A stretch of DNA of 64,000 bases from Camelus ferus (Eukaryota): assembly GCF_009834535.1 (NCBI RefSeq), contig NC_045700.1, positions 69,874,001-69,938,000 on the forward strand, in the 5' to 3' direction. The notes under the pieces were generated by a model, which ran no database searches, was not told where the DNA came from, and worked only from the letters and a program-made list of their open reading frames with translations. Both the position numbers and the translations under genes were made by a program. This document shows, piece after piece, positions 1 to 64,000 of this stretch. Numbering within the stretch: position 1 is the stretch's first letter; every line of letters starts with the position of its first letter.

Positions 1-137
1 TGGNNNNNNNNNNNNNNNNNNNNNNNNNNNNNNNNNNNNNNNNNNNNNNNNNNNNNNNNNNNNNNNNNNNNNNNNNNNNNNNNNNNNNNNNNNNNNNNNN
101 NNNNNNNNNNNNNNNNNNNNNNNNNNNNNNNNNNNNN

Positions 138-815
138 CGGAGAAAACTCTAATTCAAAAAGATAGGGGGGAGGGTATAGCTGGTGGTAGAGTGCATGCTT
201 AGCATGCATGAGGTCCTGGGTTCAATTCCCAGTACCTCCTCTGAAAATAAATGAATAAACCTAATTACTTCTCTCCTGGAAAAAAAAACCAAAAAGATAT
301 ATGCACTCTAATGTTCATAGCAATACTACTTACAATAGCCAAGACATGGAAGCAACCTAAATGTCAAAGATGTGGTATATATATAAAACAGAATATTACT
401 TAGCTGTAAAAAAAAATGAAATAATGCCACTTGCAGCAACAACGGATGGACCTAGAGATTATCATACTAAGTAAGTCAGGCAGAGAAAGACAATTATCAT
501 ATGATATCACTTACATGTGGAATCTAAAATAACAATACAAATGAATTTATTTACAAAACAGAAAAAGACTCACAGACATAGAAAACAAACTTATGGTTAC
601 CAAAGGGGAAGTGGGGGAGAGGGATAAATCAGGAGTTTGGGATTAGCAGATACATACTACTATATATAAAAAAGATAACCAACAAGGACCTACTATATAG
701 CACAGGGAACTAATGGGAAAGAATCTAAAAAAGAATATATGCATATCACTTTGCTGTACACCTGAAACTAACACAACATTGTAAATTAACTATACCTCAA
801 TTAAAAAAATAAAAA
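138..815 (+). mobile_element. LINE-1 3' end (3' UTR and A-rich tail), interrupted by a SINE
   Basis: Typical L1 3' motifs (atgttcatagcaatactacttacaatagccaagacatggaagcaacctaaatgtc; gacctagagattatcatactaag) ending in an A-rich tail near 800-815. Shares long near-identical stretches with 19250-19810. Confidence 0.9.
165..289 (+). mobile_element. tRNA-derived SINE, Vic-1-like (camelid)
   Basis: tRNA-like head with A/B boxes (tagctggtggtagag ... gggttcaattccc), A-rich tail, and 10-bp target-site duplication caaaaagata at 155-164 and 290-299. Confidence 0.88.
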
Positions 816-899
816 AATTGAATTAAGAAAAGTTAAAATAATAACAAAAAACCCAAAGTATCTAAAGTAGTGCTGGCACTTGGTAAAAACAACAAGAAC

Positions 900-1390
900 C
901 AAAAAATCCCTTACTCATGACTCCTCTACCCATATACAACTACAGCAAATATTTTGTTGTATACAGTTTCATGCATATATAATAAATTTATACTCATATT
1001 TAATAGAATTGATGAAATAATATACATATAATGTTAACCTACTTTTATGTTATTAGAATTTCCCATATCATTAAACATTCTGAAAAATGATTTTAATAAC
1101 AGCATAGCATTTCATCATATGGATGTACTATAATAGACTTAAACATGTAACTTTGAAAATTCAGATTATTTCAAATTTTTTATAACTAAAAAGAATTTGG
1201 CATAGCATATCTTTGAAAGGGATGTTTCTGATTATTAAAAGACTTACTCTTTGTCAACATCCATGATTACTGAAGGATGTACAGTCTTAAAGGCACAATA
1301 TCTACTGCCAATAGCTCCCCAGAAAATTTGTACTAATTTACACTCCAAGGAAATGATCATTCATTTTTTCGTTTATCACATGTTTTCTAA
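900..1390 (-). mobile_element. Degraded old L1 (L1ME-like) fragment
   Basis: AT-rich sequence resembling antisense old L1 3' regions (catagcatttcatcatatggatgtactataat; cagattatttcaaatttttt). Highly diverged. Confidence 0.45.
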
Positions 1391-1520
1391 ATACTTAGAA
1401 AGTCATTGTGTCAGGTGCTGGGAATACAGTGTTGAGTAGGATGGACACACACCCTGGTCTCGGGGAGCTTAAATTTCAATGAGGAAGACCAATATTAACA
1501 GAAAACAAAACAAAGCAAAA
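1390..1520 (-). mobile_element. L2 3' fragment
   Basis: tgtgtcaggtgctgggaatacagtgttgag...ccctggtctcggggagctta resembles the antisense L2 3' end. Confidence 0.6.
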
Positions 1521-2083
1521 TAATAAAGAAAACTTATTGAAAAGAAGGCTCTAATATTCAGTCGCTATTTCTCTCACTTTGAGCAGTAGATTCTTGCATT
1601 AATTAATTTATTTTTCTTCAATTTGGTTTATTTAAAAGTGCTATAATTTTAGAGAAATATTTGAAAAGAATAAGTTTACCTGTCATCACACCAGCATATT
1701 TCCTTAATACCAGTTTATCCATTTTTTGAGTGTTCAGTGGTGTCAGCACCGCCACCCAGGGGAGTTGGGTTCCCTTTTGCCATTCCCAGACATTAAGGGT
1801 GGCATCTCCTGTCTCACACAGCAACTAGAGTTTGGACTGGGGACAAAATTGTTAATGTGTGTGGTGGTTGAGGAAACTGGGAAGGTTGATTGGGGTGGTA
1901 CCTTTGAATTTATTTTGTCCTGGATCATATGTAATATTAACAGACAGTGGGAGCTGATTTAAGTATGTTTTGTGATTTAAGAGGAATTCTGGGAGAGTTT
2001 CTTCCCCTAACAGTAAACGCTGTCTCACTGAAGACCTTCACTGCTCTTCCTCGCAATTTTGAACTTCAGGTCAGGGCACCAAA

Positions 2084-2102
2084 TGACCAGCAGAGGGCGC
2101 GT
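2084..2102 (+). promoter_or_regulatory. CTCF-binding motif
   Basis: tgaCCAGCAGAGGGCGCgt matches the core CTCF consensus CCASYAGRKGGCRS at every position. Confidence 0.65.
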
Positions 2103-2556
2103 TAGTATTGACCAAAAGCTGAGGTTCTACATTGGTGTAATTTCCCCATTTTGATTAGAATTGAAACCCTGTTACTGGGGTGTGGACCATAGAAATATGT
2201 TTTATTTTGTTTTGTTTTTTTCTCTAGCAAAATAACCTGATATTTAGGAAGTACTGGAATAAACTAAGGCAGTACTTTGAATAAGAACGTACACCTTTTA
2301 ACTGCCTTAAAAAAAAGGTCTGTAAAATATTTTAGGAATGCAGAGTATAGAAAAAAATACTGTATAATGATTACCCATGTACTTACCACCCAGCGTTGTG
2401 AAATCCTAACGTTTTGCCATATCTGATTCACATTTTTTTCTAAAGAAATGAAACATTTCAGATACAGTCCAAGACTTTATTGTATCACATACAAGTCTAT
2501 TTCTCTCACTCTCTCTCCAGAGGTAAACATTGTCTTTAAATTTGGTAATTATCAAC

Positions 2557-3024
2557 TGACTGGGTTCAGAACATGCTACTCCAAAATATGGCACCTTGGC
2601 ATACTGAATACTTTAAGCCGAAGGAATCTGAGAAGGGGCGGGTGCAGGTTATAAGACCTGCTACTCTTGTGAGAGGTGCCTCCTTGGAAGAAAGGGGTCC
2701 CCTTATCTCTGAAGACAGAGGGTCTCTGGGAGGAATCTGAACACACAGGCCTTGCTATTTCCCTGGTTTATCACCCTTCGCTCATACCTTTCTTCCTATC
2801 ACGTTTTCCGACAACCTTCCACTCTTCATCACCTAGTATAAAAATGCTCATGCTTAACCACTTCTTCAGGTCTTCCTTTCCTTATGCAGGCTCCTGTATC
2901 ACATAAAATTTATATCTGATAAATTAGTGTACTTTTCTCCCGTTAGTCTGTCTTGGTCAGTTTAATTTTCAGGTCAAGCTAGGGACTCTAAGAGGGTCAA
3001 AGAAAAGTTTTCCTCTCCTATACA
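2557..3024 (+). mobile_element. Solo ERV1 LTR, MER34-like
   Basis: Starts TG (tgactgggttcagaacatgctactccaaaatatggcaccttggcatactgaata, a MER34-type 5' end), has internal tataaaa, ends ...cctataCA. No clear TSD. Confidence 0.75.
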
Positions 3025-4479
3025 GTCCTCATGAATTATTTTTATATCTTTACCATATATAAGTGCACCTGTAAACAACACATATTATTTTACATATTAA
3101 AACATGTATCAATAGTATCATTTATATAACTTTACAACTTGCTTTATTTTGCTTAACATCTTGTTTTAGGTATTAATTCTCGTTAATATATGGTGTTTCC
3201 ACTCATTTATTTTTAAACTGCTATACATTATTCCATTGTATAAACATATCACAACTTATCCATTTTGCCATTGATGGCTGTTTCCATTATTTCCAATTTT
3301 TTGTGATTACAAACAATGCTGCAGTGAACCTTCTTGAGTGAATTGCTGTTCACATATGAAAAAGTTTCCCTAAGGTATACCTGACAATGAACTTGTGGGG
3401 TTACAAGTTATATGCACCTTCAATTTATTGGTTATTTCCAAATTGCTCTGAATTTCTAAAACTCCACTTCCTCATCAATAATGGATGTATACAACTTTAA
3501 AATTTTTGCTAATCTGATATATATGGAATGATATTTCTTTTTGTTTTAATTTGATTTTTCCTGATTAGTAGCAAGCTTGACTAATAAATAAACGATCATT
3601 TATTTATGTTTCTTTATCTATTAATTATCTATTAATGTCTTGTACCCATTTTTTAATTTGGGTTGATTGTCTTTCCTCTATTTGTAGCAGTTTTTGCTGC
3701 ATTTTGGGTACTAATACTTTGTTAGTTGTATGTACTACAGATATCATCTTCTAATTTGTGATCTGTCTTTTAACTTTATGCTGTCTTGTCAAAAACTTTA
3801 AATTTTAATATCTTTGAGTTTGTCAGTAATTTTCTTTATGGTTTGTGTTTTGAATCGTGGGAAAGAAAATTTTGCTTTCCTCAAATTCATAAACATATTC
3901 TACATTTTCTTCTAAAAGTTTAAGAACTTTATTTTTTTATATTTAGATTCTGAATGCACCTGATATTTTGTGAGGTAAGGATTAAAAAATTGGATAACCA
4001 GTTATCACAAAATTATATAGTGAATAATAGCTCATTCTTTCCCCATTTTATAAAGCCACTTTTGCTATATATCATTTCCATATACGGGTACATTTATTTC
4101 TGGATTCTCTATTCTCTGCTGTCTGTCCCTAAGTCAGTATCATACAGTCTTAAAGTGATTTTTGGCTGGGCAAACCCTTCCTCTTTTTTTTCTTTAAAAT
4201 TGTAATGGCTATCATGGGCTCATCTTTATGATTTTGGGATCAACTTATCATGTTCCAGCAGAAACTCTATTAAGGATTTAAAAAATTGGAATGGAAATGA
4301 ATGCATAGATTCATTTAGGGAGAACTGTCATCTTCCTATCTATGAACATTATATATAGCATTACACAGAACATTGTATTTATTCAGGCCTACTTTTATTT
4401 AATAAAATGTTATAATTTCTTCATGACAGTCTCACACATCTTTTTTTTCATTTGATATATATTTAAAGATTACATTTTC

Positions 4480-5265
4480 CTCCTTCCTATATAAAGTGTA
4501 CCAGTAGATAACTAAATAGTAGAAAATAAAAAGTTTTTTGTTTTAGTAGGAATTTCCCAAGGAACAAGTGAAGAATGAATGATAGAATTTCAATACTGCT
4601 ATTTTGCAACCTCTAATGAATTAATGGCTCTGTAGCTTCTGGCCCTGTGAAGAGACCAGCAAACATTATGTCTCCTGATGGAAGAACACAGTGCCCTCCG
4701 TGAAGTGGTCTTGTCAAAAAGAAAAACAAAACCTGAATCTTATCAAGTCTCTGGATCCAAGTACTAACTTATAGAAAATATAGAAGACAGAGAAACATGT
4801 TCAACTACACTATGAGGGCACAAGCAGCAAAATCTAGATTGTGGGAAAATGTACAGAACAAGTGATCCCCAATTTCCTAAAAATAAACTAGAAGAGAGTA
4901 AGAAAAAGAAATGGAGAAAAACCTGTAAATGAAAGGATACAAAGCCCATATCAACCAATTGCAAACAAACTCCAAAACAGTTTTAATAATTATGAGGCAG
5001 TTAGAACATTGAAAAAACTGGATATTCAATCATATTAAAGAATAGTTCTCATTTTTAGGTATAATAGTGGTAGTATGTTTATGTCAGAAGAGTCTTTTCT
5101 TGACCTTTAGAGATATATATTCAAATGTATATGGAATTTGTTTCAAAATAATCTGGGAGGGAGGAAAAAATTGGAGATGATGGTGAACAATATCGGCCAG
5201 GAGAGGGGAACGTGGGATTCACTGTGCTGTTCTGCCCACCTGTGTGTATGTTTGAGGTTTTCCAT
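4480..5265 (+). mobile_element. Old L1 3' UTR fragment (L1MC/L1MD-like), opposite in orientation to its host L1
   Basis: Motifs gcaacctctaatgaattaatgg, aaacctgaatcttatcaagtctctggatcc and ggattcactgtgctgttctgcccacc resemble L1MC/MD 3' ends. Confidence 0.6.
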
Positions 5266-5826
5266 TGTAACAGTTATTCTTAAATTGCATCATATATTGT
5301 GTTTTATGTTTTCAAACACTTTTTTTTCCCACAATTTTATTTATTGATCTATGTTTAGTAACCTTGCTGAGTTTTTTTGTTTGTTTTTTAATGGTTTGTC
5401 TTTTAATAGCTTGTCTCTAGTGGCCCTCAGATTTTCCATCTAAGGAATACTATTGTCTGAGAATAATGACAGTCATTTCCTCCTTTCTATCCTTTTCCTT
5501 TCTGTTCTTTTTGCTTTCTCAACTGTCCTGTACATGTTGAAATAGAAGCAATGATAGAGGGCGTCCTTATCCTAGCCCTGCCCCTAAAGAGACTGCTTCC
5601 AAAATTCTGCCTTTATGAGGTTTACTGCAGGCTTCTGGTAGCTACTTTTTATCAAAGTCAGGAAATCCTCTTCTATTCCTAGTTTGATCATTTTAAATCA
5701 TGAATGGGTGAATTTTATAAATTGATTTTTCCTTTTGCATGTACTGAAATGACCCTAAGTTTTTTCCCCTTTAACCTCTAGATGTGAATTATATAAACAG
5801 ATTTTTGAATGTTAAACCATTTTTAA

Positions 5827-5974
5827 CTTTTTCTTTCTTTGTGTGTGTGTGCGCGTGTGTGTAATTAGGTTAATTTATTTAATTTTTTTTCTTTAATGGA
5901 GGTACTGGGGATTGAACCCAGGATCTCATGCATGCTAAGCATGTGCTCTACCATTTGAGCTATACCCTCCCCTC
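5827..5974 (-). mobile_element. tRNA-derived SINE, Vic-1-like
   Basis: Reverse complement of the 165-289 element (ggaggtactggggattgaacccagg...gagctataccctcccctc). Candidate TSD catttttaa at 5818-5826 and 5980-5988. Confidence 0.88.
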
Positions 5975-6016
5975 TACATCATTTTTAATTCCTGGTATAA
6001 ACTGAATTCAGTCAAT

Positions 6017-6018
<2 letters not shown>

Positions 6019-6050
<32 letters not shown>
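6019..6050. repeat. (TG)16 microsatellite
   Basis: Perfect dinucleotide run read directly. Confidence 0.97.
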
Positions 6051-6055
<5 letters not shown>

Positions 6056-7059
6056 AAGGATTTGGTTGGCTAATGTTTAATTTAGGAGTTTTGCATCTTT
6101 GATCATAAGTGAGATTGGTCTATAAATTTTCTTTCTTAGGTTGTTCTTGTCTCTTGTTTCAACTGCTTTTTTGGTTTGGATGAATTTGCCTCTCAAGTCA
6201 GAAATGAGCTTTACTTTCTGGAAGGTGAAGAGAATTTTCAGGATCAAGGGGCAACAGCTGTGTTCTGGGATTCTAGGGCTTCCCTGGGGTTTCCATCCTG
6301 GGCTGAGCAGAGGGAGCCTGAAACAGTCTTAAGGATGAGTGACATCCCACTACTGAGGAGAACTTTGAAATACTTTCCAGAAGGACAAATAAAGGGGTAA
6401 TAGAACGTGTAGGTCATCTAGGCTGCTAAGAACTAGCAGACGATCCTGAGCACAGTACCAGGGCTTCAGACAGCAGAGCCTGGCGGTGTCTGCTGACCCG
6501 GCCGGCCTCACACAGAGCAGTTCTGGGAGGGAGGAGCCCCGACCCACATGGTGAGGCGGCCCTTTGTAGCGGTACCACCTTCCAGGTGGTGGATTCTGGT
6601 GCAGGGGCACTGCCTCAACTCCTGGGCACACAATTCTGGTCTCTTGATTTTCTCCACAGCTTTATGAGAAATTTTGCCACACAGGCTGCTCTTCACTTCT
6701 TTGAGCAGATTGGGTAGTCATGATATTTGCTCCTTCTGGAGCTGTTTATTCCCAGAGCCAGGAACTGCTACTGAGGAAATGCCTGCAAAACCAAACTAAA
6801 TTGAACTAAACACCTACAGACACTGAGTTGAGGGAGACCCCTTACCTTGGTTTTAATAATTAGCTTCAGTTTTGCATAAGTCTATTGACTTGCAGACCTC
6901 AGTTTCCTTTATCTACAATATAAAATAACTTCTAGAGGTTCCAAATAATCTCCAAGTTTCATGATGGCTTTAAAAAAACACTGCCATAATTTTGTGGTGT
7001 TTCCCCGAAGTGTAACTATTTCCTAATCAGAAACACATGGATGGCTTTACAACTCTTAA

Positions 7060-7232
7060 AGACCCAGGAGCTTAGCGTCATAGAAACGTGGGTTCATATC
7101 TCAGCTAGTCCACCTACTGGCTGTGTGACCTTGGGCTAGTTACTTCACCTCTCTGAGCCTCAACTGCCTTATCTGTGAAATAGGGATAATGTACTTGATC
7201 TCATAAGGTTGTGGTGAGGATGAAATGAGCTA
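7060..7232 (+). mobile_element. MIR SINE
   Basis: Core ctggctgtgtgaccttgggctagttacttcacctctctgagcctca...ctcataaggttgtggtgaggatgaaatgag. Confidence 0.85.
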
Positions 7233-7235
7233 AAA

Positions 7236-7236
<1 letters not shown>

Positions 7237-7264
<28 letters not shown>
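7237..7264. repeat. (CA)14 microsatellite
   Basis: Perfect run read directly. Confidence 0.97.
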
Positions 7265-7269
<5 letters not shown>

Positions 7270-7634
7270 TCAAAAGAGTAAGTGCCAAAAATTCCTTCCC
7301 TTTTCTCCACTCAAGTGACTATGTGTGGAAGAGTAGTCAAAAGATAACCTTTATAAATTGAGACATTAACATTGTTTGGCTGGCACTTCTGGGTGTTTCC
7401 CGTTTGCCTGCCTCCCACCTCCTCCCTGGAGTCTGTCTGAGTCGGCCTGTTCCCGCAGATTTTGAGGCCGTCTAGCTCTACGGGTCTCCACCCAGGCTTG
7501 GGACCTGCAGGAGGCCCTACGGGTAGAGACATCACAAGCTACACTAACAGAAGCGGCTTGGAGAACGGACCATTCGGGGAGCCGAGCCTGGAGTCCCGAG
7601 CTCATTGCAAGGAGCTCTCTTAGCTCGGACGTCA

Positions 7635-7696
7635 GAGGCGACAGGTGGGGACGGCCTCGCGCTGGCGGCGCGGCGGCGCCGGGCGGGCACCGGTGG
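7635..7696 (+). other. Putative non-coding first exon; start approximate
   Basis: GC-rich stretch without ATG ending at donor TGG|GTGAGC inside the CpG island. Confidence 0.5.
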
Positions 7697-7743
7697 GTGA
7701 GCGGGCGCCGGCTGGAGGTTGGGGGGGCCCAGGAGCCGCCGGC

Positions 7744-7882
7744 TTGGGGCAGGGAGGGGGGCGGAGTTGGCGGGGGGAGGGGTGGAGAGAGAGCGGGAGG
7801 GAGGGAGGGGGGAGGGGGAGGGGGAGGGGGAGGAGGGGGTGGGGGAAGGGAGGAGGGGGGTGGGGAAAGGAGAGGACGAGGG
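7744..7882 (+). repeat. G-rich, nearly all-purine tract with many G3-G6 runs (G-quadruplex-prone)
   Basis: gggagggagggagggggagggggagggggagggg..., more than 15 G-runs. Confidence 0.9.
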
Positions 7883-8013
7883 AAGCTGCGCTCCGTCGCC
7901 GCCCTGGCGGAGACAGACACTGCTTTCGTCTTCTCCCTTGATTTGCCACCCTTTTTTCTTCTTTTTGAAAAAACTGCCTGAAGATTCTCTTCATTCCAGT
8001 TTCTCCACTTTAT

Positions 8014-8061
8014 GAGAGAGAGAGAGAGAGGGAGAGAGGGAGAGAGGGAGAGGGAGAGAGA
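8014..8061. repeat. Imperfect (GA)n / (GGGAGA)n purine microsatellite
   Basis: Read directly. Confidence 0.93.
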
Positions 8062-8189
8062 AGCATTTCTACTCCATGTCCTCTTGACAGTTCTGCTTTC
8101 TCCCCATCTACCTACTCCAAGATGGACAACCACACCTTTTGATAACTGTTAACAGCCAAGAGAAGTGATCTCTACAGACCCAGTCTGGG

Positions 8190-8380
8190 AGATCAGTCAG
8201 CTGTAGAGCGTCCTCTGCCCAGCTCTGTGACCAAGGACATGTTCCTTAACCTCACTGTGCCTCAATTTTCTCATCTGGCAAATGGAGATAGTAAGAGCTC
8301 TTTATTTACAGGATTGTTTTAAAAGTTAAGCAATTTATAGAAAATGCTTAGCCTGGGGCCTGGCACACAGTAAGTGTAAA
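8190..8380 (+). mobile_element. MIR SINE
   Basis: ctgtgaccaaggacatgttccttaacctcactgtgcctcaattttctcatctggcaaatggagata...gcctggcacacagtaagtg. Confidence 0.8.
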
Positions 8381-8419
8381 CTACCACCCCTGTCTTGATG
8401 GATTCAGAATGCATTCTGG

Positions 8420-8695
8420 GTTCAGCAAACTCTTTCCATTACGTTGGGCATCACCTCCCCCAGGAAGCCCTCCCTGACTTTCCCTGTCCCTCCCATGCTG
8501 GTCTGGATCAGTTTCCTTCCTGTGTTCTCTCATAGTACTAAACATGTTGAACACACAGATGGTGGGAACCATCTGTACACATGTCTGGCTCCTCTAGTAG
8601 AGTGGCAGCGCCATAAGGAGTGTCTTATTCAACCACAGAGGGTCTGGCACTTAGTAGGGGACCAGCAAATGGTTGCTAAGTAAATGAAGGAAATT
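8420..8695 (+). mobile_element. L2 3' fragment
   Basis: cctcccccaggaagccctccctgact ... ctggcacttagtagggg...aaatgaagg. Confidence 0.65.
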
Positions 8696-9349
8696 TCCAT
8701 TCATTCAGTCAGTGGTTAAAAACTTAAGAAGGCCTAAGCCTGTTATCTGAACTTGGAGCTATCTCAGTGGTAACCCTGGATTCTGCTCTTCCCCCTTAAC
8801 AGAAACAATCCCAAAGGTATTGAATCACAGAAAATGAGACGTAGGGATTGGAAGGTCAATTTCGTTATTTTTCAGATGAGAAAGGGAAGCCCAGAGAGAC
8901 TAGTGGGTTTACTGAGGCCTCATGCTGGTACAGGACCACCATGGTGAAGCCAGTGTTCTCATCTTGACCCACTGGGCTCTCACTCACCAGCTGCTGGTCA
9001 GGGCCCTCCCAGGGGTGCCTGGGTGTCAGAGCTTTATGAAGGACATACTGAAATGGTGGGCTGGCTTTCCCTGGGAGCAGGTATAGTGGAAGAAGCTTGG
9101 GAAGGAGACCCAGCCCTAGTCCTGGCTCTGCTGCAGATCACTGCACAAGCCGGGGAGAGTCATAGATGCAAACAGCATGAGGGTGGAATGGGGCCTGAGA
9201 GATTATCCACCCCAACCTCTCTGGTTTATGGAAAAGGAATCCACAGCCAGAGAAGTGATATGCCCTAGACTGTGGGCCTAATCAAAGGCAGAGCTGGTGA
9301 CAGAACCCATGTCTTTCAAATCCGAAATGCAGTGTCCTCAATGAGTCTA

Positions 9350-9500
9350 TTCCAGGGTTTGTCAAATAGTAATGGGCATATGATCACTTGAAGATCTTGT
9401 TAAAGCATAGGTAGGTCTGAGGTGAGATGCCAGATTCTGCATTTCTAACAAGCCCCCAGGTTCTAGCTAGAAAGGGTCTAGACCAGTGATTCTCTCAAAA
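9350..9500. mobile_element. MER5A-like hAT-Charlie DNA transposon fragment
   Basis: gatcttgttaaagc...gtaggtctgaggtgagatgccagattctgcatttctaacaagcccccagg. Confidence 0.7.
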
Positions 9501-10479
9501 ACCAGGGCTGGAACTTCCAGCTCTATGATGTAACTGCTTAGTGCACCAGCCCCTAATCAGACCAGTCTTGTCAGATTAATGAAGGCCTGGTGGCTAGCGG
9601 GCCACTCACCTAGATGTCAACAGAGCCAGCACCCTCCTCACCTGCTCATCTTCCCCATCAGAGGTAGCCGTCCTCCACCCCTGTTGGCTGCCTTTGTGTC
9701 TCTGGTGGAGAGGCAGGTCCTGGCTGGTGGCTGTGGGTCTGAGTGCACCCTTTTGGAGGACTGGGACCTTACTAACCCCTGCAGGCACTGTGACTTCACA
9801 GGGAATATGCCAAGCCCGAAGTCGAGTCTTCAATGTAAGCTCTTGAGGACAGGAAACTTGGTTTTGCCATCTTTGAATCTCCTGAATACTCAGGCACCCA
9901 TTCCTCCATTCATTTGATTCATGCGTTTGTTTATGGAACATTTGGTAAGCCTGGCTAAATAAGGCACAGTCCTCGCCTTCTAGAAACATATATAACACGT
10001 GGGGCTATAAAGTGGTACTTAGCGGTTGCCCAGTAAGTATGTGTGAAATTGAATTAGGCTTCAGTGCTCTGGGGGAGGTGGCAGCGTCATCGAGTGATAG
10101 TGCAGTGGAAAGCAGCTGGTGGTGGCCACTTCCTAATAAGGGGCTTGTTCTCAAAGAAGAGAGCCTGGCTCCTTAGGCAGTTCCCGTCAGAGTCAGTGGA
10201 AATGACACTGCCCAAGCCTTACAGAAGTCTTTGCACTTTAAGATGTTATCAGGCAATTCACAAATGCATCATGATTTTTAGCTCTCCCTTTGGCAGTCTA
10301 AAGACCAGTGGAGGAAAGAGGGAGACTCCAGCTCCTCTTCTCAGGCCAGTCACAGAGGGGACAGCTAAAACATGCACGGTGTTTGCAGCAAAGAGAGAAA
10401 TGACCCACCGTGGTGACTCTGACTCCACGAGGTAGGAAAGCATCTGCAAGACAGAGCCATCTGCCCACATGTGGCAGAG

Positions 10480-10945
10480 GTGCTAACTGCCACCTAATGT
10501 CCATCCCCCTTCTGCCTTTGGGTGGCAGACCCCTCAAGTTTTAGCTTGGCACATGGACACCCAGCAAGAGACTTCGGTTTCCAGCCTCTCCTGTAGCTCG
10601 GGGGGCTAACGGGATGTGAGCACAAGTGGAAGAGGGGCAATTTCTGAATTGTGCCCTTGAAAGGCAGCTGTGGGCCCAGCACTGACTTTTTCTCTCCTGT
10701 TCTGCAGGGTGAGGGAGGCGCTGAGCCAGCTTTGACCATGCAGACCAGGGTAATATGGGGCTGGTGGTGGGGAGGGGAGCAGAGAGACGATAAGAGAGGA
10801 GCCTGGACCCCTGGACAGCCTTGTGGAGTAGAGCTGTCCTACCCCCTGCCTGCCAGCTTAGACTTTTCCATGAGAGAGATATAAATCTTCCATCTTGTTT
10901 GAAGTCACTTAATTTTGGCCTTTGTTAGAACCAGCATCCTAAGTA
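10480..10945 (+). mobile_element. MLT1 (ERVL-MaLR) solo LTR, old subfamily
   Basis: 3' portion cagccttgtggagtagagctgtcctacc...gacttttccatgagagagatataaatcttccatcttgtttgaagtcact. 5' boundary uncertain. Confidence 0.6.
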
Positions 10946-11788
10946 TTGCACATCTGCCTCTTGCATAAAGCAATGATGCTCTGAACCTTTTTATCCTGGT
11001 AGAATATAAATGGCTCCTTGGTCCCTAGGTTTTCTGTCAGACTTGCCCTTTGCCCTTTGATCCCCCCATTGTCTCAGGCTGCTCACTAGGGACCCCTCCC
11101 CCTCATGCAGGGCTCCCCAGATCCCTCAGAGCTCCTAAGAATATCTTAAGCTCTGCCGCATTCCAAGGGGTGGTGTCACCACTGCAACGTAACCTCTTTC
11201 ACACTGGTTCTGCCGCCCATCCCAGAATGGAAGCAAAAGAAGGACTTACACAGGGGCCTCAATCAGTCCCTCAAGGGCAAGCGATCTGACCCCTTTCCCA
11301 CAACTGAGCCTGATCTGGAGAGTAAAGAAATCATCATGTCACATCATGTTATCAACTTAGAACAAGTCTCTCCTGATCAGATGCAAATGATGGCTACCAA
11401 AATTAAGCTTTTAAGAAAGAGACTAATAGCTAACCTTTAGTGAGCACTTACTCTGTGCCAGGCACTCTTACAAACGCATTACATGTATTAACTCCTTTAT
11501 GTCACAACCANNNNNNNNNNNNNNNNNNNNNNNNNNNNNNNNNNNNNNNNNNNNNNNNNNNNNNNNNNNNNNNNNNNNNNNNNNNNNNNNNNNNNNNNNN
11601 NNNNNNNNNNNNNNNNNNNNNNNNNNNNNNNNNNNNNNNNNNNNNNNNNTAATAGATGCTCTTGATCACTGTGATGCTGCGTCAGCAGTGCCCTCCAATC
11701 CTTCCACCCCCCATTGTTTTCAAGGTAATAGATTAAATTGAGTCACTGCCAAATTCAGAGAAATAAATCCTCAAAGCAAGGCCCAGGA

Positions 11789-11947
11789 CAGTGGTTCTCA
11801 AAGTGTGGTCCCTGGACCACTAGCCTCAGAATCACTGAGGAACTTAATCAAATTGCAAATTCTGTGACCTCAGAACGTGTAGTCTAGACACATTTCTTTT
11901 ATCAAGCCTTCCAGGTGGTTCTGATGCACACTGAGGTTTGAGAACTG
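11789..11947. mobile_element. MER5A DNA transposon
   Basis: Terminal inverted repeats cagtggttctcaaa ... tttgagaactg and typical body gtgtggtccctggacc...ccaggtggttctgatgcacac. Confidence 0.88.
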
Positions 11948-13039
11948 TTGTCCTAGGAAATAAGAATTGAAACAAGAATAGAAATTCTTTCCTTGGACTT
12001 TGGGGGTGGGAAAGAGAGGAGGAAGGAAAGGTTTTATATTTAAAACAAGAGCAATTTCCCAAACTCTCTTTGATTTAGAGGTTGCTGATTTGACCTGTCT
12101 TGTGAAAACTTGCATGCTGTATTCTCACCAAGTCCAAGACTCATGGTATTCTCATTGGACGTGGCCTCATTGCTTATAATTAACCCTGTAGATCACTACT
12201 TAATTCAGAGTAGGAAAAAAATCCTGACAATTAGCCATAAGATCTAGGAGAGGAAAACTGATCCTTAAATAGTTAAAAAAAAATTCCTTGGCACTCTCTC
12301 CTTTTTTTTCCTTCAAAGATTTGAAATCCTTTTTTAAACATTAGCATTTATCATTCAGGACAAGCAAATGCCTTCTTTAATTTTCTGCAGTGATATTTCA
12401 CTGTGTTAAAGATGGAATAACCTTTATGGAACTCAGCCGCGGCCTGTCCCTCTGTCGGGAGACAGGAAATCTATTCTGACTGACTTGGCCATTGCTTACA
12501 TTTGGCCGTGTTCTGTGCTCCACTGCACTTGGCTAAGACCTTGGAGCCTCATCAGTGTTCACAATTTAGATATGTGATTTACGATATTGAAGATCTGAAG
12601 ACTGGAATGCATTTCCCTGGCTACTGTCATTCAGCTTTGAAAATGGAGGTGGCAGGACACTTATGTTAGCAGAAACCTTGCTGAAAAGTTTGACTGAACA
12701 CAGGGATCAAGCTACCATAATATTTTATTGTCTGATATCCAGAAGCAGTGAAATCTTTTAAAATGAGTATAAAAATTAATTGTTTTTGGAATGTTAATTG
12801 AAAGAAATAATTAAAGATATAAACAGAAAAAGATCAAATTAGGGTGAAATCCCAAATCCATGACTTTGCACATTTATCTCTCCAGTGAGTTCTACGGTCT
12901 CTCTCTCATCCTTTGGGGGTCCAGATGGGACAGGAAGAATCATGGTGTCATTTCACAGACTGGTAAACTGTGACCATGAGAGGGCAGATACTTATCCATT
13001 GTGATATCCAGGTTGAAGTTAATATTCATTAAAGGGCAA

Positions 13040-13170
13040 TGGTACATGAATTACTTCATTTATTCTTCATGCGACCTTATGAGGGGAGTACTGTTTGCAG
13101 CCTCAGCTGAGGACACTCAGGCTGACCATGGAGAGGGTAAGGCAGAGGTAGTCCAACTCCAGAGCCCAGG
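13040..13170 (-). mobile_element. MIR fragment
   Basis: atttattcttcatgcgaccttatgagggg...ctgaggacactcaggct...gcagaggtagtccaactccag. Confidence 0.55.
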
Positions 13171-14449
13171 CTCTCTACTCTTGCTTGCATCTGCTGCTGC
13201 TAGCCTATATGGAACACCTTATGTCACTTAAAGAAAGGTGCCCCAGTAGAAGGGCCAAGTAGGAAAAGGAGCCTCCTGTGGGTGGATGCGCCCAGTGCTG
13301 GGGAACATGGCTCAGAGAGCAGAGCACAGGCTGGATTTCAGCCTTCACTGGCTCCCTCTGCTGGACGCCTTTGTATGGCAAACAACAAGCGCAGTCTGGG
13401 TTGGCAGGCCCTGCATCCAGTCCTTGAAATGCAAGAGTCTCTCACACATCTGTTTCCACTCCTGCATAAGAAGCAGTGAGATAAAGACCAGCTCTGCTAC
13501 CTGGGCCAAGCTGACTGCAGCATGTGGCATGCCCAGGTGCCCCCAGAGAAGAGCTTAGAGTCTACTTCAGGGTATCAGAATATGAACCATGCCAAAAAGC
13601 CCAGTTCCGGGGCCAGTGTTTCCTAGAGCCATCATCATTATCAAATGCAGCATCATTTTTGGAGGAAGCTACACTCAAGCAGCACTGACTACCCAGAGCT
13701 GTGAGTGATAGGGGTTGGGTCTCTAAAGATGCTCGTCCCCCCTCTGTTGGAATGCTATCCCATGAGGCAGGGAACCTCAGCTCGCTCACCTGCATGTCCA
13801 AGGCCCTGTGAAAGCAGAAAAAAACAGAGGTAGAGGTGCCCAGGGACCTTTTTGTAATGCCCCCCAAAAGCTCCTCTCTCCTCCATCAATCTGCAGCTGT
13901 TGGCAGGAAAGAAATCTTTCAATAAATCCAAGGACATAAAAGCATGTTATTATCAGTTGGCTTGTGATGCATTAAGAGCACATCCAGAGTCTGTATTCTG
14001 ACTTTCAACCCATGACCTGAGAGGAAATGGAAAGGCCATTCCCCATCAACATCTTTGAAAAGTGCAAAGTTCATCCCACAATTACGGCGATCAGATTTTA
14101 AAACCCATCCCAGCTGTCTCTACCTTGAGCATCCAGATGATTTTCTGTTAGGGGTCCTCCTGCTTCTTCATGATAGTCCAGTTCATCTCCACTTTCCTAT
14201 TAGGTTAACAACAACAAAAAGCATATAAGACAAAATAAATGCAAGCACTCCCAGGGTCCATGCCCTTTGGTAAAAGGGAATCCAGTTTTCTTGGTTGTCT
14301 CTTCTTTTTTGGCAACTTATTTTAACTTAAGCATCCAAGAAGCCTGCTGGCTAGTGTGAAAGGCCTGAAGAGCCAGGAGGGCTTAGCAGTGGCCTGAGCA
14401 CTGTTAGGTCCTCCTCTTGTGGGAGGCTGGTCCCATCCATCTGAGCAGC

Positions 14450-14720
14450 GCTCCATGCCTGATGTGCACAGGGAGACGAATGTCACAGGCCAAGGCCAGC
14501 TGGCGGGAGGCAGCAGGTAGCTCCAGGGACTTGAGGGAGATCCAGGGCAACCCTCATAGAGATGGAGAGAAGTGAGAAGAGTAGGGAGGAGTCAGACCTT
14601 CAGGGCTTTGGACATAGGTTAAGGATTTTGGTCTTTCCTTAAAAACAAATGGAAGGCACTGAGGATTTAAAGCAGGGTGCAAAAGGATCAGCTTGGCCTT
14701 TTGCACAGTTTCCAGGATTA
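14450..14720 (-). mobile_element. L2 fragment
   Basis: cagaccttcagggctttggacataggttaaggattttggtctttccttaaaaacaaatggaaggcactgaggatttaaagcagg. Confidence 0.7.
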
Positions 14721-14817
14721 CCATGGATTGGGTTTCTTATCACATGGAATCCCCTCTTCCTTCTTTCTCTGAGTCACACCAGCTGCCTGCAACCCCACTG
14801 CCCAGAAATCTCCATAA

Positions 14818-14981
14818 CAATGGTCCTCAACCCTGGCTGCACTTCAGAATTATTTGTGAAGCTTTAAAAAATATTGATCCCCAGGACTGAACCCCAAATG
14901 TTAAAATCAGACTTTCTGGAAGTGGGGCATTTTTAAGGCTTCTTGAGTGACTCCAATATGCAGCCAGAACTGAGAATCATG
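14818..14981. mobile_element. MER5A/B-like DNA transposon
   Basis: caatggtcctcaaccctggctgcacttcagaatta...gtgactccaatatgcagccagaactgagaatc. Confidence 0.8.
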
Positions 14982-15829
14982 GATCTTCTCTAGACGGTTG
15001 GAAGAGCAGCTCTTCAGTAGCCAAGGACACGTGGCAGTAGAGTCAGTGACCCAAATAAAGCCCTGGAGTCCAATGAGGCCAGCTCTTGGCCTTTGTCACC
15101 TGGATCTCTGATTAATCCACAGCTTCAATTCAGCAGTAGAGAAGGAATCTGAGGGCCCTAGAAGCCTCTCCTGGGACTAAAGTTCCTCACCCTTTAGTGA
15201 CAATCAATTTTCCACTTTATTATCAAATACCCAAGCTGTTTTGGGAAGAGACAATTATCTGCTAATGTGTTTGAAATTCTCTGCTCCCTTGATGGCTTTT
15301 TACCCTGCTTGTTTCTCACTTGTTAGCTTAGGGTTTGTAGCTGATGAGATATTCTGATGTAAAAAAAGGCTAAAGCAGGTAAGTATTTTCTTTCTTCTGA
15401 ATTTCTCCTTTTGGAGACAAAGCAGATTTGTTCTGATGCTGTAAAAAAAAATCATCCTTGAATAAATGGAAAGGTTTAAAAAAAATGATTGCAGGATAAA
15501 TGGCCTCAGTCTAGTAAACTGCTAAATTAGAACACTAGAAAAGAGATACATTTTAAAAAATCCTGTTTATAAATCCTTTTAGTCTAACAGGAAATTGGAT
15601 TAAAAGGGAGAAACAAGTTTCCTCCTTTGGAAGAATTTCAAAGCCCAGAAAAATAAACCTTCAGCCTTAACAACAAGCAGCTAGAAGCCTTCAAGGGCAA
15701 GAAATATTCTCATTTTGCAGATAGGGAGACAAAGGCAGAAAGAGGGAGGAATTTGGAAAGAATCTTCTGATGAGTCCCTGTAAGAAATAAACTTAATTTG
15801 AAATTTTGCCTATTGCTTAGAAAAGTGTC

Positions 15830-16600
15830 AAAAAACTATCATTTTTTACATATATGAACACACATATGAAAAGACTTACACCTAAAATCATTCATTACAA
15901 CGAATTGGAAACAACCTACATGTACCATCAATTGGGGGCGGTTTAAATAAAGTATGGTAATTCATACAGTGAATAGTATGCAACCATTAAGAAGCATCTC
16001 TTTACTCACACAGAAAACAAACTGTGGTTATGGGAGGAGGGGGAGGGGTAGATTAGGAGTTCAGGATAAAGATACACATTACTATGTATGAAACAGATAA
16101 ACACCAAGAACTTGCTGTATAGCACAGGGAACTATATTCAGTTTCTTGTAATGAGCTGTAGTGGAAAAGAATCTGAATGTATATATATGTATGTATATGT
16201 GTAACTGAATCGCTTTGCTATACACCTGAAACTAACATTGTAAATCGACTACACTTCAATAAAAAAATAAGAATTAAAAAAAGCATCTCTTTAGATGATA
16301 GAACTCCAAGATACATTAAGTAAAAAAAAAATACTGTGAGCAATGTGTATAATGTGTTAAACTGTGTATAAAAAAAATCTCTCTGTATTGGCCTATATGT
16401 ACCCGCTACAACTCAGGAAGGCTACCCAGGAAACCAGCAACAGTGGTGTCCAAGGGGGAGGGAATCCAGCTAGGAGACATACCCTCTTATACTTAACCAA
16501 TGTTAAACCTCCTGAATATATTTTGGATTCAAAATTTGAATTAAAAAAACTGAAACTAAATAAAATGCTGTCTGTCACTTTTAACATAAGTTGCAATGGC
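15830..16600 (+). mobile_element. Old L1 (L1ME-like) 3' fragment hosting a younger L1
   Basis: acaacgaattggaaacaacctacatgtaccatcaattggg...ggtaattcatacagtgaatagtatgcaaccattaag, resuming after the insertion. Confidence 0.6.
16004..16280 (+). mobile_element. 5'-truncated younger L1 3' end with TSD
   Basis: Same family as 138-815. A-rich tail, flanked by direct repeat aagcatctcttt at 15992-16003 and 16281-16292. Confidence 0.88.
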
Positions 16601-16699
16601 AATGACTGAAACACAGGTGATAATACTTGGTGATTGAACAGAACAAACTGAAGGATTGGAAATTCAAATCCCAGCTCTGTTATTCTGGCCAAGTCATTT

Positions 16700-17335
16700 G
16701 CTCTTCATCTGTTCATTCAGCTTATGAATATTTACTGTGTCTGTTGTGTGCCAGGTATTGTGCTGGGCACTGGGGGCACGAGGCTGAAAGATCTATTTGT
16801 AAGAAGCTCACTGACTTGTAGAGAAATGACAAGAAAGCTCACTGTTGCAATGCAGTGTGAGAAATGTTGTGACAGGCTATGACAGATTTCTGCAGGACCT
16901 CATGGGAGGTGAAGCTAAATTAGGCTGGGAAGGTTTGTTTACCAGTGGACATGGTGCTGAGTCTTGCAGGGAAGGGGAGGCAGGGCAGTTCCCGCAGAGG
17001 AAGTAGCATGTGCTGGTTGGGGGATAGTCTGGCATGGTTGCAGTGAGGGACAGTGTGAATCAGACATGGGCCAGATCTTGCATCTTGCAGTCTGGAGTTA
17101 AAAAAAAATTCATTTGTTGTATTTTTCTCTTTATAAAAGAAATACATCTTTGATGCCAGGATTTAACTGGAAGGCCAATGGGGACGTGGTAAAGAATTTC
17201 AAGCAAACCAGTGGTATGACTGAGCTGTATTTAGAAAGAGCACTGGCAATGGTGTGGTATTATAGGGCTGGGGAGGGGTAGGGTGGCTGGGGCCAGTAAC
17301 AAACACTTTGTAAACACAAACTGCAGCACTAAAAC
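16700..17335 (-). mobile_element. L2 fragment
   Basis: ttcattcagcttatgaatatttactgtgtctgttgtgtgccaggtattgtgctgggcactggggg ... aaggccaatggggacgtggtaaagaatttcaagca. Confidence 0.8.
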
Positions 17336-18826
17336 CAGACATGAGAGACAGTGGCCTGAGCAGTTGGGGTGCAGATCCTGGAGTCAGACTGCCTATACTG
17401 AAGCCCTGACTCCTTCACTTTATGCCTTAAAAATCATGCAAGGTACTTAACCTCTGAGCCTCAGTTTCTTCAACTGACAGGGGCTGGGTCAAGTGGCCTG
17501 AAGTTCTCATCTGTCCTTGGAGAACCCTCCACCATTTCTGCCCTTCACCCTCATGCATAGTCCCCGATCTAAGCCTGGTACCTCTTGGCCCACAGCAGGC
17601 TTTTGTAAGGAACTGCCAGGAGGAGCAGGGAGCAGGGGATACAGGAGCCACAGGTGGGGCTTCCGTCAGCCCCGTGCTGCAGGACCTATCATTGAACCTC
17701 AGCTTCTCCATCTGTGAAATGGGAGTAATGATACATTTTGTACGGAGTTCTTGAAAGGCTTAATTAGGAAAATAAATTCAGAAATTCTGTGTAACGTATC
17801 ATGTAACATTTGCATCTAAATGACTATTTTTGATGTCTCCTTAGTGATGGAAGGAAATCACTATCTCATTTCTGAGTTTCAACTTCAAGGTCATACAACT
17901 TTTCTTGTGTATTAATAAGGTCCCACACTTATTCTTTAATAGAGAAAACTGACTTACGAAAATCATAAGGTATCTTGTGTTGTTAAGATTAAAATATATT
18001 ATTATTTTATTAAGTGTCAGCTCCTCTCCCGGGTTCTGAAGCCAGAACAAAGATGTACAATTAAATTCTTCTCAGGAATGGAAGAGATAGACCTCATCAA
18101 TATCAGGTATTGTGGGTTTGATGGCTTTGAATCCTAGTTCACCCTGCTGGCAGGCACGTCACCATTTGTCATCTCATCTGGCCCATCCTCAGTTTCCTCA
18201 TCTGCACAGTGGGAAACTTCACACTTAACAGGAAGGGGGTTGGGAAAATTAAACAAGGATTTATATGTGAGAGGCCTGGCCCTCAGCAGGGATCAATGAA
18301 TGTTTCTTCCTTTCTCCTTCATAAATAGAATACTTTATAGATGTGAACAGTCTTTGAAGATTATTATTTCGTGTAATTTTCACCTTACTGTTGACAGGCA
18401 GGTATGGAGGTCCCAGCATCATTATCTCCTTTTTACTAAAAAGGAAGCCAAGTCCTGGAAGCATTACAAGGTCACTCAAAGTTAGAGAAAACCCAGAGCT
18501 TCCCAACTACTGGTCAGATACTTTAATATTGGTAATAGTCCACTTAATCCGGGGCTTCTTTCTTTGGTAACTGTAACAGACTCAATGCCCTGAATATTTT
18601 TCCTGGCAAAAGTATCATTCAAGTGTCCTGGAATCATTGCATCTCGAAACTGGCTTGTGATTCCTCTACAACTCTCCTGCCAGTGGTCANNNNNNNNNNN
18701 NNNNNNNNNNNNNNNNNNNNNNNNNNNNNNNNNNNNNNNNNNNNNNNNNNNNNNNNNNNNNNNNNNNNNNNNNNNNNNNNNNNNNNNNNNNNNNNNNNNN
18801 NNNNNNNNNNNNNNNNNNNNNNNNNN

Positions 18827-19812
18827 TTAACTTCTAGAATATATGAATAGTTAATACAATTCAATAACAAAAAACTCCCCAAACCAAAAAACAAACAACC
18901 CAATCAAAAAATGGGCAGAAGACCTAAATAGGCATTTCTCCAATGAAGACATCCAGATGGCCAATAGACACACGAAAAGATGCTCACTATCACTATCAGA
19001 GAAATGCAAATCGAAACTACAATGAGCTTTCACCTCACACCAGTCAGAATGGCCATCATTCAAAACTCCACAAATGATAAGTACCGGAGAGGGTGTGGAG
19101 AATAGGGAACACTTCTACACTGTTGGTGGGAATGTAAATTGGTGCAGCCACTATGAAGAACAGAATGGAGATTCCTTAAAAAACAGAAAATAGTTACCCT
19201 ATGATACAGCAATCCCACTCCTCGGCATATATCCAGAGAAAACTCCAATTGGAAAAGATACATGCACCCCAGTGTTCATAGCAGCATTATTTACAATAGC
19301 CAATACATGGAGGCAACTTAAATGTCCATCGACAGATGACTGGATAAAGAAGATACAACGGAATATTACTCAGCCATAAAAAAGAATGAAATAATGCCAT
19401 TTGCAGCAACATGGGTGGACCTAGAGATTATAATACCAAATGAAGTAAGTCAGACAGAGAAAGACAAATATCATATGATATCACTTATATGTAGGATCTA
19501 AAAGAAATGACACAAATGAACTTATTTACAAAACAGAAAAAGACTCACAGACATAGAAAACAAACTTATGGTTACCAAAGGGAAAGAGGGTGGGGAGGGA
19601 TAAATTAGGAGTTTGGGATTAGCAGATACAAACTACTATATATAAAATAGATAAGCAACAAGGATTTATTGTATAGCACAGGGAATTATATCCATTATCT
19701 TGAAATAACCTATAATGAAAAAGAATATATATATATATATATATATAAAACTGAATCACTATGCTGTTCACCACACAACATTGTAAATCAACTATACTTC
19801 AATTAAAAAAAA
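18827..19812 (+). mobile_element. LINE-1 3' ~1 kb (ORF2 C-terminus remnant, 3' UTR, tail); 5' end hidden by N run
   Basis: aatcaaaaaatgggcagaagacctaaataggcatttctcc... The minus-strand ORF 18851-19063 ([36 protein letters not shown]) is the familiar antisense reading of L1 ORF2. Internal (TA)n at ~19727-19746. Confidence 0.95.
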
Positions 19813-20529
19813 CAAACAGATTTCAATGAGTCTAGGCACCAAAACTTGCCTCCTGTGGGGCCTACTCCATCTTTGGACACGTCTTGAGCGAAACATTTTT
19901 TCCCTGTTACTTCCACTCACTGAAATCCATGCTGTCTCTCCCACACACAACCACAGGATTCAGTGGCAGTGACAGCCAACCTCTGCTTGGTGGGATGTGC
20001 GCACCTGCCTGCATAAGTAAAACTCAGGACTAGCCCTGAACTGAGGGCAGTGGGGAAGGACTGTTCAAAGTACTTGATTTCAGGCAGGTTCCCCTGCCCT
20101 CTTTGAGGGCACCAAGTGATAACTGCCTGTGTGATGACTGTGAGGTGGAAGCTTATTTCTCATTCTTCACATCTTCTGGGCATAACACACATACCCTTTG
20201 ATGTCAATGTTGAGTACACGCATATTCAATTCTGTATCTGGCATTAATTGGCATGATTGCTATTTTCTTCCCCACTACCACGACCTAACCCTGATAATTT
20301 ATTAAAGTTCCTGGGAAAAAAAATCAAATCTCTATCCTAATTTATTCATCAATTACCATTTCTTTTTCAAAAACGGATTTTTAAAAAAACACGGTTCAAT
20401 ATTTATGTGAACCCAGATGTACTCTGGATCACTCATTTTTCCCCAAATCGAAGCCTGATTACAGGTTAGCTAATAGTGCTATAAAGAGGTTCTTAAACTG
20501 GAGGAGGATTCCATGTGTAATAACAGAAA

Positions 20530-20730
20530 TGAATGAGTCTCTCCCATAGCAACCTGGGCCTGCCTCTGCTACAATACTGTGCTGATATTATCGGCTTCTG
20601 TGTTTATCTTCCTCTTAGATTATAGGCTCCTTGGAAGGCCAGGGGTGGAGATGACTCATCTCTGCATTCTCAGTGCCTAGCACGGTGTCTGATGCACAGT
20701 GGGTGCTCCACATATGCTGTCTAAAGGGAA
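20530..20730 (+). mobile_element. L2 3' fragment
   Basis: ttagattataggctccttggaaggccagggg...tctcagtgcctagcacggtgtctgatgcacagtgggtgctc. Confidence 0.75.
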
Positions 20731-20899
20731 GGGCAGAGTCCTGTAGGGTCAGAAGATCTTCCTACAGCAGACTGGATGAGTGCTCAGGGATGGAATTTTC
20801 TAGGAGCTGTGCTGGATGCTTAGCTAACCTGGCAGGCAGAGCCTCTGACTGGATAGGACTCAGCTGGAGTCTGCAGGGAAGCTTTATAGCAGATGGTTG

Positions 20900-21118
20900 A
20901 AAACATGGGCTCTGGAGCTGGGCGGCCTGACTTAGAATCTTGTTTCTGCCATATGCCAACTGTATGACATTCAGGAGGCTATTTTACTTCTCGATGCTTT
21001 ATTTTTCTCATCTGTAAAATGGGTAATGTTACCTACTTCTTAGGTTAGTTTTGTGAGTTAAATCAGTTCTTGAATGTAAAACTTAGAGCCTGGCACAGAG
21101 TAAGTGTTCAGTAATGTT
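20900..21118 (+). mobile_element. MIR SINE
   Basis: catgggctctggagctggg...tttttctcatctgtaaaatgggtaat...cctggcacagagtaagtgttcagtaatgttag. Confidence 0.85.
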
Positions 21119-21577
21119 AGCAATTGTGATTATTTATATCTCTTTCCGTTTCCCTTTTCAATATTTTTATTTCCTATCCTCATCCCCTGAAATGTACAAT
21201 GCTTCCTACACGCACCAAGTAAAAATGAATGAGCTGTCCTGTGACCAGGCAGGAAATGCACAAATGAAACATGTAGACTCACTTGGATGGCCTGTGTGCC
21301 CTTCTTGGTTTGAACTCTCCATCCTTTACTGTACAAGCCTGAGATTTGTGTCTTTCCATAAGGCAATCCCTAAGAATCCAGGAGCTACCATGTCAACAAG
21401 AAGGTTTATTTAGGGAGAGCTGGTAACACTGAACATCTGCAAGAAAAGATGGGGTCTTTGGAGCAAGGACTGGTCTGGGAGTCAGAAAGCCGAGTGTGTC
21501 CCTGTGAGTCTCATGAAGAAGCAGGCCGAGTTACAAAGTCTTGAAAAGAGTGGACTGGAAAGTGGGCTTTAGTGATG

Positions 21578-21815
21578 ACAAAGCAAGTCTTGGCATGGAA
21601 GGATCTCAGATCCCTCACACTGCCCCAGAGCACAACATCCCAGGCCTTTGATAAGAAGAGACAAGGAAAGGCAGAAACAGAGAACAGACCAAACACTCGT
21701 GGGGCTCATGATGGTGGCATTAGCCAGTGCTGTAGACTTGCAGGGACTTCCAAGCTCATGTGGGTCACCCTCCTAACCTCAGCTGATCCGGAGTTCTTAG
21801 GTTACATCCCAGTCC
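21578..21815 (+). repeat. Inverted repeat, left arm (238 bp)
   Basis: Compared base by base with the reverse complement of 22973-23210: 235/238 identical, no indels. Confidence 0.98.
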
Positions 21816-21899
21816 TTCTATAATATGGTGCCAAAATTGCTGAACAAAAACATATAACACTAAAGCATTGTGGACACTAAATACACACAAAAAATTTAC

Positions 21900-22110
21900 T
21901 GTAAAATTCCTCACTTGCAGCTTCTGGAGGCTCCATAAATATGTTCTTATCTCATTTCCATAGCAATTATCAACCTAATATACTCTACGTGTTGCCTGGA
22001 GCAGGACAAGGATCTCAGTCTGTTTTGTGTGCTGACGTATCTCAGATGTCCAGAAAGTGCCAGACACAGAGCAGTTACTAGGTGCTCATCAGGGGTTGAG
22101 TGAATGGTGA
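21900..22110 (+). mobile_element. L2 3' fragment inside the inverted-repeat spacer
   Basis: gcaggacaaggatctcagtctgttttgtgtgctgacgtatctcagatgtccagaaagtgccagacacag...gttgagtgaatgg. Confidence 0.6.
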
Positions 22111-22220
22111 TGATGATGGTATCTCATCCCAGGAAGTACAAACCATAATTCTTCAAGCCCTAAGGGAAGAACTAAACTGTTGTCAAGGGGTAAGAAAAAG
22201 GATCGTTTCAGTAATATAAG

Positions 22221-22593
22221 TGTTTTAGGATGAATTGTGTTCCTCCAAAAGTCATATGAAGTCCACCCTCAGTACCCCAGAATGTGACTGTTATTTGGAT
22301 CTAGGCTTTTTAANNNNNNNNNNNNNNNNNNNNNNNNNNNNNNNNNNNNNNNNNNNNNNNNNNNNNNNNNNNNNNNNNNNNNNNNNNNNNNNNNNNNNNN
22401 NNNNNNNNNNNNNNNNNNNNNNNNNNNNNNNNNNNNNNNNNNNNNNNNNTGAGAAAGGCCCCAGAAGAAATCAATTCTGCTGACACCTTGACCTTGGACT
22501 TCTAGCCTCCAGAATTGTGAGAAAATAAATTTCTGTTGTGTAAGCCACCCAGTCTGTGCTACATTGTTGTGGTGGCCCTAGCAAACTAATACA
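22221..22593 (+). mobile_element. MLT1A/B/C-type solo LTR (middle is N)
   Basis: TG start tgttttaggatgaattgtgttcctccaaaa; end ctgctgacaccttgaccttggacttctagcctccagaattgtgag...ctagcaaactaataCA. Confidence 0.9.
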
Positions 22594-22624
22594 GTGAGTA
22601 ATGAATCAAGTTAATTATTTTGAA

Positions 22625-22972
22625 CATTTGTAGCAAAAAACCCTTTTGTTTTGCTGCCCAGAATCATCCTCTCTATTCTATTTTTAATTTTTCCTTTTTG
22701 AGACACTTCTCCCCCTCCACACTCTTAGTTCCTGTGGCTCCAGGCTGGGAAAATCAGTGTATTCCATTCCCTTGCCTATGGTGATTCAATTGCCCATGGC
22801 CACGTGACCCAATTTGGGTCAGTGATCTAGAGAAGAGAAGCTGGTGGCTATCTCGGTCCCATGGGGAAAGAGTCTGTCTAAGAGGAAACAGGAAAGCAGA
22901 GCTCAGCCATGGAGAGAGACAGATTCAGGGCAAATACATGACTCTTGATCAAAGTCCCACCTTGCAGAGCTG
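22625..22972 (+). mobile_element. Old MLT1 (J/K/L-like) LTR fragment abutting the right inverted-repeat arm
   Basis: ccctccacactcttagttcctgtggctcc...ggccacgtgacccaatttgggtcagtga...cagccatggagagagacaga. Confidence 0.55.
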
Positions 22973-23210
22973 GGACTGGGATGTAACCTAAGAACTCCAG
23001 ATCAGCTGAGGTTAGGAGGGTGACCCACATGAGCTTGGAAGTCCCTGCAAGTCTACAGCACTGGCTAGTGCCACCATCATGAGCCCCACGAGTGTTTGGT
23101 CTCTTCTCTGTTTCTGCCTTTCCTTGTCTCTTCTTATCAAAGGCCTGGGATGTTGTGCTCTGGGGCAGTGTGAGGGATCTGAGATCCTTCCATGCCAAGA
23201 CTTGCTTTGT
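22973..23210 (-). repeat. Inverted repeat, right arm (238 bp)
   Basis: Reverse complement of 21578-21815 with 3 substitutions. Confidence 0.98.
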
Positions 23211-24319
23211 TCCTGATCAGTTTCTTTTACTCCATGGTCATTTATTTCTAGTTCATTCACCTCTGAGGGGAGCAAAGAATGGAGAGGAAGAGGGCCTGAA
23301 GCCAGAGGGCTGTGGGATGAAAAGGGGAGTCCATTTATGGAACATTTAGTAAGTGCCTTCCATGTGCCAGATGCTGTGTTAGATGCTGGGGCAGGAGTCA
23401 GTGTCGCAAGGATGGACAAACGCCATCCCCCCACAGGAACTCTCAGCACCCTTAACTGGATGCGAAGCAGAGCTTGGGAGAGTGATGAACTCCTAGACAA
23501 TAGAGGATTTGCAGTTGCCTTCTAGTTACCTCAAGAATCAGTCTTCTTACAGCAGCAAGTTACGCTGGTAAAACAGTAACAGCTATTTTAGCTACTGTCA
23601 ATATAAAATGAACTATATTTGCCCATTTTATAAGTGGTTCAAGGTTATCCTTTCTCGCCTCTGTTCCCTGTCCTCCACCACCCAAGCCAGACACCCAACC
23701 GATTCGTCCCCGATGGCTGCCTGTGATTACTGTCCTAATTTGTTCTTTCTTCATCTGCTACAGACTGCCTATTTTCTGTCCCTTCTGNNNNNNNNNNNNN
23801 NNNNNNNNNNNNNNNNNNNNNNNNNNNNNNNNNNNNNNNNNNNNNNNNNNNNNNNNNNNNNNNNNNNNNNNNNNNNNNNNNNNNNNNNNNNNNNNNNNNN
23901 NNNNNNNNNNNNNNNNNNNNNNNNNNNNNNNNNNNNNNNNNNNNNNNNNNNNNNNNNNNNNNNNNNNNNNNNNNNNNNNNNNNNNNNNNNNNNNNNNNNN
24001 NNNNNNNNNNNNNNNNNNNNNNNNNNNNNNNNNNNNNNNNNNNNNNNNNNNNNNNNNNNNNNNNNNNNNNNNNNNNNNNTGATATACAGTGTGACAAGAG
24101 CTAGTCCAAATCCCCAAATATTTATAGAAAGCAATTCTTCATCGTGGGAACACTAATAGTAACACCTATTTTTACCATGGAAGACACAGGGGACCCATGC
24201 GTATAGAGAATAACCTGAGACTGGTTATTAATTCATACCTGGGGTCGGTGTAATGGGAAACTGGGAAAAGGGACCTTCCTGTGTTCCAGGATTGTAATCA
24301 TTTTCTTTGATCCCCACCA

Positions 24320-24440
24320 CAAACCCTTGAGGCAGGTATTGTTATTCTTATTTCATAGATGAGAAACTGGAGGTTCTGGGAGGTTAAGTAACTTGCCCAA
24401 AGCCATACAGCTGGTAAACGGCAGAGCTGAAATCATGGAC
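24320..24440 (-). mobile_element. MIR fragment
   Basis: ttatttcatagatgagaaactggaggttctgggaggttaagtaacttgcccaaagccatacagctggtaa. Confidence 0.85.
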
Positions 24441-24759
24441 TATCCCAAACTCCTTTTTTAATGATATCTTTTTGATACTTTGACAGCTTCCATGAACGGT
24501 TATCAAATCTGCCTTGCAGCAAACAAAGTTATATCAAGATTCTAGTTTATTTCCAAGTTTAAAATGTATTTGATGTGTTAGAAAGAGGTACTTGAACAAA
24601 TCTAGCAGAGAGGGAAGGAAGAGTGGGCTGCCAGAGGAGACTGGGAGCCCCTGGGGGCTCTCCGATCCCCTGTCTCCACAATCTGCAGATGGGGATGCCT
24701 CAGGGCACCACCAAGTACAATCTGCAGTGGCTTTCCAGCCCGTGCCCTTGCTGCAGCCT

Positions 24760-25580
24760 GGATGATACTTCCAGGATGCAGACCGGACCACATCATTCTC
24801 CTGCTTAAAGCCTTCAAAGGCCCTTACTCGCAGGATGAAGGCCAACCTGTTTAAAAGGTTTACAAGACCCTTCCTGCCTGGCTCTGGACTATCTTTCCTG
24901 CCTCACTGAGTCATCCAGCAAATATTTATTGAGTGCTTGCTCTATGCCCGGCAGAGGAGATACATGGCAGTGCAAGAAGCATATAGAAGTCTTCACTCTC
25001 AGGAAGACTGCACATACGTCCTGCTGAGAGGGAAGAGATAATACGGAAACAAGTGGAACATAAGTTATGTTTGAAGGTGATTCATGATATAGAGAAAAAT
25101 AAGGCAGAGAGGGAGTGGGGAGTAGCTGTGGATGATGGTGAAGGCTGCAATTTTAAGCAGACAAGGAAGGCACCCCCCACCGACACCCCTACCCCCTGCA
25201 AGAAAGCGATGTTTGAGTGAAGCTCTGAAGAAGGTGAGGGGAGTTTCTGTGGGGCTGACTGTGGGAAGAGCAAGTGCAGAGGACTGCCATCAGTTCCTGG
25301 AGCAAGGCTGTCCCACAGCCTGTCCCTCTCCTGGGAACACACCCCTCCCTTCTAACTCTCCTCATCCTTCAGGTCTGTGCCTCCCATGACTCCCCAGGGA
25401 ACTGAGCACTTCCCACCGCTGCCTGAGGTGACACTCACACTTGTATGGCCACCTCTCCTCCCCGTGAGACTGTAAGCTCCATGAGGGCAGGAACCATGAC
25501 TGTCCTGTTTCCATGGAACTGCAGTGCTGGACACAGGTCTGGAGATGAATACACATTTGATACATATTTGCTGAACAAAA
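24760..25580. mobile_element. Cluster of L2 fragments in alternating orientation (+ ~24760-24905, - ~24910-25345, + ~25350-25580)
   Basis: ctcctgcttaaagccttcaaaggccc; cagcaaatatttattgagtgcttgctctatgcccggc; gactgtaagctccatgagggcaggaacc. Confidence 0.7.
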
Positions 25581-26689
25581 GAGTAATGATCACACTGGGG
25601 GCAAGCTACATGTTATGGCCCAACTCAGTTAAAAAGGGGAGGGCCAGAAAGACGCCTTTCCAGGAAGCACATGTTGACCTCCTGTCTGTCTCTGCGTAGT
25701 GCTGGCTCCTCATTCCCAAAGAGGAAAGTTACTAGTCATTTTTCAGGGCTGGTTTGCTGGGGTCACATACATTAATGTGCCATGAGATCACCCTGGGTGT
25801 GGATTTGATCATTTCCATATTTTCTAGGAGGCTAACTCTCACGTGGCTGTCTCTCTAGGCATAATTCTCCCTCCCATAACATTTCTATTACTTTTAAGTA
25901 TTAATGGTGAATTGGCAGTTGGTGGGTCCCCACAGGCAGCCATCCTTCTGATGAACACCCACACCCTTTTCCTATGTTTTGAAATGTGGCTAGAGATAAA
26001 GATTTTTCTGGACAACTACATATCCAAATTTTTTTTTTGTCATCTTAGCCCTATATCTGATTAGCTTTTCAGAGTGAGAGCTCCCCTCCCTGTCTCCAGA
26101 TCAAATAAAAGCATTTGGTCCAAGCAAGAATCAGACAAAGCATTTCAAGCTCTCTAGCTTCCAAAATCATGCATGAATCACTGGGTGGAATAATAGAAAT
26201 CAGACAATACTGATTTGAGGGAAGTTTCTCCATTATCTCCAAGAGGAGATTTTGTGTTAGGCTGGAGGACAAAAGCCCAGCCAAGACTAGTTCCAACGGC
26301 TGGAATTGCTTTAACTCCTTTTGTGGGGCTCAGATTAAAGACTGGGGAGTCAAGAGGCTTTGAGAAAAGTCCTTCCAAGTCACTTGACCTATAAATCTTT
26401 TGATAAAACAATTCTCTTGACAGTATGGCTTATCTCCCTAATGTTCAGGGGCCATCGATTCTAGCTTGATGGAATGGTTTCAGTGAAGGGTCTAAAGTCA
26501 CTGGAACGTGCAGTACTGTGTTTGCTTGTTATGTTCCAGTGTTCCAACAAATAAATGATACTGAAAGGAAAGAAGATTAAATACATTAAGAGGATTCTGG
26601 GAGGCAGTGGTAAAGGAGAAAAAGTCAGAACGTTGAAACCAGGAAAGAAAGCCATGCTTTGGGGTGGCTTTTCATTTGCTGATATTTAT

Positions 26690-27030
26690 TGGGTGATACT
26701 GTGTTAGTTGGACAAACAAACACATAAATAAGCAGGATGATTGATATAGTGGTAAATCTACGAAGACAAGGAAATAGTGAGCGGAATGAGGTTGATGAGG
26801 GAGGGGGTGGGGTTTGCCTTTGGGTGATTAGGGGAGACCTCTCCGAGGAAGTGACATGTGAGCAGAGAACTGGGTGACAAGAAGGAGCCAGCCCTGGGAG
26901 GATCTATGTTTAGCAGTGAGTGTAGCCCGCATCTGATTATTCAGGGGGGTTCTCTGGAAAGGAAAGTAGAATACCCTGACTTCTAGGCCAGTTCTGCCCC
27001 CAGCCTTCGGACTCCATCCCTGACCCTGTG
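26690..27030 (-). mobile_element. L2 fragment
   Basis: gattaggggagacctctccgaggaagtgacatgtgagcagagaactggg...ggagccagccctggg. Confidence 0.65.
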
Positions 27031-28747
27031 GGGCACCCCTCTGTTTTCTGGGTGGTACAGTCATCATCATCGACACTTGTAGCTCTTAAGGATGGCAGAA
27101 TAAATAGTAAAGGGGGGTCAAGGTCTCAGGGTGTAGATGGGAGAAGAAAACCCGAGGAGAAAGAAAAGGAAAGTGGAGCAAGTAGAAGAAAGCAGAGATG
27201 ACTGAAATTTTTTTGTCTCTTTTACATGTATACATCGGTGTGAATGATTACAAAACTGATGGAAGGGTGAAATGTTTAGTAGAAAATCAAAACACTTTCC
27301 TTCACTTATATTGTACTGTAAATACTCGAATATTTTTATGTTCTGCTAAAAACACCTGGGAGCCTTTCTCTTCAGTAAATGAAACAATAAAGATTAATGA
27401 GTTAATTCGGTAAAGCTGATTTGAATTGCACAGAAGCTGNNNNNNNNNNNNNNNNNNNNNNNNNNNNNNNNNNNNNNNNNNNNNNNNNNNNNNNNNNNNN
27501 NNNNNNNNNNNNNNNNNNNNNNNNNNNNNNNNNNNNNNNNNNNNNNNNNNNNNNNNNNNNNNNNNNNNNNNNNNNNNNNNNNNNNNNTGAAAGCCAGAAC
27601 AAACGACAGCTATCGCTGTGTACAAATATCCATTTGCACACATATATAATGTCAAAAAACCTACAGATGATGTCCATTAAACAAAATAAATATTTCCTTT
27701 CTTACTCTTGGATTATAATATCTGAGCTACAAATTCAAGAAATCCTTCTCTCCAATAATTTTTCCTCCTCCTTTCAGCTCATATGTTTTGCAGGGTCACT
27801 ACCAAGGGTTGGTTCTACAGCCACTGGAACGTCTCACCTTAAGAAGGAAAGGAGATTCTACACCCGACCAGCTAGATCTCTACCACAGAACCACCACAGA
27901 TACAGATCTGCCCCGCAGGCGTCTCTTTACTTCTCCCACTCCTTTCTAATTGGGGTTCCCCATCTCTGTAGCTGCGGCTTCATGGCTCCAAGAAGAGCTA
28001 TTGTCCCTCATTAAGGAGGCTGCAACACTCTTGCTGCCTAACTGCCTCCCACGCAGCTCACAACTTCATTCTGCCTGAGAGCGAGCTGCCAAGAGTCTCT
28101 GGGAACCTGTGGGCAAGCTGAGCCGGAGGAGGAAAATAGAAGGAAGGAGGGCCTTTGTAGCCAAGATCTGAAACGTGCTACACACCCCACCATTATCTTA
28201 ATGCATGGAGAGCGGGGTCGGGAGGCCTTTGCTGAAACCCTTATGTGGTCTATCAAGTTGTCACATCAAACCTCTGCACACACAGGGCATTTGTCCCCTC
28301 CTGTGAGCAAACAAAAGGAAAAGAGTCAGTCACTCCTTTCGACCACCAGGCCCCCTCCTTGGCTGAGAGTCTGTCTCTGACTTCCCTGGAAGGTGGGGGT
28401 TGGGGGGGTGGCTCTGAATCCCAGTGGGGATGGATGGATAAGTCACTGGGGGTGGGGACCAAATCCTGGAAAAGGTACTCCTGCCTGGAGCTATGGGCTG
28501 AAGGGCCAGGCAAGTCCCCCTGTGCTTGGCCTTCTCAGGCCCTATTATTTCTTGCCCTTGGCAGCCTGTGGAACTAAAAATGGGCAGTAGGAATGGGGAG
28601 ATAGCTGAGGAGGGCAGGGAACTCTGCTGGGCTCCCTGTGACTGGGCTGCCTGGGGAGGGATCTGAGTGGGCCCGAGGCTCTGTATACACTATCAACTCA
28701 GGTTAAAGGGGAGGGGACCCAGCCTGGGTAAGGCTGGCCACTCGGCT

Positions 28748-28799
28748 ACCCACTCTGAGAACTTGTCTCTGCCACCCACTCTGAGATCTTGTCTCTGCC
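28748..28799. repeat. 26-bp tandem duplication
   Basis: acccactctgaga(a/t)cttgtctctgcc x2, one mismatch. Confidence 0.95.
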
Positions 28800-30439
28800 T
28801 AGCTCTTCCTGGCCTGGAGGAGGAGGAGACCTTTAGTCTTTAGGAGGCCAGATATAACACCAGGATCCCAGTCCAACAACCTGGCGGGCCTGCACGTCCT
28901 CTTTCTGAGGAGCAGACAGGACCACAGACCACAGTGTGGTTCCGCCCACAAGTCTGCCCAGTGGTCCACATGCCCATCACCTGCGTTCCTCCTGCTCATC
29001 TTGGCCACCTTTTTAAGTTCTGAAGGCAATTTGGTGCTGGTGAAATGGGCCGAGTGGACAGTTTTAGAAGGGCTCCACAAAGAGACACAATTTGGTTGGA
29101 AGCCTGAGAAGAGCTTTCTGGTCCCCCTCCTGGCATGAATTTTAGTCTCCATCCACTATTTTACACCTCAACTCTACATCCTCCTAAGCATTGAGCAAGT
29201 GAATCCAGTAGCTAGCAAACACCAGACCAGGAAGACAAACACAGTAACCTCCAGTCTTAGCTCTGTGACAGACTCACTTGGTGACTTGGCAAGTCATTGA
29301 GCTTTCTGTGCCTCAGTTTTTCTACCTCAGTGTTCTCCTCAGGGAGCTTTTGAATAATGAAACCCAGGACGCTTTAATTCCAGGGCTTCGCCTATCTGGA
29401 AGTAAATCTTATCCGTGAGTTCTAATTGATATTGTCCTCAGTTTAATTAAGCGCTTTGTTGACACAACAGAATTATTGTTTATTTGGCTTAGCAGGAGCT
29501 GGAGGAGAACAATTTTAAGCCAAAATAGGTATCTTTTCTGCCCCAGGGGACATAGAAACTAGTTTTTTCTGTGAGGGGGTGTCTGGCTGCATTCAGGCTG
29601 GAATTCTGCCTGTATCTGAGAGATGAAGTGTCCTATTTTAGATGCGGAGGTGGGACCTGGTAGGGTGCAGGGTGGGAAACCTGAACCGGTCCTTAGCTTC
29701 TTCTAACTCCAAACTTGAACCCCAAACTGTGTGCCTTCCATTTTTACATTGGCTCTGGTGTGACTTTTCCAATCTAACAACTAAGAGACAGGGAATTTCA
29801 ATTTATAAACTGATTTCATTGTGAAAAGTGAAATTTTCACTAGAAAAAGAAATGCTACCCGTAGTGCTTTGATTCCTACACTGGCTCGTAAAAACCTATT
29901 TCACCCATAATTTAGCTGGGCTAAGGAGCTAAACTAGTTCTGGTGATGCTGGGACAGCAGAGGGCCGGAAAAAGAAAGACGTCCTTTCCTTTTCTTTCCT
30001 GCCCCCTTCCCCTCCATTGCCCACCTGTCCTCTGCCCTCTGTGTTCCTGGGCAGCCATGTGCTGTGGGGTTTGGGGCCCTGCAGGATACAGTGTTCCCTG
30101 CTACCAAATTCTCTGCCTCTCACCCCGCCACCCAGATCTTCAGCTGTGCTCCCTTAGGTGCAGGGCACAATGAGATATGAGAAACCCAAAGAATCTGTAA
30201 TAGGTAGAATTACATAGAGTAGGGAAACAAAATTCCAGACAGCATGGAGGATATTTGGGGTGTGTGTGTCTGAGCTTGGGGGATGAGGGGGATTGGGGGT
30301 GGAAATGGTAGGTAGATTGGCTCATAGTTCTTTAAGTTATTCCTGCCATTCAAGCTTCTCCTTTTCTACATCTGAACACTGAGATTGTGTACAAGTTCCA
30401 AGTTCTGTTTTATAATAGTTTTCAAGTGAGGGAATAGAA

Positions 30440-30850
30440 TAATAACTACTATTGTAAATTACTGAGATTGCCTAGTGACAAGCATTGTGCTAATCCTTTC
30501 TCATATGTTGTTTCATCTAATCCTTGTCCTGACCCCATGAGGGAAATAGCCTTACCCCTGGCAGACGAGGAAGTTGAGCCTCAGAGAGGTTAAATAACCT
30601 GCCTGAAGCCACACAGTCAATATGGAAGAAGCTGGGATCTAAAAGCAGCTCTGTGGGATTCCCAAACCAGTAGGATTTTTGGCAAGTGCAGATCACATGC
30701 TGAATGTGGTCCTGTATGTCGTGACATCTTTTTGCTCATAGGTAAAATGGGGACAATAACTGTACTTACCTCCTAAGGATGTTGTAAGGATTAAGGGAGA
30801 TAGTCCTAAACCCTGAACATAGTAGAAACCTCAAAAACTTTGGCTGTTAT
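30440..30850. mobile_element. Two MIR fragments (- ~30440-30660, + ~30720-30850)
   Basis: gaggaagttgagcctcagagaggttaaataacctgcctgaagccacacag; gtaaaatggggacaataactgtacttacctcctaaggatgttgtaaggattaag. Confidence 0.8.
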
Positions 30851-30869
30851 TACCATTTAAAAAAACCCT

Positions 30870-30990
30870 CTCAAGATAATGGAGGGATAATTGTTGAAGC
30901 TTATGTTAGGTACATGGAGGTTCATTATACTATTCTTTCTATTTTTACATACATTTGAAGTTTTCCATAATGAAAATAAAAAAGAAAAAG
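30870..30990 (+). mobile_element. Old L1 extreme 3' end
   Basis: ggtacatggaggttcattatactattctttctatttttacatacatttgaagttttccataatgaaaataaaaaag. Confidence 0.7.
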
Positions 30991-33004
30991 AAATTGGGCA
31001 CATATCATGTGCCTGGTTAGAACTAGCAGCCAACAGATCAATAAACACAGACTTACTGGAATAAATCATAGTCACAGTGAAAATTTAACAAATAAAAGCC
31101 TCAATTTTGTAATTAAACACAAATCCCTCTCAGTAAATTATCCTTAAATTGTCAATGGAGTTTTTGGGCTGACAAAGTAATCCTGTGGGTAAGTTTGAAA
31201 CAGAAGATGAGGTTTGCTTAGATCTTCAAAAAAACCTTTGAATCAAGTTCCCCAACCAAAGCTATTTACAAAACCAGGGAGAGAGAAAGGGGGAAGGAAA
31301 GAAGAGGGGCGGGGGTGGGGAAATGCTGTGCCATGCCTTTAGAAATGAGAAACAGAAGGTGGGGAGTAAAGGGTCCTGCTCTCTATGGGGACATGCAGTT
31401 AATTCTCCCAGGCATCCCTGCTAGCCAATCTCACTTATTAGCCTCAAAAAGACTTCCAAGAAGGATGCTTAGTGACATCTCCAATCTGCACAGGACCCAA
31501 AGCTTTTGCAGAGTGAAATACCACATCGTGACAACCAACAGCAGGAAGTACCTGGGGATGGTGTGAGTTGTTACTGAAAGATCAGCTTAACTCCCATATC
31601 ATTTCACTGGAAATAAAACAAATGCAATCTTCAAATTCTGCTTAGAGGATTATGGGCTTTTTCTATCCAGGACACGGACCTTAATGTCAATAAGAGATTT
31701 ATCTGTCAATTTTTTTTTCTTTTTTTTCCTGGCTACCATGTGGCAGGAACTATGTACTCTTAGATAACAGCTAAAAAGTTCGACAAAAGGCAGGGTATGG
31801 TTCAGAAGGACACTGAAACAAAAGGTTACCTTTGTACGCTTGCACAAAAACTTAGTGTGTCTACAGGTGTTCTTTTTTTTCCTCCTGAAAGAGGAAGGCT
31901 GAAATGGGATATGAACACCATCTGTGAAACCACCAAGGAAACAGATGGGGTAAACATAGGTTTATTCAAGCGAAATCCTTAGCGCGCTAGAATTACAGAC
32001 TACTCTTTGAAATCCGAAAGAGGTAAATTTAGGACACATAATATCAAAAATAAATTTATACTGCTGTAAACTCATGAAACCTGAACTCAAGAGATAATAT
32101 AGGTCAAAATAGAAGGGGCTTTGTGAAATAGGAAAAAGGGACATAATTCTTGTTTAACAGGATTTTTAGGACACTACCAAAGTTCTAATCCCCACAAAGC
32201 AACAAAACAAAACCCAAGATAAAGCAAGTGAGAAGGGATGTTTGCTCTCCCTAACAAAGAGACAAAACTGACAACGTGAAAATGGGTGAGATGGTTTCTT
32301 TCTTATTTTAAACAAAGAGATACAATGATTCTTGGGAAATCTAATTAAGGTTTGAGCTTGTACTTTGATACTTTTTACTGACAACCTCTCTGCCCCTGAC
32401 AACTCCATAGGCCAGTGGGATCAGGGCCACTCTTGTCCCAAACTTAACATAGATGGATCTGGATGGACTAGAGAGTTTCATACTTTGAAATCCAGACTTT
32501 TCAGAAAAATAGGTGAATTCGTTGCCACCGAAAGTCGAGGATCAGAGGGATAAAACACTGAAAAGGGGGTTGAAATCCTTAAAAGGAGAATTCTGATAGC
32601 CCTATCCAATCATTTAACAAAAACTGAATAAAGGTAAATAATTTTAACTAACAGTAATTAACAAATAATGACACTATGGTGTGGACCCTTGTTTAGCTTG
32701 CTGTATATTTGCTGTTTACTCTGACTCCTGATCATTTTAAGCCAGACTTGAATAAAACCAGCTCTCCTCATGATGCATTTTTCTTCCTTACAGGGAGCGT
32801 TTTGGGGAAAAAAAAAAAAAAAGAAAAACAATGAAAAATCAGGAAGACAAAATAAAAACAGAAAAACTCAACCCCAAACATCCCTAATGTCAAACTAGCA
32901 TGATTGCACTTTATTGCATGCATTATTTGCAAGTTTTTTCTTTATAGATACATTAATTTTTTTACATAGTTGACATCACTTTGATTTCCGCTTTTCAAAT
33001 GAAA

Positions 33005-33222
33005 TTAGGATTCTCAAAGAGGGGCTGGGCAGGGGTATGTGTGACTTTTGCCCTTCAGGGGACATCTAGCAAGGACTGGAGACATTTTTGATTGTCACAA
33101 ACAAGGGGGTTGTGCTACTGGTATCTAGTGGGTAGCTCAACATCCTAGAATGCACAGGACAGCTCAAAAACAAAGAATATCTGGCCTCAAATGGCAATGG
33201 TGTTGAGGCTGGGAAACCCTGA
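33005..33222. mobile_element. MER20 DNA transposon
   Basis: ttttgcccttcaggggacatctagcaaggactggagacatttttgattgtcacaa...gaatgcacaggacagc...gaggctgggaaaccctg. Confidence 0.88.
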
Positions 33223-33269
33223 GTTAAACCTTTTGTCTTAAATCAGTTTCTAGCATGAAAAAGTACCAT

Positions 33270-33900
33270 TTTTTAAAAGCAGAATTAAACTCCTCACAAT
33301 TAACTTAATCACTTCTCTGGCTGTTTCCAATTTTTCCCATTATAGATAATGCTGCAATGGACATCTTCACTCACTCTTTTTCCTGTTAAATTATTTTCTT
33401 AGGATACATTTCCAGAAGTCAAAAATAACTGAATCAATGGGTACGAATGTTTTTTCACATTTCACAAGTCATACTGCCATCTTGCTTTACAAGTGGACTG
33501 AAACAAATTACCACCCACCAGAAGTGTAAAAGTGTACCAGTTTTACCCAAACCTCAGCAGTGCTGGGTGTTACCATTAAAAAATGTGAGAGGAGGCACAC
33601 ATCTCATATATAAAACGGTATCTCCAGTTTGCTTCAATTTGAATATAAATTGCTACTCAGGATGAATATTGTTTCCTTATTTGTTTTCTGTTATTTTTGA
33701 TATGAATTGTTTATGTCTTTTGCTTATTTTTCTAACTGGTGTTCAATGTTTTTCTTTTAAAATTGAATATGATCTTTACTGAGTTTAGATAATAATGCTA
33801 TTGTAGTTAATGCAATTATTTTCTCACTTTTTTTTTTTTTTAAGTTTTACTTTCTCCCTGCACAGGATAACACTTACTGTTAGAATTTTCATACTCTTTT
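33270..33900 (-). mobile_element. Degraded old L1 (L1ME-like)
   Basis: ttccaatttttcccattatagataatgctgcaatggacatc...ttcttaggatacatttccagaagt...cccaaacctcagcagtgctggg. Confidence 0.7.
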
Positions 33901-34429
33901 TACATGCTGGTCACCTCCCTCAACCTTTGGCCTCTACACAGAGAGGCCCCTGGGGAAGAGGAAAAGCTTCTCTAGTGATTGATGTCAGCCACCCCCAGGT
34001 AAGAGCAGTACTTGGTCTCTGACCTTATCCCAGGAACTAATTTCGCTTAATCAAATGAAAGGCCTGAGGAGGAGCCATGAGGCAAAAAGTAAAATATATG
34101 TGAAGGAGAATACCAGATTCTGTGAGGTGTTTGAAGGACCTGCATTTAAAAAAGGGCACCATACCTTTAGGACTTCAGAACTGGCAATGCTCCACATGCA
34201 GCTATTAATATGCAAAAAATGCCTTCATAAATACTTGATTCCGTTCACAGTGGGGAGGCAGTTCATTTGAAAGAGGAAATGGGAGCTTGGAGTTGAAACA
34301 TGTCTGCTTGTCTCCTTTTTCTTTTTTCATTTCTCTTTTCATCTCCACATTTCCCCTTGTAGGTTTCTTTCCCCGTCTCTCCCCAATTTAACCCCCTCCT
34401 CCAACTCTTAGGAAGTTGCTGATGTCTAT

Positions 34430-35290
34430 TTATGGGTTTACCGCCGAGGCCCTGATTCTCCTCCGGGTGTGGAAGGGCTGCCTCAGGAGTTAGTCCCACG
34501 GTTGCCACCTTGTGTGCTGAAGGCCGAAGCCGTATTCCTCCGCGCTCGGGGCCCCAGCGCCGCTCGCTGCATCGCAACCGCACGGCGGAGGGTTTTCAGT
34601 CCTACCAGCAGGGAGCACCAGAGGCAGCTTCCAGAACCGGGGAAATCCGGGAACCTAGTCACGTCTGCAAAGCACCGTCTGGCTTTCTCTCTTCCCCGCC
34701 CGGCTTTCTCTCTTCCCCGCCCGTCAGAAACTGTTTTCCAAATCGAGGTATGGGACTTGTCGTTCAAGCATGGTGATGCCAAAATAGTCCACCTTTAGGA
34801 TTTTGTTTCCTCGCAGCTAGCACACTGATAAAAAAGTAAAAGTACTTTGTGTGACTGAACTCCTGACACGGTCAGACCCCAGTGAAGGGAGGGAGGGGAG
34901 TCACGGGGGGGAATTAATGGAAAGGAACGAAGAGCAGAAACCTCTGATGCTGATAAAGATCAGTTTTGTGTGATATCCTAGCCTGCTTCAGAGTGGGAAG
35001 GCGACAGTGGAAGGACTCCGCTGGATTTGCCAGTGCCCCGTCAAGGTACGTAACTGAAATCGGCGGGGCAGAAATTTGTTTCTAAATCCTTTCCAGATGC
35101 TTTATAGTAAACATGAAATTAGTCATTTACATGGAGGAGTTTGAGGAAGTAGTTAAAATTGAAGTCGGTGATTAATCTAATAAAAAGCCATTAGCCTCAA
35201 GAAGTAAGGGGGTGGGGGAGGCGCAGAAGACACATCCCCTCCCCCACCCTCCCCCATTTTCTCTGCGTTTGGGGGTCGGTGGGGGTTTTC
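34430..35290 (+). promoter_or_regulatory. CpG-rich promoter 2 (candidate alternative promoter)
   Basis: CpG cluster; near-consensus kB site GGGGAAATCC at 34639-34648; GTCACGT at 34658-34664; duplicated GC box; donors GAG|GTATGG (34747) and AAG|GTACGT (35045). Confidence 0.7.
34681..34722. repeat. Perfect 21-bp tandem duplication containing GC box CCCCGCCC
   Basis: ggctttctctcttccccgccc x2. Confidence 0.97.
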
Positions 35291-35573
35291 CAGACGTTTC
35301 CTCAAATGGCTTTCCTTTCAGGGGCTAGTTTTCTAAAGGAAATAAGACTACTGTGCCTTGAGGAAACCGACTGGTTCTAGTGGGAACACCCCCCACCCCT
35401 TCACAGAGGAGGCACATGCAGTGCTCAGAGAGAGCCGGGTTTGCCAGGCCTCGCAAGGGAAACCCAGGATTAGAGTTTAAGACTGCCGGTCTGGTATTCC
35501 TCTTTCTGACTGCAAGGTTAATAATTCAGTCTCGGACTTAATTTGACATGACTGAGCCACTCTTTTATTGCAG

Positions 35574-35640
35574 GTGATATGAGGTCTCCAGAAATACACG
35601 CAGGGGGCTGTGTGAATTTGGAGTGTGTTTAGAATATGAG
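35574..35640 (+). other. Putative 67-nt internal non-coding exon
   Basis: Acceptor ctcttttattgcAG|G at 35573 and donor GAG|GTACTG at 35641. Confidence 0.4.
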
Positions 35641-36559
35641 GTACTGGCAAGGCCTTGGAGTTGTGGAATTATGGAAACATAGCATAGTATACTGTCCTCA
35701 GTCACGGACTCTCTTGAAAAAGAGAACTTTCTAGATCCCTGATAAGGGGTGTCTTCAAAGCAGGCATGTAAAAAAACGTGCAAATGTTGGTTCTCTGGCT
35801 CCTCAGTAGCAGGAAGGGTCAACTCAGCTGTGTGTCACCTCAGAGGAGGCCTGACCCCGGCCTGGGGTTCTAACAGTGAGAGTTCACGTCTTCCTCAGAA
35901 CCCAGCTAGGCACCCATAGGCAAACAAAACTACCTTTATTATTCTTGTTTTTTAATGAGTGTGAGGGAAGAGGAGAAAGCCAGGAAGTTGGAGATAAGGG
36001 AGAAATGGAGACCTTGCTGATGCCCCTACCGGCCCCCTCCCCAGGCTGTCGCTCTGCAGGGAGAGACCTGAGAGAGCCCTGGGCTGTGCTGCTTCTGCCT
36101 CGGCTTCTCTGAGACCCACCAAGCACTAGGAATCCCCCTGAGTCGTCTCTTTAGAGTGAACCTGAAGACAGCCCCAACCTCAAAGTTTCAATGGAAGGGA
36201 CAAATTTATAAACATTTGTGAACGTATGTCCTTGAACCACTAATAGATAATCTTAGTCCATCCAGATAAAGCATTTTTCTCCTTTCTTCACAGGATCCTT
36301 GTGCTTTTTTCTGGATTGCTGTTTTCCCTTCCCCAGTAGGAATGAGAATTGGAGTGGGGAAAAAAAATGGGCCCATTGGCACAAAGTCTTAGTGCTTCGG
36401 TGGAGGATGCCTTTCCATGTTTCCTTGTTCCCTTTTGGACTTTGCAGACGTCAGGGAAAGGCCTATTCAGCTTGTTCGTGCTCGTGAAGAGCCAGACAAA
36501 ACAGTCCAAGTTGAGTTAAGACATTCCAAGTCTATGAGTTAAGGAACCTCTGCGATTTT

Positions 36560-36680
36560 ATAGGCTACTTGTCTCATTTAATTGATGAGGCAAATGAGGC
36601 CCAGAGAGGTGAAGAATCTCACCTAGGGGCACACAGGAAGCAGGGACAAGCACCCAGAAGTCCTGATTCCCAGTCTCATA
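36560..36680 (-). mobile_element. MIR fragment
   Basis: catttaattgatgaggcaaatgaggcccagagaggtgaagaatctcacctaggggcacacag. Confidence 0.75.
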
Positions 36681-39600
36681 CTCATGCAGAGTCAATACTG
36701 TACTGTACCTGCTTCTCTGGCATTTGGGTCAAAGGTGAGGTTTCATTAAGATTCATGTGAAGATCAGTTCTGGATTCATTATTTTCTGTGATGAAAATCA
36801 GAAAAGGATCAGAGTTGTCAGATCTAGGTCTTATGAATTTTTATATTTACTGTATACCTAGTTCATATGCGTAAGAGTATAAACACACGTATGCACATGG
36901 CATTCATACTTACTCACCAGATAACACCTGTAACCTCTATAGGCATAGTCTAAATGCCATGTTAAATATAATGCTGAGACCTTATATTCAAATTTCTAAT
37001 TTTCATGTTCTGGTTGCTCTTTAAAAGAACAAAAGTAAATTCTTTGTGCTACTAAAATTCAGATAAAGCTGAAATTAAAAAGGAAATATTGATGGAAAAA
37101 AAATCTGCTGATACTGTTGAATATAAATTTTGTATGATCCTACTTCACTGAAGTAGGAAAATGCTTCTGCAACCTTCCAGATAGAGAGATCAGAGACTTC
37201 CCTTTTCCCTCATGATGTGGAGGGGCAACAGAAGAGGTGGAAACAGGAAGCAAACAAAGGCAAAGGCCAAAAAGAGGCTGGTGGGAGGGGACTAATGGAA
37301 ATCATGGTGCTCATGCTGAAGCAGGCACCACGCAGACACTGACATGGGGGTGGTGTGTAATTTGCATGACTCTTCTCTATGGCTGTGCTACCATGCTCTC
37401 TACAGGTGTGGAAGCTGAGGCTCAAAAGGTAAAGTAACCTACCCCAGAGGATACAATTAGTGAGGTTTTGAGTAAGGGGTCTGAGTCCAAGACTGTCTGA
37501 CTCAAACCTCAAGCTGCAAAAGGGTAGGATTTATTTTGTTTTTTTTTTCCCCTATGAAAGTAAATTTAATGTTTATAAAGGAATGTTTATTTGAGGAACA
37601 GATTTAGCTAAGCGCATGGCTCTTCTGACAAGGATTTTAGTCTCTTGTTTGGGCCTAGTGTCCAACAAAATGTTCTTTCCATACTTGCTACTCCTAAGTA
37701 GCCATATGTGACTCTGCCTCTTTGTCCCTTTGACCTGAAGCCTCTACTCATTACTTGTGGGCTGCCCTTCCCTTTTCTGTTGTTTCTCAGCTGTTCTCTT
37801 CTGTCCTGTTTGCTCCTGTGCAGATTTGAAACATTTCTTATTTAAGACATATGGGGAAATTGAGGCCCAGAGTGTGGTTTCATGTGATTGGTTCAAGGCC
37901 ATAACTTGAAATAGTGCAAGACCAGACCTGGAACCCTGATCTCCTGTTTTAGCATCTCCTACTTTCCCCTCCACCTCACACTGCCTCCTCTTCGCCTCCC
38001 TTGATCTTGCCACATCACTGCTGCTTGGCCACGATCCAGCCTCTGGACAAATCCAGCCCAACAGAAATGTGTTGTGTTGAGGTTCACTCCACCGTGGCTT
38101 GGAAGGAACCATGGGTCTCTTAGAAATGAAACTTATAAATTCTAATGCATAAGGAAAGTTCTTGCAACATCAGGAGAATGAATCAGTCAGCCAGAGTTCA
38201 AGAAATGTAAACACATTTTTAGATAGGAGACTGAAAAATTGCTTAAGACTTCTCCATCTCTTGGGTCAAGACCCTGATAATTTACTGAGGTCCAAGCTGT
38301 CAAGGAGGAGACACAACTCAAACTGCATTCCTGGGAGATAAAGCAATGGGGGTGGTAAAACTTCCTCTCTGAACCCCGTGGCAGGACCTACCCCTCTAAT
38401 CAAGCTGAAGAAACTGACTAACCCATCGACCAGCGCAGGCAACAGGCTATGAACACAGGCCCTGTTCTTTCCCGTTGTTCTGGAGCTGGTATGTACATTC
38501 ACAGACTACAGACTACACAACTTCCAGGCCTGCCTGAAACTGGAAGCTCAGAGTCTTTCTGTGATGAACATGTCTGCCACTAAAGAGATAAACAGAAAAA
38601 ACATTCCTTCCCTGGCTGCCCACCATCAGGCCTGAGTAGATTTTCAAACGCTAGCATTAATCTAGCCACAGGCTTTTAGCAAGGAGATAGCATTCCCACC
38701 AGATAATCAGGCAATTTCAGAGATGACCCTTACTAGATAGGGTTTCATCCCAAACCTCCTCTGCCTTCTTCAGATCATGGGATCCTTCAGCAAACACTCA
38801 AAAGTTGAAAAGCAGGAGAGAGCATCTGATATTAGCATGGAATATGGGTGCCTTAAAATTGCCTTCTGTTTCAACCTATTGGCCATATTTAATTCTCAAG
38901 TTGTTGTTTATTGTTTTAAATAAAAATGAAACACTGTCATATTAATTTCCATTTTTCAGAAACCTTATTTCCCTTGGTACAGGATGGTCTGGTGAGGCCC
39001 ATCAGATATCAAAATAGAGAGTGAACTTCAAAAAGTTACCTTATCAGGCAAAGTGGGCCACCTGGCTCCTTCCTAAATGCATGCCAGGGTTTCTAAGAGA
39101 ACATCAGACCTGCAGGCTCCAAAGTGGTCAGATAGTCAATGGGTACAGGGCAGGAGCTATTGGAAGTGCTGGCGGGAGCCTCTTTAAATATGTGTAGGGC
39201 CTTCTCCCACACATACCATTTCTGAGGCATGAGTGCCCTTCGATTTCTATTATGTACTCATGGAACTTCCCCCATAACTTGCAGTGGTTCAGTGAGCAGG
39301 GGATGTATCCGTTGCCAAACAGATCTCAGCAAGTGCCTTTGCCATTTCACAGCTTTGCATGTGGACTTGCAGCAGAAAGCAATAGGAGGAGTCCTAAAAG
39401 TCAGCCTTTGTACCTTCATGGTTTTGTATTTTTGGTCAAAAATGGAAAATGCAAAGGCAAATTCCAGATTATTAAAAAAAATATTCTTCCCAGTATAAAC
39501 TAAACTATAAAAGGAAAGATAATTCTGGTCCCTTTACATAGTCGTGCTGACCTTTCCTTAAGAATGATATCTAAAAATACTTTATATGATATGACTCAAG

Positions 39601-40379
39601 ATGCCTATGACCTGTAGAGCTTTTGTCATAATAAATCTTGAGTCTGCTTGTTTAATGCAGGAGACCCAGACCCAAGATGGCCTTTTGGTACTGTCATTAT
39701 CAAATTCTTGGAACAAGATTTAAGACCTTGTTTATGCTACACATTTTCACTTTAAATCTTCCTGGATGAGGAGGAGGGTGAGATGGGCATATCAAACAGT
39801 TGCTTAAGACCTGAGAAAGTCTCCAGCCTAAAGACGTACCCCAGAAAGCTCTATTAAAGGAGCCAAGTGGACAGATCTAGAAGGTATGAGTCAGACTGAA
39901 TTTAAATATGGAAATGCCTAGTAAATGCAAGGACAATATTTTTCTTCCAATTTGGAATAACAGTTCTTTTACTTACTTATATCTTTATAGGCCAAGGCTA
40001 GCTCAGTCTCAAGGGTCTGGCTTTAGCTTTGGGAATACCAACTTCTCTCAAAAGCCCATAAATTATTTTTTATGTAGAGGTCCAAAGGTACATGGCAGTC
40101 TACCAAGCCCCAAATGGAAAGCAAGCTAAGATGATAGAATTTAAATTCAAGTTGTGTAGCAACAAAATATCAACTACATGAGGAACCCTTCAATCAGTAT
40201 ACATCATAGGATTAATAAGGATATCTGTGGTGGAAGATGGTGTGGAAGAAGAGAATTCAAAAAAGAGGCTGAAGGTGGAGCTTCATCCAAAGCAGCCAAC
40301 CAACCTCAGTTCAATATGCTGCAGAAAATACTATTCTTGGTCACTTGCTCGCAAACAAGTGTGGACATCTGGTCTCCCA

Positions 40380-40925
40380 ACCTCTAGTCTTACCCCTTGT
40401 AGTCTATTTTCTACATAGCTGGGAGAGTCATCTCTCTAAAATAAAAATCTGGTTATGTCAATTCCTGCATAAACAGAATCTCACAGCCTTTGGGATAAAT
40501 TCCTTCGTTGCTGCCTCTGGGCCTTGATGATCTGGCTCCTGCCTATCCCACCAGCAGCATTTCTCACCCCCCCCCCCATGTATCCTGGGGGCCAGGCATT
40601 AAGAGCTGCTTGCATTTCCTCCCATGCCGCCATGTTTTCTAACCTTCATATGGTCTCTTTCCTTGGAGCATTCTTTCCTCTTTTCCCCTTGGCTAATTCC
40701 TACATATATCCTTAGAGACTCAGCTTAAGTGTCCTCTCTTTCCAAAAGCCTTCTTAATCTCCAGGCTGGATTAGCCTGTGCTCATTCATGGCTCTTGGCA
40801 CACTCCACTACTGTGGATGACTTTAAAGCATGGACTTTTTCTCTCAACTGTATTCTTATGCCTAGCACATTATTTGGCATTAGTAGATGGTCAGTTAGTG
40901 TTTGTGTAATGAATGAGTGAATGAG
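40380..40925 (+). mobile_element. L2 3' fragment
   Basis: tggtctcccaacctctagtctt...gcccttgatgatctggctcctgcct-like core...cctagcacattatttggcattagtagatggtcagttagtgtttgtgtaatgaatgagtgaatg. Confidence 0.85.
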
Positions 40926-42284
40926 CAATCTTTAGGTACTCTGTAAAACAGACTCACTAATTCTTTCTATTGGACATGTTCTGATGTTCATTAATTTTCA
41001 AATGAGGAATTGCTAGGAAATAAGACAACGGCAAATGAAAATCTTTTGGCCACAGGGAGATGTGTGAAAGAAACAAGAGAGAAACTAGGAGGAAAACAAA
41101 TATTCTTGAGAAAAGCTTCATGCTTCTTTATGGTCTTTTTGATGAGAAGATAACAGAAATATCTGAAGAGTGATGAAATAGAAAATAGTATTTATAGATT
41201 ATTAGTTAATAAAAATTATTCTTTCTGGATCACTCTGACAGAACAAAACTTAATATTCTCAGTTTTATTACAGGTTGAGAAATATAACTGACACTGACAT
41301 GCACACACAGACAGACATCCTGAAATCCATACCAGCCTTAAAATGTGTTGTGCTAAGAACGACTTCACTGCTTGAGCAAGACCCTGATCCTTTGTGTGTA
41401 TTATACACTAAATGAACAGCAGATCCTGGCTACTTTAGGAGGGACACATCGTGAGAATGTTAAGAATCCTTGGATTTGTGAGTACCCCTAGTGTATATCA
41501 TATCCCCAATAAAACTAAAGTAAGAATGAAAAGAGAGGGTGAGTTCTTCAGACTCTTAATGAGTCAATAAATAAAGGATTGGAGTGATTTAAAAACTATT
41601 TTTTGGCAGAGAATCATTGAATTGTTAGACTACTGCACTTTCTCTTAATTCCATCACCAGTCTCAGCAGTTGACCTTACATTTAGGGCCATTAAAAAAAT
41701 CAATACTCTTCTTTTTAAAAAATAACTTCATAAAAGCTATTGCAGATGTTACAATGAATATAGACCACAACACTGAGGTTGGCTCGGAGGTTGGTGAGGT
41801 GCACTCACTCGCTTAGTGATGGTCATCTGTCTCCCAGCCTTGAGAGCTCTATGATTTGAGTTTGCCTCTGTAAAATGACAAAGTATATGTGTCCCTGATT
41901 TCTGAAGTCATTTGCAAATTGTCAAAACTGGCCTTCAAGTCCACAAATACCTGAAGTTCACCATCTATATAATTTTTAAAAATCCTATCATTTTTATCTG
42001 AAAATACTCCTTAAAAGCAATCGACCAAAAAGAAAATAAAAAGTTGAGAATGCTCTGTAGATTCCTGTAAGTAGATGTTTTAAATTGCTTTTTGAACTCA
42101 ATTCCAGGGGGTTTCAGGTATTTTCAGAGTAGTGTTATATTCATTTTCTTAAAGACAAATGGGGAGTGTTAAGCTCAAAGAGATGTAAGAATTTTTTGCT
42201 GAGGTCTCTGAGCAAATCAAGGGAACAAATAAGCTTCTTATATTCTAAGCCCTGAAGCAGGTACTCTGTGCTTATATGGGTAGT

Positions 42285-42466
42285 CCCATTGGAATGGGGA
42301 GTTGGCATTTAATGGGTTGAGACTTTCAGTTTTGCGAGATGAAAAGAGTTCTGGAGATTGATTACACAACAGCATGAATCTCCCAAGCACTATTGAACTG
42401 TACACTTAAAAATTGTTAAGATGGCAAATTTTATGTTATGTGTATTTTACCACAATTAAAAAAATG
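42285..42466 (+). mobile_element. L1MA/L1MB-like extreme 3' end
   Basis: gagactttcagttttgcgagatgaaaagagttctggagatt...actgtacacttaaaaattgttaagatggcaaattttatgttatgtgtattttaccacaattaaaaaaa. Confidence 0.9.
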
Positions 42467-43349
42467 TCAGGGGATAGGAGGAGAGGAGGAATTATGCTCC
42501 AGGCAAAGAGAACAGTATGTTCAAAAGCTTGGAAATAAGAAAGGGATTTGCATTAGCCTAAGGTCTTTTTATTACTAGGAGTTGAGAAGGAATAAAAGTT
42601 TTCTTTTCCTTTATGGGGTATAGAGCTTGCCATGGGCCAATTCTGAAGTTTCCCTTTGGCACACTACCATTTTCCTTTCTGTACTTTTCTCCATGTGCTT
42701 CCTTTTCCATAGAGTTAATGTCCTGTTCATCCAAGACCTCCAGGGTACCCACCAGTCTAGCATGTTTCACCCCTTAAAACTCTACTTATCTCCCAAATTA
42801 TCCACCTCTCTTTCCATTGCATCAGAATTTTTAGTCCTTCAGAGCAGCTGTTCTCAACTAGCTTGCAAGAGGACAGCCATCTGATTAAATACATTTTTAC
42901 TAAAGTGTGAATGACTGTTAACCTCTCAGAAGTATCAGCCTTTTAAGAGATTACTTCAGAATTCAAAATGAATCTATTATTGGTGAGATTTTAATAGTAG
43001 AATGAAGTAAAATTGTAACATTTTCAGCCATATTAAGAAAAGTATTTTTGGTCTGGAGAGCTATCCTGTAAACAAACCTATCTGGCTTGATAGTCTCTTT
43101 TAGCAATTTAGTTCTCCCAAACTGTTCCTATGTGTTTTTTCAGCTTCTCCCTGTATCTTTGAAAGTTGCAAATCATTTTCAGTGTTACTCACAAAAGGGT
43201 TTCTGATGCTGAGTAAGGGGAATTAGAGGGAGAAAAGAATATGCAACAGAAGTCATTTATTAGTATGAGTCATTATTAAGTCAGGAACTTCCTAAACTCT
43301 CACATATTGTCAGATAGAAACGTGCCTATTTAGATTGACATCACTACTA

Positions 43350-43580
43350 ACCATGCGTAGTGGTAAAAATGCAGGCTGCTACAGGTCAAAGCCCAGCTTC
43401 ACCACTTAGTTGTGTGACCTTGGGCAAGTCACTCAATCTCTCTGAGCCACATTATCCTGGGTGAAAAGTGAGGATAATAATAGAATTTACCTCCCATCAT
43501 TGCTATGGGGATGAAGTGAAATAATGAATATAAAACACTCAGCACAATGTTTGGCATATCAAAGGTAGACAGCAATGGTA
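43350..43580 (+). mobile_element. MIR SINE
   Basis: cccagcttcaccacttagttgtgtgaccttgggcaagtcactcaatctctctgagcc. Confidence 0.88.
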
Positions 43581-46559
43581 GTTACCATCTTCATCATCAT
43601 CCTTCACTAGAGGGCTCCTATTAAGAGCCGTTCTGGCCCAGTTCCAACGAACAAGTGAGAATGAACATGACTGACACTGCAACTCTTCCCACCATGGTCA
43701 GGATGTCCCTTCAAGGAGAATGGCGAGAGGGGCAATGCAGAATGCCAGGCTCCCAAGTATTTCTCTGCTTAATAGATTTTGAGACTGGCAAACATATGAT
43801 TGTGCCCTTTTTCCTTCTAGTTTTGCAGTCTCCAGCAAAAACAGTGTCCTCCACCCAACTCTGGCTCCAGCCCTTGATCTGTGGCATTGCTTCCTGTTAC
43901 TCTAGCAGGTCCCTCATGCAGGATTCATCACTGCCTGCCCCAAAATAAGCAGTGAGGAAGACCACACACATTTCTCTATTAATCAAAGACTATTTTTAGG
44001 ATTGAGAGAAAGTCTTTACTTAATCATCCTTTCCCATTGGTATGAAGCAGAAGCAGCAATGGCAGTGGGTGGAGAATGAACTACAGTCAACCTGCACTCC
44101 CAGTTTTTGCTTATTTCTCCATCGGGGAAGCGAAATAGAAGAGGAAGCTTGAAAAAAGAGAACTGGCCTCAGCCCTCCACTTAGAATACAAGCCTGAGAG
44201 CCTTTTCCAGGCAGTTTTCTAGTTTGTGGATGTGCAGATTGAACTGTGCACAACTCTGGGAGGCAGTGCCTACCTCATTATAATGTGAATTGTACAGCGT
44301 ATGACCTGCAGGACCCACAGGACACCCTGCAGATTCTCCTTCCTGGTCCAGCTCAGCACAAGCATTTGGTTCACTTTTCTTCTCCCCTAACACTCACACT
44401 CACACCGTAGCACACAGGGCTCCCCACAAGTAACTCTTGAGGATACTCCATTTCTCAGGCTCTCCAAGAGATACGTTTTCTTTCCTACTTACTACTATAT
44501 TTGGGGAGAAATTGTGTGTTTCTGGAGGTCGAGGTATGAAATAATATGTATGTGAGTCAAATGACATAGAGGAGAAGTAAAAGTGACTCTTTAGGGGACA
44601 GTTTTACCTTTTAGAAGATGTTGAATACTAGACGACCCCTTTCCATGGCTGGTATTTGAATTGGTAGATTCATAGGCTGAAAAACAATAAGGGTTTTACC
44701 TGTGAACGTGAAAAAGTCTTGAGGAAAAAAAAGCTATTTTCCTTACCCCAAGACAGGGGAAAACAAAGTGGATGCCTTGATGCCTCAGCCTCGTAATGAA
44801 TTAGATTGTTTTGACAACCCTAAACTGCTATCATGGAGGGAAGGTTGATCTAGGATTTAAAAAGCATTGGAGAAAATAGTATTTTTATTTAAGATGTTGA
44901 AGGGTGAAACACCGCAGGTGCTGTGATGCTTAAGTTCTGAGAGGAGAGCTTTTGACAGAGCAAGAGCATGAAATAGTTAATGCCTGACACCTGCCGTGAG
45001 GAGATGCCCAGATTTGAACAGCAGATGTGCAGCGATGGGGGATGACAGACAAGCATGAGGAGCCCCAGCTTCCAGCTGCAGTGCAAATTCAGAGGCTAGA
45101 CCAGGGAGGCAGGAGGGATTCTAGCCCATCTGATTCCAGCCAAAAAGACAGACTGGCTTTTGCATAGCCCTGATGAATTTTTTTTGTTTGTTTTTTGAGA
45201 TCTCTTAGAGTCGCCTTGGGTAAGAATTATTCTCCTAGCTGTACTTGTCAATCAAATGAAAACTAGTTAAAATAATGCTGTTTTAAGGGCTGAAGAGAAT
45301 GAGGATGACACACCAGAGCAAGGCAGTTAAGGGAGAGGTAGAGTAAAGAGTGGCTCCGAAACGGAAGGACAGTTTTAATGGGAAATTTGGTGTGTGTGTG
45401 AAAGGTCGAGAGAGAGAGAGAGAGAGAGGTATGAGATATCAAGGAAATAGAAATGGGGATGAAAAAGATCAGAGGGAATTGAATACATCTGAAAAAAATC
45501 TTGAGATCTATCTAACTACCCCCAACTCGTTTCCAAATACACGTATGTGTGTATATATGTGTGTGCGCATGTATGTGTGTACGTATTTATACTTCATTAT
45601 TTCATTGCTGATAATACATATACTGGAGATACTGCCAAAAAAAAAATGTTTGGTTTACTGATTTGCTGAACTGTGGTGGGGCTTGGAAAAGCCTGCTGCC
45701 TGGTGCCTCCCCACCTCAGGTGCGCATGCATACAGCCACATACACACACAGAGCTTAGGCTGAGCAGGGCAACTTGGGATTCTGAGAACCAACACTGGAG
45801 AGAGAAAAAAGCCATAATTAGTGTTAAGTGTTGANNNNNNNNNNNNNNNNNNNNNNNNNNNNNNNNNNNNNNNNNNNNNNNNNNNNNNNNNNNNNNNNNN
45901 NNNNNNNNNNNNNNNNNNNNNNNNNNNNNNNNNNNNNNNNNNNNNNNNNNNNNNNNNNNNNNNNNNNNNNNNNNNNNNNNNNNNNNNNNNNNNNNNNNGG
46001 GAAAAAGAGGCTAAAACAATCATGAAAGAGAAAGCTCAATGTGTGTCAGGGTGAGAAGGTACAGGAGGGTTATACAAACACTTTCCATCACTGCTGCCCG
46101 CCTCGCTGCTTCCTTACTCACAGCTCCCAAGAAATCTGCTATCACGGTTTTCCTTAGAATTCTTACTATTTAGCACAGTTGTCTGCTAGGAAGCTCAGTC
46201 ACTTCCCCAGGAGCACATAAGCCTGAAAACAGCCACAGTGCATGACAAGCTCAGAGGCACACGACACTGAAGTTTATTTTTTATGTGTGTTGGTAGGAGT
46301 TTGACTTAAATCAAGGGAGGTACGGGAGCTGAGTGCCACGCAGGAGGGGGCTGCAGCCCTGTGTGTGCCACGGGGTAACTCTGGCCCTGAGGCCTTGATT
46401 GTTGTTTTATCTTAATTACAGTACATGACACATATGTGTACCTCCCCCACCCCCAGAGTAGTCCTCTTAACTGAGAGTGAAAACAGAGAAACAGTAATTT
46501 GAGTAGAATATTGGAAATGAGAATTGTAGCCAGATTTGTAAAGAGATTCTACAAACGGT

Positions 46560-47260
46560 CTTGTCACTGGCTGCTCAGATTCAGGGTGTCTGGTGGCATC
46601 CCCACATCCAGTCGGCTGCCCCGGGGATTGTCCCTTTGCTGTGTCTCCTGCGTCTGTCCACTGCCTCCCATCTAGGCCCTCATCAGCTGTTGTCTGGATG
46701 ATTCTGCAGTAACCGGAGCACTTGGCCTTTTCTCTTGCCTGTTCCTTCACACTGGAACACATATTGGGTCACATAACATCCCTCCTCAAGCATCTGTGAT
46801 TTCTTATTGCCTAAAAAGCAGCATTTCAGTTCTCCCTTGGCACACAAGGCCTCCCCTGGCCTGGCCCTGGCCTGACTTTCAGCCCCATCTTCCCGCATGA
46901 AGCCCCTCCACGGAGCATTCCTACAGGCTACTCATCATTTCCCGCGTGCACTCTGCTTTCCTCTCTCTTTGCCTTTGTTCATGCTGCTTCCTCGACTGGT
47001 CATGTCTTTCTCTCTTCTCTGTTTATTCGCTTCTACCAGTTTCTTTAAGGTCAATACAAATGGGGATTCCTCTGCAAAAATCCTTTCTCGTCCGCCAGGT
47101 TAGAATTAATCACTCCTTCCCTGCATCGTGGTGTTTAGGCCTCTGTTACAGCACTCACTTCATTCTGTTGTCAGGGAATGTCAGTTATTTGTGAATCTGT
47201 TCTCACGTGGGCTGTGAGGTCCTTGAGGGCTGCAGCCACAGGGCCTGGTGTTGAGCCCTG
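46560..47260 (+). mobile_element. L2 fragment
   Basis: ttggcacacaaggcctcccctggcctggccctgg...cagcactcacttcattctgttg...gggctgtgaggtccttgagggc. Confidence 0.7.
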
Positions 47261-47689
47261 GCAAGTGGGATAAGAAGAACACAATCCCGTGATAGGTAGC
47301 CTGGGAATGAAGACGCTCAGCTGCTCAGCAGGCATAATCAATGTGCACAAGGGGGTTAACTCCTTGAGTTTCAGTTTGCTCACCTATGATGTGTGAATGA
47401 AAATACTCCCTTCGTAGGATTATTGGGATGGTGGAATGAGATGACAAGTACCTGAGCATGTTTGCTCTTGATTTTATTAACATCCTTCCTTGTCCCTTGG
47501 ACATGATGGGCAGTCCATCTATTTGATCTAAGGAGTTGGACACAATATAATGGGTCTTCTCTCTTTTAGGTCCAATAATATTTTACACTGGAATTTAACT
47601 TATTACTTTACTAGATGTATTGCAAAAATGATCTGATTTGATGGTCAGAAAGCAAATGCAAACTAGCATGGCAGGTATTATTATAGTTG

Positions 47690-48110
47690 CATTATATTTG
47701 TTAAGGAACATGGTTAGCTGCTGTAACAAAGAGACTCTAAAAGGTAAACATTTATTTCTCTTTCGGGTAAGAGTCCAGAGGGAGGTGGGCAGATCAGGGT
47801 AACTCTGATCCATGAAGTTATTTGGGTACTGTGGTTCTTTATATCTTACGGCTTCATCATGCCCTGAACTATTACCCTCTTCCACATGGTTGAAGCTACT
47901 TCACCACTACAACCAAGTCCAAGGGGAAAGAGGAAGAGGAGGGCAAGTGATTTCCTTGCCAAGGAAATGACTTGGAAGTTGCACATGTTGCTTCTGTTCA
48001 CATTTCATCAGCCACAACTCAGTCACATGACCATACCTGGCTGCAGGGGAGGCTGGGAAATGTAATTTCTAGCCGGGTAGCCATGTGTTCAGCTAAACCT
48101 CAGGGTAGGG
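47690..48110 (-). mobile_element. Old MLT1 (J/K-like) LTR
   Basis: ggttagctgctgtaacaaag...cttctgttcacatttcatcagccacaactcagtcacatgaccatacctggctgcaggggaggctgggaaatgtaattt. Confidence 0.8.
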
Positions 48111-48429
48111 GATTCTATTAATAAAAAATAATGGAAAATGGATATTGGAGAACAATTAAAGTCTTTGCTACTCACAGTTTTAATCAATATTTATGGGCAA
48201 TGTTCTGGGAGCACCTATGGTGTTCTCTGGGATATTCAAAAGTAGAAGATCTATCCACAGGAATTTTAAATCTTGGAGGAGAATCAGAAAGAGTAAAAAA
48301 GATAAAGGAAGTGAAGGAGTGCCTAGTGAGAGACCCAGGTAGATAGTAGCCATCATTGTGGGCTGAGGTGGTTAGGTGAGGTGTTACAGTGAAGTCCCCC
48401 CTTAGACAAGAGGGACCAGAGGCAGTAAG

Positions 48430-48590
48430 ATTTAATGAGAAGAGCTTTGGCTTAAGTAGGTGCAGGAAGATCTGGGTTTGAGCCTTAGATTTGCCACACA
48501 GAAGCTGTGTGACTGAGCAAATCACCATGCCTCTCTGGGCCTCAGCTTCCTTATTCATAACATGAGAATTTTCAAACTGTGGTCTCATAG
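48430..48590 (+). mobile_element. MIR fragment
   Basis: ctgggtttgagccttagatttgccacacagaagctgtgtgactgagcaaatcaccatgcctctctgggcctcagcttcc. Confidence 0.75.
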
Positions 48591-49203
48591 TTCTAGTGGT
48601 TCTTCAGAGACCCCACTCCCAAGAACCATTTTGGGAGAGAAAGAATTAGCTGGGCTGTGAAGAAGTTGGGGGAGGACACAGTCAGACCATCCTCACTTCA
48701 ACCAGGCAGCTCTGCTTTCATCCATTTTATCTGTAGGTGTCCTCAGAAAGTCATTTGATAAAATTCTTCACTGCCTAAACACTGTTGGAGGTGATGCCTA
48801 CGTTCCCTCTTGACCCTAGGGTTCTCTGAAACAGAAAAAAATGCAAGGGAGGTAGAAGTCACAGCTTCACAGGCTCTGTAAGAAAAAAATACGAGTACAT
48901 ATGCAAAAAATGAAGAGGAATTATATATTCTTCAACACTTCATATCGACTTTTTCCTTAAAAAAAGAATTTCCAGCAGATTCAGAGAGAACTATTATTTT
49001 TGAAGTTTTTCTTCTTTGGAAGGCATGAAGTGGTGATAACATTACATTTTCAGCCAAATTTGAGGTAGGGGTGTCTTTGTACTTGGAGGAATCATGAGAG
49101 GTTTTTTGTCAAAGGAAAGGGGACTCCCCAGTGGCTTTGGTGGCTCTCTGTGGGTGGCCATCGGAACACTCCAGAGTGGGCTGCTGATGCTGTGCTGGTC
49201 TCC

Positions 49204-49320
49204 CTACTGTGAGGGGAAGGACCCTCTTCTCTCTGAAGTCCCGACAGGCACAGTTAGCACTGCCTTGGAGTCCTTGTGCCGGACCCAAATTAGCCCCATG
49301 CTGAGCCTCGTGGGAATCAT
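49204..49320 (-). CDS. Candidate smORF, 38 aa (MIPTRLSMGLIWVRHKDSKAVLTVPVGTSERRGSFPSQ); 31 aa from the second ATG
   Basis: First AUG of the predicted spliced RNA. Second AUG at 49299 has strong Kozak context (AGCATGG). No homology recognised. Confidence 0.15.
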   Translation of the reverse strand: MIPTRLSMGLIWVRHKDSKAVLTVPVGTSERRGSFPSQ

Positions 49321-49329
49321 CCCTAATTT

Positions 49330-49422
49330 CTGCAAGGAGAGGAGAGTATATGGGTCAGGAGAATAGAAACCTCCAGGTATTTTCGGAAGAGACGGAGCTA
49401 CTGAAGAGAACTCAGCACTTAC
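49330..49422 (-). other. Predicted 93-nt intron
   Basis: GTAAGT donor, branch-point-like CTGAC about 26 nt from the end, pyrimidine tract ctctcctctccttgcAG. Confidence 0.6.
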
Positions 49423-49501
49423 AAAGTTGCTGCAGCAACTGCCTCTTGACACGGTCTTCACGAGCTCGCCTGCCAGCAGTTAGCTGAAGCGCCTCACTTC
49501 T
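49423..49501 (-). ncRNA. Predicted exon 1 (79 nt) of a minus-strand transcript
   Basis: Runs from the Inr to donor TTT|GTAAGT (perfect +1..+6). Contains no ATG. Confidence 0.55.
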
Positions 49502-49523
49502 GCCCTTCAAATCTTGTGCAGGT

Positions 49524-49531
49524 GTATATAC
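49524..49531 (-). promoter_or_regulatory. TATA box of a predicted minus-strand promoter
   Basis: TATATA at 49530-49525; a CA initiator (A at 49501) lies 29 nt downstream of its first T. Confidence 0.55.
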
Positions 49532-49974
49532 TTGGCACCACCTAATTTGCTTCCAGCCCCCGAACTGCAAAGGTTATCTGGGAAATGTGGTCTTTAGCCT
49601 CCCAGCCTCTGCAGTACAGGAAGGTCCCTGAAGGAAATGCTGGGTGCCAGGCGGCCATATCCAACTATGTTTTCCTTATTCCAACACTTGAGACCTGGTT
49701 CGTCCACCAACATGATTGCTTATGGATTATTAACAAACACTGATTGGGCAAAAGGGCCTTATTGCCACTCAGGCTTCCTCCTACTTTCCTCTACTTCTTT
49801 TTACTCCAAAATGGAGGGATTGTGGACTCAGTGATTCCGAACTGATGTTTGGAAAGTGAAAACAAGAACAGTCATGAATTACTGAATGGCTGAGATCCTG
49901 CTTCAGGATTTAGACAACAGAACTGCCCTATGGGGAGAGTCTCCTTGGGGAGAGTCTCCATGGGAAAGGGTTTT

Positions 49975-50003
49975 TTTGTTTGTTTGTTTGTTTGTTTGTT
50001 TTT
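49975..50003. repeat. (TTTG)n microsatellite
   Basis: Read directly. Confidence 0.93.
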
Positions 50004-50779
50004 AAGTAACATATAGCATTACAGCTGGAAGGAGCCTTAGAAATCATTAGTTTAGCATTTTCCAAAGTGTGTTCCAAAAACTATTTAGATGGACATGATG
50101 CTTTGTTAAAAACAAGGAAGGATTCAGGGGTCAAATAGGTTTGGGAAACATTGCATATGCTCATCTTGAGCCGTAATCCACGTCAGAATTGTAGAGCTCT
50201 GTGAAGTCCTGCAGTAAGGAATCTGCTTTGCTTTAGCCCACTAGTTTCCAAACTTATTTGGCCTCAGAAACTTTGTTTTTTTTTTTCTTTCTCCAAAATG
50301 CCTGGAGTTGGAATTCTATGGGACATACACCGGGAGGATTGGATCTAATCCCAATTCCTCTTTTTCCATATGGAGAACCTGAGTTCCAAAGCAGTGAAAT
50401 CATTTGCCCATGATCACAGGAATCACAGGTGGTAGTGCTGAGAATAAAACCCAAGACTTCGGGCATTTAATGCAGAGTTCTTGCTTCTTCATCTGACAGA
50501 TTTCTCTACTTGAAAATCTCCAGGCATTTTCACTAAGGCAACAGCTGCTAAGAGAAAGGCTACTCAAGGAAAATCATACTTTGTCAAATATCCACAACAT
50601 GGGAGGATCCTTTTACCCATGGGTCCCCACAACCAATTATCACAAATGACAAATCAAGAGGACACAGGGAAAGTCAACCACTTAGCATATGTTTGCCCCC
50701 AAATAATCGGTGTTTTGAGACCAGCTAGGATATTCTTGGACGCTTCATCTTTCTGTTTACCAAATTACAGACCTTCAGG

Positions 50780-51152
50780 AAATGACACCAAGTATATTAT
50801 CTATTATGAAAACAAATTACCCCCAAATCTGGTGACTTAAAGCAATAAACCTTTATTATATCTCTTTGGGAATTTCTTTGGGAATCTGTGAGTGGCTTAG
50901 CTCTGTGATTCTGCATTGAGACTGCAGTTACAATGCCAAGCAGAGATGCAGTCATCTGGAGGTTTCACTGGTACTGGACTGTCTCCTCTTAAGGTAGTCT
51001 CAGAAATCACACACTGTCACTTATGTCATATTCTTTCTTTATTATACGTGAGCCACTGTGTCTTGCCCATACTCAAGGGGAAGAGAATTGGGCTCCCCCT
51101 TTTGAAGGAATAAGTGTCAAAGAATTTGTAGACATATTTTAAAACCATCACA
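50780..51152 (-). mobile_element. MLT1 (F/G/H-like) LTR
   Basis: aacaaattacccccaaatctggtgacttaaagcaataaac...gagatgcagtcatctggagg...gtgtcaaagaatttgtagacatattttaaaaccatcaca. Confidence 0.82.
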
Positions 51153-51779
51153 CCAAGAAAGAGTTGTAAGAGAAAGGATGCTAATTAAATGGCCAAAAAA
51201 CCAAGGCATATTTTGGGGCTAGAAATCCATTTAGGACAAGAACAAGTGTCAACTGGAAACTCTGAAAGAGATAAAGAATTTAAATTTGCATGGGACCTAG
51301 AATCCCAAACTGAAGCATTGGCACAGACATCCTTGAATGTCTTGCAATAAAAAACTTCTGAATAGAAAACCTCTGAAAGAAAACTTCTATTGCTGCCACC
51401 GTGACTAGGAGAATAGGTGAAGGATTTGAATCAAGGATAAGCAATTTGGAGAGCATAGCCAATGTTTTGACTTTTATCCTTCCAAGTTAATTTTTACTTT
51501 CTTAAGCCTTTGAATTTTCTAAGTGTTGCAATATCCCAACATGACCAAGAGGGTCAAATTCCAGCTCAAGTTTTCAAATCTTTTTTTTCCTTCTGAAGGT
51601 TTATATTCATTTCTCTATGCTATCTGAAAGCAAGATACCATGATCTAATTGCTTAAGAATTCATTTCCAAATAGATGTTGACAGAGTCTGAAAGTCTCAG
51701 AAAGATCAGACAGATCATATTCTCTCCTTTACCCAAGATTTTTTTAAATTAAAAAAACTAACAACTATGACCCCCCCCC

Positions 51780-52200
51780 CCAAACTTTCCTTTGTGGCAC
51801 CTGGGGTATTCCATCAATCAACATGTGTTTCTTGGACATATGATAAAGATAAGAGGTTCTCTGGGACTTATAATGTATTTGGGAGTTAAACAGAAAACAG
51901 ATGCAGATAAATACAATAATCACAAACGTGGGATTGAGAGAGATGAATGGGCTGAGGCTACATTGGGGCAGTTCTGTGAGATAGGTGAACTTATTAAGGA
52001 CAGTGTCCCATAAAAGATGTGCTTGACCCTGGAATTTAAAACTGTTCTAAATATTTGAGGGCAACATGGGCAAAGGCTGGGAGATAAGAGAAGGAAGATT
52101 GAATTTTTGGGCCATTAAACAGATGGTAAAAGGATGGGCTTGAATGTAGTGGGAGGTGAGACAGGAAGAGTAGGGTGGGGATGTTGAGCAAGATGAACAA
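51780..52200 (-). mobile_element. L2 fragment
   Basis: aggacagtgtcccataaaagatgtgcttgaccctggaatttaaa...gagcaagatgaacaaacagc. Confidence 0.55.
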
Positions 52201-53785
52201 ACAGCTGCAAAGAATTTGGTGTGGTTGGAGCAAATCTTTTGCAGGAGTTGAAAATTTTTTTCAATATACTGCTTCTCAAACAAAACAAAATAAAACAAGC
52301 CTTTCAATTAATAGAGACTTTTAGAAAGCTGGACCTGTTGTGTAGGGAGATATGGGTTTAAGGTTCTGCCCTGCCTTCCAGGGCCCTATCCAGTCACCAT
52401 CAGGACGGGAGGTACACCAGCTGTAGATGGAGGAAAGGCTAGAGAGAGGCCAGTGACCGACCGACTGACTGGCTGGCTGGCTGGCTGCTGGCTGTTTGAT
52501 GATTCATTTATTCATTTATTCAACAAGCTCACAGTGAATGACTTTAGGTTTGAGAGGCAAGTAGGATTAAATACATTGTTCATGGGACTGGGACAAATGG
52601 CAGGCAAGTCTCAATTTATTCAGCCTGAGTTTCATTTCTCTCTCTCTTTCTTTTGTTTGTGTGGAAATTATTGGAAGATTTTGATGAACATTTATTGTGC
52701 TCCTGCTCTGTATGTGTCAGGGACTATGCTAAGTGCCAGGGATACCAAAATGACCTAAACATGATACTGGCGATGTGACGACAAACTTAAATATGTAAGC
52801 TAAATATTTCCTTTCCTGCTTCTGGCTTTTGCTTTGCCAAAAGGGGACTATTTCTCTTGGAAAAGAGTGGACAAATGTGCAGCAGGTGAACAGCATCATA
52901 TTTGTGTTCCAGCTGTTGTACCAGCTGTGTCCCACTGACTGGCCTCCACCTGTCTCACTCCTGCTTCCGCCAATTCCAAGCTGAGTTATTTTTATATTCA
53001 TATCATGAGATGGCCCAGCTGGTGATGGAAGTGCTGTCATGCTGAATTTGGAACCGAATGCATTCTAGTTTCTGGAAACACACGTAGTAGGTGGCTACTT
53101 CCACAGCAACAGATACAACATGTAAAGTGCTGCAGTAGTCAGGGAACTTCTCAGTTGCTGATGGAGGAGTGGGATCCTCTGATTTCAGATGCATGAGGAA
53201 TCTTGGACACAGGAAAAGACTGACCCAAAGTCATCTGACAACACAGAGGACAAGCCAGGGCTGCTCAAATCTCTTGACTCCAAATCCATGCTCTTTTTAT
53301 TAAGGCAGTCATGACATAACCCACCAAATGAGTGCAGATTTCAATCTCCCCAGTCAGGAGGCCTGCTGGCTGGACAACTCATGCATACACATGATGGTTC
53401 CTGGGTGGTTGACACTCATCACCCTCTGACTTCATTTTTTTTCCCCCTTTGCAAGATGGTTATTGCTCAGAGCCAGCATCTCTTTTCCAAAAAGTGAACA
53501 TGCCAGAAGGGTTTTTGGAAACTGCCTTGATATCTGTCAGGAGCCAGATGATTCGCAGCAATGAACCAATGCACATAACAAGGGTACCTGATTGGATTAC
53601 CAATTAGCCACCTCCACCTCTGGAGGGCGGTTGGGAAGAAGAGAAAAGGCAATGTTTAGTTTGGGCAAATACCAAAAGGGTTTTATCATCCTCATCAAGG
53701 CATCAGCACGGCACATTAGGCCTACTCCAAAGCTATTCCACGGGAACGTCTCTCTCCAGATGCTCCAGCAAGAGCAAACTTGTTA

Positions 53786-54181
<396 letters not shown>

Positions 54182-54699
54182 TTATGTGCTTGCCTGGGTG
54201 CAAGGTCAGCCCCATTCCTGGGATTCAGCAGAGCAGGGCCATTGTTTAGGCCCCTCACCTGGAATCCATGTGGGATGAACCGGATGGGGCTGCCACTAGC
54301 CTATGTCATGCCTTTTGTGAGGGTCTGGAAAAGGGGGATCCTCTGGTCTCAGGCAGCCCTACAGGGCCGAGGTGAGGCAGGTGAGGGGCACCTTGTGCGG
54401 AGGAAAGGGAGTCCAGTCCTCCAGGTGTGTGCAGCTCAGCCCCTGTGTGCAGGGCTCAGTGATTCTAGCCTCTGCTTCCTGCTCTGTCACATGCTGCTGT
54501 GCGGTACCCTGCAGCACAGCCGTGCCCTATGCAGATGCTGGGACTGCTTAGTGATTCTAGGGCGCTCAGGCCAAGGAGGAGAAGGAAGCAGTATTTCCCT
54601 GAGTTACTTAGAAAGATTGAAAGTGTTTCTGTAACTTTATCTTCCCTATTTCCAAGGCAAAATGTCAGGAGTAGAGTTGGCCATCAGCGATAGTGGACA

Positions 54700-54910
54700 C
54701 TTACAAGTACGTAAACACATACACAGAGGCACGGCACACACACAGAAACACAGACTTACACATGTTTACACTGAGGCATGCACACATATGCATATACGCA
54801 CTCATGAGGCATGCACACACATGCACTCATAGGCATACAAACACATACGTACCCTCAGACACACATATGCCTTCATACACACACTGATTTACATACACTC
54901 AGCCTGCACA
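54700..54910. repeat. Cryptic CA-rich low-complexity repeat
   Basis: Alternating purine-pyrimidine stretch with recurring gaggcatgcacaca (x2) and acacat units. Confidence 0.85.
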
Positions 54911-57139
54911 CTTGAGGCTTCGGGCTGCATTCTTGTCATAGTTATGGCCCTGGCATTCATTCTAATCAGATTCTTTTTATAAAGATGTCCAAAGTAGGGT
55001 GTGTGTGTCTGCGTGTCTGTGCATCTAGTGTCATTTGTCCTGGGCTTTGCAACCTCCTAGGAATACCCTTGGCGCTAATATGACTGTACCTAAAGTTTGA
55101 TTCATTTGCTCAAAGTTAAGAGGGCATCATTCTCACAAAAGTATAACAGGGAGGGGAAGCGGGGGGATTGTAAAAGGAAGATTCCATCTTGAAATAGTCG
55201 GTAAGTTTCTTTGGAGGGAGGGAGGGAGAGAGAGATAGAGAATTTGATTTTGACCATTTCAGCCTTAAACAGAGACGCTACAAACACATAATGTAGTTAC
55301 TGATCCAGGTATTGAATTGACACTTACAAGGCTTCAAATATACATGCTCGGGTTGAGGCAGGGGGAGAGGGAGGCATCTGTCTCTGAGCAAGCATGAGAT
55401 GAAATGAAAGATGTGGTATCTGTTGTCTTCCTGGTGGCCCTCAGTTGCCACATTCCTCTCAGAGTGTGAGTTTCTCATGGCCCTGAGTGTGATTCTGCTG
55501 TTATCAGAGATACTTTCCGTACACTGTCTGGTACCCAAGCACACACCATCTCCTTCATCTGGAGAAAGCCGCCCACCCTCTGATGAGGGAGAAGCAGCCA
55601 TTGGGCTGTGCTTTCTAGAAAATGGTTTGTTGGTCTCCAGCATGGCACCTCCCTAAGGGATTTTCAGGGGTAATTTGGACTCTAAGCAATTTTTGCTTTA
55701 TGTGCTGCCTTTAAATCAAAGCCTCCATGGAAACTGTTACCGCACTGTCTTGGTTTCCTCCTGGACTGTTGGCTCTTAGGGAGAAGAACTCCGAGTGGGG
55801 CTAAGTCATGGAGGGTGTGGCCCTGCCTCCTTCACCTTTCAGAAATTCAGAGTCCTTCTCCCTCTGTGAACATGCCTCAGACTCTGCCCTGGACCGGAGG
55901 GTGACACCTCCCCAGGGACTCTTCCTGTTGGCAGGGTCCCCAGGCTCCCTTGCCCCGGGGGAGGGTCACGGCTTAGTTTTGAGAATGCCAGGCTAAACCG
56001 AGTAGCGAGTCTCCCTGGTGAGTGCAGGGAGCTGTGTCATCTCATGCTGCTGCCAGGAGTGAGGAAAGCACAGAACAGCTTGGCAGTGCGTGTTGGTGCA
56101 GAAAACCCTGAACACATGTACTGACTCTTGAGGAATATGCGTGGCTAACACTAATCCCACTGACATCGTTGGAAACATTGCCGATTTCCCCTTTTCAGTG
56201 GGTGGCTTTCAGACAGCTTACGTGTGGCCCTGGAAGATGAATAAATTGAGCCCAGAGCCACAGACAAGCCAAAGGTGTGCATCCACGCACCCCAGGAATG
56301 ATTACCTTGTCCTTCTGCTGAGAATGTCCCCCCAGCCCATTCTCACATTGGAGGGGCCCGTGGGGCTGCTGCGGCCTGATGTCCTGGGGCTGTCCAGACC
56401 CCTGTGGCTCTCTGGACTTTTTCTTCCTTTAAGCAGGGACAGTGGTGGGGTCCCATTCTGGCCTGAGGCATTATTCTCTTCAAAAGCAAAAGGAGACAAA
56501 GCATGAGTGAGAATCTGGATCAGTAAGGAAGAGAAGGAACATCTTTTCTAACTTTGTTGTTGGCTCCTGGTGTTTAGGATAGTTTATGCCCCTCATTCTC
56601 AAGTCTGTCTCTCTTTTTCACCACTTCTAAGGGGCAAGTATCTGCCACAGCCAAGGTAGGATTACTCTTGACTAGAGTAGTGGCTGTTGGTTGGGGAACC
56701 TCCAAGAACTGGGAGGAACTGAACAGTGGTTGTTGTTATTCTCATCTTATTGATGGGCTCCTGAGATAGAAGAAAGACTAAGGCTGCAAGGTCCTTCCAG
56801 CTCTCAGTCCCAAGGCTCTCACTAGGGAGACCCCAGCTTTAGAGCTCATTGGACTATTGGGTACAGATTCCAACCACAAAGCAATTTTTCTAAGCAGAAA
56901 TAACAATCACATGGCTCCTCAGGGTGGTAAAGTACAAAGCAGCCCCCTCCAGATGGTAGTTAGAGGGTAATGGGGGGGGGGGATGATAATGCCCCAGAAA
57001 GCACATCCTGCCCTCCACCTCTGTTCTTTCTCTCACTCTTTCTCCAAATCAGCAGGGACTGCTCTAGTGAGGGCGAAACCCAGTAATCTGTGATTGAGAC
57101 CTTGTCTTAATCTCAGAGAACGTGATCTTTATTTCATGT

Positions 57140-57830
57140 TCAACACATTCTTGCTGTTTGTTTAAAAGCTGCCTTCACACACAGTCTCAAAGTATCACAA
57201 GCTACTTCTTTACAAAGGGAAAAGGTGTCTTTACAATGGGGAAATCTAGCAGACACCTCTTTAACCAAATAATGAAATTTAACATCACTTATAAAGCAAA
57301 TAATAACACATAGAATAAATCTAAAGAGATGTTTTGTGTCCCTTAATGTAACAGCGAGAAGGATACAACATCACCTACATTCTAGTTTTGCCAGAAATGT
57401 TGGATCTGAATCTAATCACGAGGAAACAGACAAATCTAAATTGAAGATAATTCTGTAAAGCAACTAGCCCATCCTCTTTACAAATGTCAATGTCATGAAA
57501 AGTGAGACTGGGGAAGTGTCCTAGATGAAAAGATTCTAAAGAGATGTGACAACTAAATACAATGTATGATTCTGAATCGAATCTTGGATTGATTGGGAAA
57601 AAAACAGCTATGAGGAACATTATTGGTATAATTAGAGACATTTGAATATGGGTTATATATGAGGAAATAGTGTTACATCCAAGTTAATTTTCTTGAGTGT
57701 GATCGTTGTACTGTGGTTATGAGGGAGAAGAGCCTTGCTTTTGGGAGATCTGTGCTGATCAGGGATGAAATGTACAAAGTCTGCAGTTTAGTCTCAGATG
57801 GTTCAGCAATGAAATAAAATATGTATGTGT
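57140..57830 (+). mobile_element. Old L1 3' UTR (L1MC/L1ME-like)
   Basis: ctttacaatggggaaatctagcagacacc...ctgaatctaatcacgaggaaacagacaaatc...ctctttacaaatgtcaatgtcatgaaa...agagatgtgacaactaaatacaatgt. Confidence 0.82.
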
Positions 57831-58479
57831 GTATGTGCATATGTAAAATCTGGCTTCACTTTTATGATATTAGAAGTGAAACAATCCAGGGCTAAGCAAG
57901 TAAATGGGTCTGGGCAACTTCTGGGGCAATGGGACAGTCCCACTTACTAGCTTTAAACGCCCTTGCCCCAGGGACCCCTGTGTGAGAAAGACTGGCATGC
58001 AAATCTTACCTCTTTGGACTTTTTTTTTTTAAATGCGTCTATTACCAGGCTGAGTCACATACTGGACTAACTAACATACTGAACTAACCAAAATATCAGG
58101 GACTTCTTAGACCAGCTTTTCCCTGGAGGAACACCTCGGGGACACAGCAGCTCAAAACGAGTGGAGGGCAGTGTGAGGTGATCAGCACCAAAAATGACAC
58201 TCACTGGGGTTGTCATCCCTTCCAGTGGCTCAGGCTGTGCCCTCAACACTGTGGTGCACAGACGGAAAGCTGCTTTCTTACCTGTCTGCACACAGAGTGG
58301 CCCTTGTGCATACTTGGATTTTTTTTAAAAAGGAAACTTCAAAGTCTTTAGGAACATTAACTGTCACTTAAGGGATAGAGTAAACAAGCCCTGCTTCACT
58401 AATCAAAGGACGTTCTCAAAACTGAAATGTCTCAAGAATGCCCTGATCTGGGTTCATTGTTTTGTTCATTTATTCCAAG

Positions 58480-58720
58480 AGGCAGTGTAGTATAATGGGG
58501 ATGACACACAGGTTCCGGCACCAGAAGTCCTCAGCTCCAATCCCAGAGAGGCCACTTGTTGTCGTGTGACCTCAGATAAGTTACTCTTCTCCCAGGGTCT
58601 CAGATTTCTGATCTACGAAATGAGGGTAAGACTGTCGTGAGGTCTAAATGAGACACGATGTGTTAAAAACCGAGGACAGTGCCTGGCACAGGGGAAGAAC
58701 TCCTTAAATATTAATGGCCA
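58480..58720 (+). mobile_element. MIR SINE
   Basis: gaggcagtgtagtataatgg...cgtgtgacctcagataagttactc...gacagtgcctggcacagg. Confidence 0.85.
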
Positions 58721-59206
58721 TCCTTCTATTTCTGACTACCACTAGTCAGAGATCACCTAACATTTGTGATACTGTCATCTTGCCTTTGGGGAAGGAGGTT
58801 CAATTTTCTGAAAATGAAGGGCTTTCTAAATATGGACCATTATTTCCAACCTATCAACACATAAAGATAAATACACTTTGATGCACTCACGTGTATAATT
58901 TTTAATGTCCATATGATGTTTTGAAAATATGGAGTAAGCACTTTTATTGATAGCATAAACTTTTAATGAATAAATGTATATTCCCAAGTAAATTAGAAAT
59001 GAAATTACATTGGTTAAAAACATTAAATAAACTATAAAGCATGCAGCAAATATTTAGCAAGTTTGGTGCTGTTTTATATTTGCAACCTGAAAACATTAGT
59101 AGGGGGATGATTCAGTGAGTAAGTGATTTGTGAGCTAAGACACCAAGTTGGTTTTACTGCAGCACTTTGGGTAAGGCAGCTGCTGCCTGAACAGAAGCCA
59201 TCTTCA

Positions 59207-59990
<784 letters not shown>

Positions 59991-60229
59991 TTGAGTTAGG
60001 CTTCAAACTCTTGTTACTGAACGAGCCCTCACTGATACACAAAGGAAGGAAGAAATCAATGGATTCACTTTTTCTAAACTTTATTCCTAATTTTCATTTA
60101 GCAGTGTGTTGGCAAGCTCAGTGGATCTAATAGTTTTAAGAATCTGGTTCATGATGGCCTGGTGACATTCCTTAACAGGGTCATCAAGGAAGATAATCAG
60201 GATTTAAATGAATCCTGCTAACAGTCCTA

Positions 60230-60830
60230 TCTTTGTATGCATTAAACATGTCTTTTTATTCTACTGTTTTGACATCTGGGACTTTACTGACCCTGGGGAG
60301 ACTGTTCCTCCCAGGGTCAGCCAATTCTTAGAGACAGTAAAGGACCACCTGGGAAAGGGCTATTTCATATAGAAACCGACCAATCTAGAACCCCCATCTC
60401 CCCGCAGCCCTCACCATGACTTCCTTTATCCAGCTCCTAACACTCCCAGGCCACTATCCCCAGGGTCAGTATCAGAAATTAATTACCTTAGTGCTAGGTA
60501 CCAGAAAACCAGGGACAGCCTGGATGCACAGAGCCTGCCTGAACTGTTCAAACTAGCCAATCCCAAATCTGCTTAGCTTGCTTACTCTGTCTTGCCCATT
60601 CCTTCCCGCAAAAAATGCAATAAAGACTCTTGCCCGTTCCCCACCCCTCAGCCCTTCTGCCTCCTAACTGACCCTGGTTCTTCTCCATGTGGTCCTGTGG
60701 GGCATGGCATGTCCCCTCCTCTTGGGAACTGTGAGTAACAGGCTATCTTTTCAATGGCTATCTTTTCCTGATCTGTTGGCCTCATCATACCTGAATAATT
60801 TTTAAAAAAGCCCTATGTTTAAAAATACTG
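60230..60830 (+). mobile_element. Solo ERV1 LTR, MER39/MER21-like
   Basis: tgttttgacatctgggactttactgaccctggggagactgttcctcccagggtcagccaattcttagagacagtaaa...caaactagccaatcc...gcaataaagactcttgccc...cttgggaactgtgagtaac. Confidence 0.8.
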
Positions 60831-60849
60831 TGTGTTTTTTAAAGGAGCT

Positions 60850-61010
60850 AAGTAATTTTTTTTGAAAGGTAAAATCTATGTACAGTGAAATGTGTAAATC
60901 TTAAGTGTACCATTCAATGAGTTCTGACAAATTGTATATATCTATGCAGCTAACCAAGACTCAGAACACTTACATCACCACAGAAAGTTCCCTTATGCCC
61001 CCATCCATTG
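60850..61010 (-). mobile_element. Old L1 3' end fragment
   Basis: tacagtgaaatgtgtaaatcttaagtgtaccattcaatgagttctgacaaa...catcaccacagaaagttcccttatgcccc. Confidence 0.8.
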
Positions 61011-62027
61011 ACTGGTCTTTTAAGCACAACAGTTAGATATTCTTCTTCACAGTGAGAATTCCAAAGAGCCGTAGAATAAAAATTGAGAAATGAGTGGCAG
61101 TTTCTGCTGAAGTTTCTGGAAAGCTCAGAACTAGGACTCTTTAAAAATTAGAGTCAGCTTTTTAGACAGTTGCCTTTTGCCTCAGGCTGCCCAGAGAAGT
61201 CCCAGGGACAAGAATGTGTCTTAGACTAGGGTGTTGTGGAATGACTTGGGAAAGTCAGAAAGAATTTCTCCTTGTGGTACGGGGTGAGTCGAGCAGTCAC
61301 TCAGAAAGCCTCTTTCAAAAAGCCTTTCTAAGTAGATCCCAGCTGGAACTGAGCTCTCCTTTACCCACACTCTCTTAGCACTTTGAGTAGAAGCACAGAA
61401 TCTCTGGCCTGACAGAAATTGTAGAAATCACCTGATGGTAATAATAATGCTGCCTAATTCAAAATCAGGAAAATGGCTCTTCAGACAAACTTTTATCTTT
61501 CTTTTCTAAAACGAAGATCCAAAGATCAAAATATCCTTTTTTATCTTGGCTACCAGGTAACTCATCCAAATCCAGTGCTTACCTAAAGCAATGAATTCAT
61601 CCCAGATGTCTGATAACATCTGTTTCTCTATTCTATTTAACCGGCTTTTTAACTTTTTCAATTTCAACTTTAGTTGTCCTGTTTGTATATTGTATTTTTA
61701 TTTGTTGTAAGCTGCCTGAAAGTTCTGCACCTTTATAACATCTGCAGTGCATTGGACTTATTTATGGGTATAATAAGTCCATTTCCTTTAACAGTTTAGC
61801 AAAATGCTCTGCTTGATGAAGGGCTCAATAAGTATTTAAAAAAACTGAGTTGAATGTGACCAGAAGAGACCTACTTCTAGATTTATCCTTTTTCTTTCTT
61901 TGAAAAAAATTCTCTCAAGGTGGTGACCCTGGAGAGGATCAGCCGTGATTTAGGAGAGGGTTGCATTAGCGGGACCCACACCCGAGTCCTTCCTGGCCTG
62001 CCTGGATTCTGTCAGGAGACCCATTCA

Positions 62028-62291
<264 letters not shown>

Positions 62292-62649
62292 TTATCAGGT
62301 GTGATTTCACTACTTCTGTACCCAAGGTTGAGAAATAAAGCTGACCAACCTGGGAGCTGGTTAACTCACTGGAGTGGGGGGAACTTGGTTATTTCCCCAT
62401 TAACCAGCCTCTGATTCCTCTGAGAAGTACAAGTGTGATAAATGCAAGAGCCTTTGTGAGGAAATACAGTCTTTCTTTCTCTTGCAGTTGGGAAAACTGA
62501 GCTGGACTGAAACAACAGAGCTGAGATTTCCATGTCTGGAGAGGGAAAAATCTTGGCTTGTGTCTTTATGGGAAAAAAGGAAGGCTCAGACTATGGCCTG
62601 TGGTAACCTTTTAGGTAAGAAAGGGTGGAAAACAGGAGTACACGTTTGT

Positions 62650-62765
62650 ATTTGCTTACCTCATGTGGTCTCTCTAAGCCTCGATTTCTCCCTCTATAAA
62701 GTGGAGGGAATCATGCTACCCACCTCATAAGGCTGCCGTGAGGATTGGATGAGCAAATTATATAT
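62650..62765 (+). mobile_element. MIR fragment
   Basis: ctctaagcctcgatttctccctctataaagtggagggaatcatgctacccacctcataaggctgccgtgaggatt. Confidence 0.8.
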
Positions 62766-62974
62766 GGTAACAATAGTGTTTGGAACTAGGCTTATTTATA
62801 TGATATTTCTTTGAGAGAGGAGTCTTCTCTTACTAGGGTTTAATATCTAATCTTACCACTAGCAGAATACCTAGGTGTCTCCAGCATTATGAACAGAGCT
62901 AAAAAAGAATCACTGTGTGTCAGAATCAGCCACAATTTTAGCCCAGTTTTTTAATATCCCCAACCCCCCAAAAC

Positions 62975-63023
62975 GTGTGTGTGTGTGTGTGTGTGTGTGT
63001 ATACACACAGAGAGAGAGAGAGA
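62975..63023. repeat. Compound microsatellite (GT)13-ATA-(CA)n-(GA)n
   Basis: Read directly. Confidence 0.95.
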
Positions 63024-64000
63024 TGCTAGGAGCAGTACTTAGAGCCTCCTGTTTCCAATTATTCAGAAGTTGCTGAAAATTTCTTCTTTTAGTTTGCAGC
63101 TTTTAACATATGAACTTGGCTCTATGAAATGTATATGTGTGCTGGGTTTCAGGGAGTTCAATTTCACAGGCAGAAAAATAAAAACGTTTCTCACTTTTTC
63201 GTGTTCAAAAAGAAAAAGATCAGAAACACACACAAGCATCTTACGTGTTTAGAGTTGAATGAGGAAGGAAATTCAACCAAATAAATTCAGGGTAATATGT
63301 ATAATTTCGAGACATTAAGAAAATGATTAACCCAACACATGCACATAGGATCTTTATGTTCCTGGAGACCTTCACTGTCCAGGTGCCAGCTGCCCACCAA
63401 CTGCCCTTTTCTGAATACTGACCTTGTGTATTTTGTTTGACAAGGTTTGCATTGGGAAATCTATGTGGAAACTCAAATGGTTTATGTGACATTTTGCTGA
63501 CAAGCTAAGCCTTAATTTCGCTATTGTAATTAAAATTTTACAGAGTTTTAGCATAGTGGAAATATTGCTTTTCTCTGCTAAGTCATATGCATGGGTTGAG
63601 GAAAGGGATTCCTGTCCTCTGAGCCTGGCTTGATTCCAGGCTGACCTGGGTGTGAGACTGAGGGCTTTTCTTAGGCCTGAGTGACCCTGCCAGGTCAGGC
63701 CTGCTGTTTAATCTGGGTCCAAAGGAACCTGGGAAAACTGAGGCCCTTCTGGTGTAGATGGAAAGGTTTATTTAGATCAGCTTAGATACAGGAAATCAGA
63801 GAAAATCCTGAACAGATAGAAAATGACCTCCCTCCTTGTTACTGGGACCGCCTGGTATGCCCCTGGTTCCTCAGGGCCACTTCAGGTGGCAGAATCCCCA
63901 CCATGAACTAACATTGCTGTAGTTCCCAATCGGATACATGCTATTGTCACAGAAATGCATTATCTCCTTTAATCCTTCCCTCAGCCCTGTGAGGTTGGCA

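What the first reader, a model, noticed from the sequence alone, without database searches (positions are those of the whole stretch)
21578..23210. Near-perfect 238-bp inverted duplication enclosing a 1157-bp segment
Seen: 21578-21815 equals the reverse complement of 22973-23210 at 235/238 positions, with no indels and sharp ends. The differences are C/G, T/C and a CpG-type C/T. The arms are not a young SINE or LINE, while neighbouring repeats (L2, MLT1) are heavily diverged, so this identity is anomalous. The old MLT1 at 22625-22972 seems to stop at the right-arm edge. Known: close inverted repeats arise by replication template switching, can be homogenised by arm-to-arm gene conversion, mediate recurrent inversion of the spacer, and form long dsRNA (ADAR substrate, back-splicing aid) when transcribed. 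Inference: a recent lineage-specific inverted duplication, or an older flip-flop cassette whose spacer (L2 + MLT1B/C + MLT1J) may be inversion-polymorphic. If promoter 1 drives a + strand gene, its intron would carry a ~240-bp RNA stem.
Basis: partly seen in the sequence, partly recalled or inferred. Interest (0 to 1): 0.72.

Follow-up and report, generated by a model that had tools for sequence, protein, structure and literature searches.

The report
Young 238-bp inverted duplication in camel
A 238-letter stretch of ordinary non-coding camel DNA is really present twice, head-to-head about 1.2 kb apart. It looks like a young copying or repair accident with no sign of a function, so it is real but ordinary.

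Summary
21578-21815 is the reverse complement of 22973-23210 at 235/238 positions, with no indels and sharp ends.

It is not an assembly artefact or a multi-copy repeat:
- In contig sets of two other organism labels, separate 1x contigs carry three arm/flank junctions: spacer into right arm, left arm into spacer, and left flank into left arm.
- The shared arm core is one contig at about 2x depth that stops exactly at the arm edge.
- Raw reads of a third label run from the right arm into the right flank.

Only the difference at 22999 is confirmed in other animals. The window's C at 23103 is contradicted by 5/5 reads.

No homology remains beyond the arm edges. There is no target-site duplication, microhomology, coding domain or Rfam family.

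Best reading: one young, neutral repair or replication error. It was either an inverted copy inserted 1.16 kb away or a 1.4-kb micro-inversion with one staggered break. I could not tell which, because no outgroup sequence or long reads were reachable.

The flip-flop, gene-conversion and dsRNA ideas are unsupported or untested. Continuity across the N run 22314-22449 was tested only indirectly.

First readers noted similar small inverted duplications elsewhere in this genome (unchecked).

The parts
21578..21815 (+). Left arm (X) of the inverted duplication, 238 nt
   Evidence: One search shows both of its junctions: contig records 4/8 carry the outer junction with 21548-21577, and records 2/6 carry the inner junction with 21816-21845; 20 contig sets hold 0.99 of the sampled words of 20800-22313.
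22973..23210 (-). Right arm (reverse complement of X), 238 nt
   Evidence: records 1/5 run from 22529 through 22972 into the arm up to 23029 with no differences. Records 3/7 (23000-23210) have about 2x word depth and stop exactly at 23210. Raw reads of X23 continue from the arm into 23211-23325 without clipped parts.
21816..22972 (.).
   Evidence: No similarity between its two ends. No other copy in the window.
22314..22449 (.). N run of 136 inside the spacer; probably a deliberate mask rather than a true gap; its letters were not looked at
   Evidence: seven N runs of odd lengths 134-292 in the window, none flanked by splice sites. By eye they cut into old repeats. Earlier unchecked notes place such runs on conserved exons. 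By length alone, contig records 2/6 (599 nt) must run about 44 nt past 22313.
22999..22999 (.). The one arm-to-arm difference confirmed in other animals (partner 21789; CpG-type)
   Evidence: in X1 and X6 the spacer-linked contig has the window's letter. The contig linked to 21816-21845 differs at this one place.
23068..23068 (.). Difference seen in the window (partner 21720); 1 of 4 raw reads carries the window's right-arm letter
   Evidence: table 3.
23103..23103 (.). Window's right-arm letter C, not supported elsewhere (partner 21685): private variant or base error
   Evidence: table 3: 5 of 5 raw reads and the 2x contigs of X1 and X6 read G.

Best explanation
This is a real, two-copy, young local inverted duplication of 238 bp of unique non-coding DNA in a camel genome. 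It is shared by animals filed under three organism labels.

It most likely arose in one event by an error of DNA replication or break repair with blunt joins. My preferred version (about 55% of this reading): a copy of X was made on the opposite strand and inserted 1157 bp away, leaving the spacer in its old orientation (an inverted interspersed duplication). The alternative version (about 35-40%) is listed as the first rival.

Since then the arms have diverged neutrally by one to three substitutions, which is roughly one to six million years at mammalian rates (inference, with a wide error). Nothing indicates a function. It is best taken as a neutral structural mutation that makes a potential 238-bp stem only if the region is transcribed.

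Shown: both arms, three junctions directly and the fourth by short read overlaps and the contig stop, copy number two, sharp ends, no flanking homology. Inferred: the mechanism, the age and neutrality.
For: - Arms 235/238 with no indels.
- Contig sets X1 and X6 (two organism labels): separate 1x contigs for spacer-to-right-arm, left-arm-to-spacer and left-flank-to-left-arm.
- One collapsed arm-core contig at 19.3 against about 10.4 (X1) and 36.8 against about 14.7 (X6) word depth, ending exactly at 23210. That implies a second continuation there.
- Raw reads of a third label cover 23211-23325 continuous with the arm.
- 20 contig sets hold 0.99 of the words of the left side.
- No third copy in the window.
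- No homology beyond the arm edges: outer flanks z -0.4 to -0.1; inner flanks z 1.6-1.8, reached by 26-43 of 500 shuffles.
- No target-site duplication and no shared bases at the junctions.
- No Pfam domain in arm ORFs and no Rfam family.
- Known kinds with this anatomy exist. Duplication-flanked inversions and interspersed duplications are in human variant catalogues (PMC5338099). Inverted duplications of 46 bp to 1.9 kb (median 321 bp) sit at fly inversion breakpoints, one-sided in 12 of 18 (PMC1885836).
Against: - No outgroup sequence and no long read could be obtained, so the single-copy ancestral state, the age and the orientation of the spacer relative to the ancestor are not shown.
- The right-arm/right-flank junction rests on two raw reads that overlap the arm by only about 8-12 nt, plus the logic of the contig stop. 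No contig was laid on 23211-23325 in X1 or X6, and the tool says such a hole proves nothing.
- Continuity and orientation across the N run 22314-22449 were not shown directly.
- Zero microhomology at both joins is less typical of replicative template switching than of end joining.
- Some runs may be the source of the assembly itself.
Confidence: 0.72

Rival explanations
1. Micro-inversion with one staggered breakpoint (dupINV type). The ancestor had one X next to the spacer. Nicks staggered on both sides of X, plus a break at the other end of the spacer, were filled in and rejoined with the about 1.4-kb segment inverted. This left X at both ends in inverted orientation. The anatomy is the same as in the best explanation, but the spacer is inverted relative to the ancestor.
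For: A one-sided inverted duplication of non-repetitive DNA with blunt joins is what the staggered-break model predicts. 238 bp lies inside the reported size range of 46 bp to 1.9 kb, median 321 bp (PMC1885836). CNV-flanked inversions are a recognised class in humans (PMC5338099). The absence of microhomology suits end joining.
Against: No evidence that the spacer is inverted. My by-eye lead was that the reverse complement of 21331-21577 continues the old LTR ending at 22972. It got no support from alignment tests or window searches. The documented cases are mostly far larger inversions.
Confidence: 0.27
2. An older inverted repeat (flip-flop cassette) whose arms are kept nearly identical by arm-to-arm gene conversion, and whose spacer inverts recurrently.
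For: Very high arm identity beside old, diverged repeats. Such conversion-maintained inverted repeats exist in this genome according to an earlier follow-up note (s1-148981; not checked here).
Against: No diverged homology beyond either arm edge. The 22999 difference has the same arm assignment in two other organism labels. One to three differences in 238 nt needs no homogenisation if the copy is a few million years old. Orientation polymorphism cannot be seen with the data reachable.
Confidence: 0.06
3. Assembly or scaffolding artefact. Either one arm is spurious, or the piece 22450-23787 between two N runs was placed in the wrong orientation, so that the true repeat is direct or the two halves are not neighbours.
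For: N runs lie at 22314-22449 and 23788-24079. Adjacency across them was not shown directly. Both Logan contigs break near the first N run, at about 22357 and 22529.
Against: Both arms with their own flanks and a 2x core are seen in independent runs of other labels, so neither arm is spurious. The seven N runs have odd lengths of 134-292. Earlier unchecked notes place such runs on conserved exons. Together these point to deliberate masks over contiguous sequence. By eye, and from my own knowledge rather than any tool test, the letters left and right of the N run look like the 5' and 3' parts of one old LTR in the same orientation.
Confidence: 0.05
4. A mobile element with long terminal inverted repeats, or a young multi-copy repeat that happens to sit twice here.
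For: Inverted terminal repeats with sharp ends.
Against: Arm-core word depth is about twice the flanks, not many-fold. There is no target-site duplication. No other copy lies in 64 kb. No transposase-like ORF or Pfam hit.
Confidence: 0.01

Closest known systems
Inverted interspersed duplications and duplication-flanked inversions (iDUP, dupINV/INVdup) of human structural-variant catalogues (Collins et al. 2017, PMC5338099)
   Same: A unique segment is present twice in inverted orientation around a short intervening segment. It is a one-event complex rearrangement with two new junctions.
   Different: Those were called as polymorphisms in people, mostly at kilobase scale. Here the state looks shared by all camel runs examined, the copy is only 238 bp, and the sub-class (spacer inverted or not) is unknown.
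Inverted duplications at Drosophila inversion breakpoints, staggered-break model (Ranz et al. 2007, PMC1885836)
   Same: Inverted duplication of non-repetitive DNA at the two ends of a segment. It is one-sided, within the reported size range, and has blunt joins.
   Different: The fly inversions are chromosomal in scale and were proven with outgroups. Here the enclosed segment is 1.2-1.4 kb and its inversion is not shown.
Short template-switch mutations (Loytynoja and Goldman 2017, PMC5453318; Walker et al. 2021, PMC7954356)
   Same: A nearby stretch is copied from the opposite strand, creating a perfect inverted repeat in one event.
   Different: Those events are described as short-range; from my own recollection they are tens of bases. 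Here 238 bp were copied 1.16 kb away, nothing appears replaced, and there is no microhomology.
Conversion-maintained inverted repeats and palindromes of mammalian sex chromosomes
   Same: Near-identical inverted arms around a spacer.
   Different: Those are kilobases long, old and shared across orders. Here the arms are 238 bp with no diverged homology outside them, and nothing shows great age.

Membership tests
Local inverted duplication (iDUP / dupINV class of complex structural variant) | Two copies of otherwise unique sequence in inverted orientation, close together | tested here: met
   235/238, 1157 nt apart; no third copy in the window; arm core at about 2x flank depth.
Local inverted duplication (iDUP / dupINV class of complex structural variant) | Both copies and their junctions present in genomic DNA independent of the assembly | tested here: met
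   three junctions are carried by contigs in two organism labels. The fourth is supported by raw reads of a third label with short overlaps and by the contig stop at 23210.
Local inverted duplication (iDUP / dupINV class of complex structural variant) | Single-copy ancestral state in an outgroup | not testable with these tools
   No mammalian outgroup DNA was reachable. The ORF route, the metagenome scan and the search for a gene in the window all failed.
Staggered-break inversion (Ranz 2007) | Enclosed segment inverted relative to the ancestral order | not testable with these tools
   Needs an outgroup. The repeat-continuity tests had no power.
Staggered-break inversion (Ranz 2007) | Inverted duplication of non-repetitive DNA at the ends of the segment, size 46 bp to 1.9 kb | tested here: met
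   238 bp, two copies only; size range from PMC1885836.
Short template-switch mutation | Short inverted copy of immediately neighbouring sequence that replaces the local sequence | tested here: not met
   238 bp copied over 1157 bp, well beyond what the papers call short-range (the tens-of-bases scale is my own recollection). Replacement of local sequence cannot be judged without an outgroup.
Conversion-maintained inverted repeat / flip-flop cassette | Older, diverged homology continuing beyond the near-identical tract | tested here: not met
   flank alignments are no better than shuffles; in-register identity is 24-31%.
Conversion-maintained inverted repeat / flip-flop cassette | Both orientations of the spacer present in the population | not testable with these tools
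   No long-read run was listed. The junctions are the same in both orientations.
Transposon with terminal inverted repeats / young interspersed repeat | Target-site duplication and many copies in the genome | tested here: not met
   No duplication at the flanks. Depth is about 2x, not many-fold.
Assembly artefact | At least one junction or arm without support in raw data | tested here: not met
   One search supports both arms. Adjacency across the N run remains untested.

The most novel reading that the evidence does not exclude
The repeat could be more than a scar. Its spacer may flip between orientations in camel populations. Or, if the region is transcribed, the arms may form a 238-bp double-stranded RNA stem that is edited or processed. 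Or it may be one of an unusually large number of small (130-330 bp) young inverted duplications about 1 kb apart, as first readers noted repeatedly in this genome. That last reading would point to a lineage-specific replication or repair signature.
Probability: 0.07. Interest if true: 0.5.

Novelty: new member of a known kind. Interest (0 to 1): 0.15.

Why it matters
On its own it matters little. It is a clean natural example of a small inverted duplication with blunt junctions, useful as a dated marker for camel phylogeny or as one data point on how such rearrangements form. It would gain interest only under two conditions. One is a census showing that camels carry an excess of such events. 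The other is long reads or RNA data showing that the spacer flips or that the stem is made and processed. The practical result is that the feature is real, and that one of the three reported arm differences (23103) is probably a private variant or a base error.

Tried and rejected
Only one lay was left, so I used it on the right arm.
2. A search for long-read or single-layout DNA runs listed none. Spacer orientation per molecule could therefore not be scored, and no RNA search was left.
3. Repeat continuity across the four possible ancestral junctions. I joined the flank pairs, searched them against the rest of the window, and aligned them to the two halves of the in-window LTR. Nothing was above chance. 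One hit of the arm to the LTR 5' part (z 3.3-4.3) is a gapped 50-nt match and weak after about 18-20 comparisons per test set, so I dropped it. My by-eye lead, that the reverse complement of 21331-21577 is the missing 3' part of the LTR ending at 22972, stays unsupported.
4. Outgroup through ORFs. The 162-aa ORF across the right-flank junction has no relatives in the protein collection.
5. A metagenome scan with a 22-mer of the arm gave no match.
6. Outgroup through a host gene. No convincing coding exon was found by ORF listing or codon-usage scoring, so no protein was available to fetch orthologous loci.
7. Coding or RNA-gene nature of the arms: no Pfam hit and no Rfam hit.
8. Transposon reading rejected: no target-site duplication, two copies only.
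9. I did not read, fill or look up the letters of the N run. Only contig lengths were used to reason about it.

Full report
**Observation**

Reading the sequence, the repeat finder and a direct comparison agree. 21578-21815 is the reverse complement of 22973-23210 over 238 nt with 235 matches and no indels, and 1157 nt lie between the arms.

The three mismatches are 21685/23103, 21720/23068 and 21789/22999. The last one is at a CpG of the left arm.

Similarity ends abruptly. In register, the first 20-200 nt beyond either end of the arms are 24-31% identical, which is random. No other copy of the arm, the spacer or the flanks lies in the window. The next most similar repeat pairs in the 64 kb are 84-91% alike. 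A 99% match of 238 nt is far beyond chance: alignment score 1163 against 71 +/- 14 for shuffles.

**Is it real DNA or an assembly product?**

Twenty contig sets of public runs, filed under three coded organism labels, hold 0.99 of the sampled words of 20800-22313. That stretch contains the left arm and both of its junctions.

In both X1 and X6 the picture is what a de Bruijn assembler gives for a two-copy inverted repeat:
- A 501-nt contig at single depth runs from 22529 through the spacer end into the right arm, up to 23029, without a difference.
- A 599-nt contig at single depth matches 22973-23029 with one difference. It then continues into letters that are the reverse complement of 21816-21845, which is the left arm's inner junction.
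- A 211-nt contig covers 23000-23210 at 19.3 against about 10.4 (X1) and 36.8 against about 14.7 (X6) word depth, roughly double. It stops exactly at the arm's outer edge.
- A contig of about 1820 nt at single depth overlaps 23181-23210 and continues into the reverse complement of 21548-21577, which is the left arm's outer junction.

A 2x contig that stops at 23210 while only one 1x continuation is listed implies a second continuation. No contig was laid on 23211-23325 in these two runs, but the tool warns that records are filtered and a hole proves nothing.

In the raw reads of X23 the coverage is continuous from the arm into 23211-23325, and none of the seven reads has a part that does not fit. 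By my reconstruction from the depth bins, the reads that enter the flank overlap the arm by only about 8-12 nt.

So both arms exist and the copy number is two. That excludes a young multi-copy repeat. The structure is shared by animals under three labels.

**The differences between the arms**

The 22999 difference is real and shared. In X1 and X6 the spacer-linked contig has the window's letter, and the contig linked to 21816-21845 has the other letter.

At 23103, all 5 raw reads and the 2x contigs read G, the left-arm state. If the right arm carried the window's C, five of five would happen about 3% of the time. The window's letter is therefore probably a private variant or a base error.

At 23068, 3 of 4 reads carry the left-arm state and 1 carries the window's. 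The arms thus differ at one to three of 238 places.

**The N run**

I was asked to test continuity first and not to look up the masked letters. I did not read them. What I can say:
- The window has seven N runs of odd lengths, 134-292. None is flanked by splice sites, and by eye they cut into old repeats.
- Earlier unchecked notes on this genome report such runs sitting on conserved coding exons.
- By length alone, the 599-nt contigs must continue about 44 nt past 22313, so real letters exist there in other runs.
- By eye, and from my own knowledge rather than any tool, the letters left and right of the run look like the 5' and 3' parts of one old LTR in the same orientation.

None of this proves that 22313 and 22450 are joined as drawn. 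If the run were a true gap, the 1.3-kb piece 22450-23787 could in principle be misoriented. I give that about 5%.

**What it is not**

- Not an old larger duplication with a converted core. Sensitive alignments of 100-480 nt of outer and of inner flanks are no better than shuffles.
- Not a transposon. There is no target-site duplication and there are only two copies.
- Not an L1-mediated retrocopy, since there is no A-tail.
- Not coding and not a known RNA. The arm is open in one frame, but the ORFs have no Pfam domain. A 162-aa ORF across the right junction has no relatives. Rfam finds only two tRNA-Ala matches far away.

**How it most likely arose**

The junctions are blunt. The bases on the two sides of each arm edge share nothing, and nothing is inserted. 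Two one-event histories give this anatomy.

(a) An inverted copy of X was made from the opposite strand, or a fragment was captured, and it was joined into a break 1157 bp away. The spacer keeps its orientation.

(b) The segment of about 1.4 kb was inverted, with a break staggered on both sides of X, so that X ends up at both ends.

Both are known kinds:
- Human catalogues list interspersed duplications and duplication-flanked inversions (PMC5338099).
- In Drosophila, 17 of 29 fixed inversions carry inverted duplications of non-repetitive DNA at their breakpoints. The median is 321 bp, the range is 46 bp to about 1.9 kb, and 12 of 18 are one-sided (PMC1885836).
- Short template-switch events create inverted repeats at a much smaller scale (PMC5453318, PMC7954356, PMC8755829).

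I lean to (a), at about 55 to 35-40. Copying 238 nt from the strand just behind a fork asks less than copying or rejoining 1.4 kb. That is a prior, not a result.

Telling the two apart needs an outgroup. Every route to one failed:
- repeat continuity within the window;
- ORF homologues;
- a metagenome scan;
- a host-gene protein to fetch orthologous loci, since no exon was found.

**Age and function (inference)**

One to three differences in 238 nt is 0.4-1.3% between the arms. At about 1-2 x 10^-9 per site and year this is roughly one to six million years, with a wide Poisson error. That is compatible with a copy shared by closely related camels without any homogenisation.

I found no sign of function. 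The arms would pair as RNA (duplex energy -507 kcal/mol), which is trivially true of any such repeat.

**Verdict**

The flip-flop, gene-conversion and dsRNA ideas are unsupported or untested.

This is an ordinary, probably neutral structural mutation and a new example of a known kind.

First readers have noted several other small young inverted duplications in this genome (unchecked). A census could show whether that is more than a reading habit.

Noticed in passing
window 170-241 (+) and 5897-5969 (-): Two tRNA-Ala(AGC) matches (Rfam 46 and 60 bits; ARAGORN agrees) in opposite orientation 5.6 kb apart. They form the 76-nt, 84% inverted pair I2. They may be real tRNA genes or tRNA-derived repeats.
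   Followed up: partly
window 23103: The window's letter C is contradicted by 5 of 5 raw reads and by the contigs of two other labels, which all read G. It is likely a private variant or a consensus error in the assembly.
   Followed up: partly
window N runs 4-137, 11511-11649, 18690-18826, 22314-22449, 23788-24079, 27440-27587, 45835-45998: Seven N runs of odd lengths (134-292) with no splice sites at their edges. Several appear by eye to cut into old interspersed repeats. They look like deliberate masks rather than scaffold gaps.
   Followed up: partly
window 292-712 and 19253-19746 (also 16035-16192): L1-like 3' end copies in direct orientation, 85-91% alike. They are the youngest ordinary repeats in the window and a yardstick for how unusual 99% is.
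   Followed up: no
window about 7370-8150 and about 34440-34800: Two G+C-rich, low-complexity stretches with long open frames on both strands and no protein-like translation. They may be CpG-island promoters. No coding exon was recognisable anywhere in the window.
   Followed up: partly
window 21003-21125: An old interspersed repeat with weak copies at 8266-8377 (+) and 11425-11507 (-). The read laying filter tripped at 20994-21032, at its edge.
   Followed up: no
window about 22357 and about 22529: In both X1 and X6 the Logan contigs break at the same two places either side of the N run. This suggests 31-mers there that recur elsewhere in the genome.
   Followed up: no
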